The notes beneath the pieces are model-generated. The model was not told the origin of the DNA. It did no database searches and saw only the letters and a program-made list of their open reading frames with translations. From the NCBI GenBank assembly GCA_965223855.1, contig CBDCXM010000009.1, positions 1,504,001 to 1,568,000 of the forward strand: a DNA stretch of 64,000 nucleotides. The letters are read 5' to 3'. Shown here one piece after another: positions 1 through 64,000 of the stretch; position 1 is the first letter of the stretch; each line of letters opens with the position of its first letter. Source of the DNA: Candidatus Multivoradales bacterium (GTDB lineage: Bacteria; Acidobacteriota; Thermoanaerobaculia; Multivoradales; JAHEKO01). A program made the position numbers and the translations under genes.

Positions 1-991
1 CCAGACGAGCGAGGTCCATCCGGGTGGAGACGGCGGTCAGGCGGTCGTCGGTCGACAGTTCTTCGTCGGCCTCGAGGCGCTGCGCCGCCTGCTCCCAGGC
101 CTCGATCAACGCCGTCCGCTCGGCCCCCGGTTCCGGCGTCAGCAGCGAGACGACGCTCGTCGCCCGATAGGTGACGTCGAAGACGTTCTCGCGGCACAGG
201 TCCGGGTCTGCGAGCATCGCCAGCAGCGCCGGCGTCACCTCCTCGCGCGCGGCATCGTCGAGCACCGGGTCGTCTCCCTCTTCGGCGCCGCGGGCCAGAC
301 GCGCCGCCTCGCCGAGGTAGAGACCGAGGAACCGTGCCCGGGGACCCGCCAGCTCGGCGGGCGTCTCACGCCACAACCGCGCGAAGGTGCCGAGGCGCGC
401 CTCTTCTTCGAGCGCGATCTGACTGTCCTGACCCCAGGAGTAGTAGGCCAGCAGGTCGAGGTCGCCCGGGTCGGAAGCAGCGGGGCCGGCGGCGAGTACG
501 CTCTCCAGGATCTCACTCACCGGGCGGTCGAGCCGCAGCGCGCGCTCCATCACCGCGGCGTAGCGCGACACCGGCACGTCGGAGGGCATCCGCAGCAGCT
601 CCTCCCCCTCGGCGCTGTAGACCATCACGGTGGGGTAGCCCTGGACGTCGAGCTGCTCGCCCAGCACCTGGGCACCCTCCTCGTCGCCGTCGAGATAGAC
701 GGCGATGAAGTCGCGCGAGCGCTCCACGAAGTCGGGCTGGGAGAAGATCTTGTCCTTGAGGTAGTGGCAAGGCGGGCACCACTCCGCGCCCCAGTAAAGG
801 AAGAGCGGCTTGCCGACCTCCTTCGCCAGGGCGAAGGCCTCGTCCGCGCTGCCCTCGAACCAGGCGACGCCGGGAGCTTCGACCGCGGGTTCGGTAGCCG
901 CCGACTCCGACGGCTGCGATCGCCCGCAGCCGTCGAGGGCGAGGGCGAGAGTGGAGACGACGAAAGCGACCTGCCAGGTGGATCTGCTCAT
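1..991 (-). CDS. Thioredoxin-family lipoprotein (partial, runs off the window start)
   Basis: Manual translation from ATG at 991: MSRSTWQVAFVV...ALDGC (lipobox-like), LFLYWGAEWCPPCHYLK (CxxC), GYPT cis-Pro motif; open to position 1. Not in the ORF track because it has no stop in the window. Confidence 0.8.
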   Translation of the reverse strand, partial: MSRSTWQVAFVVSTLALALDGCGRSQPSESAATEPAVEAPGVAWFEGSADEAFALAKEVGKPLFLYWGAEWCPPCHYLKDKIFSQPDFVERSRDFIAVYLDGDEEGAQVLGEQLDVQGYPTVMVYSAEGEELLRMPSDVPVSRYAAVMERALRLDRPVSEILESVLAAGPAASDPGDLDLLAYYSWGQDSQIALEEEARLGTFARLWRETPAELAGPRARFLGLYLGEAARLARGAEEGDDPVLDDAAREEVTPALLAMLADPDLCRENVFDVTYRATSVVSLLTPEPGAERTALIEAWEQAAQRLEADEELSTDDRLTAVSTRMDLARL

Positions 992-1135
992 GGCGTACCT
1001 CTTGTCGGGAGTGCCGGCGGGTCGGCCCGGCCGGTCCTGCGATTCTAGTGGTCTCTCCAACAGCTACGGATTCGCTGCTCGAGAGTTCCGCGGAGGCTCG
1101 CTGCCACGAGGAGTCCCAGGCCGGTCGCGGGGGCG

Positions 1136-2359
1136 GTGATAGCTTCCCCTGGTGAGGTCGCAACGGTGAGGTGGAGGATCGCAGCGAAGTGGTCCGGGGC
1201 CAGGAGGAACGCGACGGTGACCCTGATCGCGGCGCTCGCGCTCGGGGCGGGCCAAGTCTCCGCCCAGACGGCTTGCTCCGACATCGAGGGCCTCAAGTTC
1301 GTCGAGGTCGATCTGGCCGACGGTATCGACCCGGTCGCCGCGCCCGGCGGCAGCACCGCAGGGCCGCAGGGGACCTGGACGGTCCAGTGCCCGGATGGGG
1401 CCTCGCCCTGTCCGTTCCCGTCCGGCTCACTCTTCCAGCCGCTCTACAACGGTGAGCATCTGGTCCAGTACACCCCGTCGACCGCTGCGACCGGCGGCTG
1501 CAGCTACAGCCTCCACGTCGGGCCACCGGGTCTTCAGGTGGAGCTGGTCTGGGAGTGGGACTCCGCGCTCGGCCCCGACACGGTCGATCTCGACCTTCAC
1601 CTTCATCGGCCGTCGAGCACCGCGCCCTGGGGCGGCAACAGCGGCACTCCGGACGACTGTGCCTGGGACAACTGCAAGGCGGCGAGCTTCGACCCCGGCG
1701 CACCGAACCCGATCGCTCCCGACTGGTTCGACGGCACCGCGCCGCCCGAGCCGGTCGACTGGTACGAGTCGCCGGTGTTCGAGGAGAACTCCTGCTACTT
1801 CATGCCGCAGGACGGCACGGTTTGGGCGTCCTACGGCCTCGGCTGCCACAACCCTCGGCTATCGCTCGACAACATCTCCTGCGACCCGGTCGAAACCGAC
1901 CCGGCGGACATCGAGTACTGTCATCCCGAGACCACCAACATCGACTACATGCCGCACCACCGCTGGACCCGCATCGGCGTGCACTACTTCAGTGCCGCAG
2001 GCCAGAGCTACGACGTGCATCCGAAGGTTCGGATCTACTGCGGCCGCCGGCTCTTGCTGACCCTCGGTGACGCGACGGCCGGCCCGCCCGGATACTCGCA
2101 GGAGGTGACCTTCACCCCGGCCGACGGAGGCGACATGTTCTGGCTCGTCGCCGACGTCGTCTTCCCGGCGGACCCGGGACCGGGAGAGCCCGCCTGCGAG
2201 ATCGCCCCGCTCTACGCCGACGCCAACCGTGCGCCCTACTACAGCACCGTCACCGAGGTGCAGCAGACCCTCGGACCTCCGTACCCGGGTGCGCAGCCGG
2301 TCTTCAGCGACGGCTTCGAGTCCGGGGACCTGTCGGCGTGGTCGACCGTCTTGCCCTGA
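1136..2359 (+). CDS. Secreted Cys-rich protein with C-terminal VFSDGFESGDLSAWSTVLP tail
   Basis: Signal-like segment TLIAALALGAGQVSAQ; DLDLHLH and NPRLSLD segments; conserved C-terminal tail. Start uncertain. Confidence 0.7.
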   Translation: MIASPGEVATVRWRIAAKWSGARRNATVTLIAALALGAGQVSAQTACSDIEGLKFVEVDLADGIDPVAAPGGSTAGPQGTWTVQCPDGASPCPFPSGSLFQPLYNGEHLVQYTPSTAATGGCSYSLHVGPPGLQVELVWEWDSALGPDTVDLDLHLHRPSSTAPWGGNSGTPDDCAWDNCKAASFDPGAPNPIAPDWFDGTAPPEPVDWYESPVFEENSCYFMPQDGTVWASYGLGCHNPRLSLDNISCDPVETDPADIEYCHPETTNIDYMPHHRWTRIGVHYFSAAGQSYDVHPKVRIYCGRRLLLTLGDATAGPPGYSQEVTFTPADGGDMFWLVADVVFPADPGPGEPACEIAPLYADANRAPYYSTVTEVQQTLGPPYPGAQPVFSDGFESGDLSAWSTVLP

Positions 2360-2594
2360 GGTCGTGCGGGACGCTGAGCCGTGGCCGATTCGTGAGGGAC
2401 GGACCTTGCGAGCGCCTACACCAGCGAGGCGGGACTCGAAGCCCGTGCCAGTCCCCCCGGGTTCCGTGCTCTAATCCGTCCAGCATCCAACGAGGTCGAG
2501 GAGGGTTCGTCCACGCGGAGTCGCCGCGGGCGAGAAGCGTTGCGGGAGGTTGCTCCCGCGCGGCCCTGCGACCTGACAATCAGGAGGGAAGAGC

Positions 2595-3101
2595 ATGACC
2601 GCATCTACATCCGGGAGCCCCAGTCGCGCCGCGTTTCTCGCCGCGGCGTTGCTTGCGCTCGTCGCAGGAAACGCCTTCGCCGAGACCGCGGAGAGCGGCG
2701 TGGCGGGGGAGATCAAGGCGCTGATCAAGGCGGACAACGAGTACGTGAAGGCGAATCTCAAGGATCGGGAGGGCGGCGTCTCGGCAGAGGGCTCGCTCGA
2801 GTTCTGGTCGAGCGGGGGCCTCATGCAGTGGTCCGCCCCCGACGACAACCTGACGGAGTACGACCGGTTCACCATCACGCCCAAGCACATCAAGGTCATC
2901 GAGCTGCCGGGCGGGGAGGCCGCGGTGGCGATGTACTACTCCGAGGGCACGATGGCTCGCAAGGGGGCGGCGGCGGTGACCAACTACTTCACCCGCGTCA
3001 CCCAGGTGTTCGTCAAGGAGAACGGCGAGTGGGTGAGCCGGGCAGCTCACTGGTCGCCGGTCCAGGGCGGCTCGGGCACCAACCAGACCGCCGTAGATTG
3101 A
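2595..3101 (+). CDS. Exported NTF2-like (DUF4440-type) protein
   Basis: RBS AGGAGG; signal peptide ending AFA; C-terminal TRVTQVFVKENGEWVSRAAHWS typical of NTF2/SnoaL folds. Confidence 0.7.
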   Translation: MTASTSGSPSRAAFLAAALLALVAGNAFAETAESGVAGEIKALIKADNEYVKANLKDREGGVSAEGSLEFWSSGGLMQWSAPDDNLTEYDRFTITPKHIKVIELPGGEAAVAMYYSEGTMARKGAAAVTNYFTRVTQVFVKENGEWVSRAAHWSPVQGGSGTNQTAVD

Positions 3102-3181
3102 TTCTGGGGCAGTTCCGGTGCCGGCCAGTGCCGCCATCAGGCGACGCTGCGCTTCGGCACCGGGCTGTCGCCCCGCCTCGT

Positions 3182-4087
3182 TCAGCCGTCCTTGAGGAAC
3201 GTCCCCCGGTCGAGCTCCTCGTACGCCTCCTGGAGTTCGGCCTGGGTGTTCATGACGATCGGCCCGTACCAGGCGACAGGCTCCCTCAGCGGCCGGCCGG
3301 AGACGAGGAGGAAGCGGATCCCCTCCTCGCCAGCCTCGACGGTCACTTCGTCGCCACGGTCGAAGAGGACCAGCGATCGGTTGTCGGCCTCGGCCGAGGG
3401 TGCCGCGTCAGCCCAGCCGACCCCTTCGGTGGGGACGGCGAGTGGGTCCGAGGCGTTGCAGAACCGCCCGCTGCCCGCGAAGACGTAGGCGAAGGCGTGG
3501 CTCGTGGTCTCGACCGGCAGGGTCCGGCGCGTGCCCGGCGGCACCGAGACGTCGACGTAGACCGGGTCGGCGGTGATGCCGTCCACGGGCCCGGTCTGCC
3601 CCCAGAAGGTTCCGCAGACGATCCGGGCGCGGGTGCCGTCATCTTCCGTCACCTCCGGGATGTCGGCGCTCGCGACCTCCTGATAGCGCGGTGGAGTCAT
3701 CTTGAGCGACGACGGCAGGTTCGCCCACAGCTGGAAGCCGTGCATCCGGCCCCGGTCGTCGCCGCGCGGCATCTCCTGATGGAGGATGCCGCTGCCGGCG
3801 GTCATCCACTGGATGTCTCCCGCCTCAATCGCACCCCGGTTGCCCAGGCTGTCGCCATGCTCGACCGAGCCTGCCAGCACGTAGGTGATTGTCTCGATTC
3901 CCCGGTGCGGGTGCCAGGGGAAGCCGGCGAGATAGTCCTCCGGGCGCTCGTTGCGGAAGTCGTCGAAGAGCAGGAACGGATCGAAGTCCGAGGTGTTGCC
4001 GAAGCCGAAGGCGCGGTCGAGGCGGACACCCGCCCCTTCCATGGTGGGCTTTGCCTTGACGAGACGCTTGACCGGACGGATCGACAT
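3182..4087 (-). CDS. Pirin family protein
   Basis: DPFLLFDDF, GFPWHPHRGIETITY, QWMTAGSGILHQE, GPIVMNT; start taken at MSIRPVKR. Confidence 0.95.
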   Translation of the reverse strand: MSIRPVKRLVKAKPTMEGAGVRLDRAFGFGNTSDFDPFLLFDDFRNERPEDYLAGFPWHPHRGIETITYVLAGSVEHGDSLGNRGAIEAGDIQWMTAGSGILHQEMPRGDDRGRMHGFQLWANLPSSLKMTPPRYQEVASADIPEVTEDDGTRARIVCGTFWGQTGPVDGITADPVYVDVSVPPGTRRTLPVETTSHAFAYVFAGSGRFCNASDPLAVPTEGVGWADAAPSAEADNRSLVLFDRGDEVTVEAGEEGIRFLLVSGRPLREPVAWYGPIVMNTQAELQEAYEELDRGTFLKDG

Positions 4088-4255
4088 CGTGGGCCCAGCC
4101 GACTGGCGGGACTGTCGTGCAAGGACTCTATCCAATGGCACAGACTCGTCGGACCGAGTTGCCGTGTCTCCGGGACCCGGATCGCGCTTGCCGCCGGTTG
4201 CGCCGGATAGACTTCCGGCACTCTCGGATGAAAGGCAGGCCATGAACGAACGGCG

Positions 4256-6928
4256 GTGCGCCTGAACGACTGCGTCCGGTGCGGCGCCGCGAACGAGGAG
4301 AGCAGCCGCTTCTGTGGCGGGTGCGGGGCGGAGCTGTCGGTTTCGTCGCTCCCGACCGTCGCGTTCGGCCACGGCGCGGCGAGTCCGGCGGAAGCCGCCG
4401 AGCGCTTCCTGCCGGGTCAGATCCTCGGTGATCGCTATCGGATCGTGGCGCCGCTGGGTCGCGGCGGGATGGGCGAGGTCTACCGGGCCGATGACCTCAA
4501 GCTGGGCCAGACGGTAGCGATCAAGCTGCTGCCCGAGCGCTACGAGAAGGACCCGGCCTACCTGGAGCGGCTACGCAACGAGGTGCGACTGTCGCTCCAG
4601 GTGACCCACCCGAACGTCTGCCGGGTGTTCGATCTCGGGGAGGCCGACGGACGCCACTTCCTGTCGATGGAGTACGTCGACGGCGAGGACCTCGCCTCGC
4701 TCCTGCGGCGCATCGGACGCCTGCCGGGGGGCAAGGCGGTCGATGTCGCCCGGCAGCTGTGCGCCGGGCTGGCGGCGGCGCACGAGCGCGGCGTGCTCCA
4801 TCGCGATCTCAAGCCGGCCAACGTGATGATCGACGGCCGGGGCCATGCCAAGATCACCGACTTCGGTCTCGCCGGCGCCACCGAGGGGATCGAGGGCGGA
4901 GAGGCGCGAGTGGGCACTCCGGGCTATCAGGCGCCGGAGCAGCTCGCCGGAGACAGGCTGACGACGGCGACCGACCTCTACGCCCTGGGGCTGGTTCTCT
5001 ACGAGCTCTTCACCGGGCAGCGCGCGTTCCCGGGAGACCGTTCGGCGGATGTCGTGCGCCGGGAGCGCAGCTCCCAGCCTTCGTCGCCGTCGAGCCACGT
5101 CGCCGAAATCGACCCGGTCGTCGAGCGGGTCGTCATGCACTGCCTGGAATCCGACCCCGGCGCTCGCCCAGCTTCCGCGCTCGCGGTGGCCGCGGCCCTG
5201 CCGGGCGGGGATCCCCTCGCCGCAGCGCTCGCTGCGGGCGAGACACCCTCGCCGGAGATGGTCGCCCAGGCGGGCGACGAAGGGAGCTTGCGGCCGGCGG
5301 TCGCCGTTTCGATGCTGGCGGCGATTCTCCTGGGCCTCGCACTCCTTCCCTGGCTGCCCGACCGGCGGCTCCTCGACCACATCGAGCTTCCGATTCCACC
5401 TCAGGAGTTGGCTCGCACTGCGCGGGACCTCGCGTCGGAGATCGGCTATCCCGATATCCCGGTTGATCGGGCCTGGGACTTCGCCAGCAACCAGGACTAC
5501 TTCGACTACGTCGTGTCGCGCTCGGACGAGCCGGATCGCTGGGACGACCTCGGCCGGGTGCGACCCAGCCCGGTCGATTTCTGGTACCGGGAGTCGCCCG
5601 TTCACATCGTGCCTCACCGCGTAAACGCGGCGATCAGCCCGTCGAGGCCGGCTCTCAGGCTCTCGGGCGAGATCCTGATCCGTCTCGATCCCGAAGGGCG
5701 GTTGCTGTTCTTCAAGGCGGTGCCACCACATCTCATGGATGCTGGGCCGGCTCGGGGCGAGGTCGACTGGGAGGCGCTCTTCCTTCACGCAGGGCTGGAC
5801 CGCGCCTTCTTCGTGGAGGATCGCCCCAGGTGGACGGAGCTCGTCGCGAGCGATGCGCGGAAAGCCTGGAAGAGCGGAAAGGTCGATGGGGTGGGAGGGG
5901 AGCTGCGGGTCGAGGCGGCCTCCCTTCAGGGGGTGCCGGTCTACTTTGCCGTGATCGCGCCGTGGATGGAGGCCGAGCGCATGTCCGACCCCTCGCGGGA
6001 CTTCGGCGTTCAAGTGCTCGGAACGATGACCGTCTTCGTCCTGATCGCCGCCGGCAGTATCTTCCTGGCTCGCCGGAATCGCCGCCTGGGCCGCAGTCAT
6101 GGTCAGGGAGCCCGACGCGTCGCGATCGCGATGTTTGCTCTGAGATTCGTCTCCATAGTCGTCGAGAGCAACCACACGCCTACGCCGTGGGAGCTCATCG
6201 CGCTGATCGAGACGATCGCGTGGTCGCTTCTTTTCGGTGCACTGGGATGGGTTCTTTACACCGCGATCGAGCCGTACGGCCGCAAGCTCTGGCCTAACGT
6301 GCTGATCGGTTGGACACGGCTGCTCAACGGTCGCGTCCGCGACCCGCTGGTGGGCAGAACCCTCCTTCTTGGTGGCGTTGTCGGGGTCGTGTGGGCTGTG
6401 GCGGCGGTCGGCATCGGTCACCTCACCACAGCCCTGGGTGCGCCACCGCCACCTCCCTGGACCCGGGCGGACGCTCTCGTGATGCAGGCCCCCTGGAACC
6501 TGGCGGCCGCCTATCTGATCGACCAACTGATTCCCAGCCTGGTTTTTCCGCTCTGGACTCTTACGGCACTCGTCATCCTGCGGGTAGTCGCGCGCTCCCA
6601 GCGTCTCGCCTCCGTGCTTTTCGTCGTCGGTCTTTCCGTCGTGCTGCGGGGGTGGCACGGTGACGGTCTTCCTTTCTGGATCGGCATCGTCGTGAGCGCC
6701 CTCTTCTGGGGGGCTGCCTGGTACGTCCTCACCCGTCACGGCTTTCTCGCCGTCGGGGCGATGGTCCTCTTCGTCTCCCTGTCGAGCATGGCGATCGGTG
6801 CCGACCCCGGCACCTGGCACTTTCCGAGGATCTTCGTGCCACTCCTCCTGCTGGCGGCCGTGGCGATCTACGGCTTCGTCGTCTCTCTCGGCGGGCAGAA
6901 GCTCTTCCGCGACGTGCTGGCGGACTGA
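4256..6928 (+). CDS. Hanks-type Ser/Thr kinase with N-terminal zinc ribbon and polytopic membrane C-terminus
   Basis: CVRC..CGGC; GRGGMGEVY, VAIK, HRDLKPAN, DFG, GTPGYQAPE; many hydrophobic helices after residue ~345. Confidence 0.92.
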   Translation: MRLNDCVRCGAANEESSRFCGGCGAELSVSSLPTVAFGHGAASPAEAAERFLPGQILGDRYRIVAPLGRGGMGEVYRADDLKLGQTVAIKLLPERYEKDPAYLERLRNEVRLSLQVTHPNVCRVFDLGEADGRHFLSMEYVDGEDLASLLRRIGRLPGGKAVDVARQLCAGLAAAHERGVLHRDLKPANVMIDGRGHAKITDFGLAGATEGIEGGEARVGTPGYQAPEQLAGDRLTTATDLYALGLVLYELFTGQRAFPGDRSADVVRRERSSQPSSPSSHVAEIDPVVERVVMHCLESDPGARPASALAVAAALPGGDPLAAALAAGETPSPEMVAQAGDEGSLRPAVAVSMLAAILLGLALLPWLPDRRLLDHIELPIPPQELARTARDLASEIGYPDIPVDRAWDFASNQDYFDYVVSRSDEPDRWDDLGRVRPSPVDFWYRESPVHIVPHRVNAAISPSRPALRLSGEILIRLDPEGRLLFFKAVPPHLMDAGPARGEVDWEALFLHAGLDRAFFVEDRPRWTELVASDARKAWKSGKVDGVGGELRVEAASLQGVPVYFAVIAPWMEAERMSDPSRDFGVQVLGTMTVFVLIAAGSIFLARRNRRLGRSHGQGARRVAIAMFALRFVSIVVESNHTPTPWELIALIETIAWSLLFGALGWVLYTAIEPYGRKLWPNVLIGWTRLLNGRVRDPLVGRTLLLGGVVGVVWAVAAVGIGHLTTALGAPPPPPWTRADALVMQAPWNLAAAYLIDQLIPSLVFPLWTLTALVILRVVARSQRLASVLFVVGLSVVLRGWHGDGLPFWIGIVVSALFWGAAWYVLTRHGFLAVGAMVLFVSLSSMAIGADPGTWHFPRIFVPLLLLAAVAIYGFVVSLGGQKLFRDVLAD

Positions 6929-6952
6929 GCGGCCTTCTCAGCACTCACAGGT

Positions 6953-7717
6953 GTGAGCGATGATCGGATCGGCGCGTTCCATGGCACAGTCCGAGCCGAC
7001 GAGGCGCACGGCTTGAGCGCCCAGGCGGTCAGAGCCGAGCTGCGGGCTCTCGCCGACCCCGAGAAGGCTGCCCACTCCCGGGCCTTCTTCAAGGCGGGGC
7101 CCGGCCAGTACGGCGAGGGCGATCGCTTCCTCGGGGTGACCGTGCCGGCGCAGCGCAAGGTGGCCAGGCGCTATCGCGACCTCCCGCTCCGCAGCGTGCG
7201 GAGCCTGCTGTGCGATCCGCATCACGAATGCCGCCTGACGGCGCTCCTGATCCTCGTGCTGCAGTTCGAGAGAGGGGGAGAGGCGGAGCGCTCGCGCATC
7301 GTGAGCTTCTACCTCGAGCACCTCGACTTCGTGAACAGCTGGGACCTCGTCGACAGCTCGGCTCACCAGATCCTCGGTGCCTGGCTGGAGGGGCGGGACC
7401 GGTCGGTCCTCGACGAGCTGGCCGCGAGCGGCCACCTCTGGCGCCAGCGGGTGGCGATGATCGCCACCTACCACTTCATCCGGCAGGGTGAGTTCGACGA
7501 CGCGCTGAGACTCTCCCGCACACTCCTCGACCACGAGCACGACCTCATCCACAAGGCGGTGGGGTGGATGCTGCGCGAGGTCGGCAACCGGAATCTCGAG
7601 GTGGAGGAGCGCTTCCTCGAACGGCACTATCGCCGGATGCCCCGGACGATGCTGCGCTACGCCATCGAGAAGTTCGAGAAGGCAGAGCGCAGGGCGTATC
7701 TGGAGGGGCGTGTGTAG
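6953..7717 (+). CDS. DNA alkylation repair protein (AlkD-like)
   Basis: FFKAGPGQYGEGDRFLGVTVP, NSWDLVDSSA, LIHKAVGWMLRE, MPRTMLRYAIE. Confidence 0.9.
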   Translation: MSDDRIGAFHGTVRADEAHGLSAQAVRAELRALADPEKAAHSRAFFKAGPGQYGEGDRFLGVTVPAQRKVARRYRDLPLRSVRSLLCDPHHECRLTALLILVLQFERGGEAERSRIVSFYLEHLDFVNSWDLVDSSAHQILGAWLEGRDRSVLDELAASGHLWRQRVAMIATYHFIRQGEFDDALRLSRTLLDHEHDLIHKAVGWMLREVGNRNLEVEERFLERHYRRMPRTMLRYAIEKFEKAERRAYLEGRV

Positions 7718-7753
7718 GGCGCGCCCCGCTGCCCGCTTGCTGGTACCGCCAGG

Positions 7754-9043
7754 TCAATCCAGGGCGACGACGACACCGCCTTGCACCACGAGGACGACGT
7801 TCGCGAGCGAGTCGAGACTCTCCAGCGGGTTCCCGTCGACCACGATCAGATCGGCCAGCTTCCCGGGCTCGAGGCTGCCGAGGTCGTCGCCGCGCCCGAG
7901 AAACTCGGCCGCCCCCAGCGTCGCTGTTCGAAGGACAGCCGCTGTGTCGATGCCGGCCCCGGAAAGCAACTCGAGCTCCCGGTGGTACGCCTCGGCGGGG
8001 GCCAGGTGAGGGCTGTCCGTGCCGAGCGCGAGAGTGTCGCTATCGGCCGCGGCGATGGCGGCGACCGCCCATGTCTGTGCCTCGAGGTCGCGCGCGAGCC
8101 CCGCCGCCATCTCTTCCTGTCCCTCGTCGCGGAGATCTTCGACCCAGTCCGCCAGCACCACGAGGGTGGTGGAGACCCTCGCTTCGTGTTTGCGCATCGC
8201 CGCGAGCAGACGGTCGGCGTCGGCGGTCTTCATCGAGTGAATCACCGGAACGTGGACGAGACGATCGAGCCCGGCCTCGACGGCCGCGATCGCCTGGTCC
8301 ACGCCCGAAACATGAGCGTAGGCGAGGAGGCCTTCGGCGTGGATGGCCTCGATCAGCGCAGTCACGAGGTTGCCGTCGAGGGCCGGAAACTCGCTCTCGT
8401 TGACGACGAACTTGACGAAATCGACTCCTGCGCCGGCGAGCTCCGACACGACGTCTCCGGCTTCTTCCACCGTGGCCACCTCGCGCGCCGCATTCTCGCG
8501 ACACCACGGATTGGGACCTCCGGAATCGAGGAAGCCGCAGAGGGTGACGACCGGGTGGCCCTCGACGGCGGTGACGACCGGCCCTGAGGTGAGCAACCTC
8601 GGTCCCGCCACATCCCCGGAACGAATGCGCCCCCGCACTTCGAGGATGAACGGCCAGTAGTCACCGGTCGAAGCCACGGTCGTGATGCCCGTCCGCAGAA
8701 ACTCGCGCAGTCGGTCGGGCAGCCGGTTCGTGAGGTAATCCTCGAGATCGGAAGCCTTCCGCGGTTGTCGCGAGATGTCCTCGATGCTCAGGTGGACGTG
8801 CGCGTCGATCAACCCGGGCAGGACGGTCTTGCCGCTCGCATCGATTCGCTCGGCGTCGGCTGCAGCGATCGGCTCGCCTGAGACAGCGACGATTCGATCG
8901 CCCGCCATCGCGACGAACCCCGGCTCGAGCACGCTCCCGTCTCCGACGACTACGCGGCCGTTCTCGACCACGAGCGTTATCTCCTGCGCCGTGCCCTGCC
9001 CGGCGATCAGTGCCAGCAGGACCGCCCACACCGCGAGCTTCAT
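7754..9043 (-). CDS. Exported amidohydrolase family protein
   Basis: Signal peptide; PGLIDAHVH; GTD; GSLEPGKLADLIVVDGNPL. Confidence 0.88.
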   Translation of the reverse strand: MKLAVWAVLLALIAGQGTAQEITLVVENGRVVVGDGSVLEPGFVAMAGDRIVAVSGEPIAAADAERIDASGKTVLPGLIDAHVHLSIEDISRQPRKASDLEDYLTNRLPDRLREFLRTGITTVASTGDYWPFILEVRGRIRSGDVAGPRLLTSGPVVTAVEGHPVVTLCGFLDSGGPNPWCRENAAREVATVEEAGDVVSELAGAGVDFVKFVVNESEFPALDGNLVTALIEAIHAEGLLAYAHVSGVDQAIAAVEAGLDRLVHVPVIHSMKTADADRLLAAMRKHEARVSTTLVVLADWVEDLRDEGQEEMAAGLARDLEAQTWAVAAIAAADSDTLALGTDSPHLAPAEAYHRELELLSGAGIDTAAVLRTATLGAAEFLGRGDDLGSLEPGKLADLIVVDGNPLESLDSLANVVLVVQGGVVVALD

Positions 9044-9314
9044 ACGGGCCTCCTTCTCCTGTCTGATGCGGTCGTATCCTACCGAAGCGTGGCTCCGGTC
9101 GGGGGCGCCAGGTCGGTCTCGGCGCCCCGGGGGCGCTCCCCCGGACTCTGGCTCCCATGGCTACCGGCATCAGCCCCGGGGTCGGACCGCGGGAACCCTT
9201 GCGTCGGCGAATCTGGAGGGCGCGATCAGAACCCGCATCGCCTCATCGAAAAGGCTCCCGGCCGGCGCGGTGGCCGACCGGGAGCAGGTTCCGGAAGACG
9301 GAGGACGGGCTCGC

Positions 9315-11660
<2,346 letters not shown>

Positions 11661-11662
<2 letters not shown>

Positions 11663-12569
11663 GGAGATTCACCAGCTTCGCTACTTCCTCGCTGTCGCAG
11701 AGACCGGCAGCTTCACGGCCGCAGCGAAGCGGTGTCACGTCGCCCAGCCGTCGCTGAGTCAGCAGGTGCGCCGGCTCGAAGAGCAGACCGGCTTCCGGCT
11801 CTTCGACCGCCTTCCGAAAGGCGCGGCGCTCACCGATGCGGGGCGCGCCCTGCTACCGAGGGCGCGACGGATTCTCGCCGACGTTGCCGACGCCGCGGCG
11901 GCGGTCGCCGACGACCTCGAGACCGGCCGGGGTGCCCTCGTCGTCGGGGCGATCCCGACCATGGCGCCCTACCTGCTGCCGGCCATGGCACCTCGCTTTC
12001 TTCGCCGCTTCCCGGAGTGTGAGCTGACCCTGGTCGAGGACTACACCGAGCGGCTTCTCGACAAGCTGATCGACCAGTCGATCGACATGGCGATCCTGAG
12101 CACGCCGATCGACAGCGAGGCCGTTGCCGTCTCTGTGGTCGGTAGCGAGCGGCTCCTCATCGCCGCCCACCGTGACCATGAACTCGTCGCCGAGCTCGAC
12201 TCCCGCACGATCGAGGACCTCGACGGCCAACCGACCGTCGTGCTCGACGAACTCCATTGCCTCGGTCAGCAGCTCGAGTCCTTCTGTGCCGCGCGGAGCT
12301 TCAGCCGCAGGATCGTGTGCCGCTCCACCCAGTTGGAGACGATTCTGCGCCTCGTCGCCCTCGGGCTCGGCATCTCCTTCGTCCCCGAGATGTGCGCTCG
12401 AGCCGACCGCTCGACCAGCCGGCGCTACCTCCGTCTGCGCGACGGCGGACCGGAACGCGAGATCGCAGTCGCCCGGCACGCAGGCCGCCCGCCCTCCCGA
12501 CTCGCCTCGGCGTTCGCCGAGCTGTTGAAGGAGGATCTGGAGGCGGGGCGACATCGCGTCGTCCCGTAG
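11661..12569 (+). CDS. oxyR: LysR regulator, OxyR-like hydrogen peroxide sensor
   Basis: LysR HTH (GSFTAAAKRCHVAQPSLSQQV); GAIPTMAPYLLP; HCLGQQLESFC matches the OxyR redox C-x8-C spacing; divergent from katG. Confidence 0.85.
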
Positions 12570-12661
12570 GCCCGCGCTCTTGCGTTGTGCGATCTGCAGA
12601 CTCCAGCTTCCGGCTGCGACAGGCGCGTTTCGCGAGGAACTACTGAAGGTGGTTTGGAGCC

Positions 12662-13735
12662 TCACTCGTACGAGGCATGACCGGCTATGAGTGCTTCGGC
12701 GAGGCTCCAAGGCGTATCCCAGTCGACCCGGCGTCCGTCGTCAGTGGCGGCGCGATGGACGAATACGAGGTCGAGCTCTCTGATGACGAGCATCAGGTGA
12801 CCGCCGGAGCCCTGCGCGGCGACGAGGTTCAGAGTGTCGAGCACCGGCCTACCAGCCGGCTGCGATCCGCGCGGGTAGACCCACCACATGAAGCCGAAAC
12901 CTGCCCCTGCTCGGAAGTCGCCGGTGTAGCCGCCGCCCTCGCCGAAAGTGGTCTTTGCCCGCGTGCTCCGCTCGATCCAGGACTCTGGAACGATGGATCG
13001 TCCGTTCCAGTTGCCGCCGTTGAGGACGAGCTGGCCGTAGCGCGCCAGGTCGCGCGCGCTGATGCGAAGCGGGTAGGCGGGGTGCTTCGAGATGGCGGGC
13101 TCGAGAAGGTACTCGCCATCAGAGGCTTCGAAGTCCTGCATGCCGATCGGGCGGGCGATGGCGCGGTAGAACTCGTCGAAGAAGCGTCGGCCGGTTTGCT
13201 GCTCGAAGACCGTGAGCAGCACGTTGAAATCCCAGTTGTTCGACCAGAAGTGAGTGCCCGGCCTGTGACTGCCGCGCGCGGGACGCTCGCGTTTCTTGCC
13301 AGCCGTCTCGTAGGCCGCGGGGTGGTAGACACCCGAACGGCCGCCGAGGAGATCGACCACTCGTGCCTGCTTCTCACCGGCCGAGAGCCGCGAAACATCG
13401 TCGATATCGAGATCCGCGAGTGTCGCCTCTAGGTCGATTGCCCCCGTGCCGACGTGAACACCGAAGAGACCGCTCAAGAGTGACTTGCGAATCGAGTGTG
13501 CGCTGAGCTTCTTCTCGATCTCGCCCAAGGAGAGCAGAACCTTCCCTTGGTAGACGACGAAGAGGGCTGCAGAGCCGGCATCCTCTGCATGTTGAACGAC
13601 TTCAGACACAGTTTCCTGCGCCCACCCAGCTTGGCCGGGACCCTGCCATGTCGGCCAGTCAGCGTAGGCCGCATTGGCCGCGTTCGCGACCACTGTAGCG
13701 CTGAGGAGGGCGGCCAGACGAGCATACGTGCGCAT
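12662..13735 (-). CDS. Serine hydrolase (beta-lactamase-related family), exported
   Basis: SIRK (SxxK), SNNWDFN, ISARDLARYG; signal peptide from MRTYARL. Confidence 0.85.
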   Translation of the reverse strand: MRTYARLAALLSATVVANAANAAYADWPTWQGPGQAGWAQETVSEVVQHAEDAGSAALFVVYQGKVLLSLGEIEKKLSAHSIRKSLLSGLFGVHVGTGAIDLEATLADLDIDDVSRLSAGEKQARVVDLLGGRSGVYHPAAYETAGKKRERPARGSHRPGTHFWSNNWDFNVLLTVFEQQTGRRFFDEFYRAIARPIGMQDFEASDGEYLLEPAISKHPAYPLRISARDLARYGQLVLNGGNWNGRSIVPESWIERSTRAKTTFGEGGGYTGDFRAGAGFGFMWWVYPRGSQPAGRPVLDTLNLVAAQGSGGHLMLVIRELDLVFVHRAATDDGRRVDWDTPWSLAEALIAGHASYE

Positions 13736-13859
13736 GCCCCGACCAGCCGGCTCGGCGCACTCGGCGTGCGACCCTGCGTGAGCGCGGTCCGGAACTCCTT
13801 TCGCGCTCGCTCTGTCAAAGCTATCGACCGTTCTGGCTCTCATTCTTCTTGGAGGCTTC

Positions 13860-14636
13860 TTGTCTCGATACCTGTTGGTCTGCGTAGCTCTCATGGCTCT
13901 CCTCGGCGCTTGCCTGATTGTTCCATCGGCAGTCCACGGAATCGTGATGCGTCACGATCGCCCCGACGAGGCCTACCGCCACCTCGCGACCGACCTCCCC
14001 TTCTGTTCGCTCGAGCTCGGCGGCTGGGGCGGCGGTTGCACCTTGGTCGACCCGTCGTGGCTGGTGACGGCCGCTCACGCCGCTTCGCGCCTCGAGCCAG
14101 GCGGCCCCGTCGAGGTCGATGGCCGAGGGGCGACGATAGCGGAGGTCATCGTTCACCCCGACTTCGACATCACTGACTATCGCAACGACATAGCCCTGAT
14201 CCGTTTGAGCGCACCGCTTCGAGGAGCGGAGGTCGTGCAGCTGCACGGAGGTCGCGACGAATCCGGCTTGACCGCGATCTTTGTCGGTCGGGGCTACTTG
14301 GGGACCGGAAGATCCGGGGCGATCGAGCCTGACAAGGTCGTGCGGGGGGCGGAGAATCGGGTCGAGGCGACGACCGACCACTGGCTCCGTTTTGTTTTCG
14401 ATGCACCGCCTGCCGGCCTGGGCCTGGAGGGGATCAGCGGTCCTGGAGACTCCGGTGGCCCCGCGCTTCTTCGCATCGACAACGGCTGGTCGCTGATTGG
14501 GATCAGTTCCTGGCAGCACCAGGGAGAGGCCGAGATCGGTGGCGTTTACGGCGTGACCGAGTACTACACGAGGGTCTCCTCCTACGTGGAGTGGATTGTC
14601 GAGACCCTCGAGTATCGGCAACTGGGGTCGCACTGA
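13860..14636 (+). CDS. Trypsin-like serine protease, exported
   Basis: Triad motifs TAAHA, DIALIRL, GDSGGP; YTRVSSYVEWI; signal peptide. Confidence 0.92.
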   Translation: MSRYLLVCVALMALLGACLIVPSAVHGIVMRHDRPDEAYRHLATDLPFCSLELGGWGGGCTLVDPSWLVTAAHAASRLEPGGPVEVDGRGATIAEVIVHPDFDITDYRNDIALIRLSAPLRGAEVVQLHGGRDESGLTAIFVGRGYLGTGRSGAIEPDKVVRGAENRVEATTDHWLRFVFDAPPAGLGLEGISGPGDSGGPALLRIDNGWSLIGISSWQHQGEAEIGGVYGVTEYYTRVSSYVEWIVETLEYRQLGSH

Positions 14637-14644
14637 GGTCGCAG

Positions 14645-15916
14645 TCATCGGTCAGCTCTTTCGGAGCTCACGACCCGCCCGTCTCGAACGACGAGGGATA
14701 CGTTTTCGAGGTCCTCTAGCCTCCGAAGTGGATCGCCTTCGACGAGCACCAGGTCTGCAAGATAGCCCGGCGCCAACCGTCCAAGGTCGTCGCTCCGGCC
14801 GACGGCGAAGGCGGCGTGGCCGGTAGCGGCGCAGAGAATCTCCGTCGGAGTCAGGCCTCCCGACTCGAGCAGTTTCATCTCGAGTAGCGGCAGTCCCGGG
14901 TCGTGGAACGCTGGTGCATCGGTGCCGAGAGCGACGCGCCCACCGAGGTCGAGGTACCGGCGCAGGTTGTATTGGACGGCGCGCAATCGCTCGGGAGTCT
15001 CGCGCCACAGGCTGGCGGTGCTCACCAGCACGAAATCCGCAGCTGCCGCCGCCGCCAGGGTGCGGTCCGGGATGGGCTCTGCCGGCGCATGGGCGGCATT
15101 GTCGACGCCCATCTCGATTATCGCCGCGAGTTCGCCTGGTTGCGTTACATGGGCAGAGACCCTCAGTTTCCGGCGGTTCGCGAGAGCCACGATTCGCTCG
15201 ACCGTTGCGGGTTTCAGCACAGGCCAGCCGTCGTCATGAAGATCGCTGGCAAAGCCACGATCGAAGGAGATCTTCAAGTGATCGACCATCGGCGGATCGA
15301 GCAGATGGGCGAGCGCGGATTCGACCTCTTGCGGTCGATCGATCTCGAGCGCCGACGAGCGTCGCCCGACGAACGGATAGCCCCCCGGCGCCGTCACGAT
15401 CGGTCCGGCAATCAGGAGCCGCGGTCCCCTAGGGAATCGAGCGGCGAGTTCCTCACGCCACCGTGAGGGATCGTGGGGCGTGCCCATGTCGACGATAGTG
15501 GTCACTCCCGCAACGAGCCAGGCGCCTACCGCATCGGTTCCCTCGCGCAAGGCGGAGGCGAGGTGGACGTGGGCATCGAAGAGGCCCGGTAGCGCCACGG
15601 CGCCCTCGCCGTCGATCACATGCGCGAGGTCGGGTACCTGGATTCGTGTCGCAGGTCCGCTGGCAGCGATTCGTCGACCCTCGATTACCACCGCCGCGTC
15701 CGGGATCGGCTCCGCGCCGCAGCCCTCGATCAGGCGAACGTTTGCGAGAACCAGTGGCTGCGGCGATGGACTATTCGTGGCACGACCGCCACACGCGGCG
15801 AGCAGACTCACAGCGAAACAGGTGGCGCCCGCAGTTCGGAACTTCGCGAGGATCGTGGTCTCGCGGCTGCGAGCAGCGAGGCGCGCGCGGTGGATGGTCT
15901 GTTGCTGATGGCCCAT
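14645..15916 (-). CDS. Amidohydrolase family lipoprotein
   Basis: LLAAC lipobox; PGLFDAHVH; GTD; GRLAPGYLADLVLVEGDPL. Start uncertain. Confidence 0.85.
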   Translation of the reverse strand: MGHQQQTIHRARLAARSRETTILAKFRTAGATCFAVSLLAACGGRATNSPSPQPLVLANVRLIEGCGAEPIPDAAVVIEGRRIAASGPATRIQVPDLAHVIDGEGAVALPGLFDAHVHLASALREGTDAVGAWLVAGVTTIVDMGTPHDPSRWREELAARFPRGPRLLIAGPIVTAPGGYPFVGRRSSALEIDRPQEVESALAHLLDPPMVDHLKISFDRGFASDLHDDGWPVLKPATVERIVALANRRKLRVSAHVTQPGELAAIIEMGVDNAAHAPAEPIPDRTLAAAAAADFVLVSTASLWRETPERLRAVQYNLRRYLDLGGRVALGTDAPAFHDPGLPLLEMKLLESGGLTPTEILCAATGHAAFAVGRSDDLGRLAPGYLADLVLVEGDPLRRLEDLENVSLVVRDGRVVSSERADR

Positions 15917-16065
15917 GAGTACAGGTCCAGTCGAAGGAGATCGCGGCGAGCCGGCGATCGTCACCATCCGCCATCCTGTTGCCGATTCCCTAGCCCGAGA
16001 CCCTGCACAGCCCGAGCGAGTTCCCGCAGCGCCGACGGGCGGCAGGAAGCGGCTAGACTCCCTGG

Positions 16066-16596
16066 GTGGCGTCGAACATCTCCCTTCTCGAGGAGTTTCT
16101 TCCCGAGTACGAAGTCCGCAGCTGCCACGCAGTCCTGATCGCAGCGCCGAGCGAGAGGGTCATGACGGCCGGCAGCGGACTCGACCTCGAGGCGTCGAGG
16201 TCCGTGCGGTGGCTCTTCCGATTGCGGGGAATTCCGACTGCGGATCTGACTCTGGACGGGATGTTCAGACTCGGCTTCCTCCACCTCGCCGAGAGGGAAG
16301 ACGAGTTGCTCCTCGGGATCGTCGGCAAGTTCTGGACCCCGACCGGGCACCTCGTCGAACTGACGCCCGACGAGTTCCGGTCGTTCCGCCGGCCGGGATA
16401 CGCGAAGGCGGCCTTCAACTTCAGGGTGGTGCCGGTCGGGGAGGGCGACACCCAGCTGAGCACGGAGACCCGCGTCGCGACCTTCTCGCGGTCGCTGCGG
16501 TTCCGGCTCTACTGGTTCTTCGTCGCGCCCTTCAGCGGCTGGATTCGCCGCGAGATGTTGCGGTTGATCAAGGTACGGGCCGAAGGAGAGATCTGA
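16066..16596 (+). CDS. Conserved hypothetical protein (DUF2867-like)
   Basis: ELLLGIVGKFW, LSTETRV, FRLYWFFVAPFSGWIRREML. Confidence 0.7.
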   Translation: MASNISLLEEFLPEYEVRSCHAVLIAAPSERVMTAGSGLDLEASRSVRWLFRLRGIPTADLTLDGMFRLGFLHLAEREDELLLGIVGKFWTPTGHLVELTPDEFRSFRRPGYAKAAFNFRVVPVGEGDTQLSTETRVATFSRSLRFRLYWFFVAPFSGWIRREMLRLIKVRAEGEI

Positions 16597-16696
16597 AACT
16601 GCTTCCGGATCGATCCGCCCGAGTCGGTCCCGAGGAACGGCGGGCGACACCACTCAGGTGCCGCCCGCCGGATTGGGTTGACTGGACTCGTTACAG

Positions 16697-17896
16697 CTAC
16701 TGCGCCGACGTCCCCTCGAGCCGGTCGAGGCGCTCCTGGAGCGCGCCGAGCAGCTCTTCCTGACGGGAGATGGTGTCCTGCTGCTCGAGGGTGTAGAGCG
16801 TGAGCTCTTCGATCTTCTCGAGCAGGGTCATCTGCATCTTGGAGAGGTTGACCGGGCCGGCGAGCTCTTCCGCGGAAGGCACGTTCGGCAGGTGCTTGTT
16901 CTCGGTGATGAAGGACTCGAGCTCGTCGAGCGAGAGCAGATCGTAGTCGTCCTCGAACACGTAGTCGGGAGCGCACGGGCTGCCGGAGCAGGTGTTCGAG
17001 AAGAAGTCGCCGTCGATCGTCAGGTTGCCGTTGCCCGCGAAGGTGAAGGTCGGGCCGCTGAACTTGATGAAGGCGAAGTCGCCGCTGTTGAGCACGTCGA
17101 AGTTCCAGATGCCGCCGTTGGAGGGCACGGAACCGTTGATGATCTCGAAGCGCGGGCGGCCGGCTGCGTTCTCGAGCGAGAGCAGGTTCAGCGTCGAGCT
17201 GGAGCTGCCTTCTACGTGGACGCCGTCGTCGGTGCCGCTGTAGTTGACATGCAGGCTCGCGTCCGGGGAGGTCGTGCCGATGCCGATGTCGCCGTCGCCG
17301 GCGATGTTGAGGGCGTTCGACGGCGAACCGGGGAAGATCCGGAAGGGCAGCGTCGAGCCGTTCGAGGCGTCGCGAATGAAGAAGCTCGTCTCGTTGCCGG
17401 CGACGTCCCAGCTCTGGGGGGCGAAGCCGCTCGAGCCGTCCTGCTCGAGGCGGAGCGTCGGCGTGTCACCGTCCCGGGAGTGGAGATCGACCACGGGAGT
17501 CGAGGTGCCGAAGCCGATCCGGCCGCCATCGTCGACATAGAGCGAGTTGCTCGGCGCGTTGCCTTCGATGCGGAAGATCGTCCTCCCGGCGGTGGCGTCG
17601 TCGACCGAGAAGTGGTTGAGGCCGCCGCTCGCGTTCGAGTTGGCGACCAGCCGCCAGTCGGTCGAGGGGAACGAGCCCACCGACGTGTCGAGGAAGTGGA
17701 TCCGGAGGTTGTTCTCCTTGAGCCGGATCGTGTCGGAACCGAAGACTTCGCCGTTGACGCAGTCGAAGCCGACACAGAGGCTCCGGAGGATCAGGACGTC
17801 GTCGTTGTGGATGATGTCGGCACCGGCCGGCGTGACCGGAGCCAGGGTCAGCACGCCGGCCGCGATCGCGACGGCGCTGAAAGTTCGCAGAGTCAT
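16697..17896 (-). CDS. Secreted fibre-like protein with C-terminal tail-fibre chaperone (S74-like) segment and coiled coil
   Basis: Signal peptide; repeated GxIG(F/I)GTxxP units; PDYVF...KHLPNVPSA...LLEKIEELTLY then coiled coil; RBS AAAGGA. Confidence 0.7.
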   Translation of the reverse strand: MTLRTFSAVAIAAGVLTLAPVTPAGADIIHNDDVLILRSLCVGFDCVNGEVFGSDTIRLKENNLRIHFLDTSVGSFPSTDWRLVANSNASGGLNHFSVDDATAGRTIFRIEGNAPSNSLYVDDGGRIGFGTSTPVVDLHSRDGDTPTLRLEQDGSSGFAPQSWDVAGNETSFFIRDASNGSTLPFRIFPGSPSNALNIAGDGDIGIGTTSPDASLHVNYSGTDDGVHVEGSSSSTLNLLSLENAAGRPRFEIINGSVPSNGGIWNFDVLNSGDFAFIKFSGPTFTFAGNGNLTIDGDFFSNTCSGSPCAPDYVFEDDYDLLSLDELESFITENKHLPNVPSAEELAGPVNLSKMQMTLLEKIEELTLYTLEQQDTISRQEELLGALQERLDRLEGTSAQ

Positions 17897-17923
17897 GTCA
17901 GGGTCCTTTCGCTGGCAGCGAGG

Positions 17924-18397
17924 TCAGTCGACCTGGCGTTCGGCGGGGTCGTCTTCGACGAGCGAGGAGTCGACGACGGCGCCGTTGACGATCATGAAGG
18001 AGCCGCTCACCGTCCAGCCGTGCATGTCGATGCGCTCGCGCTCGGTGTGGGTTGCGGTGTCACGCCCGTTGGCGGGATCGTGCACGACGTTGTTCACCGG
18101 CTGGAACTCCTGGGTGAGTTCCCACGTGTAGGTACCGTCGGGGCGCGATGCGCCGTCACGATCGTAGAGGCTGAAGACCGGCGTCGCGCCGCGAGTGAAG
18201 CGCTCGGTGACCTCCGTGCCCGGGCCCGAAACGGTGAGCATCACGAGGTCGGCGGGGGCGTCGGCGGCGAAGGCGACTTCCGCTCCCAGGGGCGTTGCGA
18301 CGACGGCCGGGTCCTTGGCCATCGCCAGCGGTGCGACCGCGAGGGCCGCCACTGCGAAGGCGAGGATCCAGGAAGTTCGGGGCTGATGCTGCATCAT
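17924..18397 (-). CDS. Secreted hypothetical protein, partner of the fibre-like gene
   Basis: RBS GGAGAGGAG; signal peptide ending AMA; PDGTYTWEL; 27 bp from the next gene. Confidence 0.7.
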   Translation of the reverse strand: MMQHQPRTSWILAFAVAALAVAPLAMAKDPAVVATPLGAEVAFAADAPADLVMLTVSGPGTEVTERFTRGATPVFSLYDRDGASRPDGTYTWELTQEFQPVNNVVHDPANGRDTATHTERERIDMHGWTVSGSFMIVNGAVVDSSLVEDDPAERQVD

Positions 18398-18615
18398 TCT
18401 CTCCTCTCCGTTGGTGGGTCTGGATGGGTTTCGCTTTAGGTGGATAGGCGACCGACGGGGCAACTTTGTTACGACGAACACGCCGCGTGTCTCTCGGCGT
18501 CGAGCAGGCGGCGCCCGACGACACCCGCCGTTTGGCTATGCTCCGGCCCCGGGGCACTCCGGCACCCGGGCACTCCGGTACCCAGGAGCAGCCTCCACCT
18601 CTGCGACCCGAGAAG

Positions 18616-19159
18616 ATGACTTCGAGCCCTCTCCGAGCCTTCGTCGCCGCCGCCTGCCTGGGCGCCGTCTCGACCGTAGGAGACTGGATCTGGGCACGCT
18701 GGATCCCGGACGGCGCGGTCGTTCCCGGGATCGTGCACGGCCTGCTGTTCTTCGTCGCTCTGGCGGTCGTGCTCGGCTGGGCCGGAGGGGTGCAGGACTC
18801 GACGAGGTCGCTACTCGCGACCCTGCCGGTCGCAGGACTCGCCCTGGCGGCGCTCTTCTACCCGGTCGCCGCGGCGATCGGCTACCTCGGGAGCCTGCTC
18901 GTGACCTGGGCGGGCATGTGGCTCACGCTGGCCTGGTTGCTCCGTCGCGCGCTCCATGACCGGGAAAGCGGCGTCCGAACCCTCGGGCGTGCTGCGATCG
19001 CGATGATCGGCTCGGGGCTCGCTCTTCTGGGCCGTCTCCGGCGTGTGGACCCGGCCTGCCGCCGAGACCGGCTACGGGCTCCGGTTCGTCTACTGGACGA
19101 TCGCTTTCCTTCCCGGACTGCTCGCCCTCCTGGCCGGCCGCGACCAGCCAAGAGCCTGA
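18616..19159 (+). CDS. Polytopic membrane protein with one apparent frameshift near 19020
   Basis: Hydrophobic reading frame to ...IGSGL continues in another frame as FWAVSGVWT...YWTIAFLPGLLALL, stop 19157-19159. Confidence 0.65.
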
Positions 19160-19313
19160 CAAACCCGGGTGCCCACCGAGAGATCTGTGCAGCGGGGTCT
19201 CGGCGTGCCGCTCCGAGGACTCCGGACCAGGGAGGCTCCGCGCTCGGGGAACTCTCCCGCGTGGGACCGGGTCTACCTCGACGAACCCGAACAACCTCGA
19301 GAGGAGGCCGGTC

Positions 19314-19955
19314 ATGTCGGAAGGCTCGCTGATGCAACTCATGCACGACGGAGGCTGGGTCATGTGGGTGCTGCTGTTGTTCTCCGGGGCTACGGTGGCG
19401 GTGGCGCTGCAACGGGTGGCGGTTCTGGGGCGTGCCGGTGGCAACGCCGCACCGGCGCTGCGCCGACTGCGCAAGCTGCTCGCAGCTGGAAGGCCGCACC
19501 GGGCTGCCGCGGAAGAGCTGGCCGCGGATGGAAGTTCCGTCGGCACCCTCCTGGCCGCCGGGCTGAGCCGGTCCGAAGGGTCGCGGGAGGAGCTCGAGGG
19601 GCATCTCGAGAGTGTGGCTCTGCGGGAGCTTCGCCGTCTCAACCGCGGCCTTGCCGTCCTCGCGGCGGTCGCCACAACGGCGCCGCTGCTCGGCTTCCTG
19701 GGCACCGTCACCGGCATGATCGACTCTTTCGGCACCCTCGTCGAGGTGAGCCTGAGCAGGCCGGATCTCGTCGCTCGCGGCATCAAGGAGGCGCTGACGA
19801 CGACCGCCGGCGGGCTGATGGTGGCCGTGCCGGCGCAGCTGCTCCTGCAGTGGTTGCGAGCCCGCATCGAGAGGATCGAAGGCGAGCTCGAGGCGGCGGC
19901 CAACGGCCTCCTCGACCTCGTCCGAAGGCGGGGAGGGGGCGTGGCGGCACCCTGA
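19314..19955 (+). CDS. MotA/TolQ/ExbB proton channel family protein
   Basis: GGWVMWVL, APLLGFLGTVTGMI, GIKEALTTTAGGL; RBS GAGGAGG. Confidence 0.9.
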   Translation: MSEGSLMQLMHDGGWVMWVLLLFSGATVAVALQRVAVLGRAGGNAAPALRRLRKLLAAGRPHRAAAEELAADGSSVGTLLAAGLSRSEGSREELEGHLESVALRELRRLNRGLAVLAAVATTAPLLGFLGTVTGMIDSFGTLVEVSLSRPDLVARGIKEALTTTAGGLMVAVPAQLLLQWLRARIERIEGELEAAANGLLDLVRRRGGGVAAP

Positions 19956-19959
19956 CGGG

Positions 19960-20625
19960 TCAGCGGCGGTAGGTTGCGCTCGGTACCCGTGAGGGCTCGG
20001 CGACCGCCCTGAGGTCGACGCCCAGCAGCACCCAGCCGAGAGCGACGATGACATTGCCGGCCACGGCGCCCCACAGGCCGGGCATCGTCGCACCGAGCAC
20101 TGGCACCAGCACCAGGCCCGAGAGGAAGGCAGCCGGTCCACGCCAAGGCAACAAGCCCTGACGCAGGATCACGATCGACATCGCTATCCAGCCGAGAGCG
20201 AAGACACCCGCCGAAACGGCGAAGGCTCTGTCGTAGGCTGTGAGGCTTCCGTCCCCTTCGATTCGAGCGAAGACCTGCGGGATCGTCGTGGCGAGGTCGC
20301 GGATCAGGGTGAACTGAACGAACTCGAGCCAGAAGGTGAGCACGCAGCCAAAGCCGGCGAGCAGGAAGGTGAACGCGCCGAGCCGCAGTCGGTCGGCGTG
20401 CGCCAGGTAGAGACCGATCACCCCCAGAGCCAACAGGGCGACGGAGACGCTGGCGAGTCCCATACGGGCGAAGAACGCGGAAGAGGACGCAACCGCCACC
20501 GTGCCCTCAGAGTAGGGGAGCCTCGGTGTCCACACGACGTTCGCCAGCGCTGCCAGAGCGCCCGCTGCGATCAGGCTGCTTCCGCAGAAGCGCATCACCC
20601 CGATTCGCCACTCTTCTTTCTGCAT
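19960..20625 (-). CDS. Hypothetical multi-pass membrane protein
   Basis: About six hydrophobic helices; GVIGLY motif. Confidence 0.65.
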   Translation of the reverse strand: MQKEEWRIGVMRFCGSSLIAAGALAALANVVWTPRLPYSEGTVAVASSSAFFARMGLASVSVALLALGVIGLYLAHADRLRLGAFTFLLAGFGCVLTFWLEFVQFTLIRDLATTIPQVFARIEGDGSLTAYDRAFAVSAGVFALGWIAMSIVILRQGLLPWRGPAAFLSGLVLVPVLGATMPGLWGAVAGNVIVALGWVLLGVDLRAVAEPSRVPSATYRR

Positions 20626-20723
20626 GGGTCGCGCCAGTCTAGCCTGCCGATCTCACTCCGCCCCTATCCCGTGGTTCGGGCATCAGGGGACCGAGCTGCC
20701 TGGGGCCGTTCGCGATCGGCCTT

Positions 20724-21590
20724 ATGCTGGCCGTCATGCGTGCCCTGACTTCGCGCACCATCGCCGGGACCTTGCTGGCCTTGCTCGCCTTCGCGGGCAA
20801 CTCGGTGCTGTGCCGCATGGCTCTCGGCGGTGCGTCGATCGATCCCGCCGGCTTCACGATTCTCAGGCTGGTCGCCGGCGCCGCCTCCCTCTGGCTCTGG
20901 GTCGGCCTCGGCCGGCATCGCTGGCAGGTCGGCCTGTCCGGCCGCCGGTTGATCTCCGGGCTGTGGCTTGCGGTCTACGCAGTCGGCTTCTCTATCGCTT
21001 ATCTGGAGCTGACGACCGGTACCGGCGCACTGATCCTCTTCGGCGCCGTGCAGTTGACGATGCTCATTGGCGGTGCGTTGCGTGGGGAGCGGCCCGGTTG
21101 GAAGGAGTGCCTGGGTGCCGCGAGCGCTCTCGGAGGGCTGGTCTATCTGCTCTCGCCGACGGTCGAGCGGCCCACGCCCACGAGCGGATTGCTGATGCTC
21201 GTGGCGGGCATCGCCTGGGGGCTCTACTCACTGCGTGGAAGAGGGGCTGCCGACCCGGTCGAGGAGACGGCGGGCAACTTCGTGGCGGCGCTCCCCTGGG
21301 CGCTGCTGGCGCTGCTGCCGTTCTACGGCCGGCTCGCCGTGTCCTCCGAGGGTGCGTGGCTCGCCGTGATCTCGGGCGCCGTCACCTCCGGGCTCGGCTA
21401 CGTCGTCTGGTACTCGGTCGTGGGCCGGCTGACCGCCACCCAGGCCGCGACGGCGCAGCTCACGGTGCCCGTCCTCACCGCGGCGGCTGGGGTCGCGGCG
21501 CTGGGGGAGGCGATCTCGCCCCGCTGGGTGCTTGCCGCTATTCTGGTGCTGGGAGGAGCGGCACTGACCCTCGGCCGCCGCTCCGGCTGA
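20724..21590 (+). CDS. DMT/EamA family transporter
   Basis: AFAGNSVLCR, GTGALILFGAVQLTM, SGLGYVVWY, QLTVPV. Confidence 0.9.
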   Translation: MLAVMRALTSRTIAGTLLALLAFAGNSVLCRMALGGASIDPAGFTILRLVAGAASLWLWVGLGRHRWQVGLSGRRLISGLWLAVYAVGFSIAYLELTTGTGALILFGAVQLTMLIGGALRGERPGWKECLGAASALGGLVYLLSPTVERPTPTSGLLMLVAGIAWGLYSLRGRGAADPVEETAGNFVAALPWALLALLPFYGRLAVSSEGAWLAVISGAVTSGLGYVVWYSVVGRLTATQAATAQLTVPVLTAAAGVAALGEAISPRWVLAAILVLGGAALTLGRRSG

Positions 21591-21677
21591 CCCTGCTTCC
21601 GATGTCCTGCTCCTGATGCCCGCTTACCCCGACGAGATCGCCAGGAACTCTCGAGCCGCCGCCGAGGTCCTTTCAGC

Positions 21678-23334
21678 TTGAAGCCGATCCTCGTGGCGTG
21701 GGGTGTCGCCGGCGCGCTGGCCCTGGCGCTGGCCTGGGACTCCTCCGTCAAGGTCCTCCATGGCCCCCACGACAGCTCGCTCTACGTCGAGCGGGCCGAC
21801 GACATCCTGGAGGGTGAAGTCGCCCCGTACGACCCTCTGGTTCTGATGCGACTGCCGGGGTATCCGGCTCTGCTGGCCTTCAACGGTCGGCTGGGATGGC
21901 CGCTTCACGTAACGCAGCAGGTGCTGCATCTGCTGAGTGTGCTGGCGCTGCTGATCGCTCTCCATGCGGTCGGAGTGCCGCGCCGGCTTCTGGCGGCTCT
22001 GGCGGTGCTTTCCGCCTTCCATCCCGCCTTCTTCGTCCAGACGACGATCGCCTACTCGGAGGGACTCTCGACACCTGCACTGACCGCCTCGGTCGCAGCT
22101 CTCCTGGGTCTGCTGGCGGCGTCGGGCGCCGGTGCGGGACTCGCGAGGACGAGTCAGCTGATGGCGCCTCTCGCCTGGAGCGCACTGCTCGCTGTCTCGC
22201 TCTCGGTCCTGTGGAACACACGGCCGGACTCGGTGGTGGTCGTGCCCTCCGCACTCCTCGTGGCGATCCTGTGGGTGCGCTTCGCCTGGCGGACGCCCGG
22301 CCGGGGAAGTGCGGTCGACCTCGTTCGCGTGTTGTTCCTCCTGCTGGCTCCCGTGATCGCGGTCTTCGCGACGAGTCGCGTACGTGGCGCACTTCAACGT
22401 CGATCGCTACGGATTCGAAGGGCGCTACGAGCTCGAAGAGACGAACTTCCGAAGCGCCTTCGAGACCCTGGCGCGGCTGGCGCCGGAGTCACGGATCCGG
22501 CAGGTGCCTGTCTCCCGCGCCGGTCTGGAAGCCGCCTGCGAGCACAGCCCGAGCTTCCTTCCCCTCGAGCGGTACCTTTCCTGGCAGAAGGGCGGCAAGG
22601 GGTTCACCGGACCCGGCTGCCGGCAGTACGAACTATGCGACGAGTTCGTGGGCGGCGTCGCCTTCATCGCTCTGCGTCATGCCGCCTGGCAGGCGGGCAT
22701 GCATGCCTCGGCGGAGGCTGCGAGCGACTTCTACGGCCGTGTGCATCGGGAGCTCGAGGAGGCGTGCTCCGAAGGAGCCCTGTCCTGTAGCGCCAACCCG
22801 ACCGGCACCCTCTACTCCACGCCGCTGCGCCTCGAGGATCTACCCCACGTCGCGGCGTCGGCCGGACGGGTCGGCTGGGATTGGCTGACGCTCGGCGGCC
22901 TCTACTCGATGACGCAGCAGCTTTCCGTTCCGAGGGAGGTCGACGAGGAACTCGTCGGGGCGTTTCGCCGGGTGACCCACGATGTGGACTCGCCCTGGCG
23001 CTACTGGGCGGGTCGAGCGACGCGAGTGCACATGCTGTCGTTCGCGGCACTGCAGATCCTGGTTCTGCCGTTGGCCCTGGTCGCGGGGGTCCGCCGGTGG
23101 AAGCAGCGCCCTTCGCGATCGCGGTTCGGCCCCGCCCTGGCCTGCCTGCTGCTCGTCGTCGCCGGTCAACTCGCGCTGGTCGCGTTCCTGGACGCGATGG
23201 GCCTTCCCTTCAGGATTCGCTTCCTGCTGCCGATCTACCCGGCGACGCTCGCGCTTCTGGGTGTGCTGGTGGCGCACCTGCGACCACCAAGGCCGTCTCT
23301 CCCGGCAAGCGCATTCGGGGAGACGGACAGCTGA
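21678..23334 (+). CDS. Large membrane protein (GT-C/ArnT-like architecture) with one apparent frameshift near 22380
   Basis: HDSSLY, RLPGYPALL, YSEGL, NTRPD in ORF 21678; continues in ORF 22384-23334 with a periplasmic loop and TM helices ending RFLLPIYP. Confidence 0.55.
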
Positions 23335-23376
23335 GACGGGTCCACTCGACGCAGGGCTGTCCGGCGGGTCAGCCGG

Positions 23377-24744
23377 CTACCCGAGATCGACGCCGCTGCG
23401 CCGCAGGACTGCATCGAGCGCCTCGCCGGCCCGGCGCCGGATCTCGACCGGGTCGAGGTGGGTGAGGCGGCCCTCTTCGACCAGCAGGCGACCGTCCACC
23501 ACGACGTGGCGCACATCGGCGCGGGAGCTCGAGTAGGCGACCAGGTCGTGCGGATCGGCGAGATGGCTCCAACTCTCGGGCCGCTCCCTGGAGAGCACCA
23601 GCACGTCGGCGGCCTGTCCCGGAGCGAGGGTGCCGGTGCTCCCTCCGAGACCGATCGCCCGCGCCCCTTCGCTGGTCGCCAGCCGCAGGGCGTCGAGACC
23701 GGAGAAGGCCTCCGGCCCGTGCCGCACGTGCTGCAGGAGGGCGGCGAGTCGCAGCTCTTTCAAAGCGTCGAGGTCGTTGCTGCACGGTGCGCCGTCCGCT
23801 CCCAGGCCGACCGGGATGCCGGCGGCACGGATGCCGACCACGTCGGCGATTCCCGAGCCGAGCTTCAGGTTCGAGCTCGGGCAGTGGACGACGCTGAAGC
23901 GGGAGCCGTCGACGCGGCGCAGGTGCGGTTGCTCCAGCTGGACGCCGTGAGCGATGCACAGATGCCGGGCCAGCACGCCGGTGTCGTCGAAGTACTCGAT
24001 CTCGTCCCGGCCGCCCTTGAGCTGTCGCACAGCAGCGGTCTCCTCTTTCTGCTCCAGGGCGTGGGTGTGGATCGGCCAGCCACGGGCTGAGGAGAGATCC
24101 CGCAACCCCTGCCACAGCTCATCGGAGCAGCTCAGGATGAAGCGCGGGTTGAGCCCGTAGCGCAGTCGCCCGCCGTCGCCGCCGTCGAACGCCGAGCCGA
24201 GCTCGGCGGTGTGGGCGAGGGTGGCGTCGGTGTCTTCGCGCATCGCGCCCGGCAGCGCGTCGCCCGCGTCCATCAGGCACTTGCCGGCCAGCGCGCGCAG
24301 CCCCGAGTCCTCGAGCGCCCGCAGCAGGCCGGCCGCCCCCGGGCCGATGCCGATGTCCTGCACCGTCGTCGTGCCGGACAGCAGACACTCGGCGGCGCCG
24401 AGCATCGAACACCAGTAGGCGCTCTCGTCGTCGTGCCCGGCCTCGAACGGCCAGATGCGTTCCTCGAGCCAGGGGAGGAGTCTGCGCCGTTCGGCCAGGC
24501 CACGGAAGATCGTCTGCCCGAGGTGGACATGACCCTGGATCAGGCCGGGGAGGACGAAGCAGTCGCCGACATCGAGCACCCGGGCGTCCTCCGGTGCTTC
24601 GAGCGAGGGACCCAGCGCTTCGATGAGCCCACCCCGCAGCAGCAGGTCGCCGGCAACCACGCTCGCTCCAGCGTCGAGCGTCAGCAGGGTGCCGCCCTTG
24701 AGCAGCAGCGGCGAGCGCGGAATGGAGGCCGGACGGTCGCTCAT
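23377..24744 (-). CDS. Amidohydrolase, nucleoside/purine deaminase-like
   Basis: PGLIQGHVHLGQT, HTHALE, HCPSSNLKLGSG, GADGAPCSN; start at MSDRPAS; adjacent to purine catabolism genes. Confidence 0.85.
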   Translation of the reverse strand: MSDRPASIPRSPLLLKGGTLLTLDAGASVVAGDLLLRGGLIEALGPSLEAPEDARVLDVGDCFVLPGLIQGHVHLGQTIFRGLAERRRLLPWLEERIWPFEAGHDDESAYWCSMLGAAECLLSGTTTVQDIGIGPGAAGLLRALEDSGLRALAGKCLMDAGDALPGAMREDTDATLAHTAELGSAFDGGDGGRLRYGLNPRFILSCSDELWQGLRDLSSARGWPIHTHALEQKEETAAVRQLKGGRDEIEYFDDTGVLARHLCIAHGVQLEQPHLRRVDGSRFSVVHCPSSNLKLGSGIADVVGIRAAGIPVGLGADGAPCSNDLDALKELRLAALLQHVRHGPEAFSGLDALRLATSEGARAIGLGGSTGTLAPGQAADVLVLSRERPESWSHLADPHDLVAYSSSRADVRHVVVDGRLLVEEGRLTHLDPVEIRRRAGEALDAVLRRSGVDLG

Positions 24745-24798
24745 CGGTCTTCGATTGTAGTGGCCGCTCGGCCTCCGGCCGGCGGTAGACTGACCGCA

Positions 24799-26091
24799 AT
24801 GCTCGAAAGGATGTTCCGACTTCGCGAACGGGGCACGTCCGCCGGGACCGAGGTGCGGGCCGGCACGGTGACCTTCCTCACCATGTCCTACATCCTGTTC
24901 GTCAACCCGAGGATCCTCGCGGAGGCGGGGTTGCCGGCCGAAGACGTCGCCGTCGCCACGGCGCTCGCCGCTGCCCTGGCGACCCTGGCGATGGGCCTGC
25001 TGGCCGACTATCCGTTCGCGCTCGCCCCGGGAATGGGCCTCAACGCCTACTTCACCTACGGCGTCGTGCTCGGCATGGGAGTCGAGTGGCAGGTCGCCCT
25101 GGCGGCCGTCTTCGTCGAGGGGGTGCTGTTCCTGCTGCTGGCACTGGGCGGTGCGCGCACGGCTCTCCTCAAGGCCATCCCGCCGTCGCTCAAGCTCGCG
25201 ACCATGAGCGGCATCGGCCTGTTCCTCGCCATCATCGGTTTCGAGAACGCCGGCTGGGTGGTCGATCACCCCGTGACGCTGGTCACCGCCGGAGACCTGA
25301 GCGATCCGGCGGCGCTCCTGGCGCTCGGCGGTCTGCTGCTGATCGCCGCTCTGATGGCGCGGCGCATCCGTGGCGCGATGCTGATCGGCATCGTGGCGGT
25401 GACGGCCGCGGTGTGGGCCGCCGGTGTCGCCGCGCCGCCGGAACGGCTGTTCAGCCTGCCGCACCTGCCGCGCGAGACCTTCCTCGCGCTCGACTTCAGC
25501 GGCCTGCTGGCCGGCAAGACCGTGATGGTGATCCTCGCCTTCCTGTTCGTCGATCTCTTCGACACCGCCGGCACGCTGATCGGCGTCGGCCGACTCGCCG
25601 GCCTGGTGGACGACAAGGGCGAGCTGCCACGCGCCGACCGCGCCTTCGCGGCGGACGCCCTCGGCACCTCGGCCGGAGCGCTGCTGGGGACCAGCACCGT
25701 GACGAGCTACGTCGAGTCCGCGACCGGAGTGGAGGAGGGGGGGCGCACCGGGCTGACAGCCGTGGTCACCAGCGGCTGGTTCCTGCTGGCGCTCTTCTTC
25801 ACTCCTCTCCTGGTCGCCGTGCCGGCGGCGGCGACCGCACCGGCGCTGGTGGCGGTCGGTGCCCTGATGCTCCAGGGGGCCCGGGAGGTCGATTGGAAGC
25901 GCGCCGACGAGGCGGTGCCGGCGTTCGTCACCATGGTGGCGATGCCGCTCACCTACTCGATCGCCAACGGGATCAGTCTCGGCATCGTCTCGTTCGTCGC
26001 CATCAAGGCGTTGGCCGGGCGGCTCAGGGAAGCACACCCGATCCTGATCGGCGTCGCGATCGCGCTGGTGATCTTCCATGGCCTGCGCTGA
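24799..26091 (+). CDS. NCS2 (AzgA-like) purine permease
   Basis: TFLTMSYILFVNP, APGMGLNAYF, FDTAGTL, YVESATGVEEGGRTGL, PLTYSIANG. Confidence 0.95.
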   Translation: MLERMFRLRERGTSAGTEVRAGTVTFLTMSYILFVNPRILAEAGLPAEDVAVATALAAALATLAMGLLADYPFALAPGMGLNAYFTYGVVLGMGVEWQVALAAVFVEGVLFLLLALGGARTALLKAIPPSLKLATMSGIGLFLAIIGFENAGWVVDHPVTLVTAGDLSDPAALLALGGLLLIAALMARRIRGAMLIGIVAVTAAVWAAGVAAPPERLFSLPHLPRETFLALDFSGLLAGKTVMVILAFLFVDLFDTAGTLIGVGRLAGLVDDKGELPRADRAFAADALGTSAGALLGTSTVTSYVESATGVEEGGRTGLTAVVTSGWFLLALFFTPLLVAVPAAATAPALVAVGALMLQGAREVDWKRADEAVPAFVTMVAMPLTYSIANGISLGIVSFVAIKALAGRLREAHPILIGVAIALVIFHGLR

Positions 26092-26100
26092 GGTGAGCTC

Positions 26101-27461
26101 CTGAGCCACACGCTCTCAGCCGTCACCGGGCGGCGGGTGGTGACGCCCGACGGTGTCCGGCCGGCGACGATCCGGTTCGAGGGGGGGCGGATCGCCGCTG
26201 TGGAGGACTACGGCCGGGAACCGACCGGACCCGAGGTCCTCGACGCCGGGGATCGGGTGGTGTCGCCCGGCCTGATCGACAGCCACGTCCACGTCAACGA
26301 ACCCGGGCGGACCGACTGGGAAGGGTTCGCGTCAGCGACTCGCGCCGCCGCGGCCGGTGGGATCACCACGCTGATCGACATGCCGCTCAACTCGATTCCG
26401 GCAACGACGACGGTCGAGGCTCTGGAGACCAAGCGGGGAGCCGCCGCCGGCCGGTGCCGGGTCGACGTCGGCTTCTGGGGCGGCGTGGTCCCCGGCAACT
26501 CCACCGAACTCGCCGGCCTGGCAGCCGCCGGAGTCTGCGGATTCAAGGCGTTCCTGGTCGACTCGGGAGTGGAGGAGTTCGAAGCGATCTCGCTCGAAGA
26601 GCTGGCCGCGATGGCGCCGGAAGATCGTCGAAGACCGGTCTGCCGCTGCTGGTCCACAGCGAGGCGGCGGAGGTGATCCGCAGGGCGCAGGCCGCTTCCG
26701 GGTCGGGCCGCGAGTACGCCAGCTACCTGGCCAGCCGCCCGGCCGAAGCCGAACTGGCGGCGATCGAGGGGCTCCTGGCGATCGCCGAGGAGTCTGGTCT
26801 GCGCCTCCACATCGTGCATCTCGCTGCGGACCAGCCACTGCCGCGACTCCGGGAAGCGCGGTCGCGCGGGGTGAGCGTCACCGTCGAAACCTGCCCGCAC
26901 TACCTTAACCTTCGCCGCCGAGGAGATCGAGGACGGAGCGACCGAGTTCAAGTGTGCACCGCCCATTCGGAGCTCGGCGGTGCGAGAGGCCCTGTGGGAT
27001 GCGTTGATCGACGGCGATCTCGACATGGTGGCGAGCGACCACTCTCCGAGCCCGCCCGAACTGAAGGACACCGACGACTTCTTCACCGCCTGGGGCGGCA
27101 TCGCCTCGCTCCAGCTGCTGCTTCCCGCGACCTGGACCGGTGCCGTGGCCCGAGGGGTCGATCTCGGGACGCTGTCGCGGTGGCTGTCCGAGCGCCCGGC
27201 CGCGCTCGCCGGCCTCGGTCGACGCAAGGGGCAGGCTGGCGCCGGGGCTGGGACGCCGACCTGGTGATCTGGGACCCCGACGCCAAGTTCGAGGTCGACC
27301 CGAGCCGCCTCGAGCACCGCCACCCGGTGACCCCCTACGCGGGACGACGCCTCCGGGGAGTCATCGAAGCCACTATCCTCGGGGGTGCACTGATCCATGA
27401 TCGGGGCCGACAGCTCGGTCCCGCCGCCGGTTCACTCCTGACACCCCGACTCGCCCGATGA
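26101..27461 (+). CDS. allB: Allantoinase, with several apparent frameshifts
   Basis: [29 protein letters not shown]; after shifts [46 protein letters not shown]. Shifts near 26625, 26907, 27230, 27246. Confidence 0.88.
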
Positions 27462-28987
27462 ACGACCTCGACCTTCCCGACTTCCTGGACCTTCCCGATC
27501 TCGCCTGCGCCCGCCTCGGCGGGGAAGTGCTGGCCGCCAACGACGACTTCTTCGCCGAGAAAGAGAACCTCGTTCTCGACTCGGCACCGCACTGGGATCC
27601 CGATCGCTACACCGACCGCGGCAAGTGGATGGACGGCTGGGAGACGCGGCGGCGGCGTGACGAGGGCTACGACTGGTGCATCGTCCGCCTCGGCCTGCCG
27701 GGGATCGTCCGCGGGGTCGTCGTCGATACCGCCCACTTCCGCGGCAACTACCCGGAGAGCTGCTCGATCGAAGGCTGCTGCCTGCCGGACGGAGCGTCGG
27801 CCGAGGAGGTCCTGGCCGAGGAGATCGAGTGGCTGGAGATCCTCGCTCGCGCTCCGCTCGAAGGAAACAGCGAGAACCGGTTCGCCGTCGATACCCCCTT
27901 CCGCTTCACCCACCTGCGGCTCAACATCTATCCCGACGGCGGGGTGGCGCGTCTGCGGGTTCACGGCGAGGTCGTACCCGCGCTCGAGTGCCTGACCTCC
28001 GAAGCCGCCATGGATCTCCTCGCCCTCGAGCACGGCGGCCGGGTGCTCGGCGCCAGCGACCGCTTCTTCAGCTCCCCCGAGAACCTGCTGCGGCCCGGCG
28101 ATCCCACCGGCATGCACGACGGCTGGGAGACCAAACGCCGACGCGGGCGCGGCAACGATTGGGCCGTCTTCCGACTCGCCGCCCCCGGGGTACCGAACCG
28201 GGTCGAGGTCGACACCCGCTTCTTCAAGGGCAACGCCCCCGGAAGCTGCTCGATCGAGGCCCTCACGCTGCCTCTCGAGGACGACGCCCGAGCGCTCGAG
28301 GATGATGCCGAGTGGCAGACCCTCCTCCCCAGGACCGACCTCCAACCGCACCATCAGCACGCCTTCGATCTCGAGCAGCCTTCGGGGCCGATCACCCACC
28401 TGCGACTCCAGACCTACCCCGACGGCGGCGTCGCCCGCCTCAGGTTGTGGGGCGTGCCTGACAGAAAGGCGGCTCCGGCGCTCGCCCTCCGCGAGCTCAA
28501 CTGCCTGCCACCCGCACTGGCCGGTGCCAGACTCCTCGACTGCTGCGGCGCCTCCACCTGGGCCGCCGCGATGACCGCGCGCCGACCCTTCCCCGACCCG
28601 GCGAGTCTCCGAACCGCCGCCGAGGAGGAAGCCGACCGCCTCACTGACGACCAGTGGCTCGAGGCCTTCGCTGCTCACCCGCCGATCGGCGGCGACCAGG
28701 CCGAACGACCCCGCGGCGAGACCTCCGCCCGCTGGTCGAGCCAGGAACAGTCCGGCGTCGCAGAGGCCGGCGACGAAGTCCGAGCCCGCCTCGCCGAGGC
28801 CAACCGCCTCTACCGCGAGCGCTTCGGCTACGGCTTCATCGTCTGCGCCACCGGCAAGACGGCGGAAGAGATGCTCGCCCTGATCGAAGAGAGAATGACC
28901 CACGACCCATCGGAGGAGATCGCCGTGGCGGCCGAAGAAGAGAAAAAGATCATGCGCCTGAGACTCGAACGGCTGGTGCCCGCATGA
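27458..28987 (+). CDS. alc: Allantoicase fused to OHCU decarboxylase
   Basis: Two allantoicase repeats (DGWETRRRR / DGWETKRRR; YPDGGVARLR twice) followed by UraD motifs EAFAAHPPIG, SQEQSGV, YRERFGYGFIVCATGK. Confidence 0.93.
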   Translation: MNDLDLPDFLDLPDLACARLGGEVLAANDDFFAEKENLVLDSAPHWDPDRYTDRGKWMDGWETRRRRDEGYDWCIVRLGLPGIVRGVVVDTAHFRGNYPESCSIEGCCLPDGASAEEVLAEEIEWLEILARAPLEGNSENRFAVDTPFRFTHLRLNIYPDGGVARLRVHGEVVPALECLTSEAAMDLLALEHGGRVLGASDRFFSSPENLLRPGDPTGMHDGWETKRRRGRGNDWAVFRLAAPGVPNRVEVDTRFFKGNAPGSCSIEALTLPLEDDARALEDDAEWQTLLPRTDLQPHHQHAFDLEQPSGPITHLRLQTYPDGGVARLRLWGVPDRKAAPALALRELNCLPPALAGARLLDCCGASTWAAAMTARRPFPDPASLRTAAEEEADRLTDDQWLEAFAAHPPIGGDQAERPRGETSARWSSQEQSGVAEAGDEVRARLAEANRLYRERFGYGFIVCATGKTAEEMLALIEERMTHDPSEEIAVAAEEEKKIMRLRLERLVPA

Positions 28988-29328
28988 GCATCACCACCCA
29001 CGTCCTCGACCTCGCCCGGGGCCGCCCCGCCGAAGGAATCGAAGTCACCCTCGAGATGGCCGACAGGACCGGCTCCTTCTGGCACCCGATCGGCACCGAC
29101 CACACCAACCCCGACGGCCGAGCCCAGACCCTCGTCCCCGAAACCGCCAACCTCCAGCCCGGCCGCTACCGCCTCACCTTCCAAACCGCCCCCTACTTCG
29201 CCGCCCACGACACCGACACCTTCTACCCCCGAATCGTCATCGAGTTCCAGGTCCCCGACGAGACCCAGCACTACCACGTCCCCCTCCTCCTCAGCCCGTT
29301 CGGATACTCCACCTACCGCGGCAGCTGA
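28984..29328 (+). CDS. uraH: 5-hydroxyisourate hydrolase
   Basis: ITTHVLD...HYHVPLLLSPFGYSTYRGS; ATGA overlap with the upstream stop. Confidence 0.97.
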   Translation: MSITTHVLDLARGRPAEGIEVTLEMADRTGSFWHPIGTDHTNPDGRAQTLVPETANLQPGRYRLTFQTAPYFAAHDTDTFYPRIVIEFQVPDETQHYHVPLLLSPFGYSTYRGS

Positions 29329-29355
29329 ACCCGCCCTCTCTTCTCCCTCCCCAGC

Positions 29356-29675
29356 AGGGTTGTCTTGGAGGCCGCCCACATAAGACGATGGAAGGGAGGT
29401 CCGGTCCGTCAAGGCGGTGCCGATGTAACCGGCAGAGCGACCGCGACCTACCTTCAACCTCTCCATAGGGTCGTCTCGAGACCGACCATCTCAGGGCCGT
29501 GAGGCAAGGGCGACCACACCAGGCTCGGCAGGCCTCCAACGACTCCAGCCCGCAGCCGACAGAGCGGCGCCATCCACACAACCACCGGCAAAGCGCCGCG
29601 TGCGCTGAGATGGGCGGTCTCGAGATGACCCGGTACCCCGCGTGCCCGGAAATGGGTGGCCTCGATACGACCCGG
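29356..29675. repeat. Cluster of four REP-like imperfect palindromic repeats between convergent genes
   Basis: Core ~ATGGG(C/T)GG(T/C)CTCGAGA(T/C)GACCC: two direct copies 42 bp apart (from 29596 and 29638) and two inverted copies (~29356-29381, ~29467-29497). Confidence 0.6.
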
Positions 29676-29681
29676 CCGTCG

Positions 29682-31025
29682 TCACCTCCGAGCGTCCAGA
29701 ATCCGCAAGAACGACCTCCCCCGAATCTCCTCCAGCGACAACCCCGTCCGCTCCACCGCCTCCCCCTCGCCGATCGCCCCACAATTCACCGCCCGAAGAA
29801 AGTAGTTCAACAACCCCTGCCCCGTCGCCGCATCGTCGAACACGTCGCCCACCAGCGTCGCCTGCGCCGCCTTGCCGACGAAGTTGCTCAGCCGCTCGGC
29901 CGCCGCGTCGATCCCCTCGAGGAAGAAGGCGTAGACCGCCGCGTAGCGGGTCGGCAGCTGAGCGGGATGGAGATCCCACCCCTGGTAGTAGGCGTGCTCG
30001 AGCGAGTGCCGCACATGGTCGTAGTGAAGCTGCCAGGCGTCGTGCACCGTGCGGCGGTTTTCGGCCTCCTGCTGTGGAGTGAGAGGCGGCCCGTCGGCCG
30101 CGGCGCGATGGGGCGCCACCGGCAGGACGTTGGTCGCGCCGTCGCTCAGCCACACTCCCGTGCCGCCGAGCGCCACCTGCATGACGTGCCGGGCGAAGTC
30201 GCACGCCGGATGCGTCATGTGCTGGTAGGCGGCGGTGATGTCGCAAGAGGCGGTGTAGTCGTAGGTGCCGAAGTGCGCGGCGACGCAGCGTCCGTTGCCG
30301 GCGGCGACGAGATCACCCAGGGCAATGCGGCCGGACGCGTCGAGGATCGACTGCGTCGTCTCGATCATCAACTCGAAGCGGAGCGGCTCCGAAAGGCCGA
30401 GACGCTCCTCGAGTTGCGCCAGCGTTTCCGTGAACACCACCACCTGCCCGGGGCTGGTGATCTTGGGGAGCGTGATGACGAAGTTCGGCGGCAGCGTGCC
30501 GCCGGCGGCGGCGACCAGCGAGGAGACGAAGAGATCGAGTGTCCGCAGGCTGCGCGCCTTGAGGTCCTCGGTCAGCGGCTTGATCCGGATGCCGAGAAAC
30601 GGCGGCAGCGTCCCCTCGTCGAGACCGGCGGCCGTCTCCTGCGCCGTGCGCACGGCGTCGCCGTCCTCCTCGTCGTCGGGCCGGTTGCCGTAGCCGTCCT
30701 CGAAATCGATGCGGAAGTCCTCGACCGGCTCACGCTCCAGCTTCTCGACGACCCGGCCGTGGATCGGCTCCGCCAGCTCCTTCGACAGCCCGATCGCTGC
30801 GCCGAAGGCGGCGGCGTCGGGGGCGTAGGCGTCGAGCGAAGCTCTGGCCAGGGCCCCCAGCCGCTCAGCGGTGTTGCGCTTGAAGATCTGCGCTCCGCCG
30901 TAGACCGTGTGGACCGGCTGGCGGCGGCCGTCATCGCCCGGGAAGAGCCGGGCGACCTCGGAATTGACCTCGGCAAGCTGTGTCAGAAGCGGAGCGAGGT
31001 CGTGGTCGTCGAGAGTCGGCTTCAT
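29682..31025 (-). CDS. CitE/HpcH-like TIM-barrel lyase (DUF6986-like)
   Basis: RQPVHTVYGGA, EDFRIDFEDGYG, TLPKI, MIETTQS, HFGTYDY, LSDGATN, YQGWDLHPAQL. Confidence 0.8.
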   Translation of the reverse strand: MKPTLDDHDLAPLLTQLAEVNSEVARLFPGDDGRRQPVHTVYGGAQIFKRNTAERLGALARASLDAYAPDAAAFGAAIGLSKELAEPIHGRVVEKLEREPVEDFRIDFEDGYGNRPDDEEDGDAVRTAQETAAGLDEGTLPPFLGIRIKPLTEDLKARSLRTLDLFVSSLVAAAGGTLPPNFVITLPKITSPGQVVVFTETLAQLEERLGLSEPLRFELMIETTQSILDASGRIALGDLVAAGNGRCVAAHFGTYDYTASCDITAAYQHMTHPACDFARHVMQVALGGTGVWLSDGATNVLPVAPHRAAADGPPLTPQQEAENRRTVHDAWQLHYDHVRHSLEHAYYQGWDLHPAQLPTRYAAVYAFFLEGIDAAAERLSNFVGKAAQATLVGDVFDDAATGQGLLNYFLRAVNCGAIGEGEAVERTGLSLEEIRGRSFLRILDARR

Positions 31026-31861
31026 GTCATCTCCAGGGTCAAGCGGCGGACGACGCGCTCCAGCGAGAAGCGTCGGTACTGGGCAGTCGATCGCACGTCG
31101 TCGATCGGCTGGACGGCCTCGGCGGCCAGACGACCTGCCAGATCGGCGGTCGCATCGTCGGCCCGCCTGCCGACGATCTCCCCTTCCACCGAGGGGAAGC
31201 GAATGGGTATCGCGGCGACGCTCCCTGCTGCGAGGCGGTAGGTGGTGAAGGTGCCGCCCTCGATCGTCGCCAGCACGCAGACGACGACCTTGCTGATCGC
31301 CTGTGCCGCGCGCGTTCCGACCTTGCGGAATGCCTGCTGCGAGCCGGCGGGCGGTGACGGCAGCTCCAGAGCGACCAGCAGTTCGCCTTCCCGCAGCGCC
31401 GTCGTCCGGTAGCCGGTGTGGAACTCGGTGTAGGGCACGCGGCGCTCTCCGGCGGGTCCTGCGACCACCGCGACCGTCTCGAGCGCCAGCAGCACCGGAA
31501 GCGAGTCACCCGCAGGACTTGCGTTGGCGACGTTGCCGCCGAGGGTGGCGCGATTCTGAATCTGCCAGCCGCCGATCTCCGAGGCCGCCTGGGCGAGGGC
31601 GGGGTAGCGGCTGCGGATCGTCGAATGATGCCGCAGCTCGGAGAAGGTCGTCGTTGCGCCGATCGCCAGCCCGCCTTCGATCTCCCGCACCCCCCGCAGC
31701 TCGGGTACCGACCCCAGATCGATCACCGCCGGCAGGTCGGCGCGCGCCTCGGGCTCGGCGACCATGAGGTCGGTACAGCCGGCGACCGGGCGCAGCTCGG
31801 GGTCGGCGCCGAGGAGCTCGATCGCTTCGGTGAGCGAGGTCGGGGAGGCCGAGCGCGTCAT
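31022..31861 (-). CDS. Xanthine dehydrogenase-family FAD-binding subunit
   Basis: AGCTDL, QIQNRATLGGNVANASPAGD, PIDDVRSTAQYR. Confidence 0.93.
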   Translation of the reverse strand: MTRSASPTSLTEAIELLGADPELRPVAGCTDLMVAEPEARADLPAVIDLGSVPELRGVREIEGGLAIGATTTFSELRHHSTIRSRYPALAQAASEIGGWQIQNRATLGGNVANASPAGDSLPVLLALETVAVVAGPAGERRVPYTEFHTGYRTTALREGELLVALELPSPPAGSQQAFRKVGTRAAQAISKVVVCVLATIEGGTFTTYRLAAGSVAAIPIRFPSVEGEIVGRRADDATADLAGRLAAEAVQPIDDVRSTAQYRRFSLERVVRRLTLEMT

Positions 31862-32346
31862 TTGTTCTCTTCTCCAGCTTCGTCCCCGCCGGAGTGATCC
31901 ACCAGCGCCCGGAAGATCCCCTCGTAGCCGGTGCAGCGACACAGATTCCCCGCTAATGCCTCCTGCACCTGCTCGCGGCTCGGCCGAGCGTCATGCTCCA
32001 ACATTGCCCAGGCGGTGACGATGATGCCCGGGGTGCATGCGCCGCACTGCACGCCGCCGGTGGCCACGAAGCGCTCGAGGAACGCGCGCGCCCTTCCCGC
32101 AGCAGGTCCCGAAGCGACCCCCTCGACGGTGGTGATCGTCCGCCCCTCGCACTGCATCAGCGGCACCAGGCAGGAAAGCACCGGCTGCCCGTCGAGGATC
32201 ACCGTGCAGGCGCCGCACTCGCCCTCGCCGCAACCCTCCTTGGTACCGATGAGGTCGAACTGGCGGCGCACGACATCGAGCAGCCGCTCCATCGGGTGCC
32301 CCTCGGCGCTGACGGCCTCGCCGTTGAGCTCGAAGCCGACCTTCAT
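31858..32346 (-). CDS. Xanthine dehydrogenase-family 2Fe-2S subunit
   Basis: GTKEGCGEGECGACTV, QCGACTPG, GNLCRCTGY. Confidence 0.96.
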   Translation of the reverse strand: MKVGFELNGEAVSAEGHPMERLLDVVRRQFDLIGTKEGCGEGECGACTVILDGQPVLSCLVPLMQCEGRTITTVEGVASGPAAGRARAFLERFVATGGVQCGACTPGIIVTAWAMLEHDARPSREQVQEALAGNLCRCTGYEGIFRALVDHSGGDEAGEENK

Positions 32347-34652
32347 CGCGAACCCTCACGGGCGGCGAGGATCCGCTCCGGCGTCGCCGGGATCTCGTCG
32401 AGATGGACTCCGAGGGCGTTGTCGATCGCCGCCAGCGCCGCCGGGGCGCCGCCGTCCATCGGCAGCTCGCCGACCCCCTTGGCGCCGAACGGGCCGCCCT
32501 CCCAGGGGCGCTCGAGAAGCTCGACCTCGAGCTTCGGCGCGTCCTTGAAAGTGGGGATGATGTAGGTCGCGAGGCGGTCGTTGAGGTAGCGCCCGTCCTC
32601 GACCTTGATCTCCTCCATCAGCCCCCAGGCGACCGCCTGGAGCACCCCGCCCTCGATCTGGCCGGTGCACAGCGTCGGATGGATCGCCTTGCCGACCTCA
32701 CACACCGCCGTCACCTTGTCGGCCCGGACCTCCAGCGTGTCGGGATCGACCTCGATCTCGACGACGTTGGCGCCCCAGGCGTAGGTCGGGTAGGCGCTGC
32801 CGCGGTAGTCCGTCTCGTCGAAGTCCTGATCGGCGGGTGGTTCGTGCCGATGAGTGACCTCGAGGGGGCCGTGCTCGGCGAAGACCTGGCGGGCGATCTC
32901 CTTGAAGGCAACTTCGTCACCGCCAGGCAGCTGAACCTTGCCTTCGGAGACCACCCGGTTCCCGTTCCCCACGTGTCCGTCGGACCCCGACCAGCGCGAG
33001 AGCACGAGATCCCGCAGCTTCCGGCTAGCCTCGACGAGCGCGCCGCCGACCACCATCGTGGTGCGCGAGGCGACCGTCGGCCCGGAGTCCGGGACCTCCG
33101 CCGTATCCGGCAGGGCGAAGTCGAGATCTTCGTTCGTGAGCCCTGTGGCCTCCTGTGCCATCTGCGGGAAGATCGCCGCGCACCCCTGGCCCATGTCGGT
33201 CATCGCCGTCTGCAGCTGGAGGCGGCCGTCTTCGAGCAGCCGGGCGCGGACCGGCGAGCGCATCCTCCGCTCGCCGTTGCCGGTGAAGCCGGCGCCGTGG
33301 AAGTAGAGCGCGAGGCCAAGGCCGGGTCGAGGGGCGCCTTCTGGCAGCTCGGCCCGCACGGTCTCGATCTCGCGCCAGCGGCGGCGGTAGTCGGAGCGCT
33401 CGACGGCTCGTTCGAGACAGGCCCGCGCCGAGGTCGTCTCGTCGAGCACCTGACCGGTCGGCAGGGTGTCGCCAGCTTCGAGGGCGTTGCGCAGCCGGAG
33501 CTCCAACGGGTCGAGGCCGAGGGTGCGGGCGATGCGGTCCATGTGCCGCTCCACCGCGAACATCGTCTGCGGCGCGCCGAAGCCGCGGAAGGCGCCGTTG
33601 GTGGCGGTGTGGGTGCGCAGCGCCCGGCCGGCGATCCGGACCTTCCGGCAACGGTAGGCGCCGGCGGCGTGGAGCAGGGCGCGCGACAGGACGACCGACG
33701 ACAGCGTCGGGTAGGCGCCGCCGTCCATCGTCACATCGATGTCCATCGCCACGAGCGTCCCGTCGTCAGCAACCGCCGTGCGATGCCGCACCACCGCCGG
33801 ATGGCGCTTGGTGGTGCCGACGATGTCCTCGTGCCGGTCGTAGGCCATCCGCACCGGCCGCCCGGTGGCCTGGGCGAGGATCGCGGCGTGGAGCGCGATC
33901 ATGCTCGGATAGTCCTCCTTGCCGCCGAAGCCGCCGCCGACCGCCGACGCCCGCACTCGCACGCGGTCTTCCGGAAGCCCGAAGGCGTGGGTCAGCGACT
34001 TGTGGACGTAGTAGGGGCACTGCATGGTGCCGACGACGTTCAGCGTCTCCCCCTCGAACCACGCCGTCACCGCCTGGCACTCGATGTAGATGTGCTCCTG
34101 GAGGCCGGTGCGGTAGGTGCCCTCGACGACCCGCTCTGCCGCGGCCAACGCCTGCTCGACCGTCTCGTCCCCGAACTCGAGGGCGCACAGAGGAGGGTGG
34201 TCGGCCGCCTCAGTGACGTCGAGGACCGGTTCGAGCGGCGTGTAGTCGACCTCTACCCGACGCCGGGCCCGCAGCGCCTCCAGCGGCGTGGCGCCGCTGA
34301 CGAGAGCCACCGGTTCACCGACGTGGCAGGTCTCCTTCTCGGCGAGGATCGGCCAGTCGTCGGTGATCAGTTTCACGCCGTTCGAGCACGGCAGATCGGC
34401 GGCGGTGACGAAGGCGCTGCCGTCTCCTGCACCCGAGCGGTCGATGCGCACCCCGTCGATCCGCGCGTGCGCGTGCGGGCTGCGCACGGTCGCCCCGAAG
34501 AGCATCCCGGGCATCGTGAAGTCGTCCGCGTAGCGGACCGCGCCACTCACCTTGCCCATCCCGTCGGGCCGTGGCGGGCTCTGCCCGATACGACCGGGCG
34601 CCGCACCGCTGGGTCGCTGGCCACTCATTGAGTGCGAAGCAGTGTGCAGCAT
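32343..34652 (-). CDS. Xanthine dehydrogenase-family molybdopterin-binding subunit
   Basis: GGGFGGKE, AFRGFGAPQ, DMGQG, GPTVASR, GAKGVGE. Start may be ~34628. Confidence 0.95.
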   Translation of the reverse strand: MLHTASHSMSGQRPSGAAPGRIGQSPPRPDGMGKVSGAVRYADDFTMPGMLFGATVRSPHAHARIDGVRIDRSGAGDGSAFVTAADLPCSNGVKLITDDWPILAEKETCHVGEPVALVSGATPLEALRARRRVEVDYTPLEPVLDVTEAADHPPLCALEFGDETVEQALAAAERVVEGTYRTGLQEHIYIECQAVTAWFEGETLNVVGTMQCPYYVHKSLTHAFGLPEDRVRVRASAVGGGFGGKEDYPSMIALHAAILAQATGRPVRMAYDRHEDIVGTTKRHPAVVRHRTAVADDGTLVAMDIDVTMDGGAYPTLSSVVLSRALLHAAGAYRCRKVRIAGRALRTHTATNGAFRGFGAPQTMFAVERHMDRIARTLGLDPLELRLRNALEAGDTLPTGQVLDETTSARACLERAVERSDYRRRWREIETVRAELPEGAPRPGLGLALYFHGAGFTGNGERRMRSPVRARLLEDGRLQLQTAMTDMGQGCAAIFPQMAQEATGLTNEDLDFALPDTAEVPDSGPTVASRTTMVVGGALVEASRKLRDLVLSRWSGSDGHVGNGNRVVSEGKVQLPGGDEVAFKEIARQVFAEHGPLEVTHRHEPPADQDFDETDYRGSAYPTYAWGANVVEIEVDPDTLEVRADKVTAVCEVGKAIHPTLCTGQIEGGVLQAVAWGLMEEIKVEDGRYLNDRLATYIIPTFKDAPKLEVELLERPWEGGPFGAKGVGELPMDGGAPAALAAIDNALGVHLDEIPATPERILAAREGSR

Positions 34653-34784
34653 GGGCTGGCGCGGCGCAAGCTCGACCGCGAGCGCAGCGCCCGGATACGC
34701 AGTAGATTCAGTGACATACGGTCTTCCTGAGTAGTCCGTTGAACGGTGCAGCGGCGTGAGAAGTTCGGGCTAGACTGGCGACCG

Positions 34785-35594
34785 ATGGACTTCGACTTCC
34801 GGGAATGGCTCCATCTCCTGACGCGCTGGTTCCACGTCGTCGTCGGGATCATGTGGATCGGCCAGACGTACCTCTTCGGTTGGATGGACAGCAACCTCGA
34901 AGAGGCCGAGGAAGACGACGAGATCGAAGGCCGCCTGTGGATGATCCACAGCGGCGGCTTCTACCGTGTCGAGAAGCAGAAGCTGGCGCCCCGTAAGCTG
35001 CCCGCGGTGCTGCATTGGTTCAAGTGGGAGGCGGGGCTCACGTGGCTCAGCGGCTTCCTGCTGCTGTGGGTCGTCTACTACACCGGCGGCGCGCTTCTCG
35101 AGTACGGCTCGGAGATGAGTGTCGCCGCAGGCACCGCGATCGGCATCGGCGTCCTCGTCTTCGGCTGGCTCGCCTACGATCTGCTGTGGATGTCACCGCT
35201 GGGTCGCAAGGGTGTCGGCGTGCCGATCTGCTTCGCCGCCGTCGTCGCCCTCGCCTGGGCCCTCACCCAGGTGCTGAGCGGAAGAGCCGCCTTCATCCAC
35301 ATCGGCGCCCTCTTCGGCACCATCATGGCGGCCAACGTCTTCATGCGCATCCTGCCCGGCCAGCGCCAGCTCGTCGCCGCCGCCGAGGCCGGCACCCCTC
35401 CGGATGCGACGCTGGCCGAGCGTGCCAAGCAGCGCTCCACCCACAACACCTACATGTCGGTGCCGCTGATCTTCATCATGATCAGCAGCCATTTCCCGAC
35501 CAGCTCCTACGGGAGCAAGTACAACTGGGTGATGCTGGGGGTGTTCGTGCTGCTGGGGTGGGCGGGGCGGAAGGTGATGACGCTTCTGCGGTAG
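34785..35594 (+). CDS. puuD: Urate hydroxylase PuuD-like membrane protein (no cytochrome c domain)
   Basis: RWFHVVVGIMWIG, WMIHSGGFY, HWFKWEA, GTIMAANV, RSTHNTY, FIMISSHFP; no CxxCH. Confidence 0.85.
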   Translation: MDFDFREWLHLLTRWFHVVVGIMWIGQTYLFGWMDSNLEEAEEDDEIEGRLWMIHSGGFYRVEKQKLAPRKLPAVLHWFKWEAGLTWLSGFLLLWVVYYTGGALLEYGSEMSVAAGTAIGIGVLVFGWLAYDLLWMSPLGRKGVGVPICFAAVVALAWALTQVLSGRAAFIHIGALFGTIMAANVFMRILPGQRQLVAAAEAGTPPDATLAERAKQRSTHNTYMSVPLIFIMISSHFPTSSYGSKYNWVMLGVFVLLGWAGRKVMTLLR

Positions 35595-35688
35595 AGGCCT
35601 CGCTGGAGGACTCCCCCCTCAAACTCTCCAACTCTCCGCCTCAAACTCTGTCGTCGACGAGGGTCGTCGACAGTGTCCATTGCGAGAC

Positions 35689-36558
35689 TCAGGAGGATGC
35701 GGGCCGGTGAAGAGCGCGTGTCCAGGACGGACCCAACAACGGATGTTCGGGCGGGAGCTGCTGCAACAGTCGAACGTACTCCGTCTTCGCATGGTCGCCG
35801 AGGTGTGTGCGCGAGGAGCTGGGACGCCAGGTGTTTCGCCAGTCGCCGAGCTGTCGCCTCCAGAATCCGGGGTTCTCGACGAGAGTCTCTCTGGTGTCGA
35901 ACCATATCCGCCGCCCGGCGTGGTGCCACATGGGGGCCTTCAGCAGCCTGGGGATGAAGTCGGCCTTGTTCTGGAAGAGGAGAGTGCGATTGCCGTGGAT
36001 CTCGTTGTAGGCGGCCGAGAACTTCCCGTTTCCGACTGCCGGAGCGCCGAAGGTACAGACGCTGGCGATCCGAGAAGCCGGCTGCATCGAAGCCCACAGC
36101 ACCGCCAGAGCTCCTCCCAGGCTATGCCCCGTTGCGTACACGGGAGTGTCGCGGTCTCCGAGGGCTGTTTCGATGTCTTCCACCAGAGGCTCCAGAGCTC
36201 CAAGGAAGCCGACGTGGATTCGTCGTCCGTCCTCCGTCCGCCGGGTAGCGATCCTGGCGTCCGTGAGGATGTCCTCCAGAACCCCGGGTTCCGTCCCGCG
36301 GAAGGCAAGAAAGCTGTGCGCTTCACTTCGGATCACGAGAGCTTGAGTGCCCTGCTTGTCCAGGAAGGTGAAGGCGCCCTCAGGAGCCCCCATGCGCGCC
36401 TTCTCTTCGTCCTCGTAGGCGAGGGTCGAGAGTTGCGCGAGCAGTACCGCCTGAGAGGGCAAGGGACTCTTCACGGTCAGGATGTTACCCCTTGCGTTCG
36501 TCGCTGGTATTTGTTCGTTGTGAGCGACAGGTGAGTGCGCTGTCTCAGCCGAGGTCAT
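35689..36558 (-). CDS. Lipase class 3 family protein
   Basis: AFRGTE, IHVGF, TGHSLGGALA, TFGAP, DFIPRL. Start uncertain. Confidence 0.88.
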   Translation of the reverse strand: MTSAETAHSPVAHNEQIPATNARGNILTVKSPLPSQAVLLAQLSTLAYEDEEKARMGAPEGAFTFLDKQGTQALVIRSEAHSFLAFRGTEPGVLEDILTDARIATRRTEDGRRIHVGFLGALEPLVEDIETALGDRDTPVYATGHSLGGALAVLWASMQPASRIASVCTFGAPAVGNGKFSAAYNEIHGNRTLLFQNKADFIPRLLKAPMWHHAGRRIWFDTRETLVENPGFWRRQLGDWRNTWRPSSSRTHLGDHAKTEYVRLLQQLPPEHPLLGPSWTRALHRPASS

Positions 36559-36643
36559 CGTCAGGACCTGTCTTCGGGTGCTGACCATCTTCGGGTGCCG
36601 GCCCCTTCTCCGGATCTCCTTCGAGTGTGGGAACACCGGAAAC

Positions 36644-36672
36644 TTGACACGGGGGTCTCCTATCCGCATACT
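36644..36672 (+). promoter_or_regulatory. sigma70-type promoter
   Basis: TTGACA (36644-36649), 17-nt spacer, CATACT (36667-36672). Confidence 0.75.
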
Positions 36673-36701
36673 GCGCGGCCCTCGTGACGAGGAGTCAAGA
36701 A

Positions 36702-36827
36702 ATGCGCGTGTCCATCAGGCAACGAAACACTTACACCCCGGCCTCGACGGCCGGGCATGGCCTTTTGGCGTTCGATTCAGCGAATCGGTACACGCCGATC
36801 GCGCCCTTGAAGAGGGAAACCAGCTAG
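36702..36827 (+). CDS. Putative 41-aa leader peptide (MRVSIRQRNTYTPASTAGHGLLAFDSANRYTPIAPLKRETS)
   Basis: RBS GAGGAG at 36689-36694, ATG 36702, TAG 36825-36827; lies between the promoter and the terminator. Confidence 0.55.
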   Translation: MRVSIRQRNTYTPASTAGHGLLAFDSANRYTPIAPLKRETS

Positions 36828-36859
36828 AACCGACACTCGCAGATCCAAAGACTGAGTCG

Positions 36860-36891
36860 AGCCTTCTGGGACCTCCCAGAAGGCTTTTTTT
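36860..36891 (+). terminator. Intrinsic terminator / candidate attenuator
   Basis: AGCCTTCTGGGA-CC-TCCCAGAAGGCT followed by a T run. Confidence 0.85.
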
Positions 36892-36925
36892 GTGCTGAGG
36901 ATCGAAGTGAATGAGAGAAGTGAAA

Positions 36926-37025
36926 CCGACAAACTGATACCACCGGGCCGGCGGTGTGCGAACCTCACGTGATCGTGATCGGTGCCGCACATTCCGTGCA
37001 ACGGGTTCTGACGAAGGTGGGTCGG
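36926..37025 (+). ncRNA. Putative structured RNA element
   Basis: Nested pairings CCGAC/GTCGG, CCACC/GGTGG, TGTGCG/CGCACA, TCACG/CGTGA and a short GCAA-capped hairpin. Confidence 0.4.
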
Positions 37026-37029
37026 GCCT

Positions 37030-37094
37030 GGAGGCGTGGCATAGGTAGCCAGACCCCTCGAGGGTCGTGCGGGTTCGAGTCCCGCCGTCTCCCA
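37030..37094 (+). ncRNA. Shortened tRNA-like RNA 1
   Basis: Acceptor GGAGGCG/CGTCTCC; D-like TGGC..GCCA; stem GACCC/GGGTC with a 5-nt loop; T arm GCGGG-TTCGAGT-CCCGC. Confidence 0.75.
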
Positions 37095-37096
37095 AG

Positions 37097-37170
37097 AACT
37101 GGCTAGCTCAGACTGGTAGAGCACCGAGCCGTAACTCGGGTGTCGGGGGTTCGAATCCCCCGCCAGGACC
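37097..37170 (+). ncRNA. tRNA-like RNA 2 (non-canonical)
   Basis: TAGCTCAGACTGGTAGAGCA D arm; CCGAG/CTCGG stem with 6-nt loop CCGTAA; GGGGG-TTCGAAT-CCCCC T arm; only 5 bp of acceptor (CTGGC/GCCAG); no CCA. Confidence 0.8.
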
Positions 37171-37200
37171 TCTGTCAAGGGTCTCTTCAGTGCCGACCGA

Positions 37201-37600
37201 GCCGGGAGCCTGCTGCGGAACCGCTGCCGAAGCCGGACGCGTCGAGCGCTTGCCCCTTCCACTGGGGCGTTTGCCCGGCGAGCCGGCGGAGGAGCGCGCA
37301 ACGGCGCCTTGCAGTGCCGCGAGCAGCCCGAGGCGACGCCTCTGTTCCGCCCTACGTTCGACCGGCCGCCCATCGGGCGGCCACCGGGCGGTGGGCCGAA
37401 AGGGGTCTCCCTCGGGCTCGGGCGGCACTCCGCTACCGGGCGCGTGGCGGTAGCCGCGGGTGGGCTCCCGGCGAGGTCATTTCTCGCCGCGTTCGCCCAG
37501 CAGTCCGAGCCGGTGTTCATGTTGAACGTTTGACGTCGCCGCAGAGGCGGTGGCGTTCGCCCGGCGAGCGAGGGAGCTGACGTCGCCCTCGGTCTCGGGC
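37201..37600 (+). ncRNA. Putative large multi-helix RNA upstream of slipin
   Basis: Nested long-range pairs 37201-37210/37463-37472, 37313-37320/37422-37429, 37325-37333/37410-37418, plus local hairpins; no convincing ORF. Confidence 0.55.
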
Positions 37601-37655
37601 CCGTAGTGAAGCAGCAGTAGCAAGTGTCAGTGCAGTAAGAGAGGAGGTAACAACC

Positions 37656-38756
37656 ATGTTCCGTTGGATCAAGATTCGTGAGTACGAGCGCGGTCTCCTG
37701 TACCGAGACCGGGTGTTCCGGGAGTGCCTGAAGCCGGGGCGCCACTGGATCTTCGATCCGTTCCTGAAGGCGCGGGTCGAGCGGGTTTCGGTGCGCGACG
37801 TCTTCCTCGAGTCGAGCGACCTGGACGTGATCGTCCGCAGTGGGTCGCTCGGCGAAGAGGCGGTCGTGCTCGATCTCGAGGACCACGAGCGCGCGCTGGT
37901 CTGGGTGAACGGTCGTTTCTCGACTGTCCTGCGCCGTGGCCTGTGGGCGGTCTGGACCGTCTTCCACGAGGTCCGTACCGAGGTGATCGACGCCCGCAAG
38001 GTGCGTTTCGACCACCCGGCGCTCGCCGCCGTGCTGGCCGAGGAGAGCTCGCTGCGTCATCTGGACCCGGTGCAGGTCGAGTCGGGCTCGGTGGGCCTGG
38101 TGATGGTGAACGGCCGTCACGAGGCGACGCTCGAGCCGGGCCGCTATGCCCTGTGGAAGGACGTCGCGCGAGTGGGTGTCACGCACGTGAGTCTGCGAGA
38201 GCAGGCGATCGACGTCGCCGGTCAGGAGATCATGACCGCCGACAAGGTCACCCTGCGGCTCAACGCCGTCGTCGTCTTCCGGGTCGTCGATCCGGTGCAG
38301 GCGGTGACGTCGGTCGAGTCGTACGAGCAGGCTCTCTACCGTGAGGCTCAGCTGGCGCTGCGTCGAGTGATCGGCGCTCGCGAGCTCGACGAGCTCCTGT
38401 CCGAGAAGGACGAGGTGGCCGGCGAGCTCGAGGAGCTGGTCCGGCGCCGTGCCGGTGAGCTGGGCCTCCAGGTCGGCTCGCTCGGCATTCGCGACGTCAT
38501 CCTGCCGGGTGACATGAAGGCGATCCTCAACCGGGTGACCGAGGCTCAGAAGGCTGCCGAGGCCGACCTCATCACCCGTCGCGAGGAGACCGCCTCCATG
38601 CGTTCGCAGGCCAACACCGCCCGAATCTTCGACTCGAACCCCGCGCTGATGCGTCTGCGTGAACTCGAGGTTCTCGAGAAGGTGGCGGACAAGGCCGATC
38701 TCACGGTGGTGCTGGGCGAGGGTGGCCTCGCCGAGAGAGTCACCAAGCTGCTGTGA
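37656..38756 (+). CDS. Slipin family (SPFH/band-7) protein
   Basis: RBS GAGGAGG; repeated ERGLL..PG.HW units; QEIMTADKVTLRLN, LYREAQLALR, RDVILPGDMK, RREETASMRSQANTA, NPALMRLRELE. Confidence 0.92.
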   Translation: MFRWIKIREYERGLLYRDRVFRECLKPGRHWIFDPFLKARVERVSVRDVFLESSDLDVIVRSGSLGEEAVVLDLEDHERALVWVNGRFSTVLRRGLWAVWTVFHEVRTEVIDARKVRFDHPALAAVLAEESSLRHLDPVQVESGSVGLVMVNGRHEATLEPGRYALWKDVARVGVTHVSLREQAIDVAGQEIMTADKVTLRLNAVVVFRVVDPVQAVTSVESYEQALYREAQLALRRVIGARELDELLSEKDEVAGELEELVRRRAGELGLQVGSLGIRDVILPGDMKAILNRVTEAQKAAEADLITRREETASMRSQANTARIFDSNPALMRLRELEVLEKVADKADLTVVLGEGGLAERVTKLL

Positions 38757-38763
38757 GGTTTCA

Positions 38764-38794
38764 CGGGCCGTCCCTTCGGGGGCGGCCCGATTTT
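38764..38794 (+). terminator. Intrinsic terminator after slipin
   Basis: CGGGCCGTCCC-TTCG-GGGGCGGCCCG then ATTTT. Confidence 0.75.
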
Positions 38795-38969
38795 CTGATG
38801 CCGCGCATCGGTGGTCGAGCGTCGATGCGATCCCTCGACGGGCCGCCTCTCCTGACCCCCGAATTCCCCGATTCGCCGACTTGGTTGCCTGGGAGTCTAG
38901 AAAGCGTGGAATCTACTGTGACGGGTAGGGGTGGGCATCAAGCGCGGCTGGGCGGGTAGTATCAGTTTC

Positions 38970-40310
38970 ATGTATCGCCGGATCCTCCTGCGACGCCCTC
39001 TTGCCGTGGTCTCGGTGCTGGGGATGTATCTGGCCCCGCCTGCCGTCGCGGGAGCTGGTACCGTGGCAAGGCCGGTGGGCCCGGAGTTCCAGGTGAATTC
39101 GTACACGACTGGAAGCCAGAGAGACGTAGATATCGGCTCAGATGGAGCTGGAGGGCTGGTGGTAGTTTGGGCAAGTGACGGCTCAGCCGGATCAGATAGC
39201 GACTGGCTGAGTATCCAGGCGCGGCGCTACGACGCTGACGGCTTTCCCGTCGGCGACCAGTTCCAGGTGAACACCTACACCACGTCCGCTCAGACCGCAC
39301 CCTCTGTGAGCGCCAACGGTGGGGGTGGTTTCGTAGTCGTTTGGGATGACCTGGCCGGAGTCAAAGCTCGGGTCTACGACTCGAGCGGATCTCCTCTGGG
39401 AGACGAGTTCGTGGTGAATACCTATGCCGGGGGAAGCCTTCTCACCAGGGCGACTGTGGGCCCGTACATGGGAGGGTTCGTCGTGGCGTGGGAGGGGATC
39501 GGATCACCAGGGACCGATACCGACTTCTTCAGTATTCAGGCCAGAAACTTCCTCCCCGACGGCTCCCCGATCGGAGATCAGTTTCAGGTCAACACCTACA
39601 CGACCGGTGGCCAGGCCTTCGCGAACGTCTTTCTTGACGATGGTGGCTATTGGTTGACCTGGTCGAGCGAAGGGTCGTTCGGGTCGGACTCGAGCGGCCA
39701 TAGCGTCCAGGGGCAGCGCTTTGGTTCGAACGGGAGTCCGATCGGGAACCAGTTCCAGGTGAACGCGTATACCGTGGGCGATCAGAGGAACTCGTCGCTA
39801 TCACGGCTGGGTGAGAACGTCGTGGTCGTGTGGCGAGGACTGGGCGGTGCTGGGGACGACACCGAGGACTGGAGCGCCCAGGGGCGGGTGCTGGACTCTG
39901 AGGGAGTTCCCGTAGGTCAGGAGTTCCAAGTCAACAGTTACACGACATCTTGGCAGGGCTACCCGGTCGCTGCTGAGGCAAGAGGCGGCGTAGCCGTGGT
40001 CTGGACCAGCGTCGGCTCCTGGGGCAGCGACTCAGATCTCTGGAGCATTCAGGGGCAGCTCTACCGTCAAGACGGAGTGCCGAGCGGAAATCAGTTTCAG
40101 GTCAACACCTCCACCCTGGGGACTCAAACACATCCGGCTCTGGCAACCTTGGCCGACGATGGTTTCTTGGTCGTCTGGGCAAGCGAGAGTTCGGGCGCGG
40201 ACGACACCGACTCGTGGAGTATCCAGGGTCAGCGCTTCGAAGGGGTCGGAATCTTCGCCGATGGCTTTGAGACGGGCGACTCCTCATCGTGGTCGACCTC
40301 AGTGCCCTGA
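38970..40310 (+). CDS. Secreted repeat protein (FQVNxYT repeats) with C-terminal IFADGFETGD tail
   Basis: Seven (E/Q)F(Q/V)VN(S/T/A) repeats, each followed by VVVW-like and IQ(A/G)(R/Q)-like strands; probable beta-propeller. Confidence 0.8.
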   Translation: MYRRILLRRPLAVVSVLGMYLAPPAVAGAGTVARPVGPEFQVNSYTTGSQRDVDIGSDGAGGLVVVWASDGSAGSDSDWLSIQARRYDADGFPVGDQFQVNTYTTSAQTAPSVSANGGGGFVVVWDDLAGVKARVYDSSGSPLGDEFVVNTYAGGSLLTRATVGPYMGGFVVAWEGIGSPGTDTDFFSIQARNFLPDGSPIGDQFQVNTYTTGGQAFANVFLDDGGYWLTWSSEGSFGSDSSGHSVQGQRFGSNGSPIGNQFQVNAYTVGDQRNSSLSRLGENVVVVWRGLGGAGDDTEDWSAQGRVLDSEGVPVGQEFQVNSYTTSWQGYPVAAEARGGVAVVWTSVGSWGSDSDLWSIQGQLYRQDGVPSGNQFQVNTSTLGTQTHPALATLADDGFLVVWASESSGADDTDSWSIQGQRFEGVGIFADGFETGDSSSWSTSVP

Positions 40311-40321
40311 GAACGCCGGCC

Positions 40322-41236
40322 TCACACCCCCGCCAACGTCCCCCTCGACCACATCCAGTGGAGGCTCGCCAGCGCGGCCAGGTTCCAGAAGACGAACGCC
40401 GCCTTGATGAGCCACTGCGGATAGGACCGCTCGCGGTAGACGAACATCGCATCGATCGCGAAACCGGCGGCGGCCGCGAGCAGGAAGAGCGAGATGTACG
40501 GGTCCCGGTAGACCTGCCAGACGATGCCGGCCTCCGTGAGCAGCAGGCCGCAGAGCAGCGCCTTGCTCGGCAGCACCCCGATCGCCACCGCCGTGGTGAT
40601 CCTGCCGGCCGAGCGGTCGGGCTCGACGTCCATGATCTGCCCGAAGAGGTGGGAGTGCATGGCGAAGAGCGCCGAGAAGAGGAGGGTGGCGGCGGGGAGT
40701 GACGGCGCGTCGTTGATCCACGAGCTGAAGAGGAAGACCAGCAGGTAGCCGGCCTGCATCAGCAGGTCGAATCCCGGCTTCGCCTTGAGCGCGAGGCCCG
40801 GGGCGTTGTAGAGGGCGTTGACGCCGACCGCGAGAGCGAGCCAGATCGCCATCCGCGCGCCGCCGAACCAGAACACCGGCCCGAGAGCGACGAGCTGGAT
40901 GCCGACGATCCACGCCGGTAGCGAGGCGAGCTGCGCCGGCCGGCCGCGGGCACCGAAGAGGAGACCGCCCTTGCGCGGATTGCGACGGTCGGTCTCGGCG
41001 TCCCCGAGGTCGTTCCAGGCGTAGAGCAGGTGGCCGAGCGGTAGCGTCACGTAGGCGAGCCCGACCCAGAAGCTCGGTCGCGAGAAGTAGTCCTCCCGCG
41101 CGAGCGGCAGGGCGTAGAACCAGACGTGGGTCGTCCAGAAGCCCGGACGGGAAGACAGCAGCTGGAAGTAGAGCGCTCCCGACGGGCGATCGGTGGCTGG
41201 TGGCGCCTTCTCGCGCGCGACTGTCTCCGGGGGCAT
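40322..41236 (-). CDS. UbiA family prenyltransferase
   Basis: NDLGDAETDRRNPRK, YNAPG, DVEPDRSAGRITTAV; multiple TM helices. Confidence 0.85.
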   Translation of the reverse strand: MPPETVAREKAPPATDRPSGALYFQLLSSRPGFWTTHVWFYALPLAREDYFSRPSFWVGLAYVTLPLGHLLYAWNDLGDAETDRRNPRKGGLLFGARGRPAQLASLPAWIVGIQLVALGPVFWFGGARMAIWLALAVGVNALYNAPGLALKAKPGFDLLMQAGYLLVFLFSSWINDAPSLPAATLLFSALFAMHSHLFGQIMDVEPDRSAGRITTAVAIGVLPSKALLCGLLLTEAGIVWQVYRDPYISLFLLAAAAGFAIDAMFVYRERSYPQWLIKAAFVFWNLAALASLHWMWSRGTLAGV

Positions 41237-41415
41237 GTCCCGTCACTCTAAGCGAGGGGAGCCGGCTGCCAGACCCTACGGAGGAAAGTCCTTCAGTCCT
41301 TTCGCGCAGGCCACGCAGCTTACGATCAGGAAAGTTCCCCCGCGGCCCTCTTTCTCCGCCGGTCCCGTTCTACCTGTCAGGTGGGTACTACGCGCAACGC
41401 CGAAAGGAGGCCGTC

Positions 41416-42165
41416 ATGAAGCGAACACTCGTGTGGCAGCGAAGGGCAGCAGGGATCCTCTACCGGGCAGGTCTGTGGATGGTCACCGTCGTGGGTCTAA
41501 CGGCTATGCCGGCATCGGCGTCGTGTCCGGGAGCGGGCGTCTACGAGATCTTCAGAGTCGACCGCACCCTGGAGAACACACATCTGGTTCTCGACGCGTT
41601 CGAAAGCAAGAACGGCCGGGCGGTGGTCCTGAGAAGCCGCCAGCACGACGACACTCAGCTCTGGATCCTGAAGTTTACGAACTACCTCCTATACGTGGAC
41701 GACAAGGGCGCCACGACCGGCCGTGGACCCGGGTGGGGGTGCACGCTTCGACAGAAGAGTCGAGTCGTCCACGAGAGAGAGGACGGCTACCTCGACAGCG
41801 TCCGCAGGTTCCCCCTGCCGGCCGGCTATGCGCGGACGAGGCTCGTCACCCGGCAACGCGATCGGAGATGGCCGGGTCGAGCGAATGGGTCCGGGTCCGG
41901 CGACCCCGACACGTTCGAGAAACTCTGGGTGGACTCGAGCCAGGTGTGGGACTTCACGCCGGTCATGGTCGATGGAAAGCTAGAGTTCCTCTACATCGAC
42001 GGCTGCCTCGCCGTCGTCTACACGATCCGGCAACGAAGAGACTACGGGTACCTGGATGTCGCCGGCGATGGGGACAGCCAGGAGAAGCTTCTCGAGGGGC
42101 AGGTCATCACGCGACCGTTCGACCTTGGAGGTCGATGGGCGATGAAGCGCGAGGATTGCAAGTAG
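41416..42165 (+). CDS. Secreted hypothetical protein, possible ricin-B-like beta-trefoil
   Basis: RBS AAAGGAGG; signal peptide; QLW/QVW and GYLD repeats. Confidence 0.55.
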   Translation: MKRTLVWQRRAAGILYRAGLWMVTVVGLTAMPASASCPGAGVYEIFRVDRTLENTHLVLDAFESKNGRAVVLRSRQHDDTQLWILKFTNYLLYVDDKGATTGRGPGWGCTLRQKSRVVHEREDGYLDSVRRFPLPAGYARTRLVTRQRDRRWPGRANGSGSGDPDTFEKLWVDSSQVWDFTPVMVDGKLEFLYIDGCLAVVYTIRQRRDYGYLDVAGDGDSQEKLLEGQVITRPFDLGGRWAMKREDCK

Positions 42166-42266
42166 AGCCCCGAGGGGACTTTCGCTCACGGCTGAGCCGC
42201 CAGGGAAGCACGCCGCGGCGGCGGCGGTTGAAGAGGTCGAGACCTCGACCACCAGGGAGCCTGCCG

Positions 42267-42809
42267 ATGAGAACCGCCACCCGCCCTGCCCTCGCCCTTG
42301 CCTTCGTTGCTGTTGCGGCCCCACTGCTCCTGGGCGCGGAAAGCAGCCCCGCCATCGACTTCGACGGCTTCCTCGACGACTCGCAAGCCGCGCGCGAGCT
42401 GCGGGACCGGAGGATCGTCGATCTCGACCGCTTCAAGGCGCTCGCCGCCGAAGGAGCCGTCATCCTCGACACCAGGAGCCGTGCCGCCTTCGAGCGCCGC
42501 CACCTTTCCGGCGCCGCACACCTGAACTTCTCCGACATCACGGCCGACACCCTGCGGCGGATCATCGGATCTCGCGACCAGACCGTGCTGATCTACTGCA
42601 ACAACAACTTCGAGCTCGACGAAGAGGCGTTCCCCCGGAAGATCGAAGAGGCCGCACTCAACATTCCGACCTTCATTGCCCTCTACAGCTACGGATACCG
42701 CAACGTCTACGAGTTGGGTGGCCTGTTTCGGGTGGATGACCCGAGACTGGAGTTCGGCGGTAGTCGCGATGGAAGTTCAGAGGACCGCCCCTCGGCACCC
42801 TCTGGCTAG
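42267..42809 (+). CDS. Exported rhodanese-like protein
   Basis: ILDTRS, HLSGAAHLNFSD, LIYCNNNF, ALNIPTF, YGYRNVYEL. Confidence 0.85.
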   Translation: MRTATRPALALAFVAVAAPLLLGAESSPAIDFDGFLDDSQAARELRDRRIVDLDRFKALAAEGAVILDTRSRAAFERRHLSGAAHLNFSDITADTLRRIIGSRDQTVLIYCNNNFELDEEAFPRKIEEAALNIPTFIALYSYGYRNVYELGGLFRVDDPRLEFGGSRDGSSEDRPSAPSG

Positions 42810-42877
42810 GGCCGGCTCAGGCCTTCGCGGTGTCGAGCCGGATCAGCGCTTCGGGTGCGAGATCCGGGACCCCGCGA

Positions 42878-44101
42878 TCAGCCCGGCGGCAGCAGCTCGA
42901 GCACCTCCGCCCGCAGCGCCTCGAACATGTCCTCCATCACTCCCGAGTGGTAGCGCGCCAGCGTGCCGTCGGGAGCGATGACGACGGTGCTCGGCAGGCC
43001 GGGGGAGTGCAGCGCCCGAAAGAACGAGCCGTCGACGTCGAGCGCCACTGGGATCTCGAGCTCTCGGCCGGCGAGGAACTTCGTGACCGCAGCGCTCTGC
43101 TCCTCCATGCCATCGAAGGTCTCGAGAGTGCTGACTGCGTAGACTTCGATCGGGTGGCCGCTCGTCTCGACCCAGGCAGCGAGCTGCTCGATCTCCTCGA
43201 GAGCCGACCAGCAAGGCACGCACCAGGTGGCCCAGAAGTCGAGCACCACGACCGAGCCGCGCAGGTCGGCGAGCTCGACGGCCTCACCGCCGAGGGTGGC
43301 GACTCGGGCTTCCGGGGCGCTGGTACCCAGCGGGTAGGCGCTCGCTTCGAGGGCGGCGAAGTCGGCGACCGCGGTTCGATCGCCGGGGTCGAACGACAGC
43401 CTGGCGGCCAGGTTGGCGGGATCACCTTGCTCGAACACGCCGCTGCCGCTCACCTGATGGCCTTCGGCGCCGACGGTGAGAGCGAAGGCGAGCAGTTCGT
43501 GAGTCTCGGTGTCGAAGGACACGCGAAGGCTGCCGTTGTCGGCCGTCAGCGTGACGGCTCGCGCGACGCGGCCGTCGAGGCTGTCTTCCTCGACCGCCGT
43601 CGGCTCGAGCGGTCCCAGAATGCCGAAACCGAGAGCATCGACGAACGCCTCGCGGCTGCCGGTGACCGCTGCGGCAAGGGGCGGTGCCGGCTTGAGCCCG
43701 ACCTGATCGGCGCCGATCGCCACCAACCCGCTCGCGAAGTCACCTGTCAGCGGAGCCGACACGTAGGAACGCGCCACGTTGAACTGTGTCGCGTACATGC
43801 GACCGCCGGTGGCGACGACGCGCATCAGCGCGGTGCCGGAAGCATCGACCATCGCCATGTACGCGTCGGCGCCGTCGCGACCGTACTCGATCGCCTTCTT
43901 CTCGGTCCGCCCGTCGGGCAGGGTCACCTCGAAGCGCATGGTGCCGGCGAAACGCTGCGCCGTGGAGTACGCCGCGACCGCGTCGGCGAGGACTGTTTCC
44001 GCGTCGGGCGCCCCGGCGCCGTCGGCGCGGACACTGTCGATCGTCAGGACGGCTCCCGCCAGCCCGAGCGAGAGGGCGAGCACTGCCTTCGTGCGTCTCA
44101 T
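42878..44101 (-). CDS. Exported protein with C-terminal TlpA-like redoxin domain
   Basis: VVVLDFWATWCVPC, GLPSTVVI; signal peptide; N-terminal domain possibly LolA-like. Confidence 0.85.
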   Translation of the reverse strand: MRRTKAVLALSLGLAGAVLTIDSVRADGAGAPDAETVLADAVAAYSTAQRFAGTMRFEVTLPDGRTEKKAIEYGRDGADAYMAMVDASGTALMRVVATGGRMYATQFNVARSYVSAPLTGDFASGLVAIGADQVGLKPAPPLAAAVTGSREAFVDALGFGILGPLEPTAVEEDSLDGRVARAVTLTADNGSLRVSFDTETHELLAFALTVGAEGHQVSGSGVFEQGDPANLAARLSFDPGDRTAVADFAALEASAYPLGTSAPEARVATLGGEAVELADLRGSVVVLDFWATWCVPCWSALEEIEQLAAWVETSGHPIEVYAVSTLETFDGMEEQSAAVTKFLAGRELEIPVALDVDGSFFRALHSPGLPSTVVIAPDGTLARYHSGVMEDMFEALRAEVLELLPPG

Positions 44102-44182
44102 ACCTATCGAGACGCACCTGTGGCGAGAAGGTTCCCTGTCCGCGCTTCAGTTGGCCTGCCGGCTCTCGAGTTTCGTCGACAC

Positions 44183-46588
44183 CTAGCGTCTGCGGCTCTT
44201 GAGGGCGCTGCACGCCGGTCGGCTCCCTCCGTCGCACGCCTTGCGAAACCATCTGCGTGCCTCGGAAGGGCTCTTGCCGACGCCGCCTTCGCCCTTCTCG
44301 TACATCTTGCCGAGCCAGTAGCAGCCGTGGGGCGAGCCGCCGTTGCAGCCGCGTCGGAACAACTGCAAGGCCCTGGCGGGGTCCTTTCTCACCCCATCGC
44401 CGTTGCGGTAGGCGCCTCCCAGATTCGCGCAGCCCGTGGCGTGGCCCTTGGTGCACCCTTGCTGGAAGAGGCTCGCGGCCTGGCTTCGACTCTCGGGCAC
44501 CCCCTCTCCTTTGTGGTAGTGAATACCGAGCCAGGTGCAGCCGCGGCCGTCTCCTCCATTGCAGCCGCGACGATAGAGTTCCGCCGCTCTCTCGTAGCTC
44601 TTTCGGACGCCGGTACCGTTGCGGTACATCAGTGCCAGGTCCGTACAGCTCTCCGGGGCGCCAGCCTCGCAGCCCTGCCGGTGTCGGTCGAGGTCTCTCG
44701 AGATGCGCTCCGCGTTGGCCAGCTCTCTGCAGCCGCGAGCGTCGCCTCCGTCGCAGGCCTGCCGAAGGAAGTCCACCGACCGCTCGTGGCTCCAGGTCAC
44801 GCCATCGCCCTCGCGGTACCGGAGCCCGAGGCTCGTGCAGGCGTCGGGCTTCCCTTCCGCGCACTCCTCTCGCTGCCTCGCGGCCTCCTGCATGGCGGCC
44901 AGCTTTGCGCAGCCGTCGTCGTATCCTCCGTCGCAGACCCGCCGGTAGAGCTCTTTCGCCGCTGCCTCGCTCGGTTCTACGCCGCGGCCCTGCTCGTATC
45001 GGTTTCCGAGGTTGAGGCAGGCCAGGGGGTCTCCCCGATCGCACGCCTGGCGGAACAGATCGAGCGCCTTCGAGTCGCTCTGCGCCACGCCCTCGCCCGC
45101 CTCGTACAGGGCCGCCAGGTGGGAACAGGCCGGCGAGCTGCCTGCCTCGCAGGCCGACTGAAAGAGTTCCGCTGCCTTCACATCGTCCTCCGGCACGCCC
45201 CTGCCCTGCTCGTGCAGCATTCCCAGGTGGGTGCACCCGAGGGGGTCTCCGCCGTCGCAGCCGCGTTTCAGCATCGCCGCAGCCTTGGACAGGTTGCGGC
45301 TGTGCAGCTCGGCGAGATCGATTCCGATCCTCGAGCAACCCTCTGCGTCGCCGCCCTCGCACCCCCTCCCATAGAACTCGGTCGCCTTCGACCGATCCTG
45401 CAATACGCCCTGGCCCTCCTCGTGCAGGACACCGAGCTTCGTGCAGCCGAGGCCGCTGCCTCCGTCGCACGCTCTTCGGTAAGACTCTGCCGCTCGCGCG
45501 TAGCTCTGCGCCAGACCCACTCCCCCCTCGTAACGAAGCCCGACTTCGGAGCACGCGAGGGGGGCGCCGCCGTCGCAGGCGTCCACAAGCTGCGCGGCCT
45601 CTTCCGCTTCGCCGGCGACGTCCGCCATGCCGGGACTCGCCATGGGGAGTTCGGGAGACGTCGGCATCGCCGCCTTCGGCGAGTCGTACGCCGGTGCGAG
45701 GACCGGCACCTCCGGTTTCGGCGGGAGCCGGAAGACGAAGTCGCCTTCGTCGAGGTCCGGATCCCGGATCGTGCCTCTCTGCGGCGTTTGTCCGACCTCG
45801 TAGTCCACGACCTCGTCGTGAAGATAGGAGCCCAGCTCGGTTCCCGTGACGAAGCCGTCCTCGTTGTAGTCGGCTGCCCCCTCGAGGCCGCGGACGAAGA
45901 GCGGGGTGAAGACGCTCTTGGCCGGAACCGTCTCGTCGTCGCGGCCGGCAGTGATGAACTGCCGTACGGGTAGGAGAGTCTTGGCGGTAATGTGTCGCGG
46001 TTCCTGGTCGCCCTTGACCTTGAAGAGGGTGCCGGCGAAACAACTGTCGAAGACGAACAGCACGTGTTTCGACTCGATCTCGGCGGCGAGCTTCATGACG
46101 GATTCCATGCTGACCGCCATCCTCTTGAACTTTCTCCTCTCGACGGCCGGCAGTGGTGCGTCGGCCGGCACGATGTAGCCGCGCTTGCCGCGTCGCCCGA
46201 GGTTCTCGGAGTGACCGTGACCGGAGTAGAAGATCAGAAGCTGGTGATCGGGAGCGTCGTAGCCGTAGTCATCGACGAAGCCCTCGAGCGCGGCGCTGAG
46301 CTCCCGGCTGTCGGGATTGCGGATGCGGCGTACTTCGAAGCCCAGCTCGGTGAGAGTCGCCTCGACCTGGTCGAGCTCGCTCTGCACCGTTGAGAGCGGG
46401 TCCCAACCCGACGTGTAGTCGCCGACGCCGATGACCAGCGCATACTTCCCGGTGTAGAGCGGAGCCGGAGCCGGCACGGCCTCGACCAGCATCGAGCCCT
46501 TCTCCTGAGCGAGGGCCTGTGAGCAGACACACGCCGCCAACAGGGCGCCCGCAAGCAATGACGCGCCATTCGATCGTCGTTCGAACAT
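44183..46588 (-). CDS. Exported caspase-family (C14) peptidase fused to Cys-rich Sel1-like repeats
   Basis: YALVIG, FYSGHG, VFDSCFAG; about ten or more C..LG..Y..G.GV....A...F..AC..G repeats. Confidence 0.88.
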   Translation of the reverse strand: MFERRSNGASLLAGALLAACVCSQALAQEKGSMLVEAVPAPAPLYTGKYALVIGVGDYTSGWDPLSTVQSELDQVEATLTELGFEVRRIRNPDSRELSAALEGFVDDYGYDAPDHQLLIFYSGHGHSENLGRRGKRGYIVPADAPLPAVERRKFKRMAVSMESVMKLAAEIESKHVLFVFDSCFAGTLFKVKGDQEPRHITAKTLLPVRQFITAGRDDETVPAKSVFTPLFVRGLEGAADYNEDGFVTGTELGSYLHDEVVDYEVGQTPQRGTIRDPDLDEGDFVFRLPPKPEVPVLAPAYDSPKAAMPTSPELPMASPGMADVAGEAEEAAQLVDACDGGAPLACSEVGLRYEGGVGLAQSYARAAESYRRACDGGSGLGCTKLGVLHEEGQGVLQDRSKATEFYGRGCEGGDAEGCSRIGIDLAELHSRNLSKAAAMLKRGCDGGDPLGCTHLGMLHEQGRGVPEDDVKAAELFQSACEAGSSPACSHLAALYEAGEGVAQSDSKALDLFRQACDRGDPLACLNLGNRYEQGRGVEPSEAAAKELYRRVCDGGYDDGCAKLAAMQEAARQREECAEGKPDACTSLGLRYREGDGVTWSHERSVDFLRQACDGGDARGCRELANAERISRDLDRHRQGCEAGAPESCTDLALMYRNGTGVRKSYERAAELYRRGCNGGDGRGCTWLGIHYHKGEGVPESRSQAASLFQQGCTKGHATGCANLGGAYRNGDGVRKDPARALQLFRRGCNGGSPHGCYWLGKMYEKGEGGVGKSPSEARRWFRKACDGGSRPACSALKSRRR

Positions 46589-46840
46589 CGGTGGCCTCCA
46601 GCAGACTGAACGGAAGCACGATTCGTCGCGGGCCATCACCCGCGGCGCTCTGAAGAGGGGTTGGACCGCCATTGTAAGGCGGTCCAACCCGAGCCGGCTA
46701 TGCGAGCCGGCCATGCGAGAGCCTCGAACTGCGTCGTGGAACTCTCCGACCCGGCAGTAGCCGCAGCTGAGCCGGCGGACGGGTAGAGCGGGTCGGTGAC
46801 TCCCGAAGAGGAGCGTCCGGCCGGAAGGGCTTCTCGGGAG

Positions 46841-47236
46841 TCAGCCGGTTCGGCTGTCGCCGGCGAGAACACCGGAGAACGACTTGCGGTAGACCCGCGC
46901 CAGGTAGATCCCCAGGACCAGCGACACGATCGGCAGCAGCAAGCCGTCGGGCGTCGGCGCGAGAAAGACATGGAACAGGAAGATGTTCAAGACCACGGGA
47001 GCGAGAACGACGAGCGCGAGCGGCACCCAGCGGCCGATCAGGAGGAGCACGCCGCAGACCACCTCTGTCGCCTTGATCAGCGGCAGCATGTAGCCGGTCG
47101 CGGCCAGAGCGCCCATGAAGGAACCCGCAGCCTCCGGCATCGGCGGCACCGGGATGAAATTGAAGAAGCCGTTGAGGCCGAAGACGGTGAAGATGAGGCC
47201 GAGCAGCACTCGGGCGATCAGGGGAGCCTTGTTCAC
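46841..47236 (-). CDS. DoxX family membrane protein
   Basis: RVLLGLIFTVFGLNGF, PLALVVLAPVVLNIFLFH. Confidence 0.85.
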   Translation of the reverse strand: MNKAPLIARVLLGLIFTVFGLNGFFNFIPVPPMPEAAGSFMGALAATGYMLPLIKATEVVCGVLLLIGRWVPLALVVLAPVVLNIFLFHVFLAPTPDGLLLPIVSLVLGIYLARVYRKSFSGVLAGDSRTG

Positions 47237-47271
47237 GAGGGAGTTCTCCTTCTTGTTGGCTGGTTCGACCT

Positions 47272-48600
47272 TCAGTTCGTGTCGGGCGTCCCGGCACCGA
47301 TGGCGTAGAGCGCCTCGTTCGTCCGCAGGTAGATCGTTCCGTTTGAGATCGCCGGTGACGCGGCCGTGTATTCGCCGAGGTCGTTCTGCGCGAGGATCTC
47401 GAAGTTCTCGCCCGGAGCGAGGACGGACACCCTGCCGTCGGTGCCGGTGACGTAGAGCTTGCCGTCGGCGAGAACCGGCGAGGCCCGGTGCGGCTTGCCG
47501 TGCACGCGCTCCTGGTAGAGGACCGTGCCGTCCTCGGCTCGCGCGACGGTCAGGGCGCCGCGCTCGTCGTTGAGGTAGACGATCCCCTCGTGGAGGATCG
47601 GCGACGGGACGTCGGGAGTGGCGCTGTCGAGCTTCCAGAGAACCCGCTCGGAGTCAGGCCCGATCCTTCCCTCGGCGCCCTCCGTGCGAAGCCCGAACAC
47701 CGGGCCGCGCTTCGCCGTCGTGACGATCACTAGATCGCCATCGGTCACCGGGGTCGCGACCAGGCGGAAGTAGGGGTTGTAGTTGTCGGCGGGGTTGAGG
47801 GTGCCGAAGCGCCACTGCTCGGCGCCGTCGGCGAGTGAGTGCGCGCTCACGTAGTCGGAGCCGTGGATCAGCACATGATCGCCGAACGGGACCGGGGAGG
47901 CGTACGAATGCAGGCATTCGCCCTTCGCGTCGGTCGGACGCTCGGTCTTCCAAACCTCCTCGCCGCTCCCCTTGTCGAGCGCCACGACGAGCTGCCGGTC
48001 GGCGTGAAGAAGCTGCAGGATCAGCCGGTCGCCGTGAAGAAGCGGCGACATCGAAAGGCCGAAGAAGAGACTCGGCTTGCCGTAGCGCTCTCCGAGGTCG
48101 GTCTCCCAGACCAGCTCGCCGTCGAGGTCGAAGCAGGCGAGCTTGCCGGTGCCGAACAGTACCCAGAGGTGCTCCCCGTCGGTCGCCGGCGACGGCGACG
48201 CCGCCGTCGTCTCGTGCTCGAACCCGGAGAACACCTTGACTTCACCGTGATCGACCAGCCGCTCCCAGAGGACCTCCCCCTCGCGGCTGACGGCGAGAAG
48301 AAGGAGCTCGTCGCTGCCCTCGCGCGTCGAAGTCAGGAAGATCCGATCGCCCCAGACCACGGGCGTCGAAGCCGCACGTCCGGGAAGCTCGAGCCGCCAC
48401 CGCACGCCCCGCTCACGACTCCACTGTGTCGGGAGGTTCGTCTCGAGGCTCGTCCCGTCCAGCCGGGGGCCACGCCACTGCGGCCAGTTCTCGCCGCAGG
48501 CGGCATCGACAAGAAGGAGGGGGGTGAAACAGGACAGAGCCAACGCGACCGCGCGCGTAAGAGTTCGTGATCGAGGCAAGCTCGTTCCTCCTTCGGTCAT
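47272..48600 (-). CDS. PQQ-binding-like beta-propeller protein
   Basis: NWPQWRGP, STPVVWGDRIF, SPATDGE, ASPAIS...YLRT. Confidence 0.88.
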   Translation of the reverse strand: MTEGGTSLPRSRTLTRAVALALSCFTPLLLVDAACGENWPQWRGPRLDGTSLETNLPTQWSRERGVRWRLELPGRAASTPVVWGDRIFLTSTREGSDELLLLAVSREGEVLWERLVDHGEVKVFSGFEHETTAASPSPATDGEHLWVLFGTGKLACFDLDGELVWETDLGERYGKPSLFFGLSMSPLLHGDRLILQLLHADRQLVVALDKGSGEEVWKTERPTDAKGECLHSYASPVPFGDHVLIHGSDYVSAHSLADGAEQWRFGTLNPADNYNPYFRLVATPVTDGDLVIVTTAKRGPVFGLRTEGAEGRIGPDSERVLWKLDSATPDVPSPILHEGIVYLNDERGALTVARAEDGTVLYQERVHGKPHRASPVLADGKLYVTGTDGRVSVLAPGENFEILAQNDLGEYTAASPAISNGTIYLRTNEALYAIGAGTPDTN

Positions 48601-48774
48601 CGGTAGGGATCGGGCGGTGGGAGCCTATCAACGCGAGCTGCGGCTCGGGCCACAGGGTCCGGGTGCTACTGTTTGCCAAACAGACAACAATCGAAACGAG
48701 CCTGGGTGGGCCGGGCGTGGAAGAGGTGCCCGGCTCGTGGTCCAGGGCTCGTGGTCCAGGACGGGGAGTCAGCC

Positions 48775-64000: not shown

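Follow-up and report, generated by a model that had tools for sequence, protein, structure and literature searches.

A slipin gene preceded by a candidate transcription attenuator and conserved structured RNAs with tRNA-like elements

Results

A compact locus with one protein gene behind a leader and structured RNAs

The window analysed here is a stretch of 64,000 nucleotides from a Candidatus Multivoradales bacterium (Acidobacteriota), and all positions refer to it. Its interval 36644-38797 holds a promoter, a short leader ORF, a strong terminator, a long structured RNA region, a slipin gene and a second terminator, all on the same strand (Table 1). The original prediction had listed the promoter, the 41-codon ORF led by a Shine-Dalgarno (SD) sequence, the strong terminator, the slipin gene and the closing terminator, and each of these was recovered at its place, as was the non-coding RNA upstream of slipin, ~760 nt long and containing two defective cloverleaves. 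The promoter matched 10 of 12 consensus positions and was the sole sigma-70-like match in 36300-39100 (2.8 kb), a region for which shuffled sequences gave 0.1 matches on average. The first terminator forms 12 pairs directly followed by seven T, and the operon-end terminator consists of an 11-bp stem (10 GC pairs) followed by ATTTTCTGAT. A scan of the window detected no sites resembling other promoters or plus-strand terminators between 36893 and 38764. We consider it likely that the interval 36644-38797 is a single transcription unit and the minimal member of a widespread operon type, a grade that applies to the whole explanation developed here. Synteny with same-genus genomes yielded no module borders, the flanking lipase and repeat-protein genes not being kept in place, and neither slipin nor the leader peptide matched a defence family in PADLOC.

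Table 1. Features of the leader-RNA-slipin interval, in window coordinates.
Feature	Position	Strand	Description or support
Promoter	36644..36672	+	sigma-70-like, TTGACA-17 nt-CATACT
Leader ORF with SD sequence	36689..36827	+	41 codons; SD GAGGAG 36689-36694, ATG 36702, TAG 36825-36827
Intrinsic terminator/attenuator hairpin and U tract	36859..36893	+	12-bp stem 36859-36886
Block A	36934..37029	+	~96-nt structured RNA, covariation-supported
tRNA-like element 1 (optional insert)	37030..37092	+	fold
tRNA-like element 2 (band-7-associated tRNA-like RNA)	37097..37170	+	ARAGORN, Rfam tRNA, fold
Structured spacer/slipin 5' leader	37171..37655	+	alignments, RNAalifold
Slipin gene	37656..38756	+	366 aa; Pfam Band_7
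Operon-end intrinsic terminator	38764..38797	+	stem 38764-38789

The module in related genomes

Searching public genomes by tblastn gave 433 slipin relatives, in Acidobacteriota, Planctomycetota and others; the best 80 of the 433 were studied, and element counts are given over 91 loci or 87 sources. The order of leader, terminator, RNA and slipin described in the original prediction was kept in these relatives, with the terminator hairpin in 40/91 slipin loci (37 unique; profile search), block A in 82 of the 87 sources searched and the tRNA-like element upstream of slipin in 85/91 loci (sequence profile). As judged by this comparison, leader, terminator, RNAs and slipin form one conserved module that is present across several bacterial phyla. 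Its occurrence was patchy, since full-length slipin orthologues were found in 10 of 60 related genomes and in none of four same-genus genomes. In the Planctomycetota, the module forms the 3' end of tRNA arrays that number 10-34 genes and contain an embedded HNH endonuclease gene, and the window has no long tRNA array (at least ten tandem genes) but two tRNA-like elements only. Three loci (L042, L045 and L087) carry an RNase H-like gene between hairpin and block A, the Pfam scan covering the ORF of L042 only.

That the locus lacks RtcB and Ro60 proved true of the locus itself, and neither TROVE nor RtcR was found in the source genome, which is 92% complete; an RtcB gene does lie elsewhere, at contig C9:1019037-1020110, ~520 kb from the module. 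The predicted uncoupling of the module from any ligase thus holds for its immediate surroundings, where none is adjacent, but the genome is not ligase-free, because it carries this rtcB. Among the related loci, RtcB occurred within up to ~3 kb on either side in 4/91, and in this clade the module as a rule stands apart from RtcB.

A conserved leader ORF and terminator hairpin suggest attenuation

A promoter, an SD-led short ORF and an intrinsic terminator ahead of structural genes, which is the layout of an attenuator, are present in the window. The terminator belongs to a hairpin family of the form RGCCTTCYGGG...CCCRGAAGGCY-Tn, which was collected with a profile, a strict regular expression having overlooked most copies, and the window hairpin was the only significant plus-strand match to the family in the whole genome. 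Upstream of the hairpin, 33 of 37 unique related leaders had a TTGACN box at a distance of 120-300 nt, and in 33/37 unique loci an ORF preceded by an SD sequence, 11 or more codons in length, stopped 20-42 nt short of the hairpin. In total 35 leader ORFs were called among the 37 loci, two of them only 2 codons long; 22 end in Pro, 23/35 stop at TAG, and the stop codon lies 27-28 nt upstream of the hairpin in 16/35. The window leader (GC3 = 0.78) encodes a peptide with the C-terminus ...KRETS, so that its end is Ser-TAG, not Pro-TAG.

The spacing between stop codon and hairpin was accompanied by a potential for alternative pairing. In ~16/37 leaders, the stretch that pairs best with the terminator 5' arm extends across the leader stop codon, with z <= -2 in 7, and in locus L038 folding after removal of the terminator 3' arm produced the alternative helix, a candidate antiterminator. 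The conservation of CCC-TAG could reflect RNA pairing alone, rather than a need for slow termination. In the window, the candidate antiterminator was weak, with a duplex energy of -10.4 kcal/mol (z = 0.2 vs shuffles) and only ~6 pairs around the leader stop codon when the terminator 3' arm was left out of the fold.

Alternatively, the promoter, small ORF and terminator might be an independent small-protein or sRNA gene, with the RNAs and slipin expressed constitutively from an unrecognised promoter of their own. Leader peptide sequences are poorly conserved, which together with the weak antiterminator of the window would suit such a gene, and the ~45 nt between terminator and block A leave room for a non-canonical promoter. 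We nevertheless judge this arrangement distinctly unlikely, as in 37 unique loci the leader/terminator unit adjoins the module on its 5' side, its stop codon is held at a nearly constant distance from the hairpin in the 16 ORFs mentioned above, and the window offers no sigma-70-like site between terminator and slipin. The position of the RNase H-like gene in L042, L045 and L087 fits an operon head shared by everything downstream. Moreover, the unit has been relocated, away from slipin, to the head of tRNA arrays in the two array heads inspected: L097 has a 53-codon leader with a same-family hairpin ahead of a 22-tRNA array plus module, and the L093 genome has a leader ORF and a terminator of unrelated sequence ahead of a 34-tRNA array plus module. 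The exact hairpin pattern gave no match in 5 Planctomycetota genomes. Attenuation as the probable gate is therefore well supported by comparison, because the order of leader, terminator and RNA is kept ahead of slipin homologues. The proposal that attenuation takes the place of RtcR/sigma54 control gained from this conserved order and from the lack of an RtcR match in the 92%-complete genome, and fared less well on the weak antiterminator of the window.

Block A and the spacer are conserved structured RNAs

Downstream of the terminator region lies a separate structured domain, block A, a component that had been overlooked in the first reading of the sequence. It consists of a closing helix, P1, and a long irregular stem. 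The model R1 matched once in the window and 83 times in the sources searched, always on the slipin strand and immediately 5' of the tRNA-like element. In alignment A3, 92.7% of cells could pair, compared to 75.0% in shuffles and 29-45% in slid controls, and covariation was strong, with compensatory change at 24 of 29 pairs; A3 was fitted to the block A model, and these counts therefore lean towards structure. Block A is single-copy in the source genome. Among 61 related whole genomes there were 6 matches, every one adjoining slipin, and 47 genomes without a slipin match gave 0 matches. Across 11 related loci, neither block A nor the spacer was covered by any Rfam family at E up to 0.1, and tRNA was the only family to reach threshold in the window; sub-threshold matches to YrlA, RcsR1, tmRNA and sbrA were judged to be chance or generic tRNA arms and terminators.

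Conserved structured RNA continues through the spacer up to the slipin start codon, with conserved islands near 37221-37239, 37291-37325 and 37423-37479 and the slipin SD sequence AGAGGAGG at 37640-37647. RNAalifold predicted long-range helices in the spacer of 18 short-spacer relatives, in which 94.4% of cells could pair (87.9% in shuffles, 33-48% in slid controls) and 10/23 pairs were compensatory, the structure having been derived from and tested on this one set of 18 sequences. A hidden protein gene in 37171-37655 was also considered and ruled out, because codon-position periodicity was lacking, there was no conserved ORF of at least 90 aa and the stretches between the islands vary in length. 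The whole of 36892-37655 showed no consistent codon-position GC periodicity, and the slipin gene gave 0.75/0.40/0.87.

A distinct family of defective tRNA-like elements

Element 2 was labelled 'tRNA-???' by ARAGORN and matched the Rfam tRNA model (RF00005) with 38.2 bits, above the 29-bit gathering threshold and over model positions 3-68 only; it was the lowest-scoring of the genome's 45 tRNA matches, the other 44 reaching at least 55 bits. In its fold the acceptor stem counts 5 bp and the anticodon loop 6 nt, in place of the 7 bp and 7 nt of a canonical tRNA. Element 1, which ARAGORN did not call, folds into a cloverleaf whose acceptor stem has 7 bp and whose anticodon loop has 5 nt, with a canonical T arm and nucleotides 8/9 missing, and a weak YrlA match (26.3 bits, gathering score 69) runs across this T arm and the next D arm. 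Only a few aligned loci (L014, L039, L040 and L071) had an additional tRNA or tRNA-like element where element 1 lies. Related loci usually hold one element matching the element 2 profile, even within arrays of 20+ ordinary tRNAs, and copies across phyla share 73-89% nucleotide identity with the window copy. The acceptor stem measures 3-5 bp in 63/81 family members and 7 bp in 2/81, and there is no fixed anticodon, 21 different 'anticodons' being present among 48 seven-nt loops. Element 2 probably corresponds to the tRNA called "band-7-associated" (b7a-tRNA) by Burroughs and Aravind 2016, as judged by the description of it in a later preprint (bioRxiv 10.1101/312249).

The RNAs could also be considered together as a purely cis-acting 5' leader of the slipin mRNA, that is, a riboregulator sensing a ligand, a tRNA or a protein and controlling slipin translation or stability. 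Such a role would agree with the unbroken conserved structure that reaches the slipin SD sequence, with the lack of a terminator between RNAs and gene, and with the fact that block A is never found away from slipin. It accounts less readily for a tRNA-like element that retains the full D/T-arm elbow, like free-standing tRNA mimics, for the Planctomycetota, where the RNAs terminate arrays of ordinary tRNAs that get processed into separate molecules, or for locus L100, in which the pair of block A and tRNA-like RNA is present twice. As the sole function of these RNAs, cis regulation appears unlikely to us; it is compatible with their also joining a particle, the two readings not being mutually exclusive.

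Slipin is a predicted soluble SPFH protein

The slipin gene encodes a protein with a Pfam Band_7 domain (PF01145; E 4.9e-35, residues 140-311) and a PDB match to stomatin PH1511 (E 2.8e-28), and NCBIfam gave HflK/FloT matches only, all sub-threshold. Its AF2 model (pLDDT 86.6) comprises three beta units in tandem, together with an SPFH domain and a long helix, a predicted SPFH-plus-long-helix layout as in cage-forming stomatin, HflK/C and the major vault protein (MVP). Structural matches of the model included the stomatin SPFH domain (Z 18) and MVP (Z 10-11). An N-terminal membrane anchor was absent from the model, residues 1-180 being beta strands only (pLDDT ~90), and on this basis slipin is predicted to be a soluble SPFH/stomatin-type protein.

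The cloverleaves could alternatively be decayed tRNA genes or remnants of integration sites, and slipin an ordinary membrane scaffold, which would explain why both cloverleaves are defective and why the module is so patchily distributed among relatives. However, the tRNA-like element constitutes a sequence family of its own, retained across phyla in the 85 loci counted above, the cloverleaf defects are traits common to that family, and membrane scaffolds of the stomatin/HflK type have an N-terminal anchor, whereas the slipin model lacks a membrane segment. We regard functionless remnants as highly improbable, and consider the soluble, repeat-extended SPFH protein to be the likely partner of the RNAs, as far as the model allows.

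Discussion

The mechanism we propose is as follows. A constitutive promoter would drive a short translated leader ORF whose stop codon is fixed ~27-31 nt before the intrinsic terminator. A ribosome keeping pace with RNA polymerase would cover the RNA around the leader stop codon, so that the terminator forms and transcription stops. In many relatives, the stop-codon RNA appears to be a copy of the terminator 3' arm and would be able to pair with the 5' arm. When leader translation lags, through stalled, damaged or scarce ribosomes or tRNAs, this segment would be freed to form an antiterminator and allow read-through into a transcript made up of block A, one or two non-decoding tRNA look-alikes, the large structured leader and the slipin mRNA. 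The slipin protein, modelled as a soluble, oligomerising SPFH protein, may then assemble with the cis-encoded RNAs into a cytoplasmic particle acting in translation or RNA-damage stress. The analysis shows the parts of the locus with their order, conservation and RNA structures; we infer which way the switch works, that slipin binds the RNAs, and what the module does physiologically. The translation-stress induction, the ribonucleoprotein and the decoy or scaffold role of the tRNA mimics put forward in the original prediction may hold in this form.

Taken further, the locus might encode a bacterial vault-like particle, a cytoplasmic cage of the soluble SPFH protein, with its three beta-repeat units, SPFH 'shoulder' and long helix, loaded with the cis-encoded block A, a tRNA mimic whose anticodon loop differs between lineages and the ornate leader, and with a sensor of ribosome speed as its switch. 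We offer this as a tentative and rather doubtful extension. Within it, the tRNA mimic could be a bait or decoy for tRNA-cutting toxins, or a handle bringing broken tRNAs to repair enzymes, and if the vault-like reading were true, the same switch in the Planctomycetota would free a complete spare set of tRNAs as well.

The Band-7/b7a-tRNA pairing reportedly stems from an in silico prediction of an RNA-repair system by Burroughs and Aravind, a prediction that has been standing since 2016. Long tRNA arrays answer translational stress, and the present locus and its relatives connect such arrays with this pairing. To it they add a proposed compact ribosome-sensing attenuator, an RNA domain, supported by covariation, that occurs exclusively next to slipin, and an extensive structured leader. 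The window copy, with ~2.15 kb and one protein gene, is the smallest complete version and therefore a convenient unit for cloning.

Comparison with known systems

Particles of Ro60 (TROVE) with Y RNA/YrlA, and the eukaryotic vault with MVP, vault RNA and TEP1, likewise combine a scaffold protein with small structured RNAs, including a tRNA-like module, a combination that is here read from the genes. The present locus differs from Ro60/YrlA in that the YrlA match stays far below its gathering score and the 92%-complete genome yielded no TROVE gene. With MVP, the slipin model has in common its beta repeats, the SPFH-like shoulder and the long helix (Foldseek, 400 columns, E 6e-11), and VIA gave Z 10.7 over residues 3-327 of the model. 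The slipin SPFH domain is much closer to stomatin (47% identity at Z 18) than to MVP (12-14% identity), and a slipin cage is conjectural.

The proposed gate resembles that of Pseudomonas aeruginosa, where the leader peptide PA5471.1 acts as an attenuator of the RtcB-like armZ and is responsive to drugs that target the ribosome, with read-through proposed to follow ribosome stalling by these antibiotics (PMC12057347). In the account given there, a short translated leader and then a terminator precede an RNA-repair-related gene, as at the slipin locus. The sequences are unrelated, and the cargo is an anti-repressor of an efflux pump regulator in P. aeruginosa (PMC12057347) and structured RNAs plus an SPFH protein here.

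For the tRNA arrays, the closest parallel is found in cyanobacteria. Chloramphenicol induces long tRNA arrays, which are associated with HNH and rtcB genes (PMC8421152), and the HNH link recurs in the gene embedded in the Planctomycetota arrays that end in the module. In the Anabaena trcR mutant, the slipin-family gene alr0740, rtcB and a 26-tRNA trn operon were all derepressed, and repression by TrcR is relieved under translational stress (PMC10272220), so that a tRNA array, rtcB and a slipin-family gene respond jointly to translational stress there. Anabaena differs in that, in this account, a repressor and no leader peptide is in control, and the window has two tRNA mimics and no array. A physical link between slipin and an array appears in the main text of neither PMC8421152 nor PMC10272220, and band 7, SPFH, slipin and stomatin have 0 occurrences in PMC8421152. 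Our literature search found no link of slipin, band 7 or SPFH with tRNA arrays, leader peptides or an RNA motif; the text and supplements of the 2016 paper may bear on the novelty of block A and the leader.

A close relative in kind is the RNA-repair system that Burroughs and Aravind put forward from an in silico prediction (Nucleic Acids Res 2016), as described in bioRxiv 10.1101/312249. In both, the gene for a tRNA-like RNA lies immediately upstream of an SPFH gene and in the same orientation, and a minority of our relatives show the connection to RNA-repair genes, through the few loci with RtcB nearby and those with an RNase H-like gene. RtcB is not adjacent in the window copy, which is where it departs from that system. 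As far as can be seen from the second-hand account, the attenuator, block A and the structured spacer are absent from the published description. We read the module as a stand-alone, attenuator-gated type of the known Band-7/tRNA-like pairing, equipped with two RNA domains that had not been described.

Results

The original prediction described an operon of promoter, leader ORF, terminator, tRNA-mimic RNA and slipin (a stomatin-type gene) lacking RtcB and Ro60, and every feature it listed, namely promoter, ORF, terminator, cloverleaves, slipin and final terminator, was found in the window (Table). Its statement on RNA-repair genes held for the locus, where no RtcB was present, and TROVE, like RtcR, was not found in the genome (92% complete), but an RtcB gene does lie 520 kb from the slipin locus on the same contig (G000:C9:1019037-1020110). 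GC content per codon position revealed no consistent codon-position periodicity in the 760 nt after the first terminator; in the slipin gene it was 0.75/0.40/0.87 at positions 1-3.

Table. Elements of the slipin operon and their positions in the window
Feature	Position	Strand	Basis or remark
Sigma-70-like promoter, TTGACA-17-CATACT	36644-36672	+	Only such match in 36300-39100; 0.1 in shuffled sequence
Shine-Dalgarno, GAGGAG	36689-36694	+	5' of ATG 36702
Leader ORF, 41 codons	ATG 36702 to TAG 36825-36827	+	Peptide end Ser-TAG
Strong intrinsic terminator, 12-bp hairpin and seven T	36859-36886	+	Hairpin scan, fold
Block A (structured RNA domain)	36934-37029	+	Sole match of covariance model R1 in the 64-kb window
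First cloverleaf	37030-37092	+	5-nt anticodon loop, without nucleotides 8/9
Second cloverleaf (tRNA-like element)	37097-37170	+	ARAGORN 'tRNA-???'; Rfam tRNA 38.2 bits
Spacer islands matching relatives	near 37221-37239, 37291-37325, 37423-37479	+	Alignment
Slipin gene, 366-aa Band_7/SPFH protein	37656-38756	+	Pfam match
Terminator after slipin	38764-38789	+	Terminator scan

Two genes near the module, a Urate_ox_N (PF06181) membrane-protein gene (34746-35594, +) and a class-3 lipase-like gene transcribed away from it (35689-36669, -), are not kept beside slipin in relatives. A 459-aa ORF with a signal-like start (38931-40310) is made of repeats (...FQVNTYTTG...) and had no Pfam match; 21 and 40 stretches matching this repeat type occur in two same-genus genomes.

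Full-length slipin orthologues (52-70% identity) were present in 10 of 60 related genomes and in none of the four same-genus genomes examined, and a search of one genome per species across bacteria and archaea confirmed 433 relatives, the best 80 of which belong to Acidobacteriota (Thermoanaerobaculia, Vicinamibacteria), Planctomycetota and single Desulfobacterota, Hydrogenedentota and Victivallales MAGs. We studied 91 loci (the window, the 10 from related genomes and these 80, including three duplicate pairs), among which the order leader-terminator-RNA-slipin recurs: the terminator hairpin family was detected in 40/91 loci, block A in 82/87 sources and the tRNA-like element 5' of slipin in 85/91 loci. 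Conservation of the module is thus strong but patchy.

The terminator hairpin belongs to a conserved sequence family (RGCCTTCYGGG...CCCRGAAGGCY followed by T's), whose profile matched 37 unique loci at 400-1220 nt 5' of slipin. In the window's genome the + strand has no significant match outside the slipin locus, so its RtcB gene lacks this hairpin family. A TTGACN box lay at -120 to -300 from the hairpin in 33/37 unique loci, and a Shine-Dalgarno-led ORF ended 20-42 nt before it in 35/37 (two with only 2 codons, 33 with at least 11), the stop being 27-28 nt 5' of the hairpin in 16 of these 35 ORFs. Proline was the last residue in 22 of the 35 and TAG the stop in 23; beyond a loosely kept M-[KR]-x-Q-[AT]-F at the N terminus and a tail rich in G/E and ending in Pro, the peptides have little in common. 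At many loci, the RNA that flanks the stop codon has the sequence ACCCUAGGAAGGCUUU, which nearly repeats the terminator 3' arm and can thus pair with the 5' arm. In about 16/37 leaders this segment gave the best predicted pairing with the 5' arm, and in only 7/37 was it clearly better than shuffled controls (z <= -2); the alternative helix formed when the L038 leader was folded without the terminator 3' arm. The earlier interpretation as a gated leader-terminator-RNA-slipin module is therefore partly supported: gating is well backed by what relatives keep, but the window's own antiterminator pairing is weak, with z = 0.2 and about 6 pairs at AGC-UAG.

When the DNA upstream of the window's slipin gene served as nucleotide query, two conserved blocks emerged, the second cloverleaf and ~36934-37020. 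For the latter, a structure was hand-written on 20 aligned copies and used to build R1; the fold comprises a closing helix P1 and a long irregular stem, whose inner part was also predicted by RNAalifold. The 83 full-length R1 matches all share the strand of slipin; of the five sources that gave none, one was L021 and the other four (L035, L053, L091 and L092) each have less than 350 nt of upstream DNA. Standard pairs occupied 92.7% of alignment cells (75.0% in shuffles), both-side changes occurred at 24/29 pairs (396 cells vs 111 in shuffles), and pairing fell to 29-45% when partners were slid by 1-3 columns; these counts come from a model-fitted alignment biased towards the structure, with a large margin. 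A GC/AU swap at one pair (35 vs 44 sequences) was already evident in a plain MAFFT alignment. Block A is linked exclusively to slipin: it is single-copy in the window's genome, and a search of 61 related whole genomes, under stricter filters that lost weaker copies seen by R1 in the 87 sources, found six copies, each 0.5-0.7 kb 5' of the slipin ORF, and none in the 47 related genomes without a slipin match. No Rfam family covered block A in the window or related loci scanned.

The second cloverleaf, with a 5-bp acceptor stem and 6-nt anticodon loop, had the lowest Rfam score of 45 tRNA matches in the window's genome. Most loci carry one profile-matching element, even beside 10-25 ordinary tRNA genes. 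Its D and T arms are almost invariant across loci. The acceptor stem is 3-5 bp in 63/81 unique copies (7 bp in only 2/81), and of the 48/81 copies with a 7-nt anticodon loop 30 keep U33, with 21 different triplets at the anticodon position. The element is therefore a tRNA-shaped RNA hardly able to be charged or to decode. The first cloverleaf is optional and sits between block A and the second; a tRNA or tRNA-like insert occupies this position in few aligned loci only (L014, L039, L040, L071). In one locus, L100, block A and the tRNA-like element stand in two tandem copies (L100:2036-2198 and L100:5267-5427), the second followed by the start of another slipin-like ORF matching over the first 40 residues only.

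From the tRNA-like element to the start of slipin, the spacer runs for 230-490 nt, with conserved islands separated by variable-length stretches, and ORF comparison across loci found no conserved ORF of at least 90 aa. RNAalifold on 18 short-spacer relatives predicted five helices, three of them long-range, with 94.4% of cells paired (87.9% in shuffles), compensatory change at 10/23 pairs and 33-48% pairing in slid controls; support for this structure is moderate, since it was derived from and tested on the same 18 sequences.

An AlphaFold2 model of slipin built on 39 orthologues (mean pLDDT 86.6) comprises three tandem five-stranded beta units (residues 2-45, 69-112 and 136-179), an SPFH alpha/beta domain (183-282) and a long helix (284-346), with no membrane segment. 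The SPFH part is nearest to stomatin, namely Pyrococcus PH1511 (Z 18.1, rmsd 1.1 Å over 104 residues, 47% identity; E 2.8e-28 by sequence). The third of the beta units has its counterpart in the beta-rich N-terminal half of stomatin and HflK, and units one and two are extra copies placed where membrane SPFH proteins carry the anchor. Only major vault protein (MVP) aligned structurally over the whole length (Foldseek, 402-467 columns, E 6e-11 to 3e-8; VIA, Z 10.7, model residues 3-327 against MVP 322-690; identity 12-14%), and these alignments show a shared layout, with common descent or a cage being hypothetical.

In Planctomycetota, the slipin module forms the 3' end of long tRNA arrays (L093, L097, L039, L059, L064, L070, L083, L084, L094, L098, L099, L103, L105), whose length was counted to the head in L097 (L117) and the L093 genome (L116, reverse strand); the others extend beyond the 3-kb flank. 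The 22 tRNA genes of L097 begin just 3' of a hairpin from the terminator family described above, which itself follows TTGACT, AAGGAG and a 53-codon ORF; in the L093 genome, TATAAT, GAGGTGA, a 31-codon ORF and a terminator unrelated in sequence stand at the head of the 34-tRNA array. The exact hairpin pattern had no match in five array-bearing Planctomycetota genomes. Both array heads inspected bear their own short leader ORF and terminator. In keeping with control of the whole transcript, this unit thus stays at the operon head, not at slipin's side.

Other genes also occur within these loci. One homologous ORF is embedded in the tRNA arrays of 16 loci (L103, L039, L050, L064, L069, L070, L073, L075, L083, L084, L085, L089, L093, L094, L101, L105), its L103 copy (1099-1689) being a Pfam HNH endonuclease (E 1.7e-15). 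In L042, a YkuK-type RNase H-like gene (2042-2503; PF04308, E 5.6e-28) sits between hairpin and block A and would thus share control with the RNAs and slipin; L045 and L087 have a homologous ORF at the same position. RtcB was found in the flanking DNA (up to about 3 kb on either side) in 4/91 loci, as a gene 61-63% identical to that of the window's genome in L079 and L090 and as a distant paralogue in L037 (Pfam-confirmed) and L060.

Discussion

The leader ORF, terminator, structured RNAs and slipin form a probable operon whose order and RNA structures are conserved. We propose that the terminator is governed by translation of the leader: by dwelling at the leader stop codon, a ribosome would hide the antiterminator strand, such that efficient translation would lead to termination and lagging translation to read-through. 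A C-terminal proline slows translation termination, and in the leader it would prolong this dwell; its CCC codon also lies in the antiterminator pairing segment. Slipin may bind the cis-encoded RNAs.

None of the papers searched or read describes the leader-ORF/terminator gate, block A, the structured spacer, the soluble triple beta-repeat form of slipin or the module's physical fusion to long tRNA arrays; some of these may already appear in the 2016 paper of Burroughs and Aravind or its supplements. The locus joins two loosely connected ideas into one compact, clonable, testable unit.

The pairing of a Band-7 protein with a tRNA-like RNA goes back to a 2016 prediction by Burroughs and Aravind, whose 'band-7-associated tRNA' (described in bioRxiv 10.1101/312249) the tRNA-like element fits. 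The window's locus has two features of that prediction but lacks the third, RtcB adjacency. In Anabaena, a tRNA array, rtcB and the slipin-family gene alr0740 are described as one regulon relieved under translational stress (PMC10272220), and chloramphenicol is reported to induce the array together with its linked HNH and rtcB genes (PMC8421152), the HNH link of cyanobacterial L-arrays recalling the array-embedded ORFs. As presented in PMC12057347, the RtcB-like armZ is under attenuation by its leader peptide PA5471.1, which responds to drugs that target the ribosome. We count these published systems as precedents that support the mechanism proposed here.
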